The translations under genes and the position numbers were made by a program. The notes beneath the pieces were generated by a model, which was given only the letters and a program-made list of their open reading frames with translations, searched no databases and was not told where the DNA came from. DNA of 64,000 nucleotides from Nitrospirota bacterium. GTDB taxonomy: Bacteria > Nitrospirota > Thermodesulfovibrionia > Thermodesulfovibrionales > JdFR-88. Positions 1 through 64,000 of the stretch are shown piece after piece. The first letter of the stretch is position 1; each line of letters opens with the position of its first letter. The stretch covers positions 3,015 through 67,014 of the forward strand of contig JAKBYX010000011.1 of assembly GCA_021840255.1 (NCBI GenBank). The letters run 5' to 3'.

Positions 1-738
1 TCCAACCCGGTCACCTATCTAAAGATATTCGATCAGATAAGGAAGCTCTATGCCTCCCAGCCGGAGGCAAAGGCTCACGGCTACGGGCCTGGTTTCTTTT
101 CGTTCAATGTTCCAGGGGGAAGGTGCCCCACATGCGGCGGGGAGGGTTACCAGAAGTTCGAGATGTATTTTTTTGAAGACCTTTTTATTAAATGCGAAGA
201 TTGCGGGGCCAGCCGCTACACTCCCGAGGCGCTGCGCGTTCATTACAGGGATCGGGACATAAGCCAGGTGCTGGAAATGACCGTGGAGGAGGCCTCAGGG
301 TTTTTCAGCGGCATCCCGGCGATAGCCGGCAAGCTTTCCCAGCTTGAGGAGATCGGCCTTGGATATCTTAAACTGGGGCAGCCTGCGACAACATTGTCCG
401 GCGGGGAGGCGCAGCGGCTTAAGATATGCGCGGAGCTTGGCCTTCCGCGCAAATCGGATTTTCTTTATGTGCTCGACGAGCCCACGGTGGGGCTTCACTA
501 TTACGATGTCGGGGCCCTCTTGAAGATGTTGGGCAAGCTTGTGGACAGGGGCGGCACAGTAGTGGTCATTGAACACAATCTGGACGTTGTTGAAGCTGCG
601 GACTGGGTTATAGACCTTGGCCCCGAAGGCGGGGAAAAGGGAGGCTGGATCGTTTACCAGGGCACTCCCGAGGGTCTCCGGAAAGAACCCCGCTCCCATA
701 CGGGGCGCTACCTTAAAAAGCATCAGGGCAAACGGTAA
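1..738 (+). CDS. uvrA: Excinuclease ABC subunit UvrA family ATPase, 3' part (runs off the window start)
   Basis: Frame open from base 1: SNPVTY..FSFNVPGGRCPTCGGEG zinc finger, LGQPATTLSGGEAQRLK ABC signature, LDEPTVGLH, VIEHNLDV, IDLGPEGG. Confidence 0.93.
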   Translation, partial: SNPVTYLKIFDQIRKLYASQPEAKAHGYGPGFFSFNVPGGRCPTCGGEGYQKFEMYFFEDLFIKCEDCGASRYTPEALRVHYRDRDISQVLEMTVEEASGFFSGIPAIAGKLSQLEEIGLGYLKLGQPATTLSGGEAQRLKICAELGLPRKSDFLYVLDEPTVGLHYYDVGALLKMLGKLVDRGGTVVVIEHNLDVVEAADWVIDLGPEGGEKGGWIVYQGTPEGLRKEPRSHTGRYLKKHQGKR

Positions 739-863
739 AAAGCAGGCCGTTATCCGCCCCTCTCAGCAATATTTTCGATGTTCTGGTAAAATTGCGGCAG
801 GAATAAAAAAGTCCTGCACCGGGAAAAAGAAAAAACGCTTTTTGATTGTGGGGGGTTTTTCCG

Positions 864-1304
864 ATGAGTACTGCGAGGGAGCTTTTTGAAAAAGGGGAGG
901 AACTCCTCAGAAAGGGCGAAAGGCTAGCGGCCCTGGCCAGCTTCGAAAAATCCCTCAAGCTGGACGAATCCAATCTCCTGTGCAAATCTTACCTGGCCCT
1001 TCTTTCCGCCACCCAGAGAGGACAGCTGGAAAACGCGGTAAAGGCCTCCGAGGACATTGTGGAGCAGTCCCCGGGGGAGCCTCTGGTCTATTTGAACCTT
1101 GGCAGGCTTTATCTCATAGCGGAGAGGAAGCAGGACGCGGTGACCACGCTTCGAAAGGGCGCATCCATCAGGAAACTTCCGGAGATAGAGCAACTGCTGG
1201 AGTCCCTGGGCTTGCGCAAAAAACCGGTCATCGGGTTTCTGTCCAGGCAGAATCCCATCAATAAATTTTTGGGGCTCCTGCTTAAAAAACTTCATCTCAG
1301 ATAA
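864..1304 (+). CDS. Small TPR-repeat protein
   Basis: TPR-like helices (ALASFEKSLKLD, VYLNLGRLYL); C-terminal LGLRKKPVIGFLSRQNPINKFLG. Confidence 0.7.
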   Translation: MSTARELFEKGEELLRKGERLAALASFEKSLKLDESNLLCKSYLALLSATQRGQLENAVKASEDIVEQSPGEPLVYLNLGRLYLIAERKQDAVTTLRKGASIRKLPEIEQLLESLGLRKKPVIGFLSRQNPINKFLGLLLKKLHLR

Positions 1305-1364
1305 GGCCTGAAGCCGTTAAGTGGTTGCAAAAATCCCTCATCGGCTGGTTTAATATGAGCAGAC

Positions 1365-2495
1365 ATGCTTAACGCGATAGAGCAAAAAGAAGGCAAGGTC
1401 TATATCCTTGACCAAAGCAAGCTCCCCCACGAGATAGACCTCATTGAATGCAAAAGCTGGAAGGATGTGGCTTGGTGCATCCGGGAGCTGAAAATAAGAG
1501 GAGCCCCGGCTATAGGCATAGCCGCCGCAATGGGAGTGGCCCTTGGCGCCCAAGCGGCGCGGGCCGGAAGCGCAGAGGCGCTTGCAGGGGCGCTTGGGCC
1601 GGTTTATGAAGGGCTTCTGGCAACCCGGCCGACGGCGGTCAATATCAAATGGGCCGTTGACAGGATGAAGGCCAGGCTTGCCGGGTGTAAGGGCAGCGTT
1701 AATGAGGTGAGGGCAACCCTCTGGCAGGAAGCCCAATCCATACTGGAAGAGGACATCAGGATCAACAAGACCATCGGCGCATGGGGTGCGCAGTTCATAA
1801 ATGACGGGGATGTGGTCCTCACTCACTGCAATGCCGGGGCGCTGGCCACGGGGGGATATGGCACGGCGACCGCCGCGATCTTTGTTGCCAGGGAACAGGG
1901 CAAAAAAATCCATGTGATCGTCGATGAGACCAGGCCTGTCCTTCAGGGGGCAAGGCTGACCGCCTTTGAGATGAAAGAGGCGGGCATTCCGATGACCCTT
2001 ATCACGGACAACTCCGCTGGCGCCCTTATGAGAAGAGGGGAGATAGACCTGGCCATTGTGGGCACGGACAGGACCACAAGGAACGGGGACGTTGCAAACA
2101 AGATAGGCACTTATACGGTGGCCGTGCTGTGCAAGGAACACGGGCTGCCTTTCTACGTGGCCGCCCCGTTGAGCAGCATAGATTTTTCGATGGCCTCGGG
2201 CGACATGATACCCATCGAGGAGAGAGACCCTGAAGAAGTGGCGTCTCTGGCCGGCAAAAGAATAGCACCTCACGGGGTAAACGCAAGGAACATGGCCTTT
2301 GATGTCACTCCGGCCAAATATGTGACCGCCATCATTACGGAGCTTGGGGTCTTTAAGCCCGGCGAACTGAAGAAACTTGCGCCGGGGAAGACAAAAGAAA
2401 ATAAAACAGAAAAACCTTCTGTGGCGATGCGGGAAGGTGTGCGGCAGCCAGCAAGCGGGGCGAAAAAGGAAAAAGTCCGGAAGCAGAAAAAGTAG
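1365..2495 (+). CDS. mtnA: S-methyl-5-thioribose-1-phosphate isomerase
   Basis: LDQSKLP, IRGAPAIG, TRPTAVN, LTHCNAGALATGGYGTA, DETRPVLQGARLT, GDVANKIGTY, FDVTP motifs; Lys-rich C-terminal tail. Confidence 0.95.
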   Translation: MLNAIEQKEGKVYILDQSKLPHEIDLIECKSWKDVAWCIRELKIRGAPAIGIAAAMGVALGAQAARAGSAEALAGALGPVYEGLLATRPTAVNIKWAVDRMKARLAGCKGSVNEVRATLWQEAQSILEEDIRINKTIGAWGAQFINDGDVVLTHCNAGALATGGYGTATAAIFVAREQGKKIHVIVDETRPVLQGARLTAFEMKEAGIPMTLITDNSAGALMRRGEIDLAIVGTDRTTRNGDVANKIGTYTVAVLCKEHGLPFYVAAPLSSIDFSMASGDMIPIEERDPEEVASLAGKRIAPHGVNARNMAFDVTPAKYVTAIITELGVFKPGELKKLAPGKTKENKTEKPSVAMREGVRQPASGAKKEKVRKQKK

Positions 2496-2496
2496 A

Positions 2497-3486
2497 ATGA
2501 TCAAGGAAGTCAACCAGGACATAAAAAAGATATTTGATTCCTACGAAGGGGACCTCCTCCGCGTGGAGGAAAGCCTCAGAGGGCTTTTCGCCAGCGATAT
2601 CGTTCTCATACCGCTTATCGGACGCTACCTTGTCGAGGGTGGAGGCAAGCGCATAAGGCCTGTTTTTCTGCTTGTGAGCGCAAGGCTTTCCGGCTACATG
2701 GGCTCCGGCCATATCACGCTTGCGGGGGTCATAGAATCGATACACAGCGCCTCCCTCCTGCACGATGACGTGGTGGATACGGCAGAGGTGAGAAGGGGCA
2801 GGCCGGCGGCGCATGTGACATGGGGCAATCAGGCCGTTGTGCTTGTAGGGGATTTTCTGTACGCAAATGCCCTTAAACAGGCCGTGACCTCCGGGGACAT
2901 AAGGGTCATCGGTGCGCTGTCCGGCGCCGTGACCTCCATGACCGAAGGGGAGCTCCTTCAGCTTGAAAAATCGGGTGACGTGAACATAACCGAGGATGAT
3001 TACATAAAGATAATCTCTTCCAAAACGGGAGTTCTGATGTCGGCTGCATGCAGGATCGGGGCGCTCCTGGGAGGAGCTCCTCCCGAATGGGAGGAGGCCC
3101 TGGCCCGGTTCGGGCTCAAGGCGGGAATAACGTTTCAAATGGCCGATGACGTGCTGGACTATATGGCTGGCGATGGCGGGTTTGGCAAGAAACTTGGCAA
3201 GGACTTGGAGGAGGGCAAGATAACCCTTCCTCTTATAAACCTGCTCAGGGAGGCCAGCGGGAGCGAGCGCGATGAGATAAAGGGCATCCTTGAGAGCGGC
3301 CCCACCCGGGAGGGCCTGGGCAGAGTGCTTGAGCTGTTCAAGAAATACGACGCGGTGAACGTTGCGCTTGAAAAGGCCAGGCGGTATCTTGATGACGCAA
3401 AGGCTGAACTTAATATAATCAGGGATTGTCCCGAGAAACAGGAACTCCTCACCCTTGCCGATTATGCCCTGAAAAGGGAATTTTAA
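2497..3486 (+). CDS. Trans-polyprenyl diphosphate synthase (octa/heptaprenyl type)
   Basis: [18 protein letters not shown] (first DDxxD), FQMADDVLD (second DDxxD), [12 protein letters not shown]; ATG immediately after the mtnA stop. Confidence 0.92.
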
Positions 3487-3500
3487 AGGATGCGCCGCCT

Positions 3501-4022
3501 ATGCACCCACCCATGCACCCTATAGTAGCCCTCGTAAAAAAAGCGGTTGATATCTATGTGAGGGAAGGGAAGGTCATATCAGACACCGGTGAGCTTTCCA
3601 AGGAACTTACGGAGAAGGCTGGTGTCTTTGTCTGTCTTAAAAAAAAAGGCCAGCTAAGGGGCTGTATTGGCACTATTGAACCTGTCACCGGCTGCGCCTC
3701 CCTGGAAGCGGTAAGAAACGCCATAGCCTCAGCCACCGAGGACCCCCGTTTTTTCCCGGTGTCGGAAGACGAATTGGAAGAACTGGACTATTCCGTTGAT
3801 GTCCTTTGCCCGCCCGAGAAAGTAAATTCCCTATCGGACCTTGATGCCAAAAAATATGGCGTAATAGTATCAAAGGGGGCTAGGAAAGGTCTTCTCCTTC
3901 CCGACATCGAAGGGGTCAATACCACGGAAGAGCAGGTGAGGATAGCCATGTTGAAGGCGGGCATTCCGCCTGGGGAAAAAGACATAGAGATATACAGGTT
4001 CGAAGTTAAGAGGTATTCCTGA
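3501..4022 (+). CDS. amrA: AMMECR1 / AmmeMemoRadiSam system protein A
   Basis: [35 protein letters not shown] motifs. Confidence 0.88.
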
Positions 4023-4023
4023 G

Positions 4024-5565
4024 ATGAATGAAGAACAGGACGAAAAGCAAACACTGCCGCTTAAAGGGAATTTCCAGCAGGACGCGTCTTTCCCAAGGCT
4101 CCTTGCGTTTCTGAACGAATCCGGGCGGACCGGCACACTCACGGTCACATCCGGCGCGATCGCCAAAAAAGTGTACATGAAAGATGGGGAGGCGGTGTTC
4201 GCCTCATCGAACAGCAACGACGACTGGCTGGGTGTCGCGCTCGTAAAGGCCGGGAAGATCTCCCTTCAGCAGTTCGATTACTCCACAGAGATAATGAAAA
4301 AGTCCGGCAAGAGGCACGGCGCGGTGCTCGTTGAGCTTGGTTATATCACTCCCAAGGAGCTTTTCTGGGCAGTTAAATACCAGGTGAGAGAGATAATCTA
4401 CAGCCTCTTTGAGTATGACAGGGCCGAATACGAGTTTGTGGAAAGCCAGATACCCGATGAGGTCATTACATTGAAGATGAGCACCGGCAGCCTCATATAT
4501 GAGGGGGTAAGCCGGATAGACAATCTTATACGCATCAAGGAGGAGATACCTCCGGTATGGACGACGCTGCAGTTGAATGATGACCCCTTGCGGCTCTTCC
4601 AGAACGTCCAGTTCTCTCCCAAGGACAAAAAGATACTGTCACTGGTAGACGGGCAAAGGACCATCAAGCAGGTGATAGAGGATTCCTGGTTCAACAGCTT
4701 CGAGGCGATGAAGATAGTCTATGTTTTCTGGGCAATAGGGATACTGACCGAAAAGAAGATGGAGACGGAAAACATCACTCTGGACGTTCTTCTCCATGAG
4801 CCCCTGCCCGGGGAGGGGCGGGACGCCTTCGCCTCAAAGGTGGTGGCCTTTCACTCTAAACTCCCAGGGATGGACCCGTATGAGCTTTTGGGGCTGGACG
4901 CGGGGGCAACCACCCAGGAGACAAAGAAAAACTATTACCGGCTCGCCAGGGAGTTCCACCCGGAGAGGGTGTTTGATTCCGATGAGCAGCAGTTGAAGGA
5001 AAAGCTCGTTGATATATTCGATGCCGTAAAGGGGGCTTACATTGCGCTTATGCGGCAGCACGCGCAGGACGAGGCCGGCGCGGCAACCTCAACGGCGCCT
5101 GAAATTAAAAGTGAAAATGACCCAGTAGAGGCCGGTCTTCCTGTAAACAATATAGAGGCGGCCGGAAATAATATAGAGGCGTACGAATATACAGAGGCCG
5201 CAGAAAACAATATAGGGCCGCGCGAGGATGCCCCCCAAAAAGCTGACGCTGCTCAAAGCAGCGGTGAAGCGCCCGGCCTGATCGGGTCTTTAAGGGAGGC
5301 AACCCGGAGCGACCCTTTAAACCCTGAACACTGGAGACGTCTTGCCCTGGCACTGAGCAGTGGGTATGGCGATTTTTTTGAGGAGGCGGAGAGGGCGATG
5401 TTCGAGGCCTTAGGGCTCTCCCCGCTGGAAGGAGACTGCTATGCGGAGCTTGGGTATATTTATCTGAAGGCCGGAAGAAGCGGAGAGGCAAAGAGGCAGT
5501 TTGAAAAAGCCCTCGTCCTGGACCCCGAAAATCAAAAAGCCTTGGAAGGGTTGAGGCACTTTTAG
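4024..5565 (+). CDS. DUF4388-like domain + J-like domain + TPR protein
   Basis: TGTLTV..VYMKDGEAVFASS, LGVALVKAGKI, GAVLVELGYI; DPYELLGL..KKNYYRLAREFHPE; C-terminal TPR (YAELGYIYLKAG..FEKALVLDPEN). Confidence 0.8.
   Translation: MNEEQDEKQTLPLKGNFQQDASFPRLLAFLNESGRTGTLTVTSGAIAKKVYMKDGEAVFASSNSNDDWLGVALVKAGKISLQQFDYSTEIMKKSGKRHGAVLVELGYITPKELFWAVKYQVREIIYSLFEYDRAEYEFVESQIPDEVITLKMSTGSLIYEGVSRIDNLIRIKEEIPPVWTTLQLNDDPLRLFQNVQFSPKDKKILSLVDGQRTIKQVIEDSWFNSFEAMKIVYVFWAIGILTEKKMETENITLDVLLHEPLPGEGRDAFASKVVAFHSKLPGMDPYELLGLDAGATTQETKKNYYRLAREFHPERVFDSDEQQLKEKLVDIFDAVKGAYIALMRQHAQDEAGAATSTAPEIKSENDPVEAGLPVNNIEAAGNNIEAYEYTEAAENNIGPREDAPQKADAAQSSGEAPGLIGSLREATRSDPLNPEHWRRLALALSSGYGDFFEEAERAMFEALGLSPLEGDCYAELGYIYLKAGRSGEAKRQFEKALVLDPENQKALEGLRHF
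5146..5223 (+). repeat. Degenerate in-frame tandem repeats (18-21 bp, NNIEAA-like peptide units)
   Basis: aacaatatagaggcg / aataatatagaggcg / tatacagaggccg / aacaatatagggccg. Confidence 0.7.
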
Positions 5566-5730
5566 GTTTTAGCGTTGCAACACGTCTTTATTTTTCGCGC
5601 ACAATATTAAAAGAAACAACCGTGCCGCGGCACGGAATCACGGCAAAAGGAGGGCGGAGCAGGCCCCGCCCCCATGAATCCCAAAAAATAAATCAATAAA
5701 GAATTTTTTTGTTTGAACCCAAAGACAGAC

Positions 5731-6366
5731 TTACTGCTTTTGGGGTTCCGTCTTTTTTGAGAAGAGGCCCTTTTTAGGTTTCGGCTCCGGGATGCGCTCT
5801 CCTTCCATGCGAATGATCCTTCCTTCGACCTTCGCCCCTTTTTCTATGGAGAGGTATTCCCTGTATACCAATTCTCCTTTCCCCTGGGCGTTGGAGCCTA
5901 CGTCTATCTCGGCGCTTTCAAGGGTGCCGCTGAATTCTCCGTTTATGTGGATCTTTATAGCCGCCTGGATCTTCCCCCCATGGAATTTCCCCGTGACCTT
6001 AACATAGCCCCCCGCAACTATATCGCCCCCGGTCATGCCGCCCTCGATCTCCACGCTGCCGCCTTTGGTCCTGATATTTCCCTTGCAGTTGCCTTTGATG
6101 AATATATTGGAATTTTCAGCGCTGGTGATATCGCCCTCGTAATCCCCGGTGACCTCCAGGTCTCGGGTGATTATCATATTACCGGTTAGCCTGCTGCCGC
6201 TGATGATGGCATTCATGTTCCCTTCATTCCTGGGCGCAGCCAGTGCGCTCTTGCCAGCCTCCGTTGCCCCTCCTTCATAGGCCGCGCGCTCAGGCAGTTT
6301 CAACAGCGACACAGGTTTTTCGGAATGGTTATCCGGTTTCTCGATGGCCTTCAGATTCTCGCTCAT
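5731..6366 (-). CDS. Bactofilin (polymer-forming cytoskeletal) family protein
   Basis: IISGSRLTGNM..LEVTGDYEGDI and INGEFSGTL..LSIEKGAKVEGRI beta-helix repeats; AAGGAG SD before ATG 6366. Confidence 0.8.
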   Translation of the reverse strand: MSENLKAIEKPDNHSEKPVSLLKLPERAAYEGGATEAGKSALAAPRNEGNMNAIISGSRLTGNMIITRDLEVTGDYEGDITSAENSNIFIKGNCKGNIRTKGGSVEIEGGMTGGDIVAGGYVKVTGKFHGGKIQAAIKIHINGEFSGTLESAEIDVGSNAQGKGELVYREYLSIEKGAKVEGRIIRMEGERIPEPKPKKGLFSKKTEPQKQ

Positions 6367-6774
6367 GTATGTGCTCCTTTCGTCCGGAGTCTTCCGGCAA
6401 ATGATGGACGTTTTCTTAAAAGTGTTATCCCGCCGCACGGGCATTCTGGATTTTCTGGAACCCGGTCTTTAGTAAAATTTTTCAAGTGTGCCGTTTTGAA
6501 AATGGCCGCCCTTGCTAGTTATGAAAAGAGGTCGTTTTCATCCGCGGGGGTGTTTTTAACAGCTCCTTCGCCTGGGAGATGCCCCGTTTGGAAAGCCATG
6601 ACGAAGCGCATCCAAGGAAAAGCAGCTGCATTTTGCGCTTCGTTATAGGGCTTGCCAAGGTTCACGTACGGGACTTGAAGTAATTATATGGGAACGGAAT
6701 GGATTTGAAATATGACGGGAGTCACCAAAGCTGATCCTGCGGCAACATGCCCCTTGATAGCCAAAGGAAGAAAT

Positions 6775-7251
6775 CTATTTTTTTGCTGCCCTTTGGAAGA
6801 CCCCGCTTTTACCGCCGCTTTTGCGGGTGAGCATGACGTCCTGTATCACCGCTCCTTTGTCCACGGCCTTGCACATGTCATAGACGGTAAGGGCGGCCAC
6901 CGAGGCCGCAACCAGCGCCTCCATCTCCACCCCCGTCGGGCCGGTGGTCTTTACGGAGGACTCTATTTCCACGGAATTTTTTTCCTCATCCAGCCAGATA
7001 TCCACCCCGGCCTGCGAGATCGCCAGGGGATGGCAAAGAGGTATGAGCTCCGGGGTTTTTTTCGCGGCCATGATCCCCGCGATCCGGGCGGACGCCTGCA
7101 CGTCTCCCTTGGGCATGCGGCCTTCCCTTATAAGGAGGATGCTCTCCGGGCTCAGAAGGACGGTCGCGCGGGCAACCGCCTGCCTGGAGGTGGAAGGTTT
7201 CCCGCTTATGTCCACCATCCGGGCCCTTCCCTTGGCATCCAGGTGGCTCAG
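6775..7251 (-). CDS. moaC: Cyclic pyranopterin monophosphate synthase MoaC (start uncertain: CTG 7251 or ATG 7218)
   Basis: LSHLDAKGRARMVDISGK, KGDV..ARIAGIMAAKKT, LIPLCHP, TGVEMEAL, YDMCKAVDK, KSGGKSG. Confidence 0.93.
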   Translation of the reverse strand: MSHLDAKGRARMVDISGKPSTSRQAVARATVLLSPESILLIREGRMPKGDVQASARIAGIMAAKKTPELIPLCHPLAISQAGVDIWLDEEKNSVEIESSVKTTGPTGVEMEALVAASVAALTVYDMCKAVDKGAVIQDVMLTRKSGGKSGVFQRAAKK

Positions 7252-7277
7252 GGATTTTTTGTTTTTCGTCTCTTTTT

Positions 7278-8231
7278 TTACCCCCGTCTTGATCTTTTCA
7301 CCTTTTTAAGCAGCGCCTTCGCGGTTTTTGCCTGATGGCTTTTGGGGTATTTCTCTATGACCTGCCTGAAAAGCGCCGCTGCCACCTTCTTGTCATTCGT
7401 CTTCAGGAAAGAGATGCCCTGCTGCAAAAGCGCGTTTGGCACCTTTATGCTCTTTGGGTAGTGTTTTACGACCTTTTCATATGCGAGTATTGCCTGGTCA
7501 TAGTTTTTCTGCTTGAAATAACTTTCGGCTATCCAGAACTGCGAGTTTCCGGCAAGTGGATCATCCGGGAATTTCTTTAAGAACTTCTCAAACCCCTGCC
7601 TGGCGCCGTCGTATTTTCCACTCTGGTAACTGGCATATGCTTTGTCATAAACGGTCTGGGGCGTCTGGGCTGCTTCCTGCGCCTGCTGTTGTTCCTTTGC
7701 TGCCTGGGCGGCTTGAGCGGCCTGCGCTGCCTTCACCTGGGCTGCCTGGGCCTGCAACGCGGTCTCAAGCTTGGTGATCCTGCTGCCAAGGGAGTCCAGC
7801 GCGGTTTGCTGCTGCGCTATCTTTTTTTCCAGTCCTGCCGTCTCTGAAGACTGGTCGGAAAAGAACTGCTGGTTTTGGTGCTTTTGCTCATCCACGCTGC
7901 CCCTGAGATTGTTCAGATCGCTCTGCATGCTCGACAACTGGTCCAGCACTCCCGCCTGCGAAGACCTTATGGTGTGCAGTTCCGTTGCACTCTTGGAGGA
8001 AAGTGTTTTCTGGGACGCCTGGATGTTGGTGCTCATGCTGTTGACCTGGGTTTGAAGCGTATACGTCTGGTTTTGTAGCTCGCTTATGTCCGCCTTCATC
8101 TGGGCCTGGTCATCTGCGCAGCCGGCGGTCAGCGCGGCAATGGCGCATAACAAAACCAGAACGGGCCAGTGTTTTTTAAAAAAAACGCCTATCATGTCTT
8201 TTTTGCCTTTTTTGTCTTCTTTTCTCCCCAT
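7278..8231 (-). CDS. cpoB: Tol-Pal associated cell division coordinator CpoB/YbgF (predicted lipoprotein)
   Basis: Lipobox LTAGC, long coiled coil, TPRs (FLKKFPDDPLAGNSQFWIAESYF; YPKSIKVPNALLQQG); directly downstream of tolB. Confidence 0.88.
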   Translation of the reverse strand: MGRKEDKKGKKDMIGVFFKKHWPVLVLLCAIAALTAGCADDQAQMKADISELQNQTYTLQTQVNSMSTNIQASQKTLSSKSATELHTIRSSQAGVLDQLSSMQSDLNNLRGSVDEQKHQNQQFFSDQSSETAGLEKKIAQQQTALDSLGSRITKLETALQAQAAQVKAAQAAQAAQAAKEQQQAQEAAQTPQTVYDKAYASYQSGKYDGARQGFEKFLKKFPDDPLAGNSQFWIAESYFKQKNYDQAILAYEKVVKHYPKSIKVPNALLQQGISFLKTNDKKVAAALFRQVIEKYPKSHQAKTAKALLKKVKRSRRG

Positions 8232-8262
8232 TATGCCTCCGTCCAAAAGATTTTTTTGTTTT

Positions 8263-9567
8263 TTATTGAAAACTCCATCTTGGACCATATGCGGTCATGC
8301 CGGGCGGGCTCAGCCTTTTCTGGTTCTTGCCGTTGGCCTGCATTACGTAGATCTCCCTGCGCCCGTCACGGTTTGAGGTGAATGCGATAAGGCTGCCGTC
8401 TGGTGAGAAGCATGGTTGGTCGTTGACGCCCGCGTCCGTAAGGAGCATCTGGTCCGATCCGTCCGTTTTGACAGTGAATATCTGGCTGATGCCGTCGTAT
8501 CTTCCCACAAAAACTATCCTTTTTCCGTCGGGCGACCATGCCGGGGAGGTATTGTAATTTCCCTGGAATGTAACCCTCGAAATATTATAGCCATCAGAGT
8601 CCATGATGTAAATCTGGGCGTTGCCGCTCCTGTCGGATACGAACGCTATCTTTTTGCCGTCAGGAGAGAAGGCCGGAGACACGTCTATCCCCAGGGATTT
8701 TGTCAGTCTCACAAGCTTGCCGTTACCCAGCTTTTCATATAGATTGGGGCTGCCTTTGAAGGAAGAAGAGAAGACCACATCTCCGGCTGCGTCAATGTCC
8801 CCGGCCAGGTTTGTGCCTCCGGCCCGGAAGACTGCGGTTTCCCTTGCCCCCGCCAGATTGATCTTGTATATGCCCCACGCCCTGTGGCGCTCCGCTGTAT
8901 AAAGCAAGGTCCCCCCGTCCCTGGACCACCTTGGGGGCAGCAGTATCGTTTCATTGAGCCCCAGAAAGCGCATGCGCCTTGTGTCCCAGTCGGAGACCAC
9001 GATGTCTTTCCTGCCCCTTTTGGTGGTGATGAAGGCGAGCCTGCTTGTAAACGGGCCCTTAAGGCCTGTAAGCGCCTGGTATATATCTTCCGCCATGGAA
9101 TGGGAAAGCGGCCTCAGGAGGTCCTCGGGGGCGCTGTAGGTCTTGCTCAGGATGGCGGCCCCGGACTCCACGTCATAAAGGGTCGCCGAGACCTGGAACT
9201 CACCCTCTGGCGTGTAATTAACCGTGCCCTTCAGCACGAAAAACACCCCCGCCGGCTGCCAGTCCGCACGGTTGAAAGGCTGGTAAGGGGCCTCGGTAAA
9301 ACCTTTTTTGTCAAGGAACAGGAACAGTCCTGTATAGTCCAGGTCTTCCTGAACCACCTTCGATATCTCCGTCCCTCCCAAACCCGAAAGAGGGCTTATG
9401 GCTATGGGGACTTTTCTGTTGGGGTTGTTGATGTTCACGTATATCATCGCCCGCGCCATGCGAGCGCAGAAGAGGGAGAGCATCGCGAAAAGGGTGAAGA
9501 ATATGGCGCCCTGGATCAGCGGATAGCGCCGGAAGGTCTTTTTCTTTTTCTGACTTTTCTCTTTCAT
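8263..9567 (-). CDS. tolB: Tol-Pal beta-propeller protein TolB
   Basis: N-terminal TolB domain (DLDYTGLF) plus PD40 repeats (SPAFSPDGKKIAFVSDRSG, SPAWSPDG). Confidence 0.92.
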   Translation of the reverse strand: MKEKSQKKKKTFRRYPLIQGAIFFTLFAMLSLFCARMARAMIYVNINNPNRKVPIAISPLSGLGGTEISKVVQEDLDYTGLFLFLDKKGFTEAPYQPFNRADWQPAGVFFVLKGTVNYTPEGEFQVSATLYDVESGAAILSKTYSAPEDLLRPLSHSMAEDIYQALTGLKGPFTSRLAFITTKRGRKDIVVSDWDTRRMRFLGLNETILLPPRWSRDGGTLLYTAERHRAWGIYKINLAGARETAVFRAGGTNLAGDIDAAGDVVFSSSFKGSPNLYEKLGNGKLVRLTKSLGIDVSPAFSPDGKKIAFVSDRSGNAQIYIMDSDGYNISRVTFQGNYNTSPAWSPDGKRIVFVGRYDGISQIFTVKTDGSDQMLLTDAGVNDQPCFSPDGSLIAFTSNRDGRREIYVMQANGKNQKRLSPPGMTAYGPRWSFQ

Positions 9568-9600
9568 GATACCCAAATTATTAAAATGACCTCCTTTTTT

Positions 9601-10332
9601 TCAATCCGGGTTGAAGACAAATCCTACCTCAAGGCCGCCCGGCGGCAGCACCCCCGGCGGGGGCGGCACCTTTGCCGTCCTTTGAATGGCCCTTATCGCG
9701 GACTGGTCAAAAAGCCCGTTGCCTGAGCGCTTCTCAAACCCTTTGGCGACAAGGGTCCCGTCTTTAAGGATGTCTATGGTGACCGTGGCCTCTATCCCGT
9801 GGACCTTAGCGTCCGGAAGATACCAGTTTCTCCAGATAGACCCCTTCACTTGGCTTAAGTATCCCTTAAGCGCGGTATTATCCCCCGCGCCTGCCTGTGC
9901 GCTGCCTCCTGCGTGGCCTTTGTTTTTACTGCTTTTGCTGCTTTTGTTTATGACCACTTTTTCTCTAAGCTTTACCTTTTTTTCGATCCCGTTTACGGCC
10001 CGCTCGATATCCACGCTCTGCTGTATCCTGGCCAGTTCTTTAGCTATCAGGGCATCGCTTTCATGCGAATGCCTCTCAGGCCTCTTTTCCGGCATGGCCA
10101 TCGAGGCCTTTTTTTCAACAGGGACCGGGCGGGGGGCTTTGGTCTGCGCCAATTGTCTTTCAGTAACGGGTTTTCTGCTTTCCGCCGGTTTATCAAATCT
10201 GCCGGCAGGCGAGACCAGGTCCACCTGGAACGGTTGGGGTATTATGAAGGGCTTTTTGAGCGTTATGGCAAGCGCGGACAGTATGACCGCGTGAAACAAT
10301 ACCGACAGGAAGAGCGTTTTTTCAAAAGTCAT
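9601..10332 (-). CDS. tolA: TolA/TonB family energy transducer
   Basis: N-terminal TM helix with SxxxH (SVLFH), Pro/Lys linker, TonB-C domain (IWRNW..SGNGLFDQSAIRAI); located between tolR and tolB. Confidence 0.8.
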   Translation of the reverse strand: MTFEKTLFLSVLFHAVILSALAITLKKPFIIPQPFQVDLVSPAGRFDKPAESRKPVTERQLAQTKAPRPVPVEKKASMAMPEKRPERHSHESDALIAKELARIQQSVDIERAVNGIEKKVKLREKVVINKSSKSSKNKGHAGGSAQAGAGDNTALKGYLSQVKGSIWRNWYLPDAKVHGIEATVTIDILKDGTLVAKGFEKRSGNGLFDQSAIRAIQRTAKVPPPPGVLPPGGLEVGFVFNPD

Positions 10333-10367
10333 CCAGGCGCTTTACTTTTTTCGCTTTTTGTTTTTGC

Positions 10368-10769
10368 CTATTTGTTCTTCAGTGGTTCGGTCACGATGCC
10401 CAGTTTCTGGATCCCGGCGTCCTTAATCTCGCCCATCACCTGCGCGACCCTTCCGTACGAGACAGCCCTGTCAGCCTCCAGGTAGACGTCCGGGTCCTCC
10501 TTGCTGAGCATGCTGAGCCGGGCCTTCATCTGTTCCATGTTGAGCCTGGCTCCCTTCATGTAGAGACTTCCGTCCTTCTTTACGTTTATCGTTATAGGGC
10601 CTTCATAGGGAAGGGACTTGCCTTTGGCCTGCGGGAGATTGACGTCCACCCCCTGTTTCATAAGCGGCGCCGTCACCATGAAGATGACCAGCAGCACCAG
10701 CATTACGTCAACAAGAGGAGTGACATTTATTTCCGAGAGGCTGCCGCGGCCCTGCCTTTCACCTGTCAC
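10368..10769 (-). CDS. tolR: TolR/ExbD
   Basis: SEINVTPLVDVMLVLLVIFMVTAP, ADRAVSYGRV. Confidence 0.92.
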   Translation of the reverse strand: MTGERQGRGSLSEINVTPLVDVMLVLLVIFMVTAPLMKQGVDVNLPQAKGKSLPYEGPITINVKKDGSLYMKGARLNMEQMKARLSMLSKEDPDVYLEADRAVSYGRVAQVMGEIKDAGIQKLGIVTEPLKNK

Positions 10770-11385
10770 GGTTTGCGCCTGTAAGGATCGCTTCTATCTC
10801 GGGGGAGAGGCTTTCCATCTCCTGGATGGCGCGCCTGGTCCTGCCTACATAATAGTTATAGCCTATAACGGCCGGGATTGCCGCCACAAGCCCGAACGCC
10901 GTTGTGATCAGCGCCTCCGAAATGCCGGGGGCCACTACCGCGAGGGACGCGCTTCCCTTGAAGCCTATGCCCCTGAAGGCGTTGACTATCCCCCATACGG
11001 TCCCGAAAAGACCGATAAACGGGGTGGTTGAACCGGTTGTGGCAAGAAAGTTCACATACTTTTCTATCTTTCCGGCCTCTACTACCTCCTGCCGGTTTAT
11101 GGCCCGCTTCAGCCGTTCCTTCGATACCGCCTCGGGAAACACGTTCCTGTAAAGGCTTGCCGCGGGGCTTGTGTCCAGGGCCTTCGCCTGGGCGAGCGTC
11201 CCCCTTGCGTCCCCGCTGTCGAGCACCCGGATGAATATCCGGTTCTGCCTTTCCAGCCTGGACATGTACTGGTATTTGTAGATGATTATCGCCCAGGAGA
11301 CAACGGAGAACGTAAGCAGCAATAATACGACCAATTTCACCAGCATGCTGGCTTCGAGTACCATCTGTAAAGGGTTTGTTTCCAT
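10759..11385 (-). CDS. tolQ: TolQ (MotA/TolQ/ExbB family)
   Basis: LATTGSTTPFIGLFGTVWGI, VAPGISEALITTAFGLVAAIPA. Confidence 0.93.
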   Translation of the reverse strand: METNPLQMVLEASMLVKLVVLLLLTFSVVSWAIIIYKYQYMSRLERQNRIFIRVLDSGDARGTLAQAKALDTSPAASLYRNVFPEAVSKERLKRAINRQEVVEAGKIEKYVNFLATTGSTTPFIGLFGTVWGIVNAFRGIGFKGSASLAVVAPGISEALITTAFGLVAAIPAVIGYNYYVGRTRRAIQEMESLSPEIEAILTGANRDR

Positions 11386-11513
11386 AGCTTTTATTTTAAA
11401 TTATATCTTTCCCTAAAAGTCAAATTCAGCCGTCACGGAAACGGCCGGAGCTCTTTTTTTTAAAGGATTTGTATATTATAAGGTAGTTTAAATGGCAAAT
11501 TAAATTTTTTAAT

Positions 11514-11543
11514 TTGACGATATGTTCGACCATATATTACTGT
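11514..11543 (+). promoter_or_regulatory. Putative sigma70 promoter of dsrC with an imperfect palindrome in the spacer
   Basis: TTGACG at 11514, ATATGTTCGACCATAT dyad at 11520-11535, TACTGT at 11538. Confidence 0.4.
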
Positions 11544-11615
11544 TTACGACTTTGGGCTGTTTCAAATAACCCCGGAAAAAGTTTATAATTATTAGTAAAA
11601 CTAAGGAGGAAAAAA

Positions 11616-11951
11616 ATGCCAACCATTGAATTCCAGGGCAAACAAGTTGAATTGGATGAGGACGGTTATCTCTTAAACCTGGGGGACTGGACGCCTGAGC
11701 TTGCCAACGTTCTGGCTGAACGCGACGGCATGACCCTTACCGAGGCCCACTGGGAAGTGATCAATTTTCTCAGGGATTACTACGCTAAGTACCAGATCGC
11801 CCCTATGATCAAGATACTCGTGAAAGAGATCGCCAAGTCCATGGGCCCGGAGAAGGGCAACACCAAGTATCTCTATCAGCTGTATCCCGCCGGTCCCGCG
11901 AAGCAGGCCTGCCTTTATGCCGGCCTTCCGAAACCCACGGGGTGCGTGTAG
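11616..11951 (+). CDS. dsrC: Dissimilatory sulfite reductase partner DsrC (both C-terminal cysteines present)
   Basis: DEDGYL, HWEVINFLRDYY, C-terminal GPAKQACLYAGLPKPTGCV (CX10C); AAGGAGG SD. Confidence 0.95.
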   Translation: MPTIEFQGKQVELDEDGYLLNLGDWTPELANVLAERDGMTLTEAHWEVINFLRDYYAKYQIAPMIKILVKEIAKSMGPEKGNTKYLYQLYPAGPAKQACLYAGLPKPTGCV

Positions 11952-11970
11952 CAGCGGCTTTTTTTATTTT

Positions 11971-12019
11971 GAGAGCGCGGGTAAACGGCGGAAAAAGACC
12001 GTTTTCCCGCGCTCTTTTT
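11971..12019 (+). terminator. Intrinsic terminator after dsrC
   Basis: agagcgcggg-aaacgg ... ccgttt-cccgcgctct followed by a T run. Confidence 0.75.
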
Positions 12020-12102
12020 CGGGTAAAAGGTGTTCTTTTGTTTTTATTTTTTGATTTGACTATTTTGTTCTATTTAAAAACAAAAACCGGTTTGAGCCAA
12101 CA

Positions 12103-12690
12103 ATGGATCTAAAAGACTTCCTCGTAGAAAAACGCCAGGCCGTCCTCAAAAGATGGCTCGATTATGTGTTGCAGACCTATCCGGCACAGACCGCAGAGAT
12201 GCTCAAATCCAGAAAAAACCAGTTCACCAACCCGGTGGGGAAGATCATATCGGACAGCCTTGGCGCCGTCTACGATGAGCTTGTACGGCAACTCGGGGGC
12301 AAGGAGCAGGAGCCGGGAGAAGAACGCCTGGGGGAGTTTCTGGTGAACATCATCAAGGTGCGTGCTGTTCAGGATTTCACCGCATCAGGCGCGCTGGGTT
12401 TTATCTTTTCACTGAAAAAAGCAGCGAGGGAAGAGGCGGAAGGGTCCGGGTTCGCCAGGGAAGAGATATCTGCTTTTTACAGGCAGATGCTGGAGTTTGG
12501 CACCCTTGTGGACCGGCTTGCGCTGGGCGCCTTTGATTTTTATATGCAGTGCAGGGAGAAGATATACGAGCTAAAGGCGGCCGAGGTGCGAGATCACACC
12601 TTCAGGCTTCTGCAGCAGGCCAATCTTCTCGTTGAGAAGCAAAAAAAAGAAAAAGGAAAAGAAGAACACGGGGAGGAACGTAAAAATTAA
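12103..12690 (+). CDS. dsrT: DsrT (RsbRD N-terminal-like domain)
   Basis: W..TYP..QFTNPVG, IIKVRAVQDF, AFDFYMQCREKIYELK; immediately upstream of dsrMK. Confidence 0.88.
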   Translation: MDLKDFLVEKRQAVLKRWLDYVLQTYPAQTAEMLKSRKNQFTNPVGKIISDSLGAVYDELVRQLGGKEQEPGEERLGEFLVNIIKVRAVQDFTASGALGFIFSLKKAAREEAEGSGFAREEISAFYRQMLEFGTLVDRLALGAFDFYMQCREKIYELKAAEVRDHTFRLLQQANLLVEKQKKEKGKEEHGEERKN

Positions 12691-12713
12691 GCGAAGGAGG
12701 ATGAGATAAAGGG

Positions 12714-13703
12714 ATGAAAGCTCTGTTGCCTTTCCTGGCCGTAGTGTTTCTGGTTTTGCTTGTCATCGCGGGCGTAAAGGCCGCCGGCCTGTATTTCGTG
12801 TTCGGCGTACTGGTGCCTTACGCTGCCGCGGCCGTTTTCCTCTTGGGGTTTGTTTACCGGGTGGTCAAGTGGGGCAAGACGCCCGTGCCGTTCCATATCC
12901 CCACCACGTGCGGACAGCAAAAATCGCTCCCCTGGATCAAGCCCAACGGCATAGAAAATCCATCGGGCACGGGCGGTGTGGTGATTAGGATGCTCCTTGA
13001 GGTCTTCCTGTTCCGCTCCCTTTTTAAAAACCGCAAGACAAAAATGAAGGGGGAGTATCTTACATATGCGTGGGCGCCGTGGCTCTGGCTTTCCGGGATG
13101 GCGTTCCACTGGTCTTTCCTGTTCATAGTGATAAGGCATCTGAGGTTCTTTTTCCAGAGTGTGCCGGTGCCCGTGCAGGCGATCGAGCACCTGGACAGCA
13201 TCCTCAACTGGGGCGTTCCCGCGCTGTACATAACCGATGTGATATTCCTTGCGGCCGTGACCTATCTGTTTTTACGGAGAGTCACGTTGTCGCAGGTGAA
13301 GGCCATAACCCTTCCCGCTGATTTCTTCCCGCTTTTCCTGCTCTTCGGGATCGGCGCCTCAGGCGTGCTCATGAGATATTACACCAGGGTTGACGTGGTG
13401 GGCGTCAAAGAGCTTGTCATGGGCTTGGTCAGCCTTCACCCAGCGGTGGTAAGCGGCATAGGCACCATATTCTATATCCATCTTTTCCTTATCAGCACTC
13501 TTTTTGCCTATTTTCCATGGAGCAAGCTTGTGCATGCCGGCGGCGTGTTTTTGAGCCCTACCAGGAACCTGTCCAACAACAGCCGGGTAGTCCGGCATGT
13601 GAACCCATGGAGTTATCCCGTGAAGGTGCACACATACGAGGAATATGAAGATGACTTCCGGGAGAAAATGAAAATGGCCGGCGTGCCGGTGGAAAGGGAG
13701 TAG
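12714..13703 (+). CDS. dsrM: DsrM membrane b-type cytochrome (NarI/HmeC family)
   Basis: PVPFHIPTTCGQQKSLPW, FHWSF..IRHLRF, FYIHL, PWSKLVHAGGVFLSPTRN, NPW.YPVKVHTYEEYEDDFR. Confidence 0.94.
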   Translation: MKALLPFLAVVFLVLLVIAGVKAAGLYFVFGVLVPYAAAAVFLLGFVYRVVKWGKTPVPFHIPTTCGQQKSLPWIKPNGIENPSGTGGVVIRMLLEVFLFRSLFKNRKTKMKGEYLTYAWAPWLWLSGMAFHWSFLFIVIRHLRFFFQSVPVPVQAIEHLDSILNWGVPALYITDVIFLAAVTYLFLRRVTLSQVKAITLPADFFPLFLLFGIGASGVLMRYYTRVDVVGVKELVMGLVSLHPAVVSGIGTIFYIHLFLISTLFAYFPWSKLVHAGGVFLSPTRNLSNNSRVVRHVNPWSYPVKVHTYEEYEDDFREKMKMAGVPVERE

Positions 13704-13705
13704 AA

Positions 13706-15382
13706 ATGGCGAAGGAACCCAAAAAGGAAGAGCTGTTACAGAGCATAAGTTACAAGGCGCCAAAGACCTTCTGGATGGACACGCCTACGGAGATAAAGCC
13801 GGGCATGTTCTGCTGGGGCGCTAAGGCCAAGAGCCTGAACGTCGTGGGCCTGCCCAACGCCAGGGACTGGAACCCCACCGAGGAGGACTGGAAACTGCCC
13901 GAGAACTGGCAGGAAATACTCATCGAGGGACTGCGCGAGAGGCTGGACAAGTACCGCTCCCTGCGCCTGTTCCTGGACATATGCGTAAGGTGCGGGGCCT
14001 GTGCGGACAAGTGCCATTTCTACATAGGCACCGGCGACCCCAAGAACATGCCGGTGGTGAGGGGCGAGCTCATGAGGAGCGTCTACAGGAAGTACTTCAC
14101 CACCCCGGGCAAGGTGTTTGGCAAGCTGGCCGGCGCAAGGGAAATGGACCTGCAGGTGCTCAAGGAATGGTGGACCTACTTCTTCCAGTGCACGGAGTGC
14201 CGCCGCTGCTCCGTCTTCTGCCCTTACGGCATCGATCATGCGGAGATCACGATAGCGGGCAGGGAGCTTTTGAATCTCCTGGGCCTGAACATCGAATGGA
14301 TACAGGGGCCGGTCTCCAACTGTTATATGAAAGGCAATCACCTCGGCCTGGAACCCCAGACGATCGTGAGCAACGTGGAGTTCATGGTGGATGACATCGA
14401 GACCCTGACTGGCATCCGCATAAACCCAACGTTCAACAGGAAAGGGGCCGAGATACTTTTTGTGACCCCGTCGGGAGACCTCTTCGCGGACCCCGGCACA
14501 TATACCTGCATGGGGTACCTGATGCTCTTCCATGAGCTGGGTCTCGATTACACGTGGAGCACCTATGCCTCGGAGGGCGGAAACTTTGGCTTCTTCACCT
14601 CCAACGAGATGGCTAAGAGGCTTAACGCCAAGATTTACGCGGAGGCAAAGAGGCTTGGGGTGAAATGGATACTGGGCGGTGAGTGCGGCCACATGTGGAG
14701 ACTCGTTCACCAGTATATGGACACATGGAACGGCCCCGCCGATTTCCTTGAGGTCCCGAAATCCCCGATAACCGGCACGGTCTTCGAGAATGCCCGCACC
14801 ACAAAGATGACCCATATCATCGAGTTCACTGCGGACCTTATGAAACACGGCAAGCTGAAGCTGGACCCCTCCAGGAACGACCACCTGAAAGTCACGTTCC
14901 ACGACTCCTGCAATACGTCAAGGGGTATGGGGGTGTTCGAGGAGCCGCGGTTCGTGCTTAAAAACATATGCCGGAACTTCTACGAGATGCCCAGGGAGAC
15001 CATAAAGGAGCAGACGTTCTGCTGTGGCAGCGGCTCCGGCCTGAATGCCGGAGAGGACATGGAACTGCGCCTGAGGGGCGGATTGGCCAGGGCAAACGCA
15101 GTCAAGTACGTGCATGACAAGCATGACGTGAACATGCTGGCCAACATCTGCGCCATAGACAGGGCGTCCCTGACAACCTCGATGAATTACTGGGTTCCCG
15201 GGGTCACGGTGGCAGGCGTGCACGAGCTGGTGGCCAATGCCCTTGTCATGAAGGGAGAGAAAAAGAGGGAGACCGACCTGAGGGGCGAGCCTCTTCCGTC
15301 CGCGGAGGAGGAAATAAGCGTGGAGGCCAGGGCGGTGGCCCAGGCGGAAGGCGAAAAGCTGGGAGGTGAGGCTAATGTATAA
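13706..15382 (+). CDS. dsrK: DsrK iron-sulfur/CCG-domain subunit (HdrD-like)
   Basis: CVRCGACADKC, CTECRRCSVFC, GECGH, TFHDSC..TFCCGSG..CAID CCG motif. Confidence 0.96.
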   Translation: MAKEPKKEELLQSISYKAPKTFWMDTPTEIKPGMFCWGAKAKSLNVVGLPNARDWNPTEEDWKLPENWQEILIEGLRERLDKYRSLRLFLDICVRCGACADKCHFYIGTGDPKNMPVVRGELMRSVYRKYFTTPGKVFGKLAGAREMDLQVLKEWWTYFFQCTECRRCSVFCPYGIDHAEITIAGRELLNLLGLNIEWIQGPVSNCYMKGNHLGLEPQTIVSNVEFMVDDIETLTGIRINPTFNRKGAEILFVTPSGDLFADPGTYTCMGYLMLFHELGLDYTWSTYASEGGNFGFFTSNEMAKRLNAKIYAEAKRLGVKWILGGECGHMWRLVHQYMDTWNGPADFLEVPKSPITGTVFENARTTKMTHIIEFTADLMKHGKLKLDPSRNDHLKVTFHDSCNTSRGMGVFEEPRFVLKNICRNFYEMPRETIKEQTFCCGSGSGLNAGEDMELRLRGGLARANAVKYVHDKHDVNMLANICAIDRASLTTSMNYWVPGVTVAGVHELVANALVMKGEKKRETDLRGEPLPSAEEEISVEARAVAQAEGEKLGGEANV

Positions 15383-15761
15383 CGGCGGCAAGATAATCGC
15401 GGGCCTGACGATTTTCCTGGGCCTGATTACGTTTCCCATCTACTATAGCGTGGGCAAGGCCAATCCCCATCCAAACCCGTCGCTGGATACGCCCGTCATA
15501 AACCAGATGAAGGTGAAGCACTGCGTGGAGTCCAGAGAGTTCATGAGGGCCAACCACATGCGGCTGCTCCGGGGCTGGATGAAAACGGTCCTCGCCGGCA
15601 AAGGCTGCGTGTATGTCAGCTCGACTGGCGAAAAGTACAATATGAGCTGGGACACCTGCTGGAACTGCCATTCCAGCAAAAAGCAGTTCTGCGACAGGTG
15701 CCATAACTACATGGCCGTGGACCTGCCGTGCTGGAAGTGCCATTCAGAGCCCAATACGTAG
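15375..15761 (+). CDS. dsrJ: DsrJ triheme cytochrome c
   Basis: MYNGGKII signal/anchor, CVE..FMRANHM, three CxxCH (CWNCH, CDRCH, CWKCH); overlaps the dsrK stop. Confidence 0.92.
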   Translation: MYNGGKIIAGLTIFLGLITFPIYYSVGKANPHPNPSLDTPVINQMKVKHCVESREFMRANHMRLLRGWMKTVLAGKGCVYVSSTGEKYNMSWDTCWNCHSSKKQFCDRCHNYMAVDLPCWKCHSEPNT

Positions 15762-15791
15762 GTAATGCGGGGTCTTTAATACATTCAAGAC

Positions 15792-15834
15792 GGCCGGGAA
15801 CCGGGACTTGCCTCCGGTTCCCGGCCCTCCTTTT
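15792..15834 (+). terminator. Strong hairpin / terminator directly after dsrJ
   Basis: Perfect 13-bp stem ggccgggaaccgg / ccggttcccggcc followed by ctcctttt. Confidence 0.7.
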
Positions 15835-15969
15835 GAGGGTTAAGATGTTTGCAAAAAGGGCCCGTTTACAGATAATATATTGACAGTGCTTTCTCTGGTT
15901 TATATCAGGAAATCATCGTTTCAAAATTAAACTTTTTTTAAAAAGTAAAAATCCAAGGAGGTGAGTGAT

Positions 15970-16155
15970 ATGTATAACGTGTCCGTTGATTCAGCGAAGT
16001 GCGAGGGTTGCGAAGAGTGTGTAAGCATATGCCCCAATGAGGTGTTCAAGATGGCCGATGGGAAGTCTGATCCGCACCAGGGTGCCGAGTGCGTCTTCTG
16101 CGAAAGCTGCATAGGCGTTTGCCCTACCCAGGCCATTACCATTACCGAGATGTAA
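15970..16155 (+). CDS. 2[4Fe-4S] ferredoxin
   Basis: CEGCEECVSICP and CVFCESCIGVCP; AAGGAGGTG SD; TTGACA at 15880. Confidence 0.92.
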   Translation: MYNVSVDSAKCEGCEECVSICPNEVFKMADGKSDPHQGAECVFCESCIGVCPTQAITITEM

Positions 16156-16175
16156 GGGGAGAAAAAAACGAAACT

Positions 16176-16213
16176 AAAAAGAGAGGGGGAAACTTTTCCC
16201 CCTCTCTTTTTTT
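16176..16213. terminator. Bidirectional terminator between the ferredoxin gene and tusA
   Basis: aaaaagagagggggaaa-ct-tttccccctctcttttttt, with A and T tails on both sides. Confidence 0.85.
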
Positions 16214-16241
16214 CTTGCTTCACCTGCTGCCGGGGCCTTTT

Positions 16242-16493
16242 CTACTTTTTCTGTATGTAAAGCTCCCAGTAGCCTTTGTCTTCCAGCTTCTTGGACTCGA
16301 ACCCGTAGCCAAGCTTCTGGGCCCACCTGGGTATCGTGTCTTCGGCGGAAGCGGGCGCATCGCAGAGGACCTTTATAATGTCGCCCCCCTTGAGTTTCTC
16401 GATCGCCTTTTTTGTCAGAACCAGGGGATAGGGGCACACCCTTCCCAGCGTATCCAGAACTTCTGTCGGTGCAGTGCTGCTTAGTTCGCCCAT
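16242..16493 (-). CDS. tusA: TusA family sulfur carrier
   Basis: LDTLGRVCPYP (CPxP motif), IKVLCD, WELYIQK; AAGGAGGAG SD. Confidence 0.92.
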   Translation of the reverse strand: MGELSSTAPTEVLDTLGRVCPYPLVLTKKAIEKLKGGDIIKVLCDAPASAEDTIPRWAQKLGYGFESKKLEDKGYWELYIQKK

Positions 16494-16556
16494 GTTAGAG
16501 ATCTCCTCCTTTCGTTTTTATGAGGATTTTCACTTTTTTCACTTTTTGTTTTTGCG

Positions 16557-16967
16557 CTAAAAGAAAAGGACGTGCTTGGCCTCTTCCATTATTTTTTCTA
16601 TCTGGGCAAACGGAACGACATTCATCCTCTTTTCCGCCCCCATATCATCCGCATCCGGCAGCTGGTCTTCCGTTATGCCGTATTTCTCCATGTCTTCCTT
16701 GCATACATATACGTCAAGGTCGACCAAGAGGCAGTTTTTCGCGTGCAGCTCGCTTGAGTTAATGCCGTAAGGGGCCATTGCATTTTGCCCCTTGGATATG
16801 CCCAGCAGACCCTCGCCCACAAAGCAGAGCGAAGGGGTAACCGTGTCCCCATCCTCAAGGAGCACCTCCACGGTCTGGTAAGAGAGGGCATGCGTCAGGG
16901 CAAGCCTTGAAGTCTCACCCTTATACTGCGGCCTCTGGACTATGAATGCGCATTTGATGTCCGCCAT
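16557..16967 (-). CDS. DsrF/TusC-like protein (DsrE/F superfamily)
   Basis: AFIVQRPQY, LCFVGEGL..KGQ, VYVCKEDMEKYGI, VLFF C-terminus; second of three DsrE/F/H-sized genes next to tusA. Confidence 0.7.
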   Translation of the reverse strand: MADIKCAFIVQRPQYKGETSRLALTHALSYQTVEVLLEDGDTVTPSLCFVGEGLLGISKGQNAMAPYGINSSELHAKNCLLVDLDVYVCKEDMEKYGITEDQLPDADDMGAEKRMNVVPFAQIEKIMEEAKHVLFF

Positions 16968-16970
16968 TAT

Positions 16971-17330
16971 TTATTCACCTCCTATTTGCAGGACCCTGTC
17001 GGCGCAGTGAACCTTGGACAGGTACCAGTGCATCGCGTTCCACTGTATCTTCGCTATGCTCTCGGTCTTTTGGATGCCCCTTGACACGGTGCAAGCCTCG
17101 CAGGTGCATACCTCAACTCCCTTTTCCATCAGTTCAACCAGGTACTTCTCGCCGGTCGAATAGTCCTTCAGGTGTTTCTGGTGGGCCTTTACGGAAACGG
17201 TGGCATTGCCAGAAAACCAGATGTTAACAACATGTCCTTTGTCTGCGGCCGCATTGGCCAACCTTAACGCAAAGTCATAACACCCCGAGCCCACAAGGCC
17301 GGGGAAAACGCCCATCGTCAGAACTCCCAT
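16971..17330 (-). CDS. DsrE/TusD-like sulfurtransferase
   Basis: FALRLANAAADKGH.V.IWFSGNA, VCTCEACTVSRG (Cys at the DsrE active-site position), ADRVL. Confidence 0.75.
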   Translation of the reverse strand: MGVLTMGVFPGLVGSGCYDFALRLANAAADKGHVVNIWFSGNATVSVKAHQKHLKDYSTGEKYLVELMEKGVEVCTCEACTVSRGIQKTESIAKIQWNAMHWYLSKVHCADRVLQIGGE

Positions 17331-17342
17331 CTTTATGTCCTC

Positions 17343-17639
17343 CTAGAGCCAGGCTACTTTTTCAAAATCGTTAAAAATGACGTCAACCAGTCCGCTGTAA
17401 TCCACTACCTTGACCCTCTTGTCCACCTTATCAGGCGAAAGCCCTCTTGTCTGCAGGTCCTCGGAAAGGGCATAAAGCCTGGGTGTTTTATCAAGCAGGG
17501 CAGACTCCTTGCCGCCCTCCTTGAGCACCGCATGGTAAACTCCGTTCTGCACCAGGATGATGCCCACGTTTTCCCCTTTCATCCTGTCCAGGGTTTCGAC
17601 GGCAAGCTTATAATCGCTGACAAATACGCCAAGTTTCAT
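17343..17639 (-). CDS. DsrH/TusB-like protein
   Basis: ILVQNGVYHA, LYALSEDLQTRGL, VVDYSGLVDVI..VAWL. Confidence 0.85.
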   Translation of the reverse strand: MKLGVFVSDYKLAVETLDRMKGENVGIILVQNGVYHAVLKEGGKESALLDKTPRLYALSEDLQTRGLSPDKVDKRVKVVDYSGLVDVIFNDFEKVAWL

Positions 17640-17812
17640 CCAGACACACCTCCATTTCGAACCAGGGATTTATCGGTCTTTCCAAACGGCCGGGCCGCCT
17701 GGAAGCTAAAAAACAAGGTAAACAAAAACCCGATGATCAAGGCATCTCCCTTCAGATCAAAAAACCGCGCAGGCGGGAGATGCGCCCCTGCCTTTTAAGG
17801 ATAAAATATAAC

Positions 17813-17841
17813 TCTATACTAGGTGCCCCGCTTCTTGTCAA
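17813..17841 (-). promoter_or_regulatory. Sigma70-type promoter of the dsrH-E-F-tusA operon
   Basis: Minus strand TTGACA-N17-TATAGA. Confidence 0.7.
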
Positions 17842-17972
17842 TAAAAAAACCTATAAAAAAGGTTTATAGCTTGATATTTCAAGCGCTTTTGAGATTCTTT
17901 GTGCTTGACTGCACTTATTGTTAACTGATAAATTATATTTCATTCAATGGGTTGAAAGGAGTTGATGACGGC

Positions 17973-18167
17973 ATGCCCTTCATAAGGGTGGGCGACGGGG
18001 AGTCCCTTGAAAACGCGCTCAAGAAGTTCAAAAAGCAGTGCGACCGCGAAGGAATCATTTCAGAGGTCAAGAAGCGCGAATTCTATGACAAGCCTAGCGT
18101 AAAAAAGAAGAAAAAGGCCATCGCGGCCCGTAAAAAAGCCTCAAAAAAACAAAGGCCTTCCAGATAA
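17973..18167 (+). CDS. rpsU: 30S ribosomal protein S21
   Basis: [30 protein letters not shown]. Confidence 0.95.
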
Positions 18168-18207
18168 AAAGTTTTTTTAGAATACTTGTTTTTCAGGAAG
18201 GAAAACC

Positions 18208-18711
18208 GTGTCTCTGACAGAGAAGATCGACGGCGATTTGAAGGCGGCCATGAGGGCGTCCGACAAGCTCACGCTTGAGACCCTGAGAGGGGTGAAGTCT
18301 GCCCTAAAGTACAGGCAGATAGATAAGGGCGCCCCGCTTTCTGATGACGACGCCATAGCGGTGCTCTCCACCCTTTCCAAACAGCGCAGGGATTCTATAG
18401 AGCAGTTTCGGAAAGGGGGCCGGGAAGATCTCGCTCAAAAAGAGGAGGCCGAGCTCCAGATACTGAAGGGCTATTTGCCACCTGAGCTTGCCCCAGAGGA
18501 ACTTGACCGCCTTATTGCCCAGTCCATCAGCGAAAGCGGGGCAAGCGGCCCCCAGGACATGGGCAAGGTCATGCGCATACTTATGCCCAAGGCAAAGGGG
18601 GCGGATGGCAAACTGGTGGGCGAAAAGGTCAGGGCCGCGTTATCGGGAAGCGAAGCGGCCGGAAGGGGATCAGCGGAAAAGGAAGCGGCCAACAAGGAAG
18701 AAATAAAATGA
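18208..18711 (+). CDS. GatB/YqeY domain protein
   Basis: DLKAAMRA, KQRRDSIEQF.KGGREDLA, YLP..L, DMGKVM; usual neighbour of rpsU. Confidence 0.9.
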   Translation: MSLTEKIDGDLKAAMRASDKLTLETLRGVKSALKYRQIDKGAPLSDDDAIAVLSTLSKQRRDSIEQFRKGGREDLAQKEEAELQILKGYLPPELAPEELDRLIAQSISESGASGPQDMGKVMRILMPKAKGADGKLVGEKVRAALSGSEAAGRGSAEKEAANKEEIK

Positions 18712-19676
18712 AACTGAGAGATATATACGGGAAGGCTGTCGCCGCAGGCATGGAAAACGACCCACGGGGGAAAGAGTCCGTCTCCCTGTCCCTTGCCAAC
18801 CGGAAAAAAGAATACGATGCCCTGAAAGAAGAAGACAGGGCGTATTTTGACATGGAGTCCCTCTCGAACCCCTATGCCGACACAAGGGTACTCTCCGGAA
18901 CGGGAGAAGAAGATGTCCAAACGGTCATCGTGGGCATAGATATCGAGACTCCTGAGCTGCTTCTTGTTGACGCGCTTAAGGCCAGGGGAAGGCGGGTGGA
19001 TGCCGTGGTGGCCCATCATCCTGAGGGCAGGGCTTACGCCAATCTTTACCAGGTCATGGGGATGCAGTCGGACATCCTGAACAAGGCGGGAGTTCCGATA
19101 AACATCGCCGAAGACCTCATGGATGGCCGGGCAAAGGAGGTCCAAAGGAGGCTCATGCCGGTAAACCACACCCGCGCCTCCGATGCCGCAAGACTGCTTG
19201 GCATACCGTTTGCCTGTTTCCATACGGTGGCTGACAATATGGTAAGCACCTATCTGGAGAGGTTGTTCGAGGAGAAAAAGCCGGCCGTCCTTTCGGACGT
19301 CATGGACCTGCTCAAGGCGGTACCGGAATACAAAGAGGGACTCATGAACGGCTCCGGCCCCAACATACTCATAGGGTTTCCAAAAAGAAAGGCGGGCCGG
19401 ATCTACGTGGACATGACCGGCGGGACCGAGGGCTCCAAGGACATATTCCAGGGCATGGCCTCAAGCGGCATCGGTACTATCGTTGCGATGCACCTGAGCG
19501 AAGAGCACCGCAAAGAAGCCGAAAAAAACCACATAAATGTAGTCATCGCTGGCCACATAGCCAGCGACAACCTGGGTGTAAACCTCCTGTTCGACGAGAT
19601 AACAAGAGGGTCGTCCGACGGGGGCCTTGAAATAATCGAGTGCTCCGGTTTTAAAAGAGTAAGCAGGACCCAGTAA
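18708..19676 (+). CDS. NIF3 (NGG1-interacting factor 3)-like metal-binding protein
   Basis: DPRG, NPYADTR, VGIDIE, AHHPEG, HTVADN, DMTGGTEG, AGHIASDNLG. Confidence 0.85.
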   Translation: MKLRDIYGKAVAAGMENDPRGKESVSLSLANRKKEYDALKEEDRAYFDMESLSNPYADTRVLSGTGEEDVQTVIVGIDIETPELLLVDALKARGRRVDAVVAHHPEGRAYANLYQVMGMQSDILNKAGVPINIAEDLMDGRAKEVQRRLMPVNHTRASDAARLLGIPFACFHTVADNMVSTYLERLFEEKKPAVLSDVMDLLKAVPEYKEGLMNGSGPNILIGFPKRKAGRIYVDMTGGTEGSKDIFQGMASSGIGTIVAMHLSEEHRKEAEKNHINVVIAGHIASDNLGVNLLFDEITRGSSDGGLEIIECSGFKRVSRTQ

Positions 19677-19759
19677 AAAAATCCTGGCGCTTTTTTATGT
19701 GGTCTCCATAGACGAGCCAGCCCCCTTTTATTTTTTTAAAGTTCAACTATAATTTATAG

Positions 19760-21625
19760 ATGCCCCGCGACGTTATTGAAAGGCTTAAATCCAGGATCGA
19801 CATTGTGGATGTCCTGTCCGGGTACATAACCTTGAAGCGTGCCGGGCGGAACTATATGGCCCTCTGTCCTTTTCACAACGAAAAAACCCCTTCTTTTATG
19901 GTAAGCCCGGAGAAACAGATGTTTCACTGTTTCGGATGCGGCGCGGGAGGCGATGCGCTGGGATTTGTCATGAAATACGAGTCCATGGGGTTTTCGGAAG
20001 CGGTCAGGCTGCTGGCCGAAAAGGCGGGGCTGGACGCGGCGGATTTCGCCCCGGCTGGTGGAGGCGGCGCGGCGGGTCTTAAGAGACAGCTTGCCCCGGT
20101 TTTGAAGGAGGCCAGGGATTTTTATGCAAAGGGCCTCGAAGGAGGCTCTTTGGGTAAAAACGGGCCGGCAAGGCAATACCTTGAGAAAAGGGGTGTATCC
20201 GGGGAAAGCATAAAGAGGTTCGCCCTGGGCTATGCTCCCTCCGGGTGGGGGCAGCTCTTGGCCCATTTAATGAGGCTCGGTTTCAGCGAGGACCTTATCT
20301 TTTCTTCCGGTGTAGCCAGAAGGGGCCAAAGCGGGCAAAAAAAACTCTTTGACATGCTTAGGGACAGGATCGTATTCCCGATAGCTGCCGCTGACGGTCT
20401 GGTGATAGCTTTTGGGGGGCGGATCATGGATGCCCCCATCCATAAAGATGCCAGGGAAAATGCGGGCGGCGAAGCAACTCAGAAACAGCCGAAATATCTT
20501 AACACCGCCGATTCCCCGCTTTTTAAAAAGGGCGAGACCCTCTACGGGTTCGACCTGGCCAGGGATGCCGTACGGAAAAAGGAATATCTTGTCCTCTGCG
20601 AGGGGTATCTGGATGTGATCATGTGCCACCAGCATGGTTTTGAGAACGTGGCGGCCCCGCTTGGGACCGCTCTTACCCCGGCCCATTTAAGGAAGCTCAA
20701 GAGGTACGCGAACCGGCTTGTCCTGGTTTTTGACGGCGACGCGGCGGGCATCAGCGCGGCGAAAAGGGCCATTGCGCTGGCCCTTGAGCAGGACTTCCGG
20801 GTAAAGATCGCGATCATGCCTTCAGGCGAAGACCCGGACAGCCTTTTAAGGAGCAAAGGCCCAGTGGTTTTCAAAAAGGCGCTTGCGGCCTCACTGGGGC
20901 CGGTGCAGTTCATATTGAAGACGGCCAAAGGCCAGAGGGTGGATATCATAAAGGAAGCGATGGGGCTTCTGCACAGGGTCCAGGATACCATTGTCCGGGA
21001 GGAATTCATACGGGAACTCGCGGAGGCTGGGAAGATAAGGGAGCAGGCCATAAGGCAGGAGATGGAACGTCAGGGAGGAAATCAGGCAGTGGCCGGAGGG
21101 AGACATTCCGGCGCAAGAAATGATCTTTCCTCTGGCGCCCGGAAGATGTTCGGGCACACGGAGGAAACATTGCTTTTGAGCGTCTTTGTGAACGCCCCTG
21201 AAAAAAGGGCGCGGATAATAGAGGAAGCGGGGGCGCTGGATGAGATGGAGGACCCGCTTGTCAAGGCCCTTATACTGAAGCTTGGCGGTAATTCGGATGT
21301 GTCCGGGGCAGGCGTGCCAGAGGGGGCAATTGCCGCAGGGAGCGGTCCCGAAGGGTTTTTCCCGCTGGATCTTACCGGTGCGGCTGCCAGCGAATTTTCC
21401 CAGGAGGAGGTCACCCTTTTGACCAGGGTGTCCATACAGCCGGGGTTTTCGCCTGATGAGGCGGACGGCACCATTTCCGGATGTGTAAGGAAGATACGCC
21501 TGCGCGGCATTGAAAAAAGGATAGCCGAGGCTGGCAAAAAAGGAGACGTGAACCTTTTAAAAAACCTGTACAGGGACAAAGAGGCCATAAAAGGAGGAGA
21601 CCGGACGGATGGACAACGAATTTAA
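19760..21625 (+). CDS. dnaG: DNA primase
   Basis: [15 protein letters not shown] zinc finger, PKYLNT, EGYLDV, FDGD.AG TOPRIM, DPD. Confidence 0.97.
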
Positions 21626-23057
21626 CAGCTTTATCGAGGAAGAGACCTTTGAGATCACGTCCGTTGAGACAGAGGAAGAGCACAAGACGGAAACAAATGA
21701 GGCGGTGGAGGGCGAATACGAGCCCATCAAGTTTTACTTAAGGGAGATGTCCAATGTCCCCCTCCTGAATAAAGAGGGTGAGGTGGCCATAGCCAGGCGG
21801 ATAGAATCCGCCAGGGAGAAACTCGCGAACGTCACTTTTTCCACGCCCTTTTGCATCGGGAAAATGGCGAGCCTGGGCGAACTGGTGGAGAAGGGAGAGG
21901 CCCCTTTCGCCGAGCTAATACAAAACGGTGAGGACATAGAGGAAGAAGACCTCCTGATGGAACGCAGGAAGTTTTACGAGCTTACCCAGGAACTGAAAAA
22001 GCTCCTTCGCAGGCTCAATGCCAGCAAGGCCAGGAGCACGGATGCCGGCAAGGCATCGAAGACGGCCGCAAAGATAGAGGCCGAAATGCGCCAGAAGATC
22101 AGCGGCCTTAACCTGAAGGAAGAGACCATAATTCTCTTTTCCGACGAGCTTGAAAGGCTTATGGGGAAGGCGATCGAGCTGGAAGACGTCCTGAAGCAGC
22201 AGAAGGGGGACAAAAAAAAGAAAAATGCGTTCGAGAAGAAAGAGCTGGAGCACCTTACCGAGACCTTCGGCATGGGTACCTCGGAGATAAGGGGAAAGGT
22301 CCGGCAGATAGAGGAGTCCGAAGAGGAGCTGATGGAATCCAAACGTCAGCTTATAGAATCGAACCTCAGGCTTGTCATAAGCATTGCCAAAAGATATATG
22401 GGCAAGGGCCTGAGCCTCCCGGACCTCATCCAGGAAGGCAACATAGGGCTGATGCGCGCCGTTGATAAATTCGAGTACCAGAGGGGTTACAAGTTCTCAA
22501 CTTATGCCACATGGTGGATAAGGCAGGCCATCACGCGCGCCCTTGCGGACCAGTCCCGCACGATCAGGATACCTGTGCACATGGTCGAGACCATAAACCG
22601 CATTACCAGGGTGTCAAGGGAACTGGTCCAGGAGTTTGGAAAAGAGCCGCAGCCGGAAGAGGTGGCCTCCCGACTCAAGATGCCTGCGGACAAGGTGAAA
22701 TCCATACTCAAGGTCGCCAAGGAGCCGATATCCCTGGAAACCCCTGTTGGTGAGGAGGAAGACAGCCATCTCAGGGATTTCATAGAGGACAAGGCCGCGC
22801 CTTCGCCGCTTGATGACGTGATACTGGATGACCTTAAAAAACAGATATCGAGGATAATAGCGTCCCTTAACAACAAGGAGCAGATAATCATAAAGAAGCG
22901 GTTTGGCATCGGGGACGACCCCCACACCCTGGAAGAGGTGGGCAAGGAGTTTTCGGTCACAAGGGAGAGGATAAGGCAGATAGAAGTGAAGGCCCTGAGA
23001 AAACTCAGGCACCCGTCCCGCAGCAAATGGCTCAGGGATTTCATGGAGAAGCCCTAA
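21609..23057 (+). CDS. rpoD: Primary sigma factor RpoD
   Basis: Region 1.2 [67 protein letters not shown]. Confidence 0.96.
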
Positions 23058-23067
23058 GAAAAATTCA

Positions 23068-23096
23068 GGAAAAGCCGCCAGCCTGGCGGCTTTTCC
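23068..23096 (+). terminator. Terminator after rpoD
   Basis: ggaaaagccgccag-c-ctggcggcttttcc. Confidence 0.75.
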
Positions 23097-23190
23097 CTTC
23101 CCGGTAGATCGTTCCGGTGCATAAAGACCCCTTTTAAGTTGACTCCCGGCAAGCTTAGCATTTAAAATAGAATTCCGATTTTTCTACGCA

Positions 23191-23263
23191 GGGCCCATAG
23201 CTCAGTTGGTAGAGCTACCGGCTCATAACCGGTTGGTCCCAGGTTCGAGTCCTGGTGGGCCCA
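23191..23263 (+). tRNA. tRNA with CAT anticodon, most likely tRNA-Ile2 (lysidine); CCA not encoded
   Basis: GGGCCCA/TGGGCCC acceptor stem, D arm GCTCAGTTGGTAGAGC, ACCGG-CTCATAA-CCGGT anticodon arm, GGTTCGAGTCC T arm; sits after dnaG-rpoD as ileX does; promoter TTGACT-N18-TAAAAT at 23139-23168. Confidence 0.93.
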
Positions 23264-23357
23264 TCTGAATTCCGTAACCGCTGCCTGCGCGGTGCGCTTG
23301 CAGTTTAGGTTTTTGTTTTGTTTTGTAAGGCCCCTATAACTGGAGGTATGCGCCACA

Positions 23358-24083
23358 TTGAACGCCCAGATTAAGCTTCTGATAGAACTGCAAGGGATGG
23401 ACAAGGCCATAATAGAAAAAAACTCCTTCATCGAGCAGGCTCCCAAAAGGATACAGGAAGGCGAAAAATCATCCCGCGGGGCCCGCGAGCTAATGGAGTC
23501 CGTCCGCAAGGAGCACGATTCCCTGCTGAAGCAGAAAAGGGACATGGACTCCGAGCTGGAGCAGATGAACCAGAAGATAGCGAAACTCAAGGCGCGGACT
23601 TCCGATATAAAAACGAACAAGGAGTACCAGGCGCACCTGAAAGAGATAGAAGCGGCTGAAAAAGAGGTCTTCAGGTACGAAGACGGCATCCTGGGGCTCA
23701 TGGAAAAGATAGAGGCCTCCGACAGGAATCTGAAGACGGCCGCAGCGGCCTCTAAAGAGGAAGAAGCAAAGGCGGAAGTGGTCAAGAAAAAGCTGGAAGG
23801 TGAAAGCGGGGAGTCCCGGAAGGAACTCTCCGTCCTTATGCAAAAGAGGGCTGATTTTGCCGGAAAGATCGAAACAGATGTCTATGAGCTTTACATGAAC
23901 CTGCTTGAAAAGCACGGCGGGATCGCCATCGCCAGGGTGAGGCATGAGATCTGCGGCGGGTGCAACATGAAGATCATGCCCCAGCTTTTCGTCCACGTAA
24001 AGGAAACGGACGAAATATATCAGTGCCCGCAGTGCGACAGGATCCTTTATTACGAAGAAGAGGCCGCTGAAGAGCCAGCCTAG
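23358..24083 (+). CDS. Coiled-coil protein with C4 zinc ribbon (DUF164/CT398-like)
   Basis: LIELQGMD, IKTNKEYQA, CGGCNM.IMPQ..CPQCDRILY; TTG start with GGAGG SD. Confidence 0.88.
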   Translation: MNAQIKLLIELQGMDKAIIEKNSFIEQAPKRIQEGEKSSRGARELMESVRKEHDSLLKQKRDMDSELEQMNQKIAKLKARTSDIKTNKEYQAHLKEIEAAEKEVFRYEDGILGLMEKIEASDRNLKTAAAASKEEEAKAEVVKKKLEGESGESRKELSVLMQKRADFAGKIETDVYELYMNLLEKHGGIAIARVRHEICGGCNMKIMPQLFVHVKETDEIYQCPQCDRILYYEEEAAEEPA

Positions 24084-24125
24084 TTTTTTGAAAAAAGAAA
24101 GAATTTGAAAGAAAGATAAGATGAG

Positions 24126-24560
24126 ATGAGAAAGGCCGTCATTTACTCTGACGGGGCCTCGAGCGGCAATCCGGGGAAGGCTGGCATCGGCGGGGTCATA
24201 AGCGTGGGGGCGGACACCTTCGAGTTCTCGCGGTCAATAGGCATCGCCACAAACAATGTCGCCGAATATTCAGCGCTTATTGAGGCGTTAAAAAAAGCGG
24301 TCGAGATGGGCGCCACCGAAGCCCAGATATTTCTGGATTCCGAGCTGGTCGTAAGGCAGATAAACGGCCAGTATAAAGTAAAGCATGAAAATATAAAGCC
24401 CCTTTATGAGAAAGCAAAATCGCTGCTTTCTTCCTTTGAGAAATTCTCCGTGAGGCACATCCCCAGAGAGCAAAACAAGAGGGCTGACGCGCTCTCCAAA
24501 GAAGGGGTAAACGCCTCATACTGCCCCCCGGGGGGGACCTTTAAACAGGGCCTCTTTTAA
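24126..24560 (+). CDS. rnhA: Ribonuclease HI family protein
   Basis: YSDGASSGNPG.AG, TNNVAEY, DSELVVRQ.NG.YKVK, HIPREQNKRADAL. Confidence 0.92.
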   Translation: MRKAVIYSDGASSGNPGKAGIGGVISVGADTFEFSRSIGIATNNVAEYSALIEALKKAVEMGATEAQIFLDSELVVRQINGQYKVKHENIKPLYEKAKSLLSSFEKFSVRHIPREQNKRADALSKEGVNASYCPPGGTFKQGLF

Positions 24561-24648
24561 AAATGGGCAGCGAGCGCACCCCGAAGGGCAAGCGAGCGAA
24601 TATGATAGATCGTGAAATCCTCACATTCGATGCCCGGAGGGCATAAAA
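24561..24648 (+). repeat. 88-bp structured direct repeat, copy 1 (upstream of cobU)
   Basis: 83/88 identical to 25861-25948, ungapped, offset 1300 bp. Confidence 0.95.
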
Positions 24649-25163
24649 TGGGTGAGTTTGTATTTGTCCTAGGCGGCGCAAGAAGCGGCAAAAGCTCTTT
24701 CGCCTTGGGGGAGGCCTCAAAGATCACTGGTAAAAAGGCCTTTGTCGCAACCATGGAACCCGGAGACGATGAGCTCAAAGCCCGAATAAGCGCCCACCGC
24801 ACGGAGAGGGGGCCTGAATGGGAGACCTTCGAGGAACCCCTGCATCTTACCCCCCTGCTGAAGAAGATCGGTAGCCAGTACGATGTCATCCTCCTGGACT
24901 GTCTTACTCTCTGGCTTTCAAACCTGATGCTGCTGAATGAAGACAGACCGCTTAAAGACGAGGCAGGGGAGCTGATAAAGGCGTTAAAAAAAACCGTTTG
25001 CCCCGTCTTTGCCGTTTCAAACGAAGTGGGCATGGGGATAGTGCCCGGCACGGGGCTTGGCAGGGCATTCCGGGATGAGGCAGGAAGGCTCAACCGCCTT
25101 ATGGCCGGGGTCGCGGACAGGGTGTATCTGGTAGTGGCCGGCCTGCCCCAGAGGATAAAATGA
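24648..25163 (+). CDS. cobU: Adenosylcobinamide kinase / adenosylcobinamide-phosphate guanylyltransferase
   Basis: VLGGARSGKS, RI..HR..R...W.T.EEP, LDCLTLWLSN, VSNEVGMGIVP, FRDEAGRLN, VAGLP. Confidence 0.95.
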   Translation: MGEFVFVLGGARSGKSSFALGEASKITGKKAFVATMEPGDDELKARISAHRTERGPEWETFEEPLHLTPLLKKIGSQYDVILLDCLTLWLSNLMLLNEDRPLKDEAGELIKALKKTVCPVFAVSNEVGMGIVPGTGLGRAFRDEAGRLNRLMAGVADRVYLVVAGLPQRIK

Positions 25164-25164
25164 A

Positions 25165-25905
25165 ATGACCCCTTTCAGCCTTTTTCTGATAAGGCACGGA
25201 CGGACCGGGCTTGAGGGCCGTTACAAGGGGCAGATCGATGTGCCCCTGACGGCCAGGGGTGTAAAAGACATGGAGGCCTCAGCCCTTGTCCTTAAAAAGA
25301 TGCTGAAAGGCAAAAAGATAGACGCCATCTACTCGTCCGATCTTACCCGGGCCATCCAGAGCGCTGACGTGATCATGGAGAGGTTGGATGTAAGGAGGGT
25401 GACCCGGATGGAGCTCCTGAGAGAAAGGGCGTTTGGCGAATGGGAGGGGATGCGTTTTGACGAGATAGAAAAAAAATACCCCAGGGAGTTCGCCAGGTGG
25501 GTAAGCGACCCGTTCGTCAACAATCCGGTAGGGGGTGAGACGAGCAGCATGGTCAAACGGCGCGCCCTTCGCGCCCTTAAAGAGATAATGGGGCCAGAAA
25601 AAAAATTGCCTGGGGGCAGGGTGGCCGCAATAGTATCTCATAATGGCATATTAAGGACGCTGCTTTGCCATTTCCTGGGCATGCCGTACAGGAACATATT
25701 CAGGGTCTCTCTTGATTTCGGCTGCCTGAGCCTTGTGGAGATCTACGAGGACAGGACCCCGGTCGTCAAATTCATGAACTATTCGCTGATGGATCAAACA
25801 AAAACAAAAACAAAAACAAAAATAAAAAACCCAATTGATCATATTTCAGGGGCGAAGCAAAAATGGACAGCGGGCGTAACCCGAAGGGCAAGCGAGCGAA
25901 TATGA
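25165..25905 (+). CDS. cobC: Histidine phosphatase, probable alpha-ribazole phosphatase
   Basis: LIRHG, DVPL, YSSDL.RA, LRE..FGEWEG, GGE, VSHNG; cobalamin gene context. Confidence 0.82.
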   Translation: MTPFSLFLIRHGRTGLEGRYKGQIDVPLTARGVKDMEASALVLKKMLKGKKIDAIYSSDLTRAIQSADVIMERLDVRRVTRMELLRERAFGEWEGMRFDEIEKKYPREFARWVSDPFVNNPVGGETSSMVKRRALRALKEIMGPEKKLPGGRVAAIVSHNGILRTLLCHFLGMPYRNIFRVSLDFGCLSLVEIYEDRTPVVKFMNYSLMDQTKTKTKTKIKNPIDHISGAKQKWTAGVTRRASERI

Positions 25906-25948
25906 TAGATCGTGAATTCCTCACATTCGATGCCCGGAGGGCATAAAA
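25861..25948 (+). repeat. 88-bp structured direct repeat, copy 2 (upstream of cobQ; contains the cobC stop codon)
   Basis: 83/88 identical to 24561-24648. Confidence 0.95.
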
Positions 25949-25950
25949 AG

Positions 25951-27513
25951 ATGACAAAAGGCGCAGCGGCCCGGACATTAAGGTCTCTCATGGTACTTGG
26001 CACTGGTTCCGGCGTCGGGAAAAGCCTTATTGTGACCGGCCTTTTGCGGATATTCTCAGACATGGGATTTGATGCCGCCCCCTTCAAGGCGCAGAACATG
26101 GCGCTGAACTGCTTCATAACGAGAGACGGGGGAGAGATAGGCCGGGCGCAGGCGTTGCAGGCCGAGGCCGCAAGGGTCGAGGCCTCGACGGACATGAACC
26201 CGATTCTCCTTAAGGCAACAGGGGATGCCGGCTGCCAGGTAATAGCGGATGGCCGGTCGATCGGCAACATGACCGCCCGCGAGTACTATGCGTACGGGGT
26301 CGAAGCCTGGCGGATAGTGACCTCCGCATACCAGAGGCTTGCTGGGAAGCATGAGCTGATCGTAATGGAGGGAGCGGGCAGCCCTTCCGAGATAAACCTG
26401 ATGGACAAGGATATCGTGAACATGAGGATGGCAAAGCATGCCGGCGCGCCGGCCCTCCTGGTGGGCGATATAGAAAAAGGAGGCGTGTTCGCCTCCCTTT
26501 ACGGGACTTTTTTGCTTCAGGGTGCAGACAGCGGCCTGATACGGGGCTTCATAATCAACAAATTCAGGGGCGACATGGACATACTTACCCCCGGCCTCCA
26601 TATGCTGGCAGAGAAGACCGGGATGCCCTGTCTGGGCGTCCTGCCGTATATGAAGCACTCCCTTTCTGAAGAAGACTCCCTGTCGCTTTCGGAAGCAAGC
26701 CGCGGTTTTTCCCCGGGCGGGAAGGCGTTGAGGATTGTTGTGGTCAGAAACCGCTTCATATCCAACTTCACGGATTTCGAGCCCCTCGCGCTTGAGCCCG
26801 ACGTGGAGGTCATATATTCGCTGAGACCAAGGGAGATCGAAGGGGCCGATCTTGTCATCATACCCGGCTCCAAGAACACAAGCAGAGACCTGCTTTTTCT
26901 CCGGCAGTCCGGCGTGGAGGCGTCAATAAAAGAAGCGGTGAAAAAGAGTGTCCCGCTTATAGGGATGTGCGGCGGTTTTCAGATGCTTGGGCATGCCATA
27001 AAGGACCCTTTTGGAGTTGAAAGCGAATTCAAGGAGATAAAAGGCATGGGGCTTCTGGATATCGAGACAGTGCTTGAGGACCCGAAAGTGACGACTCAAG
27101 TTGAAGTCATAGAAGCGGCCCAGGCAGAAGCGGGGCAGGTAAAGGACACAGAGGCGGGCAGGGCTGAAAAAACAAAAAAAGTAAAAATCACGGGTTATGA
27201 GGTCCATATGGGGCGCTCCACCGGGGACATCGGCCTGTTCAAGCTTAAACGCCTGGCAACCGGGGAGGCCGTTCTGGACGGGTCCAGAAAAGCGGGTGTC
27301 TGGGGCACTTACATTCACGGTCTGTTTGATAACGATGCCTTCCGGGGCAGGCTTCTAAACGGTTTAAGGGCGCGCGCGGGTTTGCCGGAAAGGGAGAAGC
27401 CTGTCAACTATAGCGCAATAAAGGAAGAAGGCATTAATGCCCTGGCGGACGCGATCAGGGACAACCTGGACATGCGCTATATCGAAAGTCTCATAAAGCG
27501 ATGCACAGAATAA
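25951..27513 (+). CDS. cobQ: Cobyric acid synthase CobQ/CbiP
   Basis: GTGSGVGKS, PFKAQNM, EIGRAQ, MNPILLK, EGAGSP.EIN, ISNFTDF, PGSKNT, CGGFQMLG, GYEVHMG, GTYIHGLFDN. Confidence 0.96.
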   Translation: MTKGAAARTLRSLMVLGTGSGVGKSLIVTGLLRIFSDMGFDAAPFKAQNMALNCFITRDGGEIGRAQALQAEAARVEASTDMNPILLKATGDAGCQVIADGRSIGNMTAREYYAYGVEAWRIVTSAYQRLAGKHELIVMEGAGSPSEINLMDKDIVNMRMAKHAGAPALLVGDIEKGGVFASLYGTFLLQGADSGLIRGFIINKFRGDMDILTPGLHMLAEKTGMPCLGVLPYMKHSLSEEDSLSLSEASRGFSPGGKALRIVVVRNRFISNFTDFEPLALEPDVEVIYSLRPREIEGADLVIIPGSKNTSRDLLFLRQSGVEASIKEAVKKSVPLIGMCGGFQMLGHAIKDPFGVESEFKEIKGMGLLDIETVLEDPKVTTQVEVIEAAQAEAGQVKDTEAGRAEKTKKVKITGYEVHMGRSTGDIGLFKLKRLATGEAVLDGSRKAGVWGTYIHGLFDNDAFRGRLLNGLRARAGLPEREKPVNYSAIKEEGINALADAIRDNLDMRYIESLIKRCTE

Positions 27514-28466
27514 TAGTCCTTGGGCTTGCCCTGGCACTGGATCTTGCAATCGGGGAGCCGGAATGGTTTTTCTTTCATCCGGTCAGGGTAATAGGGAAAG
27601 CAATCGAGGTCCTCGAATGGGTTTTAAGAAGGGTGATGCCTAAAAAGCCGCGCCTGGCAGGTCTCGTCCTTTGCCTGGCGGTGGTTGTGGGCACTTACTG
27701 GGTGACCCTCCTTGCGGTTAACGCCCTTGAGGGCTATCTTTCACGTTGGGCGCTGCCCGCCCTTGCTGTGCTCCTTTATACGACTATCGCCCTTAGGGGG
27801 CTTTCAGGCGAAGCAGCAAAGATCACGGCGTTTGTAAAGGCCGGAGAGATGGACAAGGCCCGCGCTGGCCTTAAAGGCCTTGTAGGCAGGGATACCGGGG
27901 GACTGGATGCCCCATCCGCCCTGAAGGCCGTTATAGAAAGCCTTGCTGAAAACGCATCGGACGGCGTCCTTGCGCCGGTGTTTTTCTATCTGCTCGGAGG
28001 CATCCCGCTTGCCATGGCCTATAAGGCCATAAACACGCTGGACTCAATGGTGGGCTACAGGAACGAAAAATACAGGCTTTTCGGATGGGCCTCCGCCAGG
28101 CTTGATGACCTTGCCAACCTGCTGCCATCGAGGCTCACCGGGGTTTCCCTTTGCATTGCCTCTGCCGTTACGGGGCATGGGCTTGGGTTGCCGGTAAAGA
28201 CCATGCTCAGAGATGGACGGAAACACCCAAGTCCCAACAGCGGTGTGCCCATGGCCGCAATGGCTGGGGCGCTTAATGTCACCCTCGGCGGTCCTGCAAT
28301 GTACGGAGGCAAGCTCATTGAAAAGCCTTTTATCGGCAACGGGCCTTTGCCGCTGGATGCGGAAAGGGCGGAAACGGCGCAAAGACTTACCATGCTGGGC
28401 TGTCTTCTTGGCGCTGCAATAATTGCGGTCGTGGTAACAGGCCTTGCCTCCAGCCTGATCGGATAG
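27501..28466 (+). CDS. cbiB: Adenosylcobinamide-phosphate synthase CbiB
   Basis: DLAIGEP..HPV, LVGRDT, IESLAENASDGV.AP, YKAINTLDSMVGY, ARLDD, HPSPNSG. Confidence 0.94.
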   Translation: MHRIIVLGLALALDLAIGEPEWFFFHPVRVIGKAIEVLEWVLRRVMPKKPRLAGLVLCLAVVVGTYWVTLLAVNALEGYLSRWALPALAVLLYTTIALRGLSGEAAKITAFVKAGEMDKARAGLKGLVGRDTGGLDAPSALKAVIESLAENASDGVLAPVFFYLLGGIPLAMAYKAINTLDSMVGYRNEKYRLFGWASARLDDLANLLPSRLTGVSLCIASAVTGHGLGLPVKTMLRDGRKHPSPNSGVPMAAMAGALNVTLGGPAMYGGKLIEKPFIGNGPLPLDAERAETAQRLTMLGCLLGAAIIAVVVTGLASSLIG

Positions 28467-28474
28467 TGTTTTGC

Positions 28475-29668
28475 ATGGACAATAACATGAATAAAAAACC
28501 TCACTCCGCTCGTGTTCGCAGGGGTAACGCATGCGTGCACGGGGGCGACATCTACGGGGCCTCGCGCCTCACGGGAATTCCCGTTCATAAGATAATCGAT
28601 TTCAGCGCATCGATAAATCCACTGGGGGCATCGCCCAGAGCGCTCAAGGCTGCAGCGGCTGCTATGGACAACCAAAGGATCCGGAATTATCCTCCTCCCC
28701 ATGCGGACGGGCTTGCCCTACGGATAGCGGAGATGCTTGGCGCCGGGGTGCATAAGAACGGGGAGCGGCAGGTGATCACCGGAAACGGCAGCACGGAGCT
28801 TATATACCTTTTACCCCGCGCCTTAAGGCCAAAGACCGTTTTGATACATAACCCCACATTCAGCGAATACAGACGGGCGGCGCTGCTTTCTGGGGCAAGA
28901 TTATTGAGCGCAAATAAAAACCTCTCAGTAAAAAGGGGAATCTCATCAGAAAAAGAGTGTATCTCTTTAGATTGTGATGTTTTATTTGATTTTGACCGCT
29001 TCGCGCGCGCAATGCGCGAGGCTGATATGGCTTACATCTGCAACCCCAATAATCCCACCGGAGAATTGACCGGCAGAGAGGTTATGGCCGCGCTGGCCCG
29101 GGAGGCTAAAAAAGCCCGCTGTCATCTTGTGGTGGACGAGGCGTTCATTGATTTTTGTCCGGGGCAATCATTGGCCGGAGAGACGGCCAAAGGGGATAAA
29201 AACAAAAACCCCTGGCTCATAATCCTGCGGTCCATGACCAAGTTCCATGCCCTTACGGGGCTGCGGATGGGCTATGCGGTTTTCGGCTCCGCCCAAACCG
29301 CAAAAAAGGTCCTGGAATACAAAGAGCCATGGAGCGTGAACATCCCCGCCATGGAGGCCGCGATGGCCGCGCTGGATGATGGCGAACACGCGGAAAAAAC
29401 CCTCAGGCTGATGGAAAAGGAGAAGAATTACATCGGTGGGCAATTGAGAGAGGCCGGCATCTGGCACCTTAAACCAGCCGCCAATTTCTTTCTGATAAGG
29501 ATCAAAAGACCCGGCGAGCTCGTAAAACGGCTGTTACAAAAAGGGATGCTTGTCAGGGACTGTTCAAATTTCGAAGGATTGGGAGAGGGTTTCATAAGGA
29601 TCGCCATAAAAAAGAGGGGGGAAAACAGGCTTCTCTTAAACTGCATCCGGGATTTCCTGCTCAAATAG
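28475..29668 (+). CDS. cobD: Threonine-phosphate decarboxylase CobD (PLP-dependent)
   Basis: HGGD, DFSASINPLG, GNGSTELI, CNPNNPTG, DEAFIDF, RSMTKF..GLRMGY, RDCSNF; start codon uncertain. Confidence 0.9.
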   Translation: MDNNMNKKPHSARVRRGNACVHGGDIYGASRLTGIPVHKIIDFSASINPLGASPRALKAAAAAMDNQRIRNYPPPHADGLALRIAEMLGAGVHKNGERQVITGNGSTELIYLLPRALRPKTVLIHNPTFSEYRRAALLSGARLLSANKNLSVKRGISSEKECISLDCDVLFDFDRFARAMREADMAYICNPNNPTGELTGREVMAALAREAKKARCHLVVDEAFIDFCPGQSLAGETAKGDKNKNPWLIILRSMTKFHALTGLRMGYAVFGSAQTAKKVLEYKEPWSVNIPAMEAAMAALDDGEHAEKTLRLMEKEKNYIGGQLREAGIWHLKPAANFFLIRIKRPGELVKRLLQKGMLVRDCSNFEGLGEGFIRIAIKKRGENRLLLNCIRDFLLK

Positions 29669-29905
29669 TTTCCTGATAATTAAACTTAGTAAGTCCTTTA
29701 ATAATATAGAAAATACATTGACAAAAGAGTTTCGAATCTCTTAACATCTTCCAACCCTTTGCAACCCTTGGGAGAAGGGGAAAATGGGAACCGGAAAACA
29801 AAAACATAAAAAACCTGAGGTTATCAATCGGTGTATAGTGTGCTATCGTGTTGGATACCGGACTCAGGGGATCATACATAAACCGGAGGAAGAGGAGGAA
29901 AAGGG

Positions 29906-31585
29906 ATGAAGAAGTCTTTGCTGTTGGCGCTTTTTGCAGTAGTGTTGCTTTTGCCGTTCCGCAGCTATGCAGAGCAGAATCTGGGGTCCTGGTTGACCAT
30001 AGGCGGGGATTATCAGGCAAGACTGGATTATCTTCAGGGATCAACGCCCACTTTCTATGGATTTGGCGGTCCTGCAGGATCAGCAGGCGCGCAGAACGGG
30101 GCATTCTTTGACGCCTTTATGACAGCTTTACCGGCTTTCCATTTGACATTTGCACAGGTTCAAAGCTTAACACCGGCACAGTTGCAGGGTTTGGAGTCTC
30201 AGATAACGCCCGCGACCGTAGCGGGGCTCGAAGCTGGTGGTTTTATAACAACGGCGCAGGGCAAGGCACTGTTGGCGGGGACAAAAGCATCGGCCGGAGA
30301 GGATTTCAGGAACAATTCGCTTTTGACCAATCGTTTTGGGCTGAACTTTATGGCAAAGCCTCTGGAGAGCATCCATGTCAAGGCCCGCCTTGTAATGTAC
30401 AAGGCATGGGGCAGCGATTCAGCAAACCCCGTTGACCAGAACATGTTCTTCATGGACAGGGCCGGGACGTTCGACGGTGTCCAGGGCCATGTCCCCGGAA
30501 CCGACAGCGTTCTGGTTGACTATGCCTACGCAACATGGAGCAACATTGCCGACCAGCCAGTATGGTTCTCGGTGGGAAGGAGACCTTCAACCGGCGGCGT
30601 TCCCGGTAATTTAAGGAGAAACGCAGTGAATATCGGCACGGCGGGCGTTCCGAACCTCCTTATCGACTACGCATTTGACGGCTTCAGCCTGGGATGGGCA
30701 CCATACATAGAGGCGCTGCCCGGCGCCTATGCAAAGTTCTGCGGCGGCAGAGGGTTTGACTCCGGTTTCAGCAATCTTCACGACACTAATTTTGCCGGTT
30801 TGTTCGTGGTCCCCTATAATACCGACCAGCTCGAAATTACCCTCCAGTGGGACCGCGGGATAGACGTCTTTGACGCACCGCCGGACTTCGCGGTGCCTAC
30901 AACTGCCACCAGCGGGGTGCAGGAGTTCCTGAACCCCACCTCGAACGTTGGAAACATAGACTGGTACGGCGCAGTCGCGCAGGGTATGATAAAAAATGTG
31001 AACTATTTTGCGGCCGGCGCTTTAAGCCATGCAATGCCTAACGGCAATAGGGCCGGGGCGTTTGGTCCGTTCATTGAACAGAGCCTGGGTTACGTCGATC
31101 AGAATACGGGATTTCCCCTTGCTCAATCCGCTTTGACGCCCCAGCAGGCCGCGAACGTGAAGAATCTGGAACCCCAGATGCTCGATGGACAGAACCACAC
31201 CGGATGGGCCATATATCTGGGCGCCCGGTATGACATCGACAGCACCCGCACCAAGCTTGGCGCGGAATTCAACCACGGCTCAAAGGACTGGATCGGCTTT
31301 GTGCCCGCAGGCGACGATATGTGGACCTCAAAACTGGGCACCAGGGGCGATGTGTACGAGCTCTATGCCATACAGGAGATCCACGCAAAACCCATAGACA
31401 AACTGGCCGTTGCCTACTTCAGGCTGGGCTGGCAGTACTATGACATAAAGTACACGGGCTCGAATAACTGGCTGGGTTCGCCTTTGGCAATGAGCGACCT
31501 GGCAAGCTCTCCCCTGAACGCGCAGATATTCGCTCCCATAAAAAGCGCGCAGGACATTTACTTTACGTTCAACGTGAATTTTTAG
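29906..31585 (+). CDS. Outer-membrane beta-barrel protein, DUF3373-like
   Basis: Signal peptide, IGGDYQARLD, NRFGLN, RLVMYKAWG, VDYAYATW, SVGRRPSTGG, LGAEFNHGSK.W, KLGTRG, YTGS, C-terminal Phe. Confidence 0.78.
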   Translation: MKKSLLLALFAVVLLLPFRSYAEQNLGSWLTIGGDYQARLDYLQGSTPTFYGFGGPAGSAGAQNGAFFDAFMTALPAFHLTFAQVQSLTPAQLQGLESQITPATVAGLEAGGFITTAQGKALLAGTKASAGEDFRNNSLLTNRFGLNFMAKPLESIHVKARLVMYKAWGSDSANPVDQNMFFMDRAGTFDGVQGHVPGTDSVLVDYAYATWSNIADQPVWFSVGRRPSTGGVPGNLRRNAVNIGTAGVPNLLIDYAFDGFSLGWAPYIEALPGAYAKFCGGRGFDSGFSNLHDTNFAGLFVVPYNTDQLEITLQWDRGIDVFDAPPDFAVPTTATSGVQEFLNPTSNVGNIDWYGAVAQGMIKNVNYFAAGALSHAMPNGNRAGAFGPFIEQSLGYVDQNTGFPLAQSALTPQQAANVKNLEPQMLDGQNHTGWAIYLGARYDIDSTRTKLGAEFNHGSKDWIGFVPAGDDMWTSKLGTRGDVYELYAIQEIHAKPIDKLAVAYFRLGWQYYDIKYTGSNNWLGSPLAMSDLASSPLNAQIFAPIKSAQDIYFTFNVNF

Positions 31586-31645
31586 TGCGAAAAACAAAAA
31601 ACTCGGTGATTCCTAACCGCCCTCGGTTATCTTAACTGATGGCCT

Positions 31646-31680
31646 GGAGGGTCCTGAAAAGGACCCTCCCTTTTTTTCTT
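31646..31680 (+). terminator. Intrinsic terminator after the outer-membrane protein gene
   Basis: ggagggtcct-gaaa-aggaccctcc followed by a T run. Confidence 0.85.
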
Positions 31681-31749
31681 TCAGGCCCTGAAGAAATTCG
31701 GGCCTGACTTGGGATGGGATACAGAGCGCACCGTCATGGCCGTCTTTTT

Positions 31750-31830
31750 CGTCATGCCCGGGGACCTTAATCGGGTATCCATTTTCAGGTTAAAGGCTGA
31801 ATCTGGAGCCACGCTTTCTCGGGAATGACG
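31750..31830. repeat. Degenerate GTCAT..GGAATGAC palindromic repeat (REP/RPE-like)
   Basis: cgtcatgcccg..cgggtatcca..tggagccacgctttctcgggaatgacg; same architecture as 55390-55469. Confidence 0.6.
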
Positions 31831-31926
31831 GCTAAAAAACATTAATCCTATGTGCTGGCTTGAATAAATACTGATAAAAAATATAGATTAGTGCAGCACG
31901 GTTATCAAAACCTCCGGGAGGCAAAG

Positions 31927-32835
31927 ATGAGAAAAATAAAAACCCATTTTTTCATAGTCCTTTTTCTGGCCGTGATTTCCTTTGGCGTGAGCGCCTTTGC
32001 TTCAACCACGGTCAAGATTTCCCCGTCTCCTGCTTACAACCCTACCGAGCCCATCCCTCTGGAGGCGGGTATTGTGGTCAGCGAGGGCCCCGGAGTTCAG
32101 AGTCATGGCAAGTCACAAATAAACAGGCCTTACGGTCCGATGGTCGTGGACGAGCTTAAAAAGATGAAGGTCTTCAGCGGTATTATCTACCCCTACAAAG
32201 CGGGAAGTCCTGCCGATATAGTGCTCCGCCTCTCAATAAAGGGGCGCTGGGACTACTACAGCCAGGAGCTGCAACCCAGAGATTACTGGTCCGGCACAAC
32301 GGGAGCCCGTTATGCCAAAGGGACCCATGATGTTAAAGTGGTTTTGATGGCAAAAGATAAGGAGATAATGGGCGGTTCCCTACCGGTCAAAAGCACCGGG
32401 CAGTATTACGGCAGCGATTATGACCTGATAACAAACAAGCTGAACGAGGCCCAGACCAAAAATATCGCCGTGGCGGTTGCCAAACTTATCCAGGACAACA
32501 GGCGCGTGATAATGGCCAAGGTCTTGAATAAACCGGCTGAGACAGGAGTCCCGGCTTCATCATCGTCTGCTGTGGCCGGCGCAGAGGAGATATCAAAAAC
32601 CCCCGGAGTCGGCGGAACGGGCAGCCAAAGACAAAAAAACGCTGACAAGCTCAGGGAACTGGAAGATCTGCATACAAGTGGAGCGCTCTCCGATGAGGAT
32701 TTTAATAAAGCCAAAACAAGGCTCATTCAGATGCAAAAGCTCGAAGATCTCTATAAAAGCGGGGTCCTTTCGGAGCAGGAATACAAAAGGGGCCTGTCTC
32801 GCATATCTGGGGAATCCCGGATAACAGGGAAATAA
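31927..32835 (+). CDS. Exported hypothetical protein with two C-terminal SHOCT-like motifs
   Basis: Signal peptide (VSAFA); LRELEDLHTSGALSDEDFNKAK and LEDLYKSGVLSEQEY. Confidence 0.72.
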   Translation: MRKIKTHFFIVLFLAVISFGVSAFASTTVKISPSPAYNPTEPIPLEAGIVVSEGPGVQSHGKSQINRPYGPMVVDELKKMKVFSGIIYPYKAGSPADIVLRLSIKGRWDYYSQELQPRDYWSGTTGARYAKGTHDVKVVLMAKDKEIMGGSLPVKSTGQYYGSDYDLITNKLNEAQTKNIAVAVAKLIQDNRRVIMAKVLNKPAETGVPASSSSAVAGAEEISKTPGVGGTGSQRQKNADKLRELEDLHTSGALSDEDFNKAKTRLIQMQKLEDLYKSGVLSEQEYKRGLSRISGESRITGK

Positions 32836-32967
32836 ACAAAAATTCTGGTAGTGTTCCAGGTTGAGTGAAAGCGAAAGCCGGCTGTCTGGCCGGTATTCGT
32901 CAAACCGGGGTACTACCCAAATTCCCCTTCCTTTTTTTAATGCGGGGCTTATATAATAACTACGTCC

Positions 32968-33252
32968 ATGAGGGCGGGATTTAACACGAATGTGCCTTTT
33001 GGCGGAAAGATGTACCATGTGCAGACAGAAGACTGCGCTTCAAGGACCCCTGTCGTTCGCACCTTCCTTTATTGCAAGGGGGAGGTGCTCGCCTCCAAGG
33101 ACGTGAACTACTCGAGGATCGTGGGCAAGCCTGACTTCGCCAGCAAGATAATGAAACTCATGGTCTTTCAGCACAGGCTCATGATAAAGGAGCTGCTGGC
33201 CGGCAGGCATACCCGGGATCGCAAGCCAGCCTCAGCCAGGGACTTTAAGTGA
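32968..33252 (+). CDS. Small conserved hypothetical protein (GFNTNV..YHVQTED type)
   Basis: GFNTNV..GKMYHVQTED..P...T.LY..GEVL..LM..QH..MIK.L..G pattern, recalled from small proteins of deltaproteobacteria-like lineages. Confidence 0.65.
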   Translation: MRAGFNTNVPFGGKMYHVQTEDCASRTPVVRTFLYCKGEVLASKDVNYSRIVGKPDFASKIMKLMVFQHRLMIKELLAGRHTRDRKPASARDFK

Positions 33253-33448
33253 AAGCTTCATTAGGGATTGTTCAAGATCGGGGTAAGCGGGCTCCGGCCA
33301 GAGCTGGGAAAATGATCTCTCTTCACTCCTCCCGATGGCAGAGGGATTGGGTGAGAAAGACGCCATGCCCGGGGTATTTTTTAGCCGGGGCTGATTCCAT
33401 AGCGGGCATTCAGGGGATTCAAAAAGGAAGGGATTTGGATTATTCGAT

Positions 33449-34111
33449 ATGGTCCGTTTTGAAGGCGTTATAAAGACATATGAAAACCAGCAGGCACTGA
33501 CGGGTGTAACATTCCAGGCTGCAAGGGGCGAGCTCCTTTTTTTTACGGGGGCCAGCGGGGCGGGCAAAAGCACCTTACTAAAGCTTATATACCGCGCCAT
33601 AGATCCAGACGGCGGGTCTATCTCGGTAAACGGCATCGAGACAAGCTCGATGAAGGCGGGGCACGTCCCCGGGCTCCGCAGGATGATAGGCGTGGTTTTC
33701 CAGGATTTCAGGCTCCTTTCCGGCAGGTCGATCTATGACAACGTGGCGCTAGCGCTCCGGATAAGGGGCGTGGCGGAAAGAGCGCTTAAAACCCAGGTTA
33801 TGGAGGTCCTTAAGATGGTTGGGCTCAGGCACAAGGCGGACAGCTGGCCCGAGACCCTTTCTGGAGGCGAGCAGCAGAGGGCCGTTATAGCCAGGGCCAT
33901 CGTGGCCGAACCGGTACTCCTGCTTGCCGATGAACCCACCGGAAACCTGGATCCCGACACCTCGGCCGGGGTAATGCGGATATTCAAGGACATAAACGCC
34001 AGGGGCACGACGGTTTTGATAGCTACGCACAACAGGGACCTGTACACGGGTACCGGCCGGAGGGTGCTTAAGCTTGCCGGCGGCAGGATCGAAACGGAGG
34101 CCGCGGGATGA
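33449..34111 (+). CDS. ftsE: Cell division ABC ATPase FtsE
   Basis: GASGAGKST, LRRMIGVVFQDFRLL, LSGGEQQR, ADEPTGNLD; followed by ftsX. Confidence 0.93.
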   Translation: MVRFEGVIKTYENQQALTGVTFQAARGELLFFTGASGAGKSTLLKLIYRAIDPDGGSISVNGIETSSMKAGHVPGLRRMIGVVFQDFRLLSGRSIYDNVALALRIRGVAERALKTQVMEVLKMVGLRHKADSWPETLSGGEQQRAVIARAIVAEPVLLLADEPTGNLDPDTSAGVMRIFKDINARGTTVLIATHNRDLYTGTGRRVLKLAGGRIETEAAG

Positions 34112-34977
34112 GCGGGTTAAGAAGCGCGCTTGCCGGGATGTGGAAGGAGAAATGGATAAACCTCCTGAGTGTCCTCTCCATTGGAGTGGGGCTCTTCATA
34201 CTGCTTGTTGCCCTGTTCACGGTATACAACCTGAACTATTTCGCATCAAAGCTTCAGGACCAGTTCTCAATGACGGTTTACCTGGATGACGGGATATCGC
34301 AGCAGGGCCTGGCCAGGCTGGAAGGGGCCATCAAGGCCAATCCCGCCGTCAGGACAGTTTCCTACATATCCAAAGACGCCGCCCTGGGAGAGCTGAAAAA
34401 AGCCATGAAGGACTCCGCGTACCTCTTTGAGGGGCTGGATGGAAACCCCCTGCCTGCCTCCATCGAGATCAGGTTCAGAAGGGATAACTTGAAAAGTGAG
34501 GCCGCCCAGGAGCTTGCCCGGCAGATTAAAGCCATGCAGGGAGTGCAGGACGTGCAATACGGGGCCAAATTTCTGGAAGGCATAGAGCGGATAATAACGG
34601 GGGCCAGGTCAGCGGGCATTGCCTTTCTTGCGGCCCTGTTGGTGGGAGTGCTTTTTGTCTGCTACAGCACCGTCAAGATACTTTTTTACCGGAGGAAAGA
34701 CGAGGTGGAAACCCTGAGCTTGCTTGGCGCGGGCGGATGGTTCATCAGGGCGCCTTTCCTTGTAGAAGGCTCATTGCTTGGGCTAGCGGGCGGCCTGCTT
34801 GCCTGTTTTGCAACTTACAGTGTCTTTGGAGGGTTTTTCCTCGGCGGGTTCGCCTCGTCCGTGCCCGTCCTGAGGTATATGCTCTTCCCCGCCTTCATTT
34901 TTTATATGCCTTTGCCCGCTGGTCTTTTCATTGGGTTTACCGGGGCGCTTATAGCCCTGGGCAGAATTCGCATCTGA
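34108..34977 (+). CDS. ftsX: Cell division permease FtsX
   Basis: YISKDAAL, NPLPAS, DVQYG, RRKDEVE..LLGA..FIRAPFLVEG. Confidence 0.92.
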   Translation: MSGLRSALAGMWKEKWINLLSVLSIGVGLFILLVALFTVYNLNYFASKLQDQFSMTVYLDDGISQQGLARLEGAIKANPAVRTVSYISKDAALGELKKAMKDSAYLFEGLDGNPLPASIEIRFRRDNLKSEAAQELARQIKAMQGVQDVQYGAKFLEGIERIITGARSAGIAFLAALLVGVLFVCYSTVKILFYRRKDEVETLSLLGAGGWFIRAPFLVEGSLLGLAGGLLACFATYSVFGGFFLGGFASSVPVLRYMLFPAFIFYMPLPAGLFIGFTGALIALGRIRI

Positions 34978-34978
34978 T

Positions 34979-36127
34979 ATGCGCACGCCAGACGAAAAGG
35001 GCCTGCTTGTCTTTTTGATGATCCCTTTTTTTCTTTTCCTTCTGGTCTCCGCCGTCCATGCCGAGGATGTGAAAGGCAAGTACAGGAACATACAGAAAGA
35101 GATAAAAAAGCAGGAAGAGAACTTGCGGCAAGCCAACCAGCAGGAGTCTTCCATCTCGGACCAGTTGCAGGCCATAAACGGTGAAGTGTCCAAATATGAG
35201 GGGCGGCTTGATGCGGAAAAAAAACGTCTGGCTTCAATAAACAGAAAGATCGGACTGACCGATGCCGGCATCAAAAAAACAAGGCAGGAACTCCTTAAAC
35301 ATCAGAACTGGTTGAAGGCCAAGCTCATCGGCCTCTGGAAAAACGGGCAGGCGCAGGACATTGTCATGCTGCTGGGCGCGGATGACATGGGCTCTTTTTT
35401 AAGGAGGTGGAGCTACCTGGAGGTCATGGCGGAACAGGAGAAGAAAGATGAGGACTCTTATAGCGCCTCGTTGAACGAACTGCAGGGGCAGGAAGCCTCG
35501 CTTTCCAGTCTTGTTTCCGGCCTGAGGCGGGAAGCATCCAGGGCCGCCCTTGTCAAAAGCCGGTTGGATATGAAGAGGCAGGAAAAACGGAACCTCCTCG
35601 TTTCGATCAGAAGCCAGAAAGCAAGCTATGAGGCCATGCTCGAAGGACTTAAGGAGGCCTCCCGCAAGCTTCTTGCCGTCATTAACCGCTCAAATATCAG
35701 CTCCTCTTACAATGGCAAAGGGTTCCAGGGCATGAAAAGCAGGCTGCCGTGGCCTGTGCTGGGCACTGTCGTGTTCCGTTACGGCCGCGGCACGGACCCG
35801 GTGTTCGGAACTCCCATATTCAGAAACGGCATCTACATAAGGACGGCGGCCAACGCAAAGGTCCGGAGTATATTCGAGGGCAAGGTCATATATGCTGATT
35901 GGTTCAAGGGTTACGGGCAGTTGGTGATAATAAACCACGGGGGTGGCTATAACAGTCTTTACGCCGGTCTCAATGAGATTTTTTTGAAGGTTGGGGATAT
36001 AATAATGGGAGGGGCCCCGGTCGGCAGGGCCGGTGGATCCGTAATGGTGAATGGGCCTTCTCTGTATTTTGAGGTAAGATACAGGGGCAAGCCGCTTGAT
36101 CCCATGCAGTGGCTGGCCAGAAATTGA
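34979..36127 (+). CDS. envC: Murein hydrolase activator EnvC (coiled coil + M23-like domain)
   Basis: LPWPV.G, GI.I, WFKGYG.LVIINHG, LYFEVR..PLDP; lacks catalytic His residues, as EnvC does. Confidence 0.88.
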   Translation: MRTPDEKGLLVFLMIPFFLFLLVSAVHAEDVKGKYRNIQKEIKKQEENLRQANQQESSISDQLQAINGEVSKYEGRLDAEKKRLASINRKIGLTDAGIKKTRQELLKHQNWLKAKLIGLWKNGQAQDIVMLLGADDMGSFLRRWSYLEVMAEQEKKDEDSYSASLNELQGQEASLSSLVSGLRREASRAALVKSRLDMKRQEKRNLLVSIRSQKASYEAMLEGLKEASRKLLAVINRSNISSSYNGKGFQGMKSRLPWPVLGTVVFRYGRGTDPVFGTPIFRNGIYIRTAANAKVRSIFEGKVIYADWFKGYGQLVIINHGGGYNSLYAGLNEIFLKVGDIIMGGAPVGRAGGSVMVNGPSLYFEVRYRGKPLDPMQWLARN

Positions 36128-36197
36128 TCGTCTTTACTATTCCTTGATGGTGAAAAACGGGCCGCGATGGAATAACTATTTGGAGGTGTTCAGGCAA

Positions 36198-37517
36198 ATG
36201 TCCTTTAATTTAAAGAAGAGGAAAATATGGATCGCGGCATTGGCCGTGAGCCTGGTTGCTGCTTTTGCCGCGATGACGCTCTGGACTGACAGCTATGTCA
36301 GCGCAGGCGAGAACAACAATTACAGCCAATTGAAGGTTTTCACCGAGGTGCTCGAAGCGGTTGAGGCCAATTATGTGAAGGTGCCGGACACGAAAAAGCT
36401 GATATACGGCGCCATAAACGGCATGATAGACTCGCTGGACCCGCATTCAGGGTTCATGCCCCCGGATGCTTATAAAGATATGCAGATAGACACCAATGGG
36501 CAGTTCGGCGGCTTGGGCATGGAGATAGGAGTAAAAAACCGTGCACTGACCGTGGTATCCCCCATAGAGGACACGCCTGCGTACAAGGCGGGCATTAAAG
36601 CCGGGGACAAGATTCTCAAGATAGACGGAGCTCCTACCGGTGACATGACGATATTCGACGCGGTCAAGAAGATGCGCGGGCCGGTGGGGACCTCCGTGAC
36701 CCTCTCGATCTTCCGCGAGGGTTTTTCCACGGCGCATGATTTTAAGCTTGTGAGGGCCATAATAAAAATAAAGAGCGTTAAATGGAAGATGCTGGACAAG
36801 AACAACGGCATCGGTTATATAAAGCTCACCGAGTTCCAGGAGCATTCCGCGCAGGATATGGCCGCGGCCCTGAAGCAACTGAAAGACGAAGGGATGAGAT
36901 CCCTGATACTGGATCTGAGGAACAATCCCGGAGGGCTCCTGAACAGCGCGGTCGCGGTAGCCGGACAGTTCCTGCCCCCGGGCAAACTGGTCGTCTACAT
37001 CAAGGGAAGAACAGGCCCCAGAACTGACTACAACACCAGCAGCCAATACCCCACGTACGACCATATGCAGATGATAGTGCTTGTCAACGAGGGCAGCGCA
37101 AGCGCCTCCGAGATCGTGTCCGGTGCCCTCAAGGACTGGAAAAGAGCGGTCATCCTGGGTACCCAGACATTCGGGAAGGGTTCCGTGCAGACTGTAATAC
37201 CCCTCAGCGATGGTTCAGCCCTAAGGCTTACTACAGCCATGTATTATACGCCCAGCGGCGTCTCTATACAGAACATTGGTATTACGCCGGACATAAGGGT
37301 GCAACTGGCCGCCGTGGACGGGGCCAAAGAGCATCCGGTCATAAGGGAGCGTGACCTTAAGAACCATCTCGGAGCCAGCACTGTCAAAGGGGCGAAAAAG
37401 GAAGAAGAGGTCATGTCGTTTTCTCCTCTGAAGCCGAAAGATGATACCCAGCTCCAGAGGGCTTTGGACATACTGAAGACCTGGGGCATATTCCAGAAGT
37501 CAGAAAAGGCCGCCTGA
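36198..37517 (+). CDS. ctpA: S41 carboxyl-terminal processing protease
   Basis: LDPHS, PDZ (GGLGMEIG, PAYKAG), LDLRNNPGGLL, SASASEIV, TFGKGSVQ, GITPDI. Confidence 0.93.
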   Translation: MSFNLKKRKIWIAALAVSLVAAFAAMTLWTDSYVSAGENNNYSQLKVFTEVLEAVEANYVKVPDTKKLIYGAINGMIDSLDPHSGFMPPDAYKDMQIDTNGQFGGLGMEIGVKNRALTVVSPIEDTPAYKAGIKAGDKILKIDGAPTGDMTIFDAVKKMRGPVGTSVTLSIFREGFSTAHDFKLVRAIIKIKSVKWKMLDKNNGIGYIKLTEFQEHSAQDMAAALKQLKDEGMRSLILDLRNNPGGLLNSAVAVAGQFLPPGKLVVYIKGRTGPRTDYNTSSQYPTYDHMQMIVLVNEGSASASEIVSGALKDWKRAVILGTQTFGKGSVQTVIPLSDGSALRLTTAMYYTPSGVSIQNIGITPDIRVQLAAVDGAKEHPVIRERDLKNHLGASTVKGAKKEEEVMSFSPLKPKDDTQLQRALDILKTWGIFQKSEKAA

Positions 37518-37529
37518 GCGCGGCCTTTC
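37504..37529 (+). terminator. Hairpin overlapping the ctpA stop codon
   Basis: aaaggccgc-ctgagc-gcggccttt. Confidence 0.45.
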
Positions 37530-37550
37530 GCCTTCCAATAAAGAAAAAGA

Positions 37551-38252
37551 ATGTCCAGGGTCATTTTTGATATCGAGACCGCAGGCGGCGATTTTGATGC
37601 CCTGGAGGCCCCCTTCAGGGATTACTTCCTCCGCTTTGCGGAATCGGATGAGGACGTTGCCGCTGCAAAGGACAGCCTTTCCTTTTATCCGCTCACTGCG
37701 GAGATAGTGGCCATCGGAATGCTGAACCCTGACAGCGGCAAAGGCGCGGTCTATTACCAGGCCCCTCGTGTCGATCTCGAAGACAAAGAGCCCATGCTGC
37801 CCTTTGAGGAAGACGGCATCCTTTATGAGGCCGGCTCCGAAGAGCAGGTGCTCCATAAGTTCTGGCAGGCCGTTAAAAGCTATGACCAGTTTGTCACCTT
37901 TAACGGGCGGGTTTTCGACTGCCCTTTCATCCTGACGCGTTCGGCCCTTTACAGGGTAAAGCCGTTGCGTGACCTTATGCCCAACCGGTACAACGGGGCG
38001 CACATAGACCTGATGGACCAGCTCACTTTTTTCGGCGCGGTGCGCAGGCGCTTCAGCCTGGATCTGTGGTGCAGGTTCTTTGGGATAAAAAGCCCCAAGG
38101 AAGAGACCTGCGGCCATGAAGTAAAAGAACTGTTCAGGGCGGGCAGGTGCCTGGACATAGCCAGGTATTGCGCCGGGGACCTGAAGGCCACGAAATCACT
38201 TCTGGAATACTGGCAGAATTACATCAAATACCCTCCGGGGTGCAACAGGTAA
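37551..38252 (+). CDS. Stand-alone PolB-like 3'-5' exonuclease (RNase H-like, DEDDy)
   Basis: FDIET (ExoI), TFNGRVFD.PF (ExoII), HIDL, YCAGDL (ExoIII). Confidence 0.82.
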   Translation: MSRVIFDIETAGGDFDALEAPFRDYFLRFAESDEDVAAAKDSLSFYPLTAEIVAIGMLNPDSGKGAVYYQAPRVDLEDKEPMLPFEEDGILYEAGSEEQVLHKFWQAVKSYDQFVTFNGRVFDCPFILTRSALYRVKPLRDLMPNRYNGAHIDLMDQLTFFGAVRRRFSLDLWCRFFGIKSPKEETCGHEVKELFRAGRCLDIARYCAGDLKATKSLLEYWQNYIKYPPGCNR

Positions 38253-38274
38253 GGAAAAGAAAAACAAAACAAAA

Positions 38275-38478
38275 ATGTGCGAACTTAACGCGTATCTGAT
38301 CACCGGGGACAAGGAAGACCTCTATCTTGAGAGTGTGGACGTAATAAGGCCGGAAGAGGGGGCCGTCTATTTAAGGAGCCTGTTCGGGGAAGAGAGGCAT
38401 TTCCAGGGGAGGATAAAGGAGATCCAGGCCATAAAGCGGAAGATCCTCCTTGAGCCTTCATGTCCTTCAGGCTTATAG
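38275..38478 (+). CDS. CooT family small nickel-binding protein
   Basis: MCELNAY N-terminus, ESVD, L.SLFGE, G.IKEI; 67 aa. Confidence 0.75.
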   Translation: MCELNAYLITGDKEDLYLESVDVIRPEEGAVYLRSLFGEERHFQGRIKEIQAIKRKILLEPSCPSGL

Positions 38479-39335
38479 ATTCAGGGACCTGCGGGGCCGC
38501 CTTCAACATGGCCCTTGACGAGGCGCTGGCCCGTTCGGTAAAGGAAGGCCTCGCTCCCCCGGCCATACGTTTCTACGGCTGGGACCGCCCCTCACTGAGT
38601 CTTGGCCGTTTCCAAAAAAAGGAGCATTTTTCCCACAATAAAGCCGGGCTTGACCTGCAGTTCATCAAAGAAAGCGGCATCCCGGTGGTGGTCCGTCCCA
38701 CAGGTGGGAGGGCCGTCCTCCACGGCAATGAGCTGACCTACAGCCTGGTTTCCTGTTACGAAGGCGCATTCGAGGGGAAAGACCTCTTCGGATGTTATGC
38801 CGTTATAAGCCAGGCCATGGAGCGGGCGTTGCGGCGTTTTGGCGTCCCGGTAGAAGTGAAAATGAACCGGGCGAGCGTTGCCAGCGGCATGGCCCAGGGG
38901 TTTTTAGCGGGCGGATACAAAGAAAAAAGGGAAAGAGATGATCCGGGAGATAACCACTTGGCCGGGGGCAAAAGGCCGGGCAGGACCTTACCTTGCTTCG
39001 GGTCCGTGTCCTACGCGGAGATGACCGCAAACGGCAGAAAGATCGTAGGGTCCGCGCAGAGACGGTGGACGGAAGGCTTTTTGCAGCAGGGGTCCATACC
39101 GTTTGAAATTGACGGGCATCTGGGGGAAAAGGTATTTCGGGGATGTTTTGATCCTCGAATGATGGCGGGCCTGGCAACGCTGGTACCGGGCGCAAACCTC
39201 GCTCTTTTTAAGCGGTTTCTTGCGGAGGAGTTTGAGGAGGTCCTTGGGGTTCCTCTGGCGCCGTCGGAGCCGGCCCCCCAGGAGCTTGCTCTTGCCGGGG
39301 AGCTTCTGCCGGGATATGAGTCCGCGTGTTTCTGA
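38460..39335 (+). CDS. Lipoate-protein ligase family, LipM-like octanoyltransferase
   Basis: NMALDEAL, RFYGW..PSLSLG, RPTGGRAVLH.ELTYS, CF, KIVGSAQRR, LQQGSI. Confidence 0.88.
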   Translation: MSFRLIDSGTCGAAFNMALDEALARSVKEGLAPPAIRFYGWDRPSLSLGRFQKKEHFSHNKAGLDLQFIKESGIPVVVRPTGGRAVLHGNELTYSLVSCYEGAFEGKDLFGCYAVISQAMERALRRFGVPVEVKMNRASVASGMAQGFLAGGYKEKRERDDPGDNHLAGGKRPGRTLPCFGSVSYAEMTANGRKIVGSAQRRWTEGFLQQGSIPFEIDGHLGEKVFRGCFDPRMMAGLATLVPGANLALFKRFLAEEFEEVLGVPLAPSEPAPQELALAGELLPGYESACF

Positions 39336-40215
39336 AATAATAGGAAAAAGCGCTTCCTAAAAGAGAAAGCCCCATATAGCGTCCAAGGGCATAGCTTGCG
39401 ATCTGGTATGGCAATATGATTACGATGCCTATGATGGGGATCAGCTTGAACGGATACCCGATCACAAAAAGAAGGAACATGGCCATCCCGTAAGCGGTCA
39501 GCAGTGCGCTGTACCCCCAGAATCCCTTGGGGTGATCGGAGAGGAACCTTGCCGCTTTCCTGATCGACGGCCATGCCCGCTCCCCATCCATCACTACAAT
39601 GCTTGCCCCGTAAGCCCCAAGCGTCAGGCTTCCATAAACCGCAAGCAGCCCGGCCAGCAAGATGAACATATTCAGGAGGACCTCAAGCATCAGCCCCAGG
39701 AAAGAGCTTGCCTGTTTGAGGGCGTCCGAAAGATAGACCGCTCCGCCCACGGCCACCCCCAGCACAATGAAGGCGGCGAGGGTGAAAACCCCAAGCAGCA
39801 TATAGAAGTTGGCAAGGGGGGTGAAATGCTTTTTTGCCTCAAGGAAAAAGAGTTTGAGCCTGAAAGTCTCTTTCCTGTTTTCAAGTGTGCGGGCTATAAT
39901 TCCCATAGACCCTGCGACAACGTACATCCATATGAAAGCCGCAAAAATGGCGTAAATAAAGATGCTGGCCAGCACAAGAGCGGCAACCCAGACATACCCG
40001 CTCATAAAGGCTTCCTTCAGGCTTTCGAGGAACTGGCCGGCATTGGCGGCCGCAAGCTCGATGCCTGCAACCATTATGGCAATAAAGAGCGGTATGCCTA
40101 CTATAATGAAAAAGGCCGCCAGGTTCAGGATAGAGGCAGCTACTCTCAGGAGTACCAGGTGCCACCTGTGATTTATTACTGAGAACCCTTCTTTTGCGGA
40201 ATCGGAAAAAGTCAT
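39208..40215 (-). CDS. Multi-pass membrane hypothetical protein
   Basis: About six hydrophobic helices, coding-like frame, Pro-rich tail overlapping the end of the lipoate ligase. Confidence 0.72.
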   Translation of the reverse strand: MTFSDSAKEGFSVINHRWHLVLLRVAASILNLAAFFIIVGIPLFIAIMVAGIELAAANAGQFLESLKEAFMSGYVWVAALVLASIFIYAIFAAFIWMYVVAGSMGIIARTLENRKETFRLKLFFLEAKKHFTPLANFYMLLGVFTLAAFIVLGVAVGGAVYLSDALKQASSFLGLMLEVLLNMFILLAGLLAVYGSLTLGAYGASIVVMDGERAWPSIRKAARFLSDHPKGFWGYSALLTAYGMAMFLLFVIGYPFKLIPIIGIVIILPYQIASYALGRYMGLSLLGSAFSYYFRNTRTHIPAEAPRQEQAPGGPAPTAPEEPQGPPQTPPQETA

Positions 40216-40308
40216 GTTTTTAATTCTACCAGACTCCGGATAAAAAAAAGATGCGGACTGGAAAAAGGCGGGGTTGGCACGGTTTGCGCATTGCGGCATT
40301 GATTTTTT

Positions 40309-40956
40309 TCAGGGAAGCGGACGGAGGTACGCGCGGGCGGGGGCGGCTTCCAGCCCCTCTATCTTGAGAGGCAGGCATATGAGCTCATAGTCTCCGGGGA
40401 CGGCCATGGAGAGGTCCAACGCCTCGATTATCCATATCCCGGCCTCAAGGAGTATTTTGTGCACCAGGGTCCCTCCGCTTAGTCCGCCCACGGACAGGTA
40501 GTCGATCCCGACGGCGCGGACCTTTTTTTGGGCCAGAAAATTCGCGGCCTCTGCTCCAAGGTGTATGAATTCCTTGCGGAAAAGACCAGGAGAGCGGCCC
40601 CATAAGGCGGAGTTTTCCGTTTTAAAGAGTATCCTTTCTCCCTGGCGTATGCCCTGCGTTTCCAGTTCCTCCTGCCCGATCTCGCCGCTGCCGCCATTAG
40701 TGCCCTTGGCGAGTATCACCCTGGCTGGGCCCAGCAAGGCGCCAGGCGGAATCCCGGCAATGCCGGTTGCCCCTGGAATATAATGGAGGGGGGCATCCAC
40801 GTGCGTTCCGGAATGGGCACCCATGGTGATACGGGAGACGTTCGCTTCATCCCCAGCCTCGATGTCCTGCAGTTTCTCCAGCTCAACCCGCGGGTCTCCC
40901 GGCCAAACCGCCATACCTGCTCTTATCGTGACAGAGATGTCTATCAATGTGTCCAT
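40309..40956 (-). CDS. Cyclase family metal hydrolase (kynurenine formamidase-like)
   Basis: WPGDP, HSGTHVDAP.H, GIDYLSV, H..LL, IIE.L, LPLKI...EAAPARA. Confidence 0.9.
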   Translation of the reverse strand: MDTLIDISVTIRAGMAVWPGDPRVELEKLQDIEAGDEANVSRITMGAHSGTHVDAPLHYIPGATGIAGIPPGALLGPARVILAKGTNGGSGEIGQEELETQGIRQGERILFKTENSALWGRSPGLFRKEFIHLGAEAANFLAQKKVRAVGIDYLSVGGLSGGTLVHKILLEAGIWIIEALDLSMAVPGDYELICLPLKIEGLEAAPARAYLRPLP

Positions 40957-41106
40957 GGTATCCGCTATTTTTATGATAACGCCATTTGCTCTTTAAGCGT
41001 GGGGGTATTTTTATAATGTATGGAAATTGCAAAATTATTTTAAAATATATAACGTCCACAAGGAGGCAAAGCCTGATTGGAAATTTCAAATGAGGGATCC
41101 GGATCC

Positions 41107-41901
41107 ATGCAACAAAGGAAACACATCCGGTTGTCCGCCCATAACGCAAAATCTCTGAAAATAGCGCTCAGAAACAAGGCGCTCAGCGCCATTTCAAAAA
41201 AAGTCAGATTAAGAGACATAAGCATAGGAGGGGTGGGGCTGCACATCCCGGACGCCCAGACGATAATTTCCGAAGCCATTTATATGGAGTTTGCCATCCT
41301 TCTGCCTAATGAGGAGATCTGCTGGCTTGCCGGAAAGGTCGTCTATGTGAACGGCGATATCTGCGGTATCCAGTTCCGGGAAGATTTTGAGCAAAAGAAA
41401 CTCTCCCGGCACATCCTGCAAATAGAGAGGGAACTGCGCGGCTATGAGAAATGGGGAGGAGGCCGCGGGCATACCGCGCTCAGCCTGGACATTCTTGAAG
41501 CCGTATGGGGAGAGGCGGCTGCCCCTGAAGGGAAAAAGATACTTTTTGTTTCCTCTGCAGGCGAACCTCCTTCATTTTTCACTGGGGGATATGAGATAAA
41601 AGTGCTAAGGGAGCTTGGAGAATGGAAAAAATTTTATCCTGACCTTGTTTTTGTGGATTCAGACAACCTGACGTTCGGCGCTTATCTCCAGTTCCAGGAT
41701 ATGGAACGTCATCCGTTGATCAGGGAGACCCCCGTTTTTATATTTACCAACAGCGATCACGAGGCGCGCTATTTCACCGTTAAGGTCAGCTCCGGTGAGA
41801 GCTTTTCATGTTCAATGCCGAAAGAACGGTTCAAAAAAGAGATTCCCGGCATCATGAACCTTCTTTTAAGCAAATATGGGAGGCGGGGCCGTTATATTTA
41901 A
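41107..41901 (+). CDS. PilZ-domain protein with degenerate receiver-like C-terminus
   Basis: QRKHIR (RxxxR) and DISIGG (DxSxxG) c-di-GMP motifs; KILFV..PDLVFVD..TPVFIFT. Confidence 0.75.
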   Translation: MQQRKHIRLSAHNAKSLKIALRNKALSAISKKVRLRDISIGGVGLHIPDAQTIISEAIYMEFAILLPNEEICWLAGKVVYVNGDICGIQFREDFEQKKLSRHILQIERELRGYEKWGGGRGHTALSLDILEAVWGEAAAPEGKKILFVSSAGEPPSFFTGGYEIKVLRELGEWKKFYPDLVFVDSDNLTFGAYLQFQDMERHPLIRETPVFIFTNSDHEARYFTVKVSSGESFSCSMPKERFKKEIPGIMNLLLSKYGRRGRYI

Positions 41902-41952
41902 CTTGCAATTCTCCGCAGCTTGCTGCATGGCGATTCATTCGAGAAAGAGGTT

Positions 41953-43311
41953 TTATCCGATATCGTATTTGGCCAAGCGGTGCCTGAAGGAGCGGAAGCT
42001 CAAGCCAAGGAGCTTGGCGGCCTCCGCTTTTCGTCCGCCTGATTGGCCCAGCGCCTTAAGCAGATAGTCTTTTTCCAGCCCTTCAAGGAGTGTTTCCAAC
42101 GCGAACCCATTGCCTATTTCATCCAGGTGTCGCTGCCTTCCGGAACAATCGCCGGTTATCTCGTCAGGGACGTCCTGTACGCTTATGACGTCCTGGTCAC
42201 TAAACAGCAGTATTCTCTCCACGATGTTTTCAAGCTCCCGGATGTTCCCCCTCCATGTGTGGTTGATAAGCAGTTCGAGGGCGCCTTTTCCAAAACGTTT
42301 TTCTTTTTCCCGCTTTTTCAGAAAATGCTCGATCAAGGCCGGGATGTCCTCTTTCCGCTCCCGCAAGGGGGGCAGATGGACCGGGATGGCGTTCAGCCTG
42401 TAAAAGAGGTCCTCCCTGAAAGAGCCGTTCCTGACGGCCTCTTTTAAATCCTTATTGGTGGCGGAAAGGATTCTCACCTCCACGGTTATGTCCGTTGTGC
42501 TTCCCAGCCTTCGGAATGTGCCGGTTTCGATGACGCGCAGGAGCTTTGATTGAAGCTGCACGCTCATCTCGGCTATCTCATCCAGGAAGAGCGTCCCCTT
42601 GTCCGCCACCTCGAAATAGCCCTGCTTGTTCTGCGCGGCCCCGGTAAAGGCCCCTCTCATGTACCCGAAAAGTTCGCTTTCAAGCAGCCCTTCGGGAAGG
42701 TTGGCGCAGTTTATGGCCACAAAATTGGCGTCCTTCCTTGGGCCCAGGTTATGGATGGCATTGGCGATCAGGTCCTTGCCGGTGCCCGATTCCCCGGTTA
42801 TAAGTACGCTGGCCCTGCTTTCAGCCACACGGGGGAGCATACGGAGGATCTCTTTCATCCGCGGGCTTCTGGCCACGATGTTCTCATCCGTTCCGGCCTC
42901 GGCCCTCTGGCGCAAAAGAGAAAGCTGCCTCTGCATCTTCTGCTTGTCCAGCGCCTTGTTGACCATGATCCGTATCTCGTCTATCTTGAACGGCTTATGG
43001 ACATAGCCGTAGGCGCCCATTTTCATCGCTTCCACGGTGGACTCCATTGTGCCGAAGGCGGTTATCATAATGATCGCAGTGTCCGGGCTGATCTCCCTCG
43101 CCCGTTTGAGTATTCCAAAGCCATCCACGCCCGGCATTCTTATGTCCGTGATCACCAGGTTGAATATCTCGCTTTCGAGGGATTGAATGCCCTGGGTGCC
43201 ATCCGCCGCAGTGAGGACGTCAAACCCCTCCTGTTCAAGGAGCATCTTTATGATCTCCCTCATGTGTCTCTCGTCTTCCACAACGAGTATCTTTTCTTTT
43301 TGCTTAGACAT
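41953..43311 (-). CDS. pilR: Sigma54-dependent response regulator PilR
   Basis: Receiver domain, GESGTGKD, ESELFG..GAFTGA, FREDLFYRL, C-terminal HTH LSFRSFRHRL; follows pilS. Confidence 0.9.
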   Translation of the reverse strand: MSKQKEKILVVEDERHMREIIKMLLEQEGFDVLTAADGTQGIQSLESEIFNLVITDIRMPGVDGFGILKRAREISPDTAIIMITAFGTMESTVEAMKMGAYGYVHKPFKIDEIRIMVNKALDKQKMQRQLSLLRQRAEAGTDENIVARSPRMKEILRMLPRVAESRASVLITGESGTGKDLIANAIHNLGPRKDANFVAINCANLPEGLLESELFGYMRGAFTGAAQNKQGYFEVADKGTLFLDEIAEMSVQLQSKLLRVIETGTFRRLGSTTDITVEVRILSATNKDLKEAVRNGSFREDLFYRLNAIPVHLPPLRERKEDIPALIEHFLKKREKEKRFGKGALELLINHTWRGNIRELENIVERILLFSDQDVISVQDVPDEITGDCSGRQRHLDEIGNGFALETLLEGLEKDYLLKALGQSGGRKAEAAKLLGLSFRSFRHRLAKYDIG

Positions 43312-44905
43312 TCGCAGGCGCCTTTCCGCTCACAGGCAGAGTGACCGTGAACTCAGTCCCCCTGCCCGGTTCGCTTCTGAACCGGATGTTGCCGCCGTGG
43401 TCTTCCATTATGCGCAGGGCTATGGACAGGCCCAGGCCCGTGCCCGCGTCCTTGGTGGTGAAGAACGGGAAAAAGACCTTTTCGGTGTCTTTAGGGTCTA
43501 TGCCCTGGCCCGTATCGGCAAATTTTATTCTGACAACGCCGTTTTCTTTTTTCCCTGAAACGGTAAGCACACCACCGGCGGACCCGTTTGCGGACATCGC
43601 CTCGAAGGCGTTCAGGACAAGATTGTAAAAGACCTGCTGGAGCCGTCCGGGGTCCGCCGTCACGCGCAGGGTTTCTATGTCCGGCCTTATCACGACCCCG
43701 GCAGGGGCGGATTTGCCCAGTATCTCTAGGGTGCTCTTAAGAAGCACATCCAGTTCAACCGGCTCTGGTTCATTCTTTGCCGGTCTTGAGTACATAAGGA
43801 AATCCGTTATTATACGGTTAAGCCTGTCTGCCTCCGACAGGACCATCAGCATAAGGGATTCCTGCTGCTCGCTGCTGGTCCCTCCGCGATGGAGCATTTC
43901 AACCGCCCCCCTCAGGGAGGCCAGGGGGTTTCTTATTTCATGCGCTATGTTTGCCGAAAGCTCCCCGATGGCGGCCCATTTTTGCCTCAGCTGCATCTCC
44001 TGCTGCATCTTTTTTATTTCGGTCAGGTCGGAGAATATGCAGATATATCCCGTGGGCTCTCCCTGGGCGGTCTTCATGGCGGAAATCGTAAGCCCGATCG
44101 TCTTTTTCCCCCCGGACATCTCTCCTTCAGCCCGTTCGAACGGCTTGTTCAGGTCCTTGATAAAGGGGAAGATGCTTTGTATCCGAATATCTTCCTCCAC
44201 TGCCCGGTCCAGCCCTGTTATGGCTTCACCGGCCCTGTTGAGCGACAATATCCTCCCCTCCGCGTCTGTTGTCATAAGGCCGCTTGGCATGTTCTCCGCC
44301 ACTTCCTTGTTGAAGACGCTCAATTTCCTGAAATCCGTCAGCCTTTTTTCAAGGGTGAGGGAAGTTCTCTCAAGGCTGGAAGAAAGCTGGCCGGTCAGGT
44401 AGGCGCATACGTAAAGGGCCACTATGTTGGAAAAGATATTGTAAAGGAAATCTTTTTCATAGAGGACCAGCCCGTAAGGCACCGGTATCATACGCCAGTA
44501 CTGAAGGTCCAGCATTGCCCCGTATAAGATGCTCGACAAGGAGGCCGTCACAAACGCGGCCCTTTTGTCTATTACGGTCCCGGAGGCGATGACGATGAGG
44601 ATAAGGAGAAAGGAAAACCAGCTCTCTATTCCCCCCGTGAAATAAATGAGGGCCAGCGCCGCGAAAACGTCCAGCACTACCTGGACATATGCGAATGGTT
44701 TAGGTTTCGCCCTTTGAAGCAGAAGGGCGTATATTATCGTCAGACCATAGAGGACCTCTATCAGGTTGAATACGGCCTTCGGGTATGGAAATGCCCCATT
44801 GCCAATCGAGAAAAAGGCAAAGGACCCCAAAAGCACAGTCACGAAAAAGGCCCTGAAAGCGATTAGGGCCTTTATCTTTGACATATGCGGGTCCGTCTTG
44901 CCCAT
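43304..44905 (-). CDS. pilS: Sensor histidine kinase PilS
   Basis: TM region with TGG..S.F, PAS domain, AHEIRNPL H-box, N/G boxes; pilC-pilS-pilR synteny. Confidence 0.88.
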   Translation of the reverse strand: MGKTDPHMSKIKALIAFRAFFVTVLLGSFAFFSIGNGAFPYPKAVFNLIEVLYGLTIIYALLLQRAKPKPFAYVQVVLDVFAALALIYFTGGIESWFSFLLILIVIASGTVIDKRAAFVTASLSSILYGAMLDLQYWRMIPVPYGLVLYEKDFLYNIFSNIVALYVCAYLTGQLSSSLERTSLTLEKRLTDFRKLSVFNKEVAENMPSGLMTTDAEGRILSLNRAGEAITGLDRAVEEDIRIQSIFPFIKDLNKPFERAEGEMSGGKKTIGLTISAMKTAQGEPTGYICIFSDLTEIKKMQQEMQLRQKWAAIGELSANIAHEIRNPLASLRGAVEMLHRGGTSSEQQESLMLMVLSEADRLNRIITDFLMYSRPAKNEPEPVELDVLLKSTLEILGKSAPAGVVIRPDIETLRVTADPGRLQQVFYNLVLNAFEAMSANGSAGGVLTVSGKKENGVVRIKFADTGQGIDPKDTEKVFFPFFTTKDAGTGLGLSIALRIMEDHGGNIRFRSEPGRGTEFTVTLPVSGKAPANV

Positions 44906-44921
44906 TTAAAACTGCCTTTTT

Positions 44922-46142
44922 CTAGTGGACAAGCTGCATTATCTTGAATATGGGCATATACATGGCCACAACTATGAACCCCACGGCCCCGCCCAGGAAG
45001 ACCATCATGAGGGGTTCTATCATGGAGGTCAGGCCGGACACGGCGGCGTCCACCTCGTCATCATAAAAATCCGCTATCTTGTTGAGCATGGAATCAAGGG
45101 CGCCTGCCGACTCGCCGACCGAGATCATCTGCGTGACCATGCTTGGGAAGACCTTTTCCGTGGCGAGCGGCTCCGCGAGGGTCTTGCCTTCCTGCACGGC
45201 TTCTTTCACTCTTACCACCGAACGCTCGATCATCTTGTTACCCGCGGTCTTTGCCGTTATATCGAGCCCCTCCAGGATGGGAACGCCGCTGCTGACAAGG
45301 GTGCCAAGAGTCCTGGTGAACTTTGCCACGGCCACCTTGAGCAGGAGAATCCCGAAAATGGGGAGTTTTATGAACACGCCGTCCGTTATAAGTCTGCCCT
45401 TCGCCGTTTTCCTGAACTGGAGAAAGGCTACGTTGAGCACCACGATAAGCACAAGCAGTGAAAGGCCGCCTTTGCCTCCCAGGAAGTGGCTCATCGCGAC
45501 AACCACTTTCGTGGGGCCGGGCAGGTTGCCGCCCAGGGAAGTGAACATCTGCGAGAACGTGGGCACCACATATATCATGATGATGGTTATGACCGCCACG
45601 GCGACCAGGCTTACCACTATGGGGTAAGTCATTGCGCTTTTAACCTTCCTTTTAAGTTTGATCGTTTTTTCCATGTATGCCGCAAGCCTGGTCAAAACGG
45701 TATCCAGTATGCCGCCGGCCTCTCCAGCGGCAACCATGTTCACATAGAGCTCATCGAATACTTTGGGGTGCTTTCTCAGCGCGTCAGCATAAGTGGAGCC
45801 CCCTTCCACTTCGCCTTTTATCTCACGGATCACGGAGGCGAAGACCTTGGTGGCCGCCTGGCCTGCGAGTATGTCCAGAGCCTGCACCAGGGGCAGTCCG
45901 GCGTCTATCATCGTGGAGAACTGCCGGGTGAAGATGATCACGTCCTTGTCCTTGACCTTACCCCCGAGCCCGAAGGGCATTTTCAAGGGTGCGGCCTCTT
46001 TCTTTTTCTTCGTTACGGAGGTGGCGATTATGCTCCTTTTTCTTAGCTGAGCTATTACTTCCTCCTTCGATCCGGCCGTTATCTCTCCGGCCTCGACCGC
46101 CCCTGCCCTGGTCTTTCCGGACCACTGAAAAACTGTAGCCAT
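44922..46142 (-). CDS. pilC: Type IV pilus platform protein PilC
   Basis: FTRQFSTMIDAGLPL, AGEAGGILD, SAMTYP, FTRTLGTL.SSGVP, GESAGALD.ML, MYMPIF. Confidence 0.95.
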   Translation of the reverse strand: MATVFQWSGKTRAGAVEAGEITAGSKEEVIAQLRKRSIIATSVTKKKKEAAPLKMPFGLGGKVKDKDVIIFTRQFSTMIDAGLPLVQALDILAGQAATKVFASVIREIKGEVEGGSTYADALRKHPKVFDELYVNMVAAGEAGGILDTVLTRLAAYMEKTIKLKRKVKSAMTYPIVVSLVAVAVITIIMIYVVPTFSQMFTSLGGNLPGPTKVVVAMSHFLGGKGGLSLLVLIVVLNVAFLQFRKTAKGRLITDGVFIKLPIFGILLLKVAVAKFTRTLGTLVSSGVPILEGLDITAKTAGNKMIERSVVRVKEAVQEGKTLAEPLATEKVFPSMVTQMISVGESAGALDSMLNKIADFYDDEVDAAVSGLTSMIEPLMMVFLGGAVGFIVVAMYMPIFKIMQLVH

Positions 46143-46146
46143 CCTG

Positions 46147-47241
46147 TCACCTCCTCAGATTGGGAGCTTTTTCTTTTTCTTTTTTGACTGTTGCAAGGAA
46201 CTCATCAAGAACCGGCGAGTGCCCTGCGGCTTCATCCAATGAAATCAGGTTCCTGTTCATAAGGTCGATAAGGGACTGGTTCATGGTCTGCATGCCCGAA
46301 TGCGACTGGCCGGTCTGCATGATGGAATATATCTGGTGCAGCTTGTCTTCCCTTATAAGGTTCCTTATGGCGGGTGTGGGTATGAGCACCTCAACAGCCA
46401 TCACCCTGCCGGGCCCGTTTTTTTTCGGTATGAGCTGCTGAGCAATTATGGCCTCAAGCACAAAAGAGAGCTGTACGCGGACCTGCTCCTGCTGGTGCGG
46501 GGGGAATACGTCCACTATCCTGTTTAATGACTGCACGGCGGAGTTTGTGTGCAGGGTGGCCAGCGTAAGGTGGCCTGTTTCCGAGACCGTGAGCGCAGCC
46601 TCTATGGTCTCCAGGTCCCGCATCTCGCCCACCAGGACCACATCCGGGTCCTGTCTCAGGATATGCCGTAGGGCGTTTTTAAAGGACAGGGTGTCGGCGT
46701 TCACTTCCCTCTGGTTTATGAGCGCTTTCTTGTGCATATGGAGGTATTCTATCGGGTCCTCCACCGTTATTATATGGCAGTGGCGCTCCGAGTTTATGAA
46801 ATCCACCATGGAGGCAAGAGTGGTGGATTTGCCGCATCCCGTGGGGCCGGTCACCAGGACAAGCCCGCGGGGCTTTCTCGCAACGTCGGTCAGGATATCC
46901 GGCAGTCCCAAGTCGCGGAAACTCTGCACGGCGAAGGACACGGACCGGAAGACCCCGGCCACGACCCCGCGCTGCATGAAGATGTTTCCCCTGAAGCGGC
47001 TGACCCCTTTTAAGCCGAAGGAAAAATCCAGCTCGCTTGTCTCCTCGAAATGGTGCTTCTGGTTGTCCGTAAGCACACTGTAGCAAAGACTCTTGGTGTC
47101 CTCCCCGTTCAGGACCTCCTGCTGTTCCATGGGCAAAAGGCTGCCGTCTATCCTGAGCCTGGGCGGGCTTCCGGTTGTGATATGGAGGTCGGAGGCCCCC
47201 CTGTCGACCATCGTCTTTAAAAGCTCATATAAAGAAACCAC
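46147..47241 (-). CDS. pilT: Type IV pilus retraction ATPase PilT
   Basis: ASDLHI, GPTGCGKSTT, LRQDPDV, TGHL..TLHT, AIRNLIRE motif. Confidence 0.95.
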   Translation of the reverse strand: MVSLYELLKTMVDRGASDLHITTGSPPRLRIDGSLLPMEQQEVLNGEDTKSLCYSVLTDNQKHHFEETSELDFSFGLKGVSRFRGNIFMQRGVVAGVFRSVSFAVQSFRDLGLPDILTDVARKPRGLVLVTGPTGCGKSTTLASMVDFINSERHCHIITVEDPIEYLHMHKKALINQREVNADTLSFKNALRHILRQDPDVVLVGEMRDLETIEAALTVSETGHLTLATLHTNSAVQSLNRIVDVFPPHQQEQVRVQLSFVLEAIIAQQLIPKKNGPGRVMAVEVLIPTPAIRNLIREDKLHQIYSIMQTGQSHSGMQTMNQSLIDLMNRNLISLDEAAGHSPVLDEFLATVKKEKEKAPNLRR

Positions 47242-47286
47242 CCTCTTTTTACCTCCTCAAAAATCAAAAAATCAAAAAATGCCATG

Positions 47287-49116
47287 CTAATCGCCGAAAG
47301 TGACCCTCAGGACCTCTTCTATGGAGGTGATCCCCTCCCGGACCTTGGACAGACCGCTCATGCGCAGGCTCCTCATCCCGGTGCTGATGGACAATTTTTT
47401 TATCTCGTCAGTGGGCGCCCCTTCGAGAATGAGCTGTTTCATCTCATCTCCCACCGGCATGACCTCATAAAGGGCCACCCTCCCTTTGTACCCGGAGCCG
47501 TTGCAGGCGGAGCACCCCTTCCCCTTGTACACCTTGAGCCCGTCCAGCTCTTCTTCCGGGAACCCCACCTTAAGCAGGGCCTGGCGCGGGGCGGGCTCCT
47601 CTTCCCTGCATTGCGTGCAGATCCTGCGGGCCAGTCTCTGGGCAAGGATGAGTATTACCGAACTTGAGACCAGGAAAGGTTCGATGCCCATGTTGAGGAG
47701 CCTGTTTATGGTCCCCGGGGCGTCATTGGTGTGGATCGTGCTTAGGACCAAATGGCCGGTGAGCGCAGCTTTCACGCCGATCTCCGCCGTTTCAAAGTCC
47801 CTTATCTCGCCCACCATGATTATGTCCGGGTCCTGTCTTAAAAAGGACCTCAGGGCGGAAGCGAATGTGAGCCCGATGTCCTCGCGGACATGCACCTGGT
47901 TAATACCCAGGAAGTTGTATTCCACCGGGTCCTCGGCGGTCATTATATTCGTTCCAGGCTTGTTCAGATAGTTCAGGGCCGAATACAAGGTGGTGGTCTT
48001 TCCGCTTCCGGTAGGGCCGGTGACCAGTATCATTCCGTACGGTTTGTCCAGGGCCGCCATGAAATCCCTGAGCGCTTTTTCATCAAACCCCAGCTTGGTA
48101 AGGTCCACCTGCAGATTGGCTTTGTCCAAAAGCCTCAAAACGGTCTTCTCGCCAAAAAGACACGGCAGCACAGAGACGCGGAAATCTATCTCCCTTTTTT
48201 TTCCCAGTTTCAGTTTTATCCTGCCGTCCTGGGGGAGCCTTCTTTCCGCTATGTCCAGCTTGGACATTATCTTGAGCCTGGATGTGAGGGCGGCCCTTAT
48301 TTTCAGAGGGAGGTTCATTACCGTATAGAGCACGCCGTCAACACGGTAGCGCACGCGAAGGGCCGTTTCATAAGGCTCTATGTGAATGTCGCTGGCCCGC
48401 GCCTTTATCGCGTTTACCAGGATGCCGTTTGCCAGCTTCACGATGGGGGCCTCGACATCCTTGACTACCTCCGTGTCTTCCCTTTCCTCCACGGCCTCGA
48501 TGTCGTCCAGCGCACTGCCGACCACCTTGTCGAACTCCTCCACGTCCACCATGGAATCAAGGGACATCCCTTCATCGCTGTCGTCAACAGCCTCTTTTTC
48601 CTCCATGACGAAATCTTTTGCCTCAAGGATCTTTGCGGTGGCCCCGCCATCGCCGGCTGACGCTGATTTTTCCTGCTGTTTTCCCGCCCCTCCGTAATAG
48701 CCGGTTATGGCAGATGATATATCGGTTTCCCCCGCAAGCACGACCTCCACGTTGTAGCCGGTCATGAATTTCACATCGTCTATGGCGAATACATTAGAGG
48801 GGTCCGCGCTTGCGATGGTGAGGGTTGCCCCCACCCTGAGGACCGGAACGATCTGGTATTTTTTTGCCATGTCGGCCGGAATAAGCTTGATTATGGCAGG
48901 GTCTATCTTTGTCTCGGACATCTTTATTGCCGCTATGCCGTATTGCCTGCTCAGGAAATTAAGAAGGTCTGCCTCGGTAATATAGCCAAGGTGGATAAGG
49001 GCGCTGCCCAGTCTCATCCCTTCGCGCCTTTGAAGGGCCAGGGCCTGTTTGAGTTGTTCTTCGGTAACTACCTGGAAGGAAAGGAGCATCTGGCCCAGCT
49101 TAGTAGTCGTCGACAT
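47287..49116 (-). CDS. pilB: Type IV-A pilus assembly ATPase PilB
   Basis: MshEN-like N-terminus (KLGQML, RLGSALI), ASDIHIEP, DIAERRLPQDG, GPTGSGKTTT, tetra-Cys motif. Confidence 0.95.
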   Translation of the reverse strand: MSTTTKLGQMLLSFQVVTEEQLKQALALQRREGMRLGSALIHLGYITEADLLNFLSRQYGIAAIKMSETKIDPAIIKLIPADMAKKYQIVPVLRVGATLTIASADPSNVFAIDDVKFMTGYNVEVVLAGETDISSAITGYYGGAGKQQEKSASAGDGGATAKILEAKDFVMEEKEAVDDSDEGMSLDSMVDVEEFDKVVGSALDDIEAVEEREDTEVVKDVEAPIVKLANGILVNAIKARASDIHIEPYETALRVRYRVDGVLYTVMNLPLKIRAALTSRLKIMSKLDIAERRLPQDGRIKLKLGKKREIDFRVSVLPCLFGEKTVLRLLDKANLQVDLTKLGFDEKALRDFMAALDKPYGMILVTGPTGSGKTTTLYSALNYLNKPGTNIMTAEDPVEYNFLGINQVHVREDIGLTFASALRSFLRQDPDIIMVGEIRDFETAEIGVKAALTGHLVLSTIHTNDAPGTINRLLNMGIEPFLVSSSVILILAQRLARRICTQCREEEPAPRQALLKVGFPEEELDGLKVYKGKGCSACNGSGYKGRVALYEVMPVGDEMKQLILEGAPTDEIKKLSISTGMRSLRMSGLSKVREGITSIEEVLRVTFGD

Positions 49117-49232
49117 TGCCTAAAAATATAAATAAATCATCGGTATATTGTCAATGAAACACGTCACAAAAGGTCAGGAAAAACCAAAGGGGAAAAAATT
49201 TCCGAGCACGGCCTTTCCGCTAACGCGCGAAA

Positions 49233-49478
49233 TCAATCAATGATCTCGTAGCTCCACTCCTCTATCACCGGGTTGGCAAGCAGTTTTTCGCACATCTGCC
49301 TGATGGCGGGACCGGCTTCTTCAGCTTTCATCCCCGGTGCAAACGTTATCTCAATGAGTTTCCCCACCCGCACATCGGCCAGCCCCCTGGCCCCCAGCCC
49401 CTGAAGGCCCGAAAGGACCGCCTTGCCCTGAGGGTCAAGCACGGAGTCCTTTAATCTGACAAATACCCTGGCTTTCAT
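49233..49478 (-). CDS. purS: Phosphoribosylformylglycinamidine synthase subunit PurS
   Basis: LKDSVLDPQG, VRVGK, MCEKLLANPVIE. Confidence 0.95.
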   Translation of the reverse strand: MKARVFVRLKDSVLDPQGKAVLSGLQGLGARGLADVRVGKLIEITFAPGMKAEEAGPAIRQMCEKLLANPVIEEWSYEIID

Positions 49479-50845
49479 TTTTTTGTCCTGCCTCCCACTT
49501 TCCGTTTGCCGGCGGCAGAGCTTTTTCCTCTGGCTGGCTTTAAAGCGCCTTCGCCCTGAAAGACCCTGCCGAATATATAATCCACGTTTTTGAGGTAAGG
49601 CCCCATGGAGAACAGCCCCTTGAGCGCTTTCCGTCCCAGGCGCCCTGTAACCTCACTGTCGGCCAGGAGGAGTTTCAGGAAACTTTCCCCTTTTCCCCAG
49701 CTTTTCATTGCGTTTTTCTGCACAAGCCTGTAAGCGTCTTCCCGCGACATCCCTTCCCCGGTGAGCGCCAGAAGCACACGCTGTGAATTATAAAGGCCGT
49801 GGCTTCGCTCCATGTTGGCCCTCATTCTCTCGGGATAAACAAGCAGGCCGTCCAGAAGGCCGGTGAGCCTGGCCAGCATGTAGTCAGCCAGTATGGAGCT
49901 GTCTGGTATGATCACCCGTTCCACGGAGGAATGCGAGATGTCCCTTTCATGCCAGAGCGCGATGTCCTCCAGTGCGGCCACGGCGTTTGAACGCACTATC
50001 CTGGCAAGGCCTGAGAGGTTTTCCGCGCCTATGGGGTTTCTTTTGTGAGGCATCGCGGAGGAACCCTTCTGGCCCTTGGCGAAGGGCTCTTCCGCCTCCA
50101 GGACCTCGGTGCGCTGAAGGTGCCTTATCTCTACGGCGATCTTCTCTATGCCTGCGGCAACCAGGGCCAGGGCAAGCAGGTATTGCGCATGCCTGTCCCT
50201 CTGTATCACCTGTGTGGCCACGGGCTCCGGCTTAAGGCCCAGGCTCCGGCATACGTTTTCTTCTATCTCCGGAGGGATGTTGGAAAAAGTCCCGACCGCC
50301 CCGGAAAGCTTCCCCGTGCTTATGACCTGCCTGGCCTCCCTGAGCCTGTCCAAATTCCTGCGCATGTCCTCATGCCAGAGGGCGAATTTAAGCCCAAGTG
50401 TCATGGGCTCCGCGTGCACGCCGTGGCTTCTGCCCATACAGACCGTATCTTTGTGGACAAGCGCCTGTTTTTTCAGGACCGCCAGAAGGTCTTTTATATC
50501 TTTTATAATGATGTCCGAGGCAGCCCTCATCTGCAGGGCCAGGGCGGTGTCCACGACATCCGAAGACGTTAGCCCCATGTGTATGTACCTGGAGGACGGT
50601 CCCACCTTTTCAGCCACGCTCGTTAAAAAAGCGATAACGTCGTGCTTTACGCTGGCCTCTATCTCCTCTATCCTTGCGGTATCAAAACCGGCCTTCTGCC
50701 TTATCTCCTTGAGAGCCCCAGCCGGTACGCGGCCCAAAGCCCCCCATGCCTCGCATACGGCTATCTCCACCTCAAGCCATTTTTCATATTTGCTTTCTAT
50801 CGTCCACAGGCGGCCCATCTCCGGCCTTGTGTATCTGGATATCAT
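49475..50845 (-). CDS. purB: Adenylosuccinate lyase
   Basis: MISRY, HDVIAF, H.GLTSSD, GRSHGVHAEP, GSSAMPHKRNP, LWHERDISHSSVER. Confidence 0.96.
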   Translation of the reverse strand: MISRYTRPEMGRLWTIESKYEKWLEVEIAVCEAWGALGRVPAGALKEIRQKAGFDTARIEEIEASVKHDVIAFLTSVAEKVGPSSRYIHMGLTSSDVVDTALALQMRAASDIIIKDIKDLLAVLKKQALVHKDTVCMGRSHGVHAEPMTLGLKFALWHEDMRRNLDRLREARQVISTGKLSGAVGTFSNIPPEIEENVCRSLGLKPEPVATQVIQRDRHAQYLLALALVAAGIEKIAVEIRHLQRTEVLEAEEPFAKGQKGSSAMPHKRNPIGAENLSGLARIVRSNAVAALEDIALWHERDISHSSVERVIIPDSSILADYMLARLTGLLDGLLVYPERMRANMERSHGLYNSQRVLLALTGEGMSREDAYRLVQKNAMKSWGKGESFLKLLLADSEVTGRLGRKALKGLFSMGPYLKNVDYIFGRVFQGEGALKPARGKSSAAGKRKVGGRTKK

Positions 50846-50990
50846 TTTTTTGCCTTTGCACCCTCAGGGGAATTTTTTACTTTTGAAATTACAAGCACGG
50901 AATATTTTACACGTTGGCGGTGGCCGCTGTAAACGTGCGGGCGGATGTATACTGCGTCACCAATGTGGGGCAAACAGGTTTTTCTCCTTC

Positions 50991-51049
50991 GTCATTGTCC
51001 CGAAAATGCCATGACGAGATTGCCACGGGGTTCGCGCCCCTCGCAATGA
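50991..51049. repeat. GAGATTGCCACG..CTCGCAATGA palindromic repeat (REP/RPE-like), partial
   Basis: gagattgccacggggttcgcgcccctcgcaatga hairpin arm at 51016-51049 plus a left-end gtcattg at 50991. Confidence 0.6.
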
Positions 51050-51292
51050 TGGCAATGAAACGGTATTCATTCCTGAAAGAGGCCGCAAGCCCCTCGTAGT
51101 GCCCTTGGTAAGTTCTGATGCCCGCGCGAAGCTTTTTGAGCATTTCCAGGCGGCGCTTCAGTTCATATTAACCTCACCCTTATGACTTCATAAATCCTCG
51201 CATACCCGGAATGAGCCGGATGATGCTTTGTCCTGCCGTTTCAGGTTATACTAATAGGCTAATCTGGAAAGTGAGGTTTTAAAAATTTAGGG

Positions 51293-53113
51293 ATGACGGT
51301 AAAGAGAGACGATCTTCGCAACATTGCCATAATAGCCCATGTCGACCATGGGAAGACCACACTGGTGGACGCCATGCTGCGCCAGTCCGGTATATTCAGG
51401 GCCAACCAGCAGGTGGAAGAGCGCGTCATGGACAGCATAGACCTTGAGCGCGAGAAGGGCATCACCATAATGGCCAAGAACACGGCGGTGAAGTACGGAG
51501 GGTACAATATAAACATAGTGGACACCCCCGGCCATGCCGATTTTGGGGGCGAGGTGGAGCGCACGCTCAAGATGGTTGACGGCGTCCTTCTGCTTGTCGA
51601 CGCCTCGGAGGGTCCGCTTCCCCAGACCAGGTTCGTCCTTAGAAAGGCCCTTGAGCTGAAGCTTACGCCTATCCTGGTCATAAACAAGATAGACAGGCCG
51701 GACGCGCGCATCCAGGAGGTTTTGAACGAGGTCTATGACCTCTTCATAGACCTGGACGCGGAAGAAAACCAGCTCGATTTCCCGATAGCCTACACGAACG
51801 CGAAGGCCGGGGTGGCTACAACGGACCTGAGCGTCCCCGCGGAGGACTTAAGACCTCTTTTCGACCTTATCATCAAGCACATACCGGCTGCCGAGTTCGA
51901 GGAGGATGCCCCTTTGCAGCTCCTGGTCACAAATATAGATTATGACGACTACAAGGGCAGGCTTGCGATAGGCCGGATATTCTCCGGGCGCCTGGAGCAC
52001 GGCAACCCCGTTGCCATAATAGGCAAGGATGGGGAGCTTAAAAACGCCAAGGTCTCCGCCATGTACGGCTTCGAGGGGCTAAAAAGAGTGCAGATAGAGA
52101 CCGCCAGGGCCGGGGACATAATCTCGCTTGCAGGGATCGAGGGGATAAACATAGGAGACACCATCGCGTATCCGGACAACCCGGTGGCGCTGCCAAGGAT
52201 AGCGGTGGATGAGCCCACCATCTCCATGGTCTTTTCCATAAACTCCTCCCCGTTCGCGGGCAAGGAGGGGAAGTTCGTCACCTCCAGGCACCTGAGGGAG
52301 CGGCTTGAAAAAGAGCTCCTTTACAACGTGAGCATCCGTGTGGATTTCAGCAGCGCGGACGCCTTCACCGTGATGGGCAGGGGAGAGCTGCAGCTGGCCA
52401 TCCTTATTGAGATGATGCGGCGCGAGGGCTACGAGCTTTCGGTCTCGATGCCCGAGATAATCACAAAAAGGGAAGACGGTGTTTTGAAGGAGCCGATGGA
52501 GCACCTGGTCATAGACATCCCGGAGGAGCATGTGGGCGTCATAACCCAGCAGGTGGGCATGAGGAAGGGCAAGATGCTCAAGATGCAAAACAATAACCAC
52601 GGAAGGGTGCGGCTGGAGTACCAGGTCCCTTCAAGGGGGCTCATAGGGTTTCGCTCCCAGTTCCTTATAGACACCAAGGGCACGGGTCTTCTGAACCACA
52701 TATTCATGGGATACGAGCCCTGGCAGGGCCCCATGTCCAAGCGGCAGACCGGGGCGCTGGTTGCCGACAGGAAAGGGGGATCCACCGCGTACGCGCTTTT
52801 CCATCTTCAGCCCAGGGGCACGCTCTTCATAAGCGACGGCGTGCAGGTATATGAAGGCATGATCGTAGGAGAGAACTCGCGAGAGGTGGACATAGACGTA
52901 AACGTCACGAAAGAGAAAAAGCTCACGAACATGAGGGCATCCAATGCCGATGAGGCGTTGAGGCTCGTGCCCCACAGGGTGCTTTCCCTTGAGCAGGCTC
53001 TGGAGTTCATAAAAGAGGACGAATTGGTCGAGGTCACCCCTGAGTCCATAAGGTTAAGGAAGAAAGTCCTGGACCACCAGAAGCGTCCGAAACGGCAGGA
53101 AGCCCCCGAATAA
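51293..53113 (+). CDS. typA: Translational GTPase TypA/BipA
   Basis: [63 protein letters not shown]. Confidence 0.97.
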
Positions 53114-53233
53114 CGGGGAACAGGTAAAGGACGTCCCCGGGACGGCGGCTGGAAAATAAAAAGTCCCGGCTGGGGTATAATTAAGCGAAAAATCAAATCA
53201 AATCAAAAACTCTTTTGTTGAGGAGTACGTTTT

Positions 53234-54391
53234 ATGACAAGAATCTTCAAGATAGAGCCTTATCACAGGGAGCTGATATCCAAGACCTCGCTCCTTAATT
53301 TCCTCTCTTTCCTGGACACCAATGAAGTTGAGCTGCCGGTGCTCCTTATGGACAGCGAACGGCTTAAAAAAAAGGCGAGTGCCGTCGGAAAAAATATAAG
53401 GAATTCGAAGGTGTTCTATGCCGTAAAGGCCAATGCCGCCGACGGGGTCATAGAGCTTTTGGACGGCATGAGTCTGAATTTCGAGATCGCAAGCGAAGGT
53501 GAGCTTGAGCCGCTGGAAAAAGTGGGCGTCTCAGCGGACAGGATCATTACGAGCAACCCTGTAAAGACGTTCAAGTTCCTCAAAAAGGCGGCGGAATACG
53601 GCATAAAATACTATGCCTATGATTCCAAAGACGAAGTGGACAAGATCGCGGCCATGGTGCCAGGCGCAAAGGTCTACGTCAGGCTTTCGGTCCCCAATGA
53701 GGGCAGCGAGTGGCCCTTGAGCAAGAAATTTGGGGTGGAGATAGACGACGGCATCTCCCTGATATCATATGCCGCCCAGAAGGGGCTCGATCCCGTTGGC
53801 ATTACCTTCCATGTGGGCTCCCAGTGCACAAACATTTATAACTGGGACAACGCACTGTACAAGGCTAAGGTCCTCTGGGACCTAGCCGCTCAAAAGGGCA
53901 TAAGGATGAGGGTCCTCAATATTGGCGGCGGCTATCCCGTGAAGTACACAAAGAATGTTGTGGACATAGAGGAGATAGAAAAGAACATAGACGGTTTTAT
54001 AAAGGACCTCTTCCCGCCGGATATCGATGTTTTTATAGAGCCGGGCAGGGGGGTTGTCGGTGACGCGGGTGTTTTTGCGTGCCAGGTCATCGGTAAATCC
54101 AAGCGTGGGGACGAGAACTGGCTGCACATCGACGTGGGCGTCTTCAACGGCCTCATGGAGAGCATCGGCGGCATAAAATACAGCTATATCCTTGAGGACA
54201 CGGGCGGCAGCAAAAAGAGCTGGACGATAGCCGGGCCAAGCTGCGACGGCTTCGACGTTATAGATAGAAATGTGATGCTCCATGAGCCTGAGATAGGGAG
54301 CATGGTGCTCATCCTGTCCTGCGGGGCATATACCAACTCGTATGCGTCGGAGTTCAACGGGTTTTCAATACCTAAGACCTTGCTTATTTAA
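53234..54391 (+). CDS. Type III PLP ornithine/lysine decarboxylase
   Basis: FYAVKAN, IASEGE, PLSKKFG, FHVGSQC, NIGGG, EPGR, GPSCDG.D, GAYT..Y.S.FNGF. Confidence 0.9.
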   Translation: MTRIFKIEPYHRELISKTSLLNFLSFLDTNEVELPVLLMDSERLKKKASAVGKNIRNSKVFYAVKANAADGVIELLDGMSLNFEIASEGELEPLEKVGVSADRIITSNPVKTFKFLKKAAEYGIKYYAYDSKDEVDKIAAMVPGAKVYVRLSVPNEGSEWPLSKKFGVEIDDGISLISYAAQKGLDPVGITFHVGSQCTNIYNWDNALYKAKVLWDLAAQKGIRMRVLNIGGGYPVKYTKNVVDIEEIEKNIDGFIKDLFPPDIDVFIEPGRGVVGDAGVFACQVIGKSKRGDENWLHIDVGVFNGLMESIGGIKYSYILEDTGGSKKSWTIAGPSCDGFDVIDRNVMLHEPEIGSMVLILSCGAYTNSYASEFNGFSIPKTLLI

Positions 54392-54409
54392 GGGGGAGCA
54401 AAGATAAAG

Positions 54410-55276
54410 ATGATAAAATTTTTCGAAAATGCGCCTTTTGTCCCGGTCCAGTGCGGCTACACGGTAGATAAGATCCTCCATAAGGAGAAGAGCCGGTTCC
54501 AGGAGATAATGGTCATAGAGAACTCCGATTTCGGCAGGATGCTCCTTCTGGACGGCGTTGTGCAGATGACAGAGGCCGATGAGTTTTTTTACCACGAGAT
54601 GATCACGCATGTGGTGCTGCACGCCCATCCCGAGCCGAAGAAGGTGATCGTAATAGGCGGCGGGGACGGCGGCGTGGTGAGAGAGGTCCTCAAGCACAAA
54701 AGCATAGAGCGGGTATATTTCATAGAGATAGACGAAAAGGTCATTGATGTGTCCAGGAAGTTTTTCCCCGGCATCTCGCGCGGAAATGACGATCCCAGGG
54801 TGGAGATAAGGCCCATGGACGGGGCGGAATTCGTGAGGAAAGCCCCCAAGGCGAGCATAGACGCAATAATCGTGGACTCAACCGATATCATAGGCTTTGC
54901 CCGGAGCCTTTACACGAAGGATTTCTTTGCATCGGTCAGAAACTGCCTAAAGGAAGACGGTTTTTTTGTCACCCATTCCGAATCCCTCATGTTTCACAGG
55001 GAAACGGTCGTAAAGGTCCAGAATATCCTTAAAAATGCCTTTCCGGTAGTGGACCTGTACGCTACCCCGATAGCCACCTACCCCGGCTATTGGTGGACAT
55101 TCGCGGTTGGCTCCCTCTCCCTGGACCCGCGCAAGACAAGGCGCCCCTTCGAGATAGAGACCAGGTACTATGACGACGAGATACACGCCCAGTCCTTCCT
55201 CACCAGGAAATTCTACGACAGGCTGATGTCAGACAGCCTTGATTGGGGCATCAAAGCCAGGATCGAAAAAGATTAG
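54410..55276 (+). CDS. speE: Spermidine synthase (polyamine aminopropyltransferase)
   Basis: S.FQEI, LDGVVQ.TE.DEFFYHE, IGGGDGG, EID, IVDSTD. Confidence 0.92.
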   Translation: MIKFFENAPFVPVQCGYTVDKILHKEKSRFQEIMVIENSDFGRMLLLDGVVQMTEADEFFYHEMITHVVLHAHPEPKKVIVIGGGDGGVVREVLKHKSIERVYFIEIDEKVIDVSRKFFPGISRGNDDPRVEIRPMDGAEFVRKAPKASIDAIIVDSTDIIGFARSLYTKDFFASVRNCLKEDGFFVTHSESLMFHRETVVKVQNILKNAFPVVDLYATPIATYPGYWWTFAVGSLSLDPRKTRRPFEIETRYYDDEIHAQSFLTRKFYDRLMSDSLDWGIKARIEKD

Positions 55277-55389
55277 GGGGAAGTGACAGCGTCGAATGGC
55301 GCTAGTTTAATCTGTTGCAGCATGAAATTCAGCAGATTTATACACATATTTTAATCCAACTGGGAATTCACTACCAGTGAACTTCTTTG

Positions 55390-55469
55390 TTGTCATTCCC
55401 GCAAGCGCCAGCGCGTCGGGAATCCTTCCGAAAAGGCGGGGTCCGATTCCGGACAAGCCGGAATGACAA
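55390..55469. repeat. Complete GTCATTCC..GGAATGAC double-hairpin palindromic repeat (REP/RPE-like)
   Basis: ttgtcattcccg..cgggaatc spacer gattccggacaagccggaatgacaa; terminal inverted repeat ttgtcattcc/ggaatgacaa. Confidence 0.8.
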
Positions 55470-55561
55470 ACTGCGAATCTTCATGAAAGAATCAAAGGTA
55501 TTATTTTTTGAATCCGCGGATTTCCCTTTTGCTTCTCTTTGAATACCCGTTATTTTTCCCC

Positions 55562-55591
55562 TTGACAGCCCGGTCCATAAGTTGCTAAATT
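55562..55591 (+). promoter_or_regulatory. Sigma70 promoter of the hrcA operon
   Basis: TTGACA at 55562 and extended -10 TGcTAAATT directly before the CIRCE. Confidence 0.65.
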
Positions 55592-55594
55592 AGT

Positions 55595-55621
55595 TTAGCA
55601 CTCTCGATGCATGAGTGCTAA
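55595..55621. promoter_or_regulatory. CIRCE element (HrcA operator)
   Basis: Perfect TTAGCACTC-N9-GAGTGCTAA upstream of hrcA-grpE-dnaK. Confidence 0.97.
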
Positions 55622-55669
55622 AAAGATGGCGGGACAGTTGCCCTGAACGCAAAAGGGAGCAGAGGTAAA

Positions 55670-56686
55670 ATGCTTAACGAGCGCACCGAGAAGGTGCTGT
55701 TTGCGATAGTGGAGAGTTTTATAAACACCAATGAACCGGTTGGCTCCAGGTTCATAACGAAGACATATTCGTTCAACCTGTCTCCGGCCACTATAAGAAA
55801 CATCATGGCGGACCTCGAAGAGTTCGGGTTTCTTGCCCAGCCCCACACGTCGGCAGGCAGGGTCCCTACGGACAGGGGATATCGTTTTTATGTGGACTGC
55901 CTTTCCAGGTACCACGAGGCGGAGGACGCCTTTCTGGAGTCTTTCATATCCCGGCTTGAGGCCACAAGGGAAGACCTGAACGGGCTGCTGGAGGGGTCGG
56001 CAAGGACTTTGTCGGAGCACTCAAGGTATCTGGGGCTGGCCGCGCCCATGAAATCGGGCAGGACCACGCTGAACCGGATAGAGCTTTTCAGCTACAGGGC
56101 GGACTACATAGCCGTCGTGCTGCTTACGGACGAGGGGCCGATAAAGCACAAGATCATAAGGGCCGGGCAGAGGCTTTCGCCTAAAACGCTGAGGCGCATA
56201 TCCGATTACCTGAACCAGGAGTTCTCCGGTTACACGGTTGATGAGATACGGCTTAAACTTATAAAAGAAATGTCGAGGGAGAAGGCGTTATGTGATATCC
56301 TGATAACCAAGGCTGTGGAGATATGCCGCGAGGCGCTCACCTTTCCTCCCGGCGAGATCTATGTGTGCGGTTTCTCCGATTTTATTGGCCTTCCGGATTT
56401 TTCCAGCCGCATAAGGGAGATAGCCGGAGCCATAGAGGACAAGCATTTCATGCTTAAACTCCTGGAGCAGGTGGGGGCCGAAGTGGAGGGCCCTTCGGTG
56501 CTCATCGGTTCGGAAAACCCCGCCAAGGAGATGAAGGACCTTAGTCTGGTCGTTTCCACCTATAAACAAGGCGGCAAGATAGCTGGAAGCATAGGCGTAA
56601 TAGGCCCCACGAGAATGGATTATTCAAGGGCCATAGCCATGGTCCAGACCGCCGCCAGATTCATTACGGAGGCGCTTTCACGATGA
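55670..56686 (+). CDS. hrcA: Heat-inducible transcription repressor HrcA
   Basis: EPVGS, SPATIRN.MADLEE, PHTSAGRVPT..GYRFYVD, GVIGPTRMDY. Confidence 0.96.
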   Translation: MLNERTEKVLFAIVESFINTNEPVGSRFITKTYSFNLSPATIRNIMADLEEFGFLAQPHTSAGRVPTDRGYRFYVDCLSRYHEAEDAFLESFISRLEATREDLNGLLEGSARTLSEHSRYLGLAAPMKSGRTTLNRIELFSYRADYIAVVLLTDEGPIKHKIIRAGQRLSPKTLRRISDYLNQEFSGYTVDEIRLKLIKEMSREKALCDILITKAVEICREALTFPPGEIYVCGFSDFIGLPDFSSRIREIAGAIEDKHFMLKLLEQVGAEVEGPSVLIGSENPAKEMKDLSLVVSTYKQGGKIAGSIGVIGPTRMDYSRAIAMVQTAARFITEALSR

Positions 56687-57240
56687 AAAGGAGCCGGAAA
56701 ACCAAAATGACGGATGAAAACGATCTGGGCAAGCAGCATGAGGGCGCTGGCGTGGAAGAGGGGTTGATAGAAGAGAGGCCCCCGGAAGAGGTGATCGCCG
56801 CGCATGAAAAGGAGCTGGAGGAAGAAAAGGGCAAGTATCTCCGGCTCTATGCTGAATTTGAGAATTACAAGAAGCTGGCCGCCAGGGACAAAGAGGAGAT
56901 AATCAAGCGCGCCGGAGAGGACATTATCACGGAGCTCCTCCCAACGTTTGACAACCTGGAGACCGCCTTGAAGCATGCCACCGGCGAGCCCACCGGGCTC
57001 TCCCAAGGAGTGGAGATGACCTTCAGGGAACTTAAAAGGGTGCTTGAGAAATGGGGGCTGAAACCCATCGATGCCCTCGGAAGGCCCTTTGACCCCCGGT
57101 ATCATCACGCCATTTCCCAGGCGGAGCGGGATGATGTGGAAGATAACACGGTTGTGGAAGAATTGCGTACCGGCTACATGCACAACAGTAAAGTCCTCAG
57201 GGCTTCGCTTGTCGTTGTGTCCACGAAGAAGGAAAAGTAA
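56683..57240 (+). CDS. grpE: Nucleotide exchange factor GrpE
   Basis: YLRLYAEFENYKK, LLP..DNLE.AL, FDP..H.A, GY....VLR.S.V.V. Confidence 0.95.
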   Translation: MKRSRKTKMTDENDLGKQHEGAGVEEGLIEERPPEEVIAAHEKELEEEKGKYLRLYAEFENYKKLAARDKEEIIKRAGEDIITELLPTFDNLETALKHATGEPTGLSQGVEMTFRELKRVLEKWGLKPIDALGRPFDPRYHHAISQAERDDVEDNTVVEELRTGYMHNSKVLRASLVVVSTKKEK

Positions 57241-57330
57241 ATTCAGGCTTTAGGAATTTTTTAATGCGTTTTAATTGAAAAATTTCAGAAAAGAAAAATC
57301 AAAAAAAAATATGAAGGAGGACTTAATAGA

Positions 57331-59265
<1,935 letters not shown>

Positions 59266-59271
59266 AATGAA

Positions 59272-59302
59272 GTAGACCGGGCGCAGCAAGTAGCGCCCCT
59301 AC
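59272..59302. repeat. GTAG-type REP-like element
   Basis: gggcgc-agcaagta-gcgccc-ctac; the reverse complement begins GTAGGGGCGC. Confidence 0.55.
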
Positions 59303-59329
59303 AAACCATAACCGGCCCGTAACTCTTGT

Positions 59330-59362
59330 AAATAAGGCAGGCGCTGTCCTGCCTTATTTTTT
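59330..59362 (+). terminator. Terminator after dnaK
   Basis: aaataaggcagg-cgctgt-cctgccttattt followed by a T run. Confidence 0.85.
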
Positions 59363-59530
59363 ATTTTTTTTAAGGCATGGGGGCACGAGCGGTAAAACCA
59401 AGATGTTAAAATAAGTTGAAATGGTAAAATAGAAAAAAGAAGGCCCGCGCTTGGCTGAATCGGCTTGGTTTTATTAAAAAAGGTATATAGAAACTTGAAA
59501 TTACTTGAAGGCAAATAAAATAATATAAAG

Positions 59531-60661
59531 ATGAAAGATTATTACGAAACGCTGGGCGTTGCACGGAACGCCTCCCAGGAAGAGATAAAAAAGGCGTTCA
59601 GGCAGCTGGCCCTCAAATATCACCCGGACAGGAACAACGGACACAAGGAGTTCGAGGAAAAGTTCAAGGAGATAAACGAGGCGTACAGTTGCATTGGCGA
59701 CCCGGCTAAGAGAAGCGACTACGACATCACCGGCCAATGCGGCACCGGCGGGCCCAATTTCGGAGGGTTCGGAGCAGGCGGTTTCGGGGCGACTGGTTTT
59801 GGTGACATCTTCGAAGACATCTTCGGAGAGTTTTTCGGAGCGGCTTTCGGAGGAGGCGGCGGGGGCAGACGCGGCCCTAGGCCCGAAAGAGGCCAGGACC
59901 TCAGATACGATGTCGACATAGACCTGGAGGAGGCCGCCTCGGGAAGAAAGGTATCCGTAAAGGTGCCACGGAGCGTCAACTGCGGCGAGTGCCGCGGAAC
60001 GGGCTCCGCCACCGGCCAGACGGCAACGTGCCCGGAGTGCCACGGGGCCGGTCACATAAGATACCAGCAGGGTTTCTTTTCGGTCAGCCGCGCCTGCGGA
60101 AGATGCCGCGGCGCTGGCAGGATAGTCCAGAAACCCTGTGAAAAATGCCGTGGCACGGGACGCGTGAGAGTGGAAAGGGAGCTTACCATAACCATCCCCG
60201 CGGGGGTTGAGAACAGCATGAGGTTCAGGGTCTCAGGCGAAGGGGAGACGGGCGCGAACGGCGGCCCTCCCGGAGATCTTTATGTGGTCGTTAACATCAG
60301 GGAGCACCCCCAGTTTACCCGGGACGGCGACGATATAGTGTGCGAGCAGTCCGTGTCCTTTGCCCAGGCGGCGCTTGGGGTGGATCTGGAGATAAATACC
60401 CTCTGGGGACCTGAGAAGCTCCATTTCCCGGCAGGCACGCAGCCGGGACAGGTATTCAGGCTGAAAGGCAAGGGTATGCCCCATCTGGGCAAAAAATCAA
60501 AAGGCGACCACGTTGTGGTTGCAAAGGTGCTTATCCCCCAGAAACTTGACGAAAAACAAAGGGAACTCCTCGAAGAGCTTGCCAGGCACGCCGGTGAGCC
60601 CTTTGCCCCCAAAGGGAGCTTGAAAGATAAACTCCGGGGGATATTCGCGGCCGGCAGTTAA
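59531..60661 (+). CDS. dnaJ: Chaperone DnaJ
   Basis: [13 protein letters not shown] region, four CxxCxGxG repeats. Confidence 0.97.
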
Positions 60662-60670
60662 TTTTTAGAA

Positions 60671-61465
60671 ATGCGCCTTTACTGTCCTGATCTCCCCGAT
60701 TCAGGGACTGTTGAACTCCATGCGGAGGAATTTAATTACGCAAAAAACGTTCTTCGGGCCAGGCACGGGAATGAGATTTTACTTTTCGATGCCAAGGGCA
60801 AAGAGGCGGTAGGTGTGATCACGCGGCTTGACCGGGGCCGCCTTTGCATCCAGATCAACGAGGTATCCAGAAACAATAAAACGCAAAAGGAATCGGCGCT
60901 CGGCATCCGGCTTCTGCAAGGCATACCGAAGGGGCCAAAGATGGACTTTATCGTCCAGAAGGCAACTGAGCTGGGGGTGTCTGAGATCCAGCCGCTGGTG
61001 ACTGGGCGAACCCAGGTGGACATCCGGCTGAAGGAGACCAGGAAGCCGGAGAGGTGGCAAAAAATAGCGGTTGAGGCCGCTAGACAGTGCGGCAGACCGG
61101 TGGCCCCGGTTATAAAAGAGCCGGTGTCCTTCGTTGATTTTTTCAATCTCGATGAGGGCATGAATAGAGGGGCTGGCATAATCTTCTGGGAAAAGGGCGG
61201 CCCCGGACTTAAAGAGCTTGCCGAATTTTTTTTGAATTTTTTGAGCGGGGCTGGCGGTACGCTTGAAGGGGCGGAGGTCAAACACAAAAACAGAAAAATC
61301 TCGCTGGCGGTGGGCCCTGAAGGCGGTTTTTTGGAAGAAGAGGCCGCCCTGGCGGTGGAAAAAGGCTTTTACCTGGCAGGCCTTGGGCCGCGCATACTCA
61401 GGGCCGAGACCGCGGCCATAATGGCGGTGGGTCTGGCGCAGTTCCTGTTCGGGGACATGGGGTAA
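60671..61465 (+). CDS. rsmE: 16S rRNA m3U1498 methyltransferase RsmE
   Basis: VLR, QKATELGV, EAARQCGR, GPEGGF, LGPRILRAETA. Confidence 0.94.
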   Translation: MRLYCPDLPDSGTVELHAEEFNYAKNVLRARHGNEILLFDAKGKEAVGVITRLDRGRLCIQINEVSRNNKTQKESALGIRLLQGIPKGPKMDFIVQKATELGVSEIQPLVTGRTQVDIRLKETRKPERWQKIAVEAARQCGRPVAPVIKEPVSFVDFFNLDEGMNRGAGIIFWEKGGPGLKELAEFFLNFLSGAGGTLEGAEVKHKNRKISLAVGPEGGFLEEEAALAVEKGFYLAGLGPRILRAETAAIMAVGLAQFLFGDMG

Positions 61466-61554
61466 AAAAGCCCTTAAAAACTTTACTCTTTCACTAAACC
61501 CGGGACACTATAAAAATCACATCCGCTTGACAGAAAGCAGCCTGAATTGTTTAA

Positions 61555-61588
61555 CTTAACGCTGTTAATATTAAATATAAGCGTTAAG
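61555..61588. promoter_or_regulatory. Inverted repeat, probable TetR operator over the promoter (TTGACA at 61527)
   Basis: cttaacgct-N16-agcgttaag immediately upstream of the tetR-family gene. Confidence 0.6.
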
Positions 61589-61608
61589 ATATTTTTAAAA
61601 ATAAAAAA

Positions 61609-62220
61609 ATGGGAATAAAAGAGAAGAGGGCGAGGTACAAAGAGGAGTTCCGCCGGGAGATACTTGATGCGGCCAGGGAGCTTTTTATAACCGAAGGGTA
61701 TGAAAAGTTCTCCATGCGCAGACTCGCGGAAAAAATAGATTATTCGCCTACCACTATCTACCTTTATTTCAGAGGCAGGGACGACCTGCTTTTTGCCATC
61801 TGCGAGGAGTTTTTCGGAAATTTTTCCGCGCAGCTGGACCGCATCAGAACGGTTTTCCCCCAGGATCCTGTGGAGACCCTTCGCCATGCCCTCCTTCATT
61901 TAATGAATTTCGGGCTTGAAAACCCTAATCAGTACAAGTTGATCTTTTTCACGAAGAGTGTTTACGGGACCAGGGAAGAGCTGGTCAAAAAAGAATCCAT
62001 GGCCAGGAACACCTATTTCGCCTTAAAGGAGATGGTGCAGGACTGCATTGACGCAGGGGAACTGAAGGACATGGATGTGGAGGTAATGGTGGATACCCTG
62101 GCCATAGCATCCCACGGACTGATAGCCAAGACCATATACGGCGCAACCGTCCCCAAAGATAGAAGCGGCACTGTAGCGCTTACCCTGGCCGATGTTTTGC
62201 TGCAGGGATACCGGAAGTAA
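61609..62220 (+). CDS. TetR/AcrR family regulator
   Basis: ILDAARELF..GY...SMRRLA..I.YSPTTIYLYF HTH. Confidence 0.93.
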   Translation: MGIKEKRARYKEEFRREILDAARELFITEGYEKFSMRRLAEKIDYSPTTIYLYFRGRDDLLFAICEEFFGNFSAQLDRIRTVFPQDPVETLRHALLHLMNFGLENPNQYKLIFFTKSVYGTREELVKKESMARNTYFALKEMVQDCIDAGELKDMDVEVMVDTLAIASHGLIAKTIYGATVPKDRSGTVALTLADVLLQGYRK

Positions 62221-62263
62221 AAAAGTAAAAATAGTATTTTCCAAAAAACAAAAAAACAAAAAG

Positions 62264-63829
62264 ATGAATAACGAAAGTCTGGAAGCTGGCAGCGTAAATA
62301 AGTGGCTTGTCGCCCTGACGGTCATAACCGGGACGATAATGAGCGCCCTGGACACAAGCATTGTGAACGTTGCGCTGCCATACATGAGGGGCAACCTTGG
62401 GGTCAGCGTGGAGGAGATAACCTGGGTCGCCACCGGCTACATGCTTTCAAGCGTGATAATCATGCCTATAGTGGGCATGCTTTCCTCACGCTACGGACGG
62501 AAAAGGCTTTACATGGCCAACATATTTCTTTTTACCGCAAGCTCCTTCATGTGCGGCATTTCATGGAACCTGTCCTCTCTTGTCTTCTTCAGGATAATGC
62601 AGGGCATCGGCGGAGGAGCGATAATACCCGTATCCCAGGCCATACTGAGGGAGAGTTTCCCGCCGGAGGAGCAGGGGTTGGCCATGGGTATATACGGGTT
62701 CGGCGTGGTGCTTGGACCGGCCTTCGGCCCCACAATCGGAGGCTGGTTAACGGACAATTATTCCTGGCCATGGATATTCTTCATCAATATACCCATCGGC
62801 ATCATAAACATGTTACTGGTGGCCCGGTTCCTGCACGACCCCCCGTATCTGAAGAGGGAGAAGGGCAAGATAGATTTCACGGGGCTCTGGCTGCTGGTGA
62901 TCGGGCTTGGAGCCCTTCAGCTCATGCTTGAAAAGGGGGAGCAGAAGGACTGGTTCCAATCAGGCTTGATAGTCTGGCTTGCCGTGGCCGCTTTTGCCGG
63001 TCTCTTGCTCTTCATCTGGAGGGAGCTCGCGGCGGAAAGGCCAGCGGTGGACCTGCGGCTGCTTAAAAACCTGCCTTTTGCCTCAGGCACGATGATAGGG
63101 GGAGTTCTGGGCATGGGGCTATACGGCAGCCTGTTTATCCTGCCGCTTTTTCTACAGCAGCTGCTTGGTTACCCGGCCTTCGATTCGGGGCTTGTGCTCA
63201 TGCCCAGGAGCCTGGCCATGGCTGTGATGATGCCCGTCGCGGGGAGGCTTTATAACAGGCTTGGCCCCAAGGTGCTGATAAGCCTGGGGCTCATAATGAC
63301 CGCTTTTTCATTCTGGCAGCTTTCAACCATGTCGCTTGATGTGGGGTTCTGGGACCTCTTCATACCCCAATCTCTGCAGGGCGCGGGCTTCGGCATGGTC
63401 TTTGTGGCCCTGACCACGGCGGCTCTGGCCACCATAAAAAAGAGCGAGATGACCGCCGCAAGCGGGCTTTATAATGTCGTGCGGCAGGTTTTCGGCAGCG
63501 TCGGCATCGCCGCCACCGCCACGGAGCTTACGCGGGGAGAGCAGATATTCAGGGCCAATCTCGTGGGAGACATCACACCTTACAGCGCAAACACCTCCAA
63601 TTTCGTGCATGCGATGACGGGCGCAATGGCGCGGCAGGGTGGAGGCCCGGCAATCGCAAGATATAAGGCGCTCAATATAGTGAACGGGCAGCTCCAGAGG
63701 CAGGCATCGATGCTTTCCTATAACCACGTCTTCTGGCTTGTAATGGTCCTTTTCGTCTTCTCCATCCCCCTTGTGCTCCTTTTAAGGGGAGGACAGGCGC
63801 CTGGGGAAAGAGAAATAATAGTTGATTAA
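62264..63829 (+). CDS. DHA2 family (EmrB/QacA) MFS efflux permease
   Basis: LDTSIVNVALP, WVATGY, RIMQGIGGG, GP..GPTIGGW, WPWIFFINIPIG, LEKG..DWF.S. Confidence 0.93.
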   Translation: MNNESLEAGSVNKWLVALTVITGTIMSALDTSIVNVALPYMRGNLGVSVEEITWVATGYMLSSVIIMPIVGMLSSRYGRKRLYMANIFLFTASSFMCGISWNLSSLVFFRIMQGIGGGAIIPVSQAILRESFPPEEQGLAMGIYGFGVVLGPAFGPTIGGWLTDNYSWPWIFFINIPIGIINMLLVARFLHDPPYLKREKGKIDFTGLWLLVIGLGALQLMLEKGEQKDWFQSGLIVWLAVAAFAGLLLFIWRELAAERPAVDLRLLKNLPFASGTMIGGVLGMGLYGSLFILPLFLQQLLGYPAFDSGLVLMPRSLAMAVMMPVAGRLYNRLGPKVLISLGLIMTAFSFWQLSTMSLDVGFWDLFIPQSLQGAGFGMVFVALTTAALATIKKSEMTAASGLYNVVRQVFGSVGIAATATELTRGEQIFRANLVGDITPYSANTSNFVHAMTGAMARQGGGPAIARYKALNIVNGQLQRQASMLSYNHVFWLVMVLFVFSIPLVLLLRGGQAPGEREIIVD

Positions 63830-63867
63830 TCTCTCATTTGCCTGAAAATATCCTTGAGGGGGAAGAG

Positions 63868-64000
63868 ATGGGAAAAGAAAAAGAAAAGGAAAAAATCCTG
63901 ATAACCATAGCAAGGCAGTTTGGAAGCGGCGGCTCCTTTATAGGGAAGTCGTTGGCCGGGAGACTGGGTTTCAGGTACTTTGACAGGGAGATACTGAGGC
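63868..64000 (+). CDS. Cytidylate kinase-like family protein, 5' part (runs off the window end)
   Basis: ITIARQFGSGG..IG..LA.RLGF.YFDREIL; GAGGGGG SD. Confidence 0.8.
   Translation, partial: MGKEKEKEKILITIARQFGSGGSFIGKSLAGRLGFRYFDREILR

Follow-up and report, generated by a model that had tools for sequence, protein, structure and literature searches.

The window analysed here, a 64,000-nucleotide stretch of an uncultured Thermodesulfovibrionales (Nitrospirota) bacterium, carries a dsr electron-transfer operon on its forward strand in the order dsrC-T-M-K-J. The dsrC gene (11616..11951; 111 aa, C-terminal ...CLYAGLPKPTGCV) matched TIGR03342 at 159.4 bits and Pfam DsrC at 151 bits. It is followed by dsrT (12103..12690; 195 aa; Pfam RsbRD_N, 76.9 bits), whose position is identical in 70+ related loci. 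The next three genes encode the membrane dihaem subunit DsrM (12714..13703; 329 aa), the catalytic Fe-S subunit DsrK (13706..15382; 558 aa) and the membrane-anchored trihaem cytochrome c DsrJ (15375..15761). All three exceeded the cut-offs of their families: NF038037 for DsrM (512 bits, cut-off 300), NF045796 for DsrK (725.3 bits, cut-off 400) and NF038038 for DsrJ (143.5 bits, cut-off 100). DsrJ is anchored in the membrane by its N-terminus and carries three CxxCH motifs. Its gene overlaps the end of dsrK and likely starts at ATG 15375, the longest open reading frame (ORF) running from GTG 15366. An earlier note on this DNA had listed dsrT, dsrM, dsrK and dsrJ as intact, and the family-model matches at these positions agree.

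Downstream of dsrJ on the same strand is a terminator-like hairpin (15792..15826) with 14 pairs (11 G-C), a 7-nt loop and a T-rich tail CTCCTTTTGA. Its fold is stable (-41 kcal/mol, z = -3.08) and was equalled by none of 200 shuffles; the hairpin proposed in the earlier note is thus real, with a stem of 14 pairs instead of the 13 given there. Sister genomes have a hairpin of different sequence at the equal place after dsrJ. The ferredoxin gene is preceded by a promoter-like TTGCAA-N16-GATAAT (15849..15876, forward strand), a consensus-scan match only, which is also conserved in the two sister genomes G001 and G002, each at the level of another species of the genus. Across the region, promoter-like sites did not exceed the number due to chance (5 found, 4.2 expected). 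A TTGACA does exist at 15880, where a new promoter had been suggested, but it failed the promoter scan, and neither sister genome conserves it.

The ferredoxin gene itself (15970..16155, forward strand) encodes, as had been read from the sequence, a 61-aa 2[4Fe-4S] protein from ATG 15970, with two CxxCxxCxxxCP motifs and a Pfam Fer4_7 match of 46 bits. Because 46 of 57 evaluable canonical loci have a homologue no more than 2 kb behind dsrP, this ferredoxin is an ancestral neighbour of the dsr operon and no special mark of a locus that lacks dsrO and dsrP (hereafter OP-less). A bidirectional terminator-like hairpin (16176..16211; 16-pair stem, T runs on both strands) separates it from a convergent gene for a TusA-like sulfur carrier (16242..16493, reverse strand; 83 aa, CPYP motif; Pfam TusA, 76.6 bits). 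Also on the reverse strand are genes for two DsrE/F-like subunits, at 16557..16967 (136 aa; Pfam DsrE, 26.4 bits; weak TIGR03010 match) and 16971..17330 (119 aa; Pfam DsrE, 47.2 bits), and for a DsrH-like subunit at 17343..17639 (98 aa; TIGR03011, 54.2 bits, cut-off 49.2; Pfam DsrH, 53.9 bits). The adjoining tusA-dsrEFH genes, together with the oxidases of the genome, would permit a sulfur oxidation direction besides reduction. Haem-copper oxidases were found in 25 of 40 relatives and are therefore uninformative on the OP-less clade.

Neither dsrO nor dsrP, nor a remnant of either, was found between dsrJ and the ferredoxin gene. In 15700-16000, tblastn searches gave nothing but noise (best E 2-9) for all six queries, four of canonical DsrP and two of DsrO, and these and the ORFs bore out the proposal that the operon ends after dsrJ. 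One might suppose that dsrOP stand beside dsrJ in the organism and were lost through misassembly or binning, given that the genome is a 29-contig bin of 76% completeness. This is hardly credible. The junction sits in the middle of a 68-kb contig, and it is spanned without differences by contigs from three more runs of the study (15708-16116, 15200-15919 and 15640-16003). G001 and G002 carry the same junction, and it is repeated in another order (G048, G082 and G126). Canonical DsrP was likewise not found in G001, G007 and G048, each rated 100% complete. The misassembly check called for at this junction therefore revealed no artefact.

The dsrOP genes are present at this place in most relatives. 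Of 80 loci from related genomes, 74 were evaluable; in 71 of these, dsrP lies within 3 kb after dsrJ, and dsrOP stand between dsrJ and the same ferredoxin. Of the remaining three, two show the window's own junction and one is interrupted by a scaffold gap within dsrO. Eight species-level genomes are OP-less: those of genera g1 and g6, from the family of the window, and of g80, from another order. By DsrK, the five g1 and g6 genomes group as a single clade (99%). The three g80 genomes show the same dsrJ-ferredoxin junction, and the DsrK tree puts them next to a canonical locus (99%). An AU test left a single clade of g80, g1 and g6 unrejected (p = 0.127), and the DsrJ data favoured one OP-less clade after removal of six signature columns (see below). 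We concluded that the absence of dsrOP is a real, clade-wide deletion, neither a misassembly nor a simple relocation, and that dsrO and dsrP were cleanly deleted from between dsrJ and the ancestrally following ferredoxin gene, so that three of the five subunit genes of this sulfite-respiration membrane complex are left.

The genome does hold DsrO-like and DsrP-like genes, on contig C15. The DsrP-like protein (DsrPh) was the sole match to the DsrP family, at 396.6 bits (cut-off 350), and its DsrO-like neighbour (DsrOh) gave a partial match (98-234) of 188 bits, below the cut-off of 200; operon copies of canonical relatives scored 484-494 bits for DsrP and 287-327 bits for DsrO. The whole-genome search for dsrO and dsrP proposed in the earlier note thus returned matches on C15, which are paralogues; no canonical-type DsrO or DsrP was found elsewhere in the genome at its 76% completeness. 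The two genes follow one for a tetrahaem cytochrome, a 171-aa signal-peptide protein with four CxxCH motifs and four further His (L005 8634-11412; order cytochrome, DsrOh, DsrPh). DsrOh is a Tat-exported Fe-S protein with four clusters, and DsrPh a cofactor-less NrfD-type membrane protein. In this composition, a periplasmic multihaem cytochrome with a Tat-exported four-cluster Fe-S protein and an NrfD-type subunit, the unit is like NrfBCD, alternative complex III and Qrc-type modules, and the best solved-structure matches of DsrOh were ActB of alternative complex III (6f0k_B, E = 1.9e-33), ArrB and PsrB. In distinction to these modules, DsrPh exceeds the cut-off for DsrP, and its scores fall far short of those required for QrcD and TtrC.

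The trio recurred in 12 of 12 fetched loci, five of them from genomes without DsrJ above the cut-off (G016, G020, G025, G028 and G036), and many genomes hold both the unit and canonical dsrOP. An 80-row DsrP tree set the 13 cytochrome-linked copies apart from the 66 operon copies (100% support; stem length 1.49 changes per site). At the four positions where canonical DsrO has invariant His, DsrOh has V, N, Q and N; its N-terminus is also extended by about 50 conserved residues, for which canonical DsrO has no equivalent. The C15 genes are a separate, older and distant paralogous unit with its own tetrahaem cytochrome. For this reason the idea that dsrOP had been relocated is right only weakly: DsrO-like and DsrP-like genes do lie elsewhere, in a distinct clade that extends to the five DsrJ-less genomes.

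Could this unit have replaced DsrOP? DsrOh and DsrPh, with or without the tetrahaem cytochrome, might dock onto DsrMKJ in a five- or six-subunit complex, menaquinol being oxidised at DsrPh as it is at DsrP in canonical DsrMKJOP. DsrPh passes the NCBIfam cut-off for DsrP, and the unit was kept in all eight OP-less genomes compared with 9 of 28 canonical DsrJ-bearing relatives, a bias that could equally mean docking onto DsrMKJ; cable bacteria show the same co-occurrence. We nevertheless consider such a replacement unlikely. The unit is found in five genomes without DsrJ and in many with canonical dsrOP, its own cytochrome occupies the place that DsrJ would take, and DsrOh lacks all four of the invariant His. 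DsrJ, for its part, no longer has residues that never vary where DsrOP is present, and prediction of a cable-bacterial DsrMKJOhPh assembly is reported to have given clashes and nothing stable (preprint 10.64898/2026.08.25.746951).

These DsrJ changes are what is new here. Six of 47 conserved DsrJ columns were altered in all eight OP-less genomes. The next highest among 30 control clades was 3 of 44 DsrJ columns, and neither the 150 DsrM columns nor the 348 DsrK columns included one altered in both OP-less lineages. Arg72 became Met in 8/8 OP-less genomes and was Arg in 77/77 others. Arg77, Gln95 and Asn96, which like Arg72 are retained wherever DsrOP is present, were also lost, while the three CxxCH motifs, Cys53 and His64/Met65 were retained. 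Of 57 evaluable metagenome loci, the only one with Met72 lacked dsrOP; dsrO or dsrP was present downstream in all 53 Arg72 loci with a dsr context, of which 52 follow a detectable dsrK and one lies at the start of a contig. Met72 occurred in 10 of the best 120 DsrJ clusters of the protein database.

Another explanation is that DsrJ is a leftover and that the working complex is a minimal DsrMK like that of Gram-positive and archaeal sulfite reducers, with menaquinol oxidation at DsrM. DsrMK alone suffices in many organisms (preprint 10.64898/2026.08.25.746951, PMC10504309), and OP-less DsrJ proteins scored lower against the family model (128-144 bits) than those of relatives (152-192 bits). The minimal DsrMK (DsrM-1 type) and the present system have in common that they lack DsrO and DsrP; the difference is a DsrJ that is present and conserved. 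In the eight genomes dsrJ is intact, with three haem motifs, Cys53 and the membrane anchor, and it is under purifying selection: its dN/dS in six within-genus pairs was 0.04-0.11, near that of dsrK (0.02-0.07). DsrM-1 has an open NarI-like quinol site, with Gly for two blocking Arg, and no TMH3 loop (preprint 10.64898/2026.08.25.746951). The DsrM of the window falls among the DsrMKJOP-type proteins of its relatives rather than into a separate DsrMK lineage; it is 58-69% identical to DsrM of DsrMKJOP relatives and keeps every one of the 11 Arg columns whose conservation in dsrOP-bearing relatives reaches at least 99%, and in these columns nothing points to a return to the open NarI-like type. 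From these retained Arg columns only, it appears to resemble the type with a blocked quinol site. A leftover DsrJ is therefore very improbable.

The best explanation, which we regard as probable, is a three-subunit DsrMKJ left after deletion of dsrOP, in which DsrJ trades electrons with periplasmic cytochromes in a cable-bacteria-like arrangement. With dsrOP deleted, the organism would make a three-subunit complex in which cytoplasmic DsrK reduces or forms the DsrC trisulfide, DsrM moves electrons across the membrane and trihaem DsrJ faces the periplasm. The stretch was not seen in any RNA run. As DsrM looks quinol-site-blocked, electrons would have to enter or leave via DsrJ, which would have been remodelled for life without a bound DsrO. 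Coupling of DsrJ to another periplasmic partner, as put forward in the earlier note, is still the best reading; the putative partners are periplasmic cytochromes, and the likeliest of them, the tetrahaem protein encoded with DsrOhPh, would give a link to menaquinol.

Canonical five-subunit DsrMKJOP is known from Archaeoglobus fulgidus (cryo-EM preprint) and Nitratidesulfovibrio vulgaris (PMC10861901). The present DsrM, DsrK and DsrJ belong to the same families, and the dsrC-T-M-K-J order and ferredoxin are as in dsrOP-bearing relatives; the differences are the missing canonical DsrO and DsrP and the four residues missing from DsrJ. In the canonical complex, a DsrO His is reported to ligate a DsrJ haem (preprint 10.64898/2026.08.25.746951), and here there is no donor for that His. 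Met72 may be the replacement axial ligand of this haem.

The module had been thought undescribed, but DsrMKJ with a "DsrOhPh-tetrahaem" locus has been published for cable bacteria (Ca. Electrothrix / Ca. Electronema), in which dsrTMKJ is accompanied by a distal dsrOhPh-tetrahaem locus (PMC10926707, PMC13047784, preprint 10.64898/2026.08.25.746951). The kind is therefore known, previously described only for cable bacteria, and Nitrospirota is its new home. These reports date from 2024-2026, and one preprint terms cable bacteria an exception. The likeness, seen at the level of gene arrangement, includes the absence of dsrOP from the dsrTMKJ locus, homologues of DsrO and DsrP that lie elsewhere beside a tetrahaem cytochrome c gene, and reductive-looking dsrAB with tusA and dsrEFH-like genes. 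In both, the DsrP homologue forms a clade apart from, yet near, canonical DsrP (compared here within the window's class only), and the DsrO/DsrP homologues occur also in organisms without a Dsr complex (here five genomes). DsrJ is unusually divergent in both; for cable bacteria, a supplement legend mentions long DsrJ branches. Unlike cable bacteria, the host is a member of Nitrospirota, not Desulfobacterota, with no sign of a cable lifestyle, and it has no TMH1 gene, which the cable-bacteria paper calls unique to that group. A further difference is that in g1 and g6 the unit continues with genes for a pentahaem cytochrome, a small membrane protein, a Rieske protein and cytochrome b.

Loss of DsrOP with DsrJ kept is now seen in cable bacteria and two Nitrospirota orders. 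Taken together, and as a tentative reading that is rather unlikely to hold in full, this loss might be a recurrent, selected state in which a remodelled DsrJ acts as a free-standing electron port on the periplasmic side, with the DsrOhPh-tetrahaem quinol module serving it; Met72 as a new haem ligand would turn DsrJ into such a port. If so, the loss of DsrOP with DsrJ kept would be no cable-bacterial oddity, and it would be the DsrOhPh-tetrahaem module's presence that makes the loss possible.

The dsr genes named in the earlier note (dsrT, dsrM, dsrK, dsrJ and the ferredoxin) were all recovered by an ORF list and family scans. A dsrC gene (11616-11951) is followed by dsrT (12103-12690), dsrM (12714-13703; NF038037, 512 bits), dsrK (13706-15382; NF045796, 725 bits) and dsrJ, which ends at 15761 and scored 143.5 bits on NF038038 (cut-off 100). 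DsrJ has a membrane helix at its N-terminus, three CxxCH motifs and Cys53, the cysteine known to ligate haem in the DsrJ family. The hairpin after dsrJ (15792-15826) was also found, with 14 pairs, a T-rich tail and z = -3.08, and the gene for a 61-amino-acid 2[4Fe-4S] ferredoxin, with its start at 15970, is preceded by an AAGGAGG site. The TTGACA promoter that had been placed before the ferredoxin exists as a sequence in the window but is not the element kept in the sister genomes; both of these keep a promoter-like TTGCAA-N16-GATAAT (15849-15876), a consensus match only. When the region upstream of the ferredoxin was compared with 18 canonical loci (those with dsrOP beside dsrJ), nothing was in common except the ribosome-binding site. 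The ferredoxin and tusA genes are convergent, and the 16-pair stem-loop between them (16176-16211) carries T runs on both strands, as a bidirectional terminator shared by the two genes would. Beyond it, tusA and three DsrE/F/H-like genes occupy 16242-17639 on the opposite strand. The remainder of the window carries housekeeping genes, with a complete tol-pal set (ybgF/cpoB and tolB-, tolA-, tolR- and tolQ-like ORFs; 7278-11385, minus strand) just upstream of dsrC.

The dsrJ-ferredoxin junction is real. It lies in the interior of a 68-kb contig, and contigs from three other runs, which belong to the same study and are not independent, span it with zero differences; run X5, from another study, covered only its flanks, and no RNA run was listed as containing the stretch. 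In G001 and G002, species-level genomes of the genus (g1) that includes the window's own genome, G000, dsrJ is followed by a hairpin of a different sequence and then by the ferredoxin. The misassembly that had been raised against the junction is thus not supported. As the earlier note had read from the sequence, no dsrO or dsrP remnant follows dsrJ: tblastn with canonical DsrO and DsrP queries found none in the window gap, and only noise in G001 and in the 1.3-kb gap behind dsrJ of G007, a g6 genome of the same family.

A scan with DsrK yielded 80 loci, nearly all titled as Nitrospirae, Nitrospirota or Thermodesulfovibrionales MAGs, and 74 of them had enough sequence past dsrJ to be evaluated. 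In 71 of the 74, dsrP was present within 3 kb after dsrJ. The common order was dsrC-T-M-K-J-O-P-ferredoxin; tusA-dsrEFH-like genes were downstream on the opposite strand in 17 loci and upstream of dsrT in 19. Because dsrOP lie between dsrJ and the ferredoxin in this conserved order, the window shows a deletion of exactly dsrOP from a conserved cluster. The ferredoxin behind dsrJ is an old neighbour of the operon and no new partner, since a homologue was found within 2 kb past dsrP in 46 of 57 evaluable canonical loci. Two of the three exceptions among the 74 have the window's own junction; they are possibly the same genomes as two of the related genomes studied here and were counted once only. 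The third, locus L064, was rejected as a further case, because a run of N sits inside an already begun dsrO. Its scaffold gap (about 7130-7150) cuts dsrO 250 bp past the start and fuses unrelated sequence to it, so that the locus could pass for a dsrMKJ-only one.

Relocation of dsrOP elsewhere in the genome, the other explanation offered earlier, was not borne out. The window's own genome is 76% complete, at 2.2 Mb in 29 contigs. The DsrP model matched it once, on contig C15 (396 bits, cut-off 350). The DsrO-like gene that precedes it scored 188 bits (cut-off 200), with only the second half of the model matched, and before that lies the gene for a secreted tetrahaem cytochrome c of 171 amino acids, which contains four CxxCH motifs and another four histidines. 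When the DsrP-like protein was searched against 40 related genomes, two classes of copies were found. Copies at 46-90% identity were always in a cytochrome/DsrO-like/DsrP-like trio (all 12 of the loci fetched); those at about 33-45% identity were operon copies, which adjoin dsrJ. A tree of 80 DsrP sequences split 13 trio copies from 66 operon copies with 100% support and a stem of 1.49 changes per site; only this split is claimed, as rooting on one very long outgroup is unreliable. Operon copies scored 484-494 bits for DsrP and 287-327 bits, full-length, for DsrO. The trio copies scored 396-408 bits for the DsrP-like protein and 182-188 bits for the DsrO-like protein, the latter below the cut-off in four of four. 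The trio was present in five genomes without DsrJ above the cut-off (G016, G020, G025, G028 and G036) and, in many other genomes, alongside a complete dsrMKJOP. Because it occurs in both settings, it is a separate module (DsrOh, DsrPh and the cytochrome) and not relocated dsrOP.

Canonical DsrO of this group has four invariant or nearly invariant histidines (75, 78, 125 and 153 in the protein of locus L043). DsrOh has none of them, with Val, Asn, Gln and Asn at the same positions. Its first CxxCxxCxxxC motif is complete and its N-terminus bears a conserved extension, both absent from canonical DsrO. According to a cryo-EM preprint on DsrMKJOP (10.64898/2026.08.25.746951), the axial ligand of one DsrJ haem is a DsrO histidine. 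Complex prediction for DsrJ (residues 30-131, 5-row alignment) with DsrOh (43-319, 13-row alignment) scored 0.00 in both runs, which were control-free, and so speaks neither for binding nor against it. DsrPh was found in the Protein Atlas in generic NrfD clusters only. Directly behind the trio in g1 and g6 are four genes (L005 11626-14527, a fetched locus; G000:C15:57625-60526) encoding a pentahaem cytochrome c whose C-terminus forms a membrane helix, a 93-amino-acid membrane protein (DUF7318, 25 bits, under its cut-off), a Rieske protein and cytochrome b. The trio in other families is without these four genes.

DsrJ was above the cut-off in 33 of the 40 relatives. In G000, G001 and G002 (g1) and in G007 and G009 (g6), dsrJ and the sole DsrP-like gene are on separate contigs, and none of the five genomes has an operon-type DsrP. 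In G007, the 1.3 kb past dsrJ contain no long ORF, and the genes beyond are unrelated. One loss in the common ancestor of g1 and g6 fits these data, because the five form one clade in the DsrK tree (99%) and in the trio DsrP tree (100%). A survey across the class took in 201 genomes, of which 159 had DsrJ above the cut-off, and 12 with a low-scoring DsrJ were examined. Canonical DsrP was beside dsrJ in 10 of the 12 and on another contig in one, whose dsrJ is at a contig edge; it was absent from the remaining genome, G048, and then from its genus mates G082 and G126 (genus g80, in another order). All three have the order dsrC-T-M-K-J-ferredoxin, with tusA-dsrEFH beyond the ferredoxin in G048 and G126; the G082 contig stops just after the ferredoxin. 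The DsrP model matched each of the three only once, at 398-400 bits, in a trio-type copy that lies on a different contig. Completeness was rated at 100% for G001, G007 and G048.

In the DsrK tree, g80 sits next to a canonical locus (99%) and is separated from g1 and g6 (98%). A single clade of all eight genomes without canonical dsrOP was not rejected by the AU test (p = 0.127). All eight were grouped in the DsrJ tree, in which long branches may mislead, and with six signature columns removed, the tree that unites them in fact came out ahead. The trees are consistent with either two parallel losses, one in g80 and one in g1 and g6, or one loss followed by lateral spread.

These signature columns came from a comparison of DsrJ positions at least 90% conserved among 77 proteins from loci with dsrOP. 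Six of 47 such columns were altered in every one of the eight OP-less genomes: Lys39 became Ser or Asp, Arg72 became Met (8 of 8), Arg77 became Ala, Ser or Glu, Gln95 was deleted, Asn96 became Asp, and Glu131 was also altered. Arg72 and Arg77 are each Arg in 77 of 77 others. No column was altered in both lineages in DsrM (0 of 150) or DsrK (0 of 348). For g1 and g6 alone, 8 of 47 columns were altered in DsrJ, 4 of 150 in DsrM and 3 of 348 in DsrK; the next highest count among 30 control clades was 3 of 44. OP-less DsrJ retains its haem motifs, Cys53, His64/Met65 and the membrane anchor. Over six within-genus pairs, dN/dS was 0.04-0.11 for dsrJ and 0.02-0.07 for dsrK, and dsrJ is under purifying selection. 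The signature and the purifying selection together suggest that DsrJ is in use, yet freed from, or adapted to, its missing neighbours. A search of DsrJ against solved structures (PDB) gave no match.

An independent metagenome scan gave 80 loci, 57 of them evaluable. The sole locus with Met72 was without dsrOP; it belongs to the g80 type and probably duplicates the record of one of the genomes studied here. Of the Arg72 loci, 53 lie in a dsr context, either behind a detectable dsrK (52) or at the start of a contig (one), and every one of them had dsrO or dsrP downstream. Three solitary DsrJ-like trihaem genes (L181 5007-5417, L183 4995-5417 and L186 878-1276; 44-46% identical, Arg72 and Arg77 present) had no dsr gene within 5 kb; in L181 and L183, the genes around them are of the NlpC/P60, histidine kinase, chemotaxis receptor and carboxypeptidase types. 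Among the best 120 protein-database clusters of 2271 matches, 10 had Met72 and 110 had Arg. One cluster, P0059, has Met at 72 yet retains Arg77 and a canonical-like SLKDTC stretch, and may represent an intermediate form.

In the scheme of the cryo-EM preprint, quinol is oxidised at DsrP and electrons pass from DsrO through DsrJ and DsrM to DsrK. For the OP-less genomes, we propose that DsrK would act on DsrC, whose gene heads the cluster, and that DsrM would carry electrons over the membrane. Every DsrM Arg column at least 99% conserved in relatives was retained (11 of 11), a pattern that argues against a reversion to the open-site DsrMK type. The quinol site of DsrM is probably closed, which would leave DsrJ as the sole door on the periplasmic side. 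The best candidate for a DsrJ partner would be the tetrahaem cytochrome that belongs with DsrOhPh; through DsrPh, this unit could draw on menaquinol. The unit was kept in 8 of 8 OP-less genomes, compared to 9 of 28 canonical DsrJ-bearing relatives. The paper that defined the dsrOhPh-tetrahaem locus (PMC13047784, 2026) described it as a separate clade that also occurs in organisms without sulfur metabolism, and suggested that it lies outside the Dsr complex. The preprint obtained no stable prediction for a DsrMKJOhPh assembly.

The window's own genome carries aprA, and dsrAB followed by a weak DsrD-like gene and dsrN. The DsrD-like gene, an 82-amino-acid ORF between dsrB and dsrN (G000:C17:17246-17494; L007 2601-2849), scored 19.9 bits on PF08679 (cut-off 24.2), for which the whole-genome search gave no match; it may be a divergent DsrD. 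Type II DsrEFH with tusA has been reported in Desulfobacterota and Nitrospirota and read as a means for the reverse pathway (PMC13293266). Several YeeE/YedE-like sulfur transporters are also present. A YedE/YeeE-type gene at G000:C26:24129-25112 (also on G001:C7, G002:C52, G007:C40 and G009:C217) has one in-frame TGA in a full-length match in 5 of 5 g1 and g6 genomes; rather than marking a broken gene, the TGA may encode selenocysteine or be a site of conserved read-through. Contig C26 also carries a caa3-type oxidase set (COX2, cytochrome c, COX1, COX3 and CtaG) and a cbb3-type one (CcoN and a fused FixO/cytochrome c), at L117 6747-10757 and L118 8483-10901, unusual in a presumed sulfate reducer. 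Haem-copper oxidases were rejected as a lifestyle marker of the clade and were not used as evidence, because they are common across the order (COX1 in 25 of 40 relatives). Adjoining the caa3 genes (L117 11352-18044; G000:C26:101351-108043) are genes for a 578-amino-acid cytochrome b fused to a c-type domain, a 959-amino-acid molybdopterin oxidoreductase, a 242-amino-acid four-cluster Fe-S protein (a second, weaker DsrO-like match) and a DmsC-like anchor.

The undescribed DsrMKJ module proposed earlier is new for Nitrospirota, but cable bacteria already provide published examples of its kind. A closed cable-bacterium genome has, as here, a syntenic dsrMKJ with dsrOP homologues elsewhere (PMC10926707, 2024), and supplement legends of PMC13047784 place DsrJ of cable bacteria on long branches. 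The preprint treats cable bacteria as an exception, in which DsrMKJ "may" require an additional partner. The passages found in PMC10504309 and PMC9326234 make no mention of a DsrMKJ-only state in Nitrospirota, and our search of the literature on dsrJ, dsrO and dsrP in Nitrospirae or Thermodesulfovibrionia found no report of one. Three things are added here: the state is found in another phylum, it extends to eight species-level genomes from three genera and two orders, and a substitution pattern specific to DsrJ goes along with the missing DsrOP.

For annotation, an above-cut-off "DsrP" match elsewhere in a genome does not imply a DsrMKJOP complex, and the Met for Arg in the W-R-D motif of DsrJ suggests itself as a candidate sequence marker for further cases. 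The short list of DsrJ positions altered only without DsrOP gives comparative leverage on the question of the DsrJ partner, and the retention of DsrOhPh-tetrahaem in every OP-less genome found here gives a second lever. With eight Nitrospirota genomes in three genera, the cable-bacterial exception becomes a repeatable design.

Follow-up and report, generated by a model that had tools for sequence, protein, structure and literature searches.

The window, meaning the whole stretch of 64,000 nucleotides that was analyzed, contains a cob locus in which two copies of a repeat adjoin gene starts. An RNase H-like gene (24126-24560) is followed by cobU, encoding cobinamide kinase/guanylyltransferase (24648..25163, + strand; PF02283, 8.9e-56), a gene for a cobC-like histidine phosphatase (His_Phos_1; 25165..25905, +; PF00300, 2.1e-47) and cobQ, encoding cobyric acid synthase (25951..27513, +; PF07685 and PF01656). 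The cobU start was aligned with that of a congeneric genome, G001, and the ATG of cobQ, in our reading of the alignment, aligns with a GTG there. A longest-ORF call would begin cobU at 24612, inside the repeat; the conserved start is 24648. The direct repeat spans 90 nt (24559-24648 and 25859-25948), with 5 mismatches (94% identity) and a start-to-start distance of 1300 bp, which bears out the preliminary description of this DNA. It is the longest direct repeat family within the 64-kb window. Copy 1 (24561..24648, +; nhmmer 82.4 bits, model positions 1-88) makes up the entire spacer from the RNase H-like stop (TAA, 24558-24560) to the cobU start (ATG, 24648-24650). Copy 2 (25861..25948, +; nhmmer 82.1 bits) is located between the cobC-like gene and cobQ, and its 3' end is 2 nt short of the cobQ ATG (25951). 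As had been described, copy 2 supplies the stop codon of the cobC-like gene (TGA, 25903-25905), whose C-terminus is an A-rich tail that extends 45 nt into the repeat.

Both copies carry two short hairpins. The 5' hairpin, CCC-GAA-GGG, is found at 24580..24588 (+) in copy 1, between two GCGAGCG words, and at 25880..25888 (+) in copy 2. The 3' hairpin, ATGCCC-GGA-GGGCAT, is found at 24630..24644 (+) and 25930..25944 (+), and that of copy 1 is predicted in both RNA and DNA folds (-8.4 kcal/mol as RNA). All five mismatches between the cob copies fall outside these two hairpins. The third, middle stem described earlier (ATCG..GTGA/TCAC..CGAT) is not confirmed: it lies in the variable region of the family, and its conserved part, CGAAT/ATTCG, is 84.5% paired with no pair changed on both sides in 58 copies. 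In copy 1, GGAGG (24636-24640) covers the loop and 3' arm of the hairpin and lies 7 nt 5' of the cobU ATG; in copy 2, GGAGG (25936-25940) lies 10 nt 5' of the cobQ ATG. Both spacings agree with those first reported. Each copy also contains a mini-ORF of 27 codons running from an ATG at the 5' end of the element to a TAA at its 3' end (24563..24646, +, and 25863-25946). In copy 2, the TGA of the cobC-like gene overlaps an in-frame ATG of the mini-ORF (ATGA at 25902-25905).

An assembly artefact, which had been raised as a possible refutation, does not account for the repeat. Assembled contigs of public runs span all four copy junctions with 0 differences (X1 rec.3, 24344-24609; X2 rec.11, 24344-24648; X1 rec.5, 24619-25485; X1 rec.7, 25475-25909; X3 rec.23, 25880-26200; and X5 rec.29, 25706-25975, from a second study); the best of these runs may be the source sample and would then not be independent. 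The suggestion that the repeat might allow excision or amplification of cobU-cobC found no support, as neither a deletion nor a tandem joint is present in the contigs of 4 runs, and contigs cannot show rare variants.

The cob copies belong to a family dispersed throughout this genome. Iterative nhmmer searches of G000 (this genome; 2.2 Mb, 76% complete) gave 70 hits at 62 loci on many contigs, and BLAST gave 49 matches. The two cob copies are each other's closest relatives. The unit is 78-120 nt long, has two modules, begins with AAATG and finishes with AAAA(TG). From 5' to 3' it consists of AAATGGRYAGCGAGCG, an optional hairpin, CAAGCGAGCGAAT, ~22 variable nt, TCCYTRCATTCGAT, a hairpin (ATGCCC-GNA-GGGCAT) and AAAA. 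Full-length copies thus have subterminal hairpins at both ends, at distances of ~20 nt (5' end) and 4 nt (3' end), which are related to each other and lie on the same strand; many copies have ATTCCC...GGGAAT hairpins with oriented, non-palindromic flanks. Terminal inverted repeats (TIRs) are absent, the 5' end (AAATGGATAGCG) not being the reverse complement of the 3' end (GGGCATAAAA). The 5' hairpin is deleted in ~20 of the 70 copies, in two different ways, and these short variants have multiplied. The middle region is hypervariable. Head-to-tail arrays occur at 7 of the 62 loci, with AAAA shared within the tandem. Neighboring genes include those for an E1 dehydrogenase, a glycosyltransferase, an ABC permease, an M50 peptidase, a NuoE-like protein, RuvA and radical-SAM proteins. 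Of 51 full-length copies, only 12, both cob copies among them, have an intact mini-ORF, which is therefore not a conserved feature of the family; element lengths fall into classes of 26, 16 and 9 by remainder modulo 3. Neither at gathering thresholds nor at E<=10 does any Rfam family, the cobalamin riboswitch included, match the element, and B12-box motifs are absent, as noted at the outset. Membership of a known Rfam or MITE family, named then as a possible refutation, found no support: in addition to the missing Rfam match and TIRs, the genomes searched showed neither a parent insertion sequence (IS) nor any longer element with the two ends at its borders.

Covariation supports the 3' hairpin. 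Across 58 copies, 94.5% of its cells are paired and 3 of its 6 pairs have changed on both sides, with a covariation of 0.113 versus 0.058 in shuffled alignments (0 of 500 shuffles reach the observed value). For the 5' hairpin, 1 of 3 pairs has changed on both sides, and RNAalifold retains the 3' hairpin only. As a whole, the element folds no better than shuffled sequences on the sense strand (z = -0.4 and -0.1); on the antisense strand the scores are -2.25 and -1.0. Mismatches in the 3' hairpin (13 G.T versus 7 A.C) do not tell the folding strand apart.

We find that the element is insertion-polymorphic among congeners. The collinear RNaseH-cobU-cobC-cobQ locus of G001 lacks both copies. The empty site of copy 1 reads CCTGTTTTAAATTAAAAATGGGTGAG in G001, and G000 has AAAATGGG at both junctions. 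Copy 2 is absent at the collinear site in both G001 and G006; its empty junction had to be read manually, given the divergence of the flanks. All six G000 copies tested against congeners (the two cob copies and four others) had empty sites, and the four further copies were absent from both G001 and G002. Two of these four copies have clean junctions, C10:105511 with ATAAAATGA on both sides and C26:26077 with AAA. In the other direction, five G001 copies (L052, L054, L055, L058 and L059) have empty sites in G000, and only two loci (L048 and L070) looked common to these genomes.

The duplicated junction is AAA, AAAATGGG or ATAAAATGA and always matches the element's own end-to-end junction. These lengths could come either from a core that varies in size or from a 3-bp duplication of AAA combined with a preference for certain targets; because they vary from 3 to 9 nt, neither a fixed target-site duplication nor a model without duplication is established. 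At L059, the hairpin's 3' arm belongs to the native flank, to which its 5' arm is complementary. The 5' end of a copy resembles its own flank more than in permuted pairs (3.0 versus 2.26 of 6 nt; p=0.004, 13 copies), a likeness beyond the ATG whose signal is partly due to truncated second copies. The junction ATG is formed jointly with the flank in 13 of 45 copies.

The element is biased in both position and orientation. Of 55 intact 5' ends, 24 lie at the stop of a same-strand ORF of at least 120 codons, mostly at -3 to +7. At 14 of the 64 intact 3' ends (3' AAAA), an ORF of at least 100 amino acids starts within -3..+15 nt, as against 5 of 55 for the 5' end when read antisense and 502 of 5000 for random positions between genes; as genes were called by a crude longest-ORF heuristic, start positions are approximate except where checked. 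Eight copies constitute the whole stop-to-start spacer, and the Pfam match of RuvA begins at residue 1 of the junction ATG. Among co-directional contexts (n=35), 28 copies are in sense and 7 in antisense orientation (p=5e-4). Seven loci lie between convergent genes, and both orientations occur. Local GC skew predicts the strand of the element less well than genes do (32:20), and this replication-strand bias is not significant and is confounded by coding-strand composition.

GGAGG is enriched in copies that adjoin start codons. Overall, 17 of 64 copies contain it, and it is not a conserved feature of the family. It occurs in 8 of 14 start-adjacent copies versus 9 of 50 others (p=0.006), or in 8 of 11 versus 9 of 53 once three doubtful start calls are removed, counts that represent related copies rather than independent events. 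The enrichment was replicated in the congeners G001 and G002 (3 of 6 versus 1 of 29; p=0.011). It could reflect a target preference of one subfamily. Furthermore, the motif is partly buried in the predicted hairpin of -8.4 kcal/mol, which could hinder initiation instead of helping it.

The family extends beyond this genome. Both G001 and G002 contain dozens of copies, and with a covariance model a wider superfamily comes to light, in 24 of 120 genomes from the order. Across the families of the order, the single-stranded blocks are near-invariant and the stems vary; in distant relatives the 5' hairpin is a long hairpin. Scans of public contigs with an exact 25-mer motif returned 2 loci among genome_contigs and 2 among metagenome_contigs. 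The exact 25-mer is therefore rare, and it is the covariance model that finds the wider family. The two metagenome matches are 100% identical to contig C26 of G000 itself and add nothing. Among the literature listings examined on repetitive and intergenic repeats of Nitrospirae, nothing concerned this family. The cob copies are members of an interspersed, non-coding repeat family specific to one lineage, a genus of Nitrospirota, and this family is part of a superfamily distributed patchily over the order.

The closest analogues of the element are mycobacterial interspersed repetitive units (MIRUs) and the REP2 repeats of Neisseria. As portrayed in passages of PMC3184786 and PMC12548453, MIRUs share with the element non-coding units of 40-100 bp, tens of copies and head-to-tail arrays; a location between the cistrons of operons, in the direction of the genes, where their ends overlap the neighbors' stop and start codons; and a presumed mobility with insertion at start codons that does little harm. 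In the element, such overlap with co-oriented neighbors is seen in a large minority of copies. MIRUs are said to 'insert themselves at start codons', their internal ORF being coupled (in the passage concerned of PMC12548453); an internal ORF coupled to the neighbors is not a feature of the element, given its integrity in 12 of 51 copies. The two are unrelated in sequence, MIRUs belong to another phylum, and many copies of the element are not intercistronic. The recurrent feature of the element is a hairpin bearing a Shine-Dalgarno sequence, not the -4 overlap of MIRUs. Neisseria REP2, in the account excerpted from PMC3184786, has no TIRs, two stem-loops, a ribosome-binding site, along with an ATG. 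There, REP2 and the IR-A/IR-B repeats of Borrelia resemble the element in lacking TIRs, in having two internal stem-loops and in lying directly 5' of genes. The ribosome-binding site plus ATG of these two families would have a putative counterpart in the element, where GGAGG is present in 17 of 64 copies and enriched at starts. REP2 is 120-150 bp long and promoter-bearing, and it precedes a co-regulated gene set, whereas the genes downstream of the element are unrelated.

The element is very probably a dispersed, insertion-polymorphic repeat and not a cobamide regulator. Its multi-copy dispersal, its landing between stop and start codons and its own putative ribosome-binding sequence indicate a mobile-type repeat, not a vitamin-B12 sensor. 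The preliminary description had offered a cis-regulatory RNA on cobamide genes, and a new class of cobamide-responsive riboswitch whose Shine-Dalgarno-sequestering hairpin controls cobU and cobQ would explain why both copies are 5' of cobamide genes with the Shine-Dalgarno sequence within a hairpin. We consider this hardly credible, since the 70 hits at 62 loci lie beside unrelated genes, antisense copies account for 7 of the 35 co-directional loci, convergent genes surround the element at 7 loci, G001 lacks it at the cob locus and G006 at the cobQ site, and a single short hairpin covaries beside a hypervariable middle region. Its likeness to the cobalamin riboswitch (RF00174) is one of position 5' of cobamide genes, at this locus only; the model does not match, a B12 box is missing and the element is not restricted to B12 genes. 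A selected or domesticated RNA module as opposed to a parasite that is only tolerated, that is, an operon-transcribed intercistronic cassette for translation initiation or coupling, with its Shine-Dalgarno sequence in the hairpin loop and the mini-ORF between its ends, as proposed for MIRUs in the portion of PMC12548453 that offers the precedent, is a reading we regard as possible but doubtful. The 28:7 sense bias, the eight copies that are whole spacers, the GGAGG enrichment in two genome sets and the near-invariance of the single-stranded blocks beside variable stems all point towards it, as do the intact mini-ORFs of both cob copies, one of them overlapped by the cobC-like TGA. However, the mini-ORF is intact in 12 of 51 copies with lengths distributed 26/16/9 by modulo 3, 50 of 64 copies lie away from any start codon, only 17 of 64 contain GGAGG, and the near-total turnover between congeners speaks against a conserved function at any locus.

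How the element is mobilized is a matter on which any particular chemistry is improbable, and our best guess, as a candidate only, is an enzyme that recognizes hairpins in single-stranded DNA. IS200/IS605-derived palindrome-associated elements and REP sequences mobilized by RAYTs (REPINs) are, like the element, hairpin-bearing, TIR-less and strand-asymmetric, and are located beside a short conserved target. A non-autonomous derivative of such a single-strand (HUH, Y1) transposon would fit the asymmetric ends, the two related same-strand hairpins and the orientation-specific insertion beside a short A-rich target, and Y1 genes do exist in the family (three in G001 and a broken one in G000). It is nonetheless an unlikely origin. 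No Y1/RAYT gene is associated with the element, which is contained in 0 of 10 Y1 loci of relatives; in G000, L040 is only a partial copy, ~1.2 kb from the broken gene, whose reading frame contains a TGA and whose flanks carry a 34-nt repeat of another kind. Y1 genes are also present in the non-carriers G004 and G007 and the near-non-carrier G009 (a single element match); the carrier G002 yielded none. Inverted REP doublets are lacking, and the orientation bias tracks genes more than GC skew. Furthermore, the 5' hairpin is dispensable, yet short variants have multiplied, which argues against a two-hairpin mechanism of the IS200/IS605 type. Still less likely is that the element is a divergent Ssn-related motif (SRM), the target repeat of a small GIY-YIG single-strand nuclease of the Ssn family. 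Its oriented, multi-copy ATTCCC...GGGAAT-type hairpins recall those of SRMs, the Neisseria Transformation Sequence (NTS) and dRS3 as depicted in sections of PMC11893778, which describe the SRM/NTS as a hairpin of 20-50 nt, in contrast to the two-module unit of 78-120 nt seen here. Small stand-alone GIY-YIG ORFs occur in the carriers G001, G003, G006 and G008; searches of G004, G005 and G007, which lack the element, and of G009 yielded none. G001 has a genuine Ssn-like locus with NTS-like hairpins around the gene. These hairpins, however, are a different repeat from the element, which is present in 0 of 7 small GIY-YIG loci (model R1), and no such ORF was found in G000, G002 and G010, all incomplete genomes. 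The published SRM pattern overlaps 0 of 70 copies and is not enriched genome-wide in G000 (20 hits versus 14 in the reversed control), and NTS hits number 0. Spread by template switching or microhomology-mediated copying between A-rich junctions, with no dedicated enzyme, is about as improbable as a link to Ssn. The AAATG start and AAAA(TG) end would let a nascent strand switch in and out, and the variable 3-9 nt junction that matches the end-to-end junction, the AAAA shared in arrays, the arms of L059 and the lack of any transposase found all accord with it; dozens of dispersed, mostly single insertions and a patchy, multi-copy presence across the order exceed its usual yield. Among other candidate partners, TnpB was found in 0 of 11 genomes, and the distribution of reverse transcriptase (RT) and IS110 genes does not track carriers.

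We return to a dispersed repeat that very probably is mobile, or was so recently. Its target is A-rich (AAA, often T[AG]A-AAA-TG, a stop/start junction), it enters in a single orientation, and the junctions afterwards share 3-9 nt, from AAA up to ATAAAATGA. Insertion of this kind typically leaves the element co-oriented with its neighbors, beginning at the upstream stop and/or finishing at the downstream start. Successive insertions at its own 5' boundary produce head-to-tail arrays. The two cob insertions landed once the lineages of G000 and its congener had diverged; one separates the RNase H-like gene from cobU and the other is 5' of cobQ, where it replaced the end of the cobC-like ORF. The only Shine-Dalgarno-like sequence before cobU and cobQ, GGAGG at distances of 7 and 10 nt, would then be supplied by the 3' hairpin. 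Because the only such sequence at these genes lies in the element, the element would act as their ribosome-binding region, a role towards which we incline by a small measure. Copies before start codons may survive preferentially when the loop is GGA. The original proposal of a mobile repeat co-opted as a portable ribosome-binding site is thus partly supported: the empty sites, the 14 of 64 copies at a start codon and the GGAGG enrichment in two genome sets speak for it, and the ribosome-binding function itself we infer.

A bolder version of this mobile repeat, a unit specialized for operon junctions, is only tentatively put forward. The unit would recognize T[AG]A-AAA-TG, ATGA overlaps included, and insert in sense with duplication of the junction, so that stop and start would both survive. 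The downstream gene would stay translated through a Shine-Dalgarno hairpin carried by the unit and, where copies are young, a bridging mini-ORF. This would be a MIRU-like strategy of harmless insertion that evolved independently in Nitrospirota, driven by a single-strand DNA enzyme that recognizes, order-wide, the near-invariant GCGAGCG blocks beside variable hairpins.

These findings have consequences for the annotation of such genomes and for the study of small repeats. The structured element before cobU and cobQ should not be named a riboswitch, and gene starts that adjoin repeats need care, as illustrated by the longest-ORF and conserved starts of cobU (24612 versus 24648). The family offers a clean natural experiment in which a small repeat lands between a stop and a start and the operon is left unbroken. 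The enrichment of GGAGG at starts is a testable sign that a mobile repeat can replace the ribosome-binding site of a gene. Finally, the single-stranded blocks conserved across the order beside variable hairpins point to a candidate enzyme, acting on DNA or RNA, that would be specific for both sequence and structure.

An ungapped sequence of 88-90 nt occurs twice in the window, at 24559/24561-24648 (copy 1) and 25859/25861-25948 (copy 2), and this pair is the window's longest direct repeat. The copies lie among an RNase H-like gene (24126-24560), cobU (24648-25163), a cobC-like histidine phosphatase gene (25165-25905) and cobQ (25951-27513), with cbiB and an aminotransferase gene also surrounding the pair. 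Direct-repeat analysis reproduced the 5 mismatches (94% identity) and the 1300 bp spacing reported in the preliminary description. Its finer points also hold: GGAGG lies 7 nt 5' of the cobU ATG and 10 nt 5' of the cobQ ATG, the stop codon of the cobC-like ORF is a TGA within copy 2, and all five differences spare the two GNA-loop hairpins. All four repeat junctions are bridged with 0 differences by contigs of public runs, which may include the source sample of the genome, and one run from a second study has a contig that spans copy 2 whole; the pair is thus not an assembly artefact on this check. Depth in the public runs is several-fold higher over the repeat bins, as expected of a multi-copy sequence. 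The proposed excision or amplification of cobU-cobC found no backing: there is no deletion joint among these contigs, which cannot show rare variants.

An A-rich (CAAAAA)n tract at 25794-25837 gives the cobC-like ORF a KTKTKTKIKN-like tail just 5' of the read-through into copy 2, and the orthologue in the congener G001 has a different C-terminal end. The longest-ORF call for cobU opens at GTG 24612, inside copy 1, while the start conserved in G001 is ATG 24648; automatic annotation may over-extend genes adjoining these repeats. Elsewhere in the window, a 69-nt direct repeat (family D4; 46607-46675 and 47789-47857; 72% identity, 1182 bp apart) probably represents two paralogous genes.

The element is dispersed throughout its own genome. 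We searched the window's assembly (G000; 2.2 Mb, 29 contigs, 76% complete), where copy 1 has 49 BLAST matches, spread over many contigs and found in either orientation, and iterated nhmmer yields 70 matches (51 full-length) at 62 loci: 55 single copies and 7 head-to-tail arrays (6 of two copies, 1 of three). From its 5' end, the element comprises AAATGGRYAGCGAGCG, a CCC-GAA-GGG hairpin that is dispensable (~20 copies have lost it, by deletions of two kinds), the block CAAGCGAGCGAAT, a variable region of ~22 nt, the block TCCYTRCATTCGAT, and the 3' hairpin ATGCCC-GNA-GGGCAT followed by a terminal AAAA, which adjoining copies share in tandem arrays. It has no terminal inverted repeats. The genes listed 3' of start-adjacent copies encode an E1 dehydrogenase, a glycosyltransferase, an ABC-2 permease, an M50 peptidase, a NuoE-like ferredoxin, RuvA and a radical-SAM aminomutase, and none is a cobalamin gene. 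This placement before unrelated genes is enough alone to remove the riboswitch reading. The element also has no Rfam match, in agreement with the earlier remark that a cobalamin riboswitch is absent, and the suggestion of a cis-regulatory RNA on cobamide genes was wrong.

Structural conservation is concentrated in the 3' hairpin. In an alignment of 58 distinct copies from three genomes, RNAalifold retains only this hairpin, which is 94.5% paired and has both-side changes in three of its six pairs (e.g., 7 copies have U-A for G-C). One such pair occurs in the 5' hairpin and none in CGAAT/ATTCG, the conserved part of the middle stem drawn in the preliminary description. The covariation score is 0.113 vs 0.058 in shuffles (0/500 reach it) and exceeds all slid registers, figures that overstate independence since the copies are related by descent. 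Whole-element folds of the sense strand are no better than shuffles. Mismatches in the 3' hairpin (13 G.T vs 7 A.C) are in a ratio that does not tell which strand folds.

Comparison with congeners reveals empty sites. G001 has the same RNaseH-cobU-cobC-cobQ order with both spacers shorter. At site 1, 5' of cobU, G001 reads CCTGTTTTAAATTAAAAATGGGTGAG and G000 reads CCTCTTTTAAAAATGGG[CAGCG...GGGCATAAAATGGG]TGAG, a clean insertion in G000 with AAAATGGG at both junctions. Site 2, 5' of cobQ, has diverged flanks that align poorly by automatic means; read by hand, G000 has GGGGCGAAGCAAAAA-[element]-AGATGACAAAAGGC vs GGGCGGAACAAAGAAAGTGAGCAAAGGC in G001, which therefore places copy 2 directly 5' of the cobQ start. 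This site is also empty in G006, a genome of the same order. The two cob copies are mutual closest relatives (94%, vs at most 92% for any other copy by BLAST) with the same variable region, a kinship that fits a local second insertion.

Four more G000 copies in stop-to-start spacers are absent from both congeners, G001 and G002. The C10:105511 copy has ATAAAATGA on either side, and its empty counterpart reads TCTAAAATAAAATGAGCCGC. For C26:26077, whose empty counterpart reads CTGGAAAGCGGAAGATGAG, the shared junction is AAA only; here the insertion replaced the last codons of the upstream gene, whose TGA had overlapped the next ATG. The flanks of C9:70801 and C4:252355 have diverged. Reciprocally, 16 of 35 G001/G002 copy loci have both flanks on one G000 contig; five (L052, L054, L055, L058 and L059) are clean empty sites in G000, and two (L048 and L070) are apparently shared. 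Within this one genus, turnover of the element from species to species is thus nearly complete.

The element favors gene junctions. By crude longest-ORF calls, copies between co-directional genes are sense at 28 loci vs antisense at 7 (p=5e-4), and the remaining loci divide among divergent gene pairs (15), convergent gene pairs (7) and the interior of ORFs (5); local GC skew predicts element strand less well (32:20). Among copies with an intact 5' end, 24/55 have a same-strand frame of at least 120 codons that stops between -20 and the element's interior, mostly at -3 to -1 (TAA/TGA fused to AAATG), +3 (AAATGA variants) or +7 (GGATAG). Among copies with an intact 3' end, 14/64 have the start codon of a frame of 100 codons or more within -3..+15 nt, 3 of these calls being doubtful, vs 5/55 at 5' ends when read outward and 10% of random intergenic positions. 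In 8 copies, the element is the whole stop-to-start spacer. The ruvA start codon consists of the element's final A and an adjoining TG, and the Pfam match begins at residue 1 from it. An ATG forms at the 3' junction in 13/45 non-tandem copies. The bases past the junction ATG are closer to the own copy's 5' end than to those of other copies (p=0.004), due in part to flanks that are truncated second copies.

GGAGG, which occurs only with a GGA loop and in 17/64 copies, is enriched at starts. In G000, it is present in 8/14 start-adjacent vs 9/50 other copies (Fisher p=0.006), or 8/11 vs 9/53 without the doubtful start calls, and in G001/G002 in 3/6 vs 1/29 (p=0.011). Several subfamilies (long, short and GAGGCCC-type) are represented among the start-adjacent copies with GGAGG. 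Selection could have kept GGAGG in start-adjacent copies, survival at starts could be restricted to copies that carry it, or a subfamily could have a target preference; all three imply that the putative SD would matter where the element abuts a start. A simple helper role is opposed by the predicted burial of half of GGAGG in a -8.4 kcal/mol hairpin. Both cob copies contain a 27-codon mini-ORF from the element's 5' ATG to a 3' TAA, and in copy 2 the cobC-like TGA overlaps an in-frame ATG within it. Translational coupling through this mini-ORF is excluded as the family's general mode because it is intact in just 12/51 copies. The earlier alternative of a mobile repeat serving as a portable RBS is thus largely right: empty sites, dispersal and GGAGG enrichment at starts bear it out, with the RBS role putative from sequence and GGAGG confined to 17/64 copies.

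The element extends well beyond the genus. BLAST finds it in G001, G002 and one other genus of the family, and a covariance model built from the 58-copy alignment matches 24 of 120 genomes of the order, including multi-copy carriers such as G010 (at least 34), G028 (at least 25), G008 (at least 21), G022 (at least 16), and G006 and G098 (at least 10 each); no more than 36 candidates were scored in any genome. In distant copies, AAATGGATAGCGAGCG, CAAGCGAGCGAAT and TCCTTACATT[C/A]GAT are nearly unchanged, both hairpins are longer with other sequence, the 3' end is AGATCAAT, and TAA-ATGG stands at each of the 11 5' flanks retrieved. Constancy of the single-stranded blocks next to stems that vary suggests a conserved recognition factor specific to sequence and structure. 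Within one element the two hairpins nearly duplicate each other, and derivatives with a single hairpin occur, which explains why 5' blocks outnumber 3' blocks (77 vs 16 in G028, 49 vs 19 in G008, 25 vs 3 in G022; reversed-pattern controls, 0-2).

Several loci carry unusual arrangements. G009 has a single G000-type copy (C82:4469-4551, L116; 83 bits) and no other by covariance-model search; it may have arrived by transfer, or the contig may be a contaminant. At three G028 loci (L124, L127 and L128), a separate ~150-nt repeat, AATAATATTTTTTTACCCC…CTTTACCAATTT, with TCAAT on both sides, precisely occupies the TCAAT junction where long-form copies adjoin in tandem and is apparently another small element, one that targets the first. 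Also in G028, two 5' blocks meet head-to-head in a perfect palindrome, AAATGGATAGCGAGCGGATGTG-CT-CACATCCGCTCGCTATCCATTT (L126:144-189). In a G002 subfamily (L070, L071, L074, L075 and L079), the element is always followed by TCGCGGCATACGGCGTCA…, which is present also in G000 (C17:188839-188941); these are therefore composite repeats.

No partner gene was found among Y1/RAYT, TnpB, RT, IS110 and small GIY-YIG genes. The RAYT/IS200-like Y1 gene of G000 (L040:1447-1971, minus strand; C29 ~124.8-125.4 kb) is broken by an in-frame TGA (…TTDIF*KRIPARF…), precedes a tandem pair of an unrelated 34-nt repeat, AATCTGGGATGTGTCCCTAGTATTTTTACGCT, and has only a partial element copy ~1.2 kb away. Y1 genes number three in G001 and zero in G002, occur also in G004, G007 and G009 (zero or a single element copy), and have the element at 0/10 relatives' loci. 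TnpB was found in none of the 11 genomes searched, and RT and IS110 do not track with carriers. Small GIY-YIG ORFs are present in carriers G001, G003, G006 and G008; the search found none in G004, G005, G007 or G009 (single element match), nor in carriers G000, G002 and G010, all incomplete genomes. NTS/SRM hairpins of ATTCCC...GGGAAT type flank small GIY-YIG genes according to PMC11893778. The G001 locus L134 (C59) has a small stand-alone GIY-YIG ORF (match at 1501-1722, minus strand) with at least five NTS-like hairpins, ATTCCCGCG-CAG-GCGGGAA, around it (1303, 1412, 1762, 1971 and 2236); this appears to be a genuine Ssn/NTS-type locus, with nuclease and repeat together, in a member of the Nitrospirota, and its repeat is different from the element. 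SRM membership of the element is rejected: the published pattern matches 0/70 copies (20 matches in G000 vs 14 in the control, no enrichment), and our element search model finds no copy at the seven GIY-YIG loci.

A minor rival is a non-enzymatic, template-switch origin, favored by variable junction homology and by the G001 copy at L059, whose hairpin was rebuilt with flank sequence. Relative to G000 C15:17733-17736, its 3' arm is the native flank AAGCT and its 5' arm has changed to the complement AGCTT, which may be a templated (quasi-palindrome) correction. An Ssn-like or HUH-like single-strand mechanism would be the most natural guess for the movement of an element that is TIR-less, hairpin-bearing and orientation-specific.

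Defining tests place the element outside riboswitches, REPINs and SRMs, and probably outside MITEs and IS200/IS605 derivatives. Among known families, MIRUs and Neisseria REP2/Borrelia IR-A are functionally the nearest analogues. MIRUs are intercistronic, sense-oriented and tandem, their ends overlap stop/start codons, and they reportedly insert at start codons and have a coupled ORF (PMC3184786 and PMC12548453); REP2 and IR-A lack TIRs and bear two stem-loops, an RBS and an ATG (PMC3184786). The element resembles MIRUs in placement and REP2 in its putative RBS-bearing design, but differs in sequence, phylum and lack of a conserved ORF. We found no description of it in Rfam or among the papers listed for Nitrospirae repetitive/intergenic repeats. 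The family adds to an already known type of element; its junction-targeted insertion and SD enrichment at starts are the two features that deserve a bench test.
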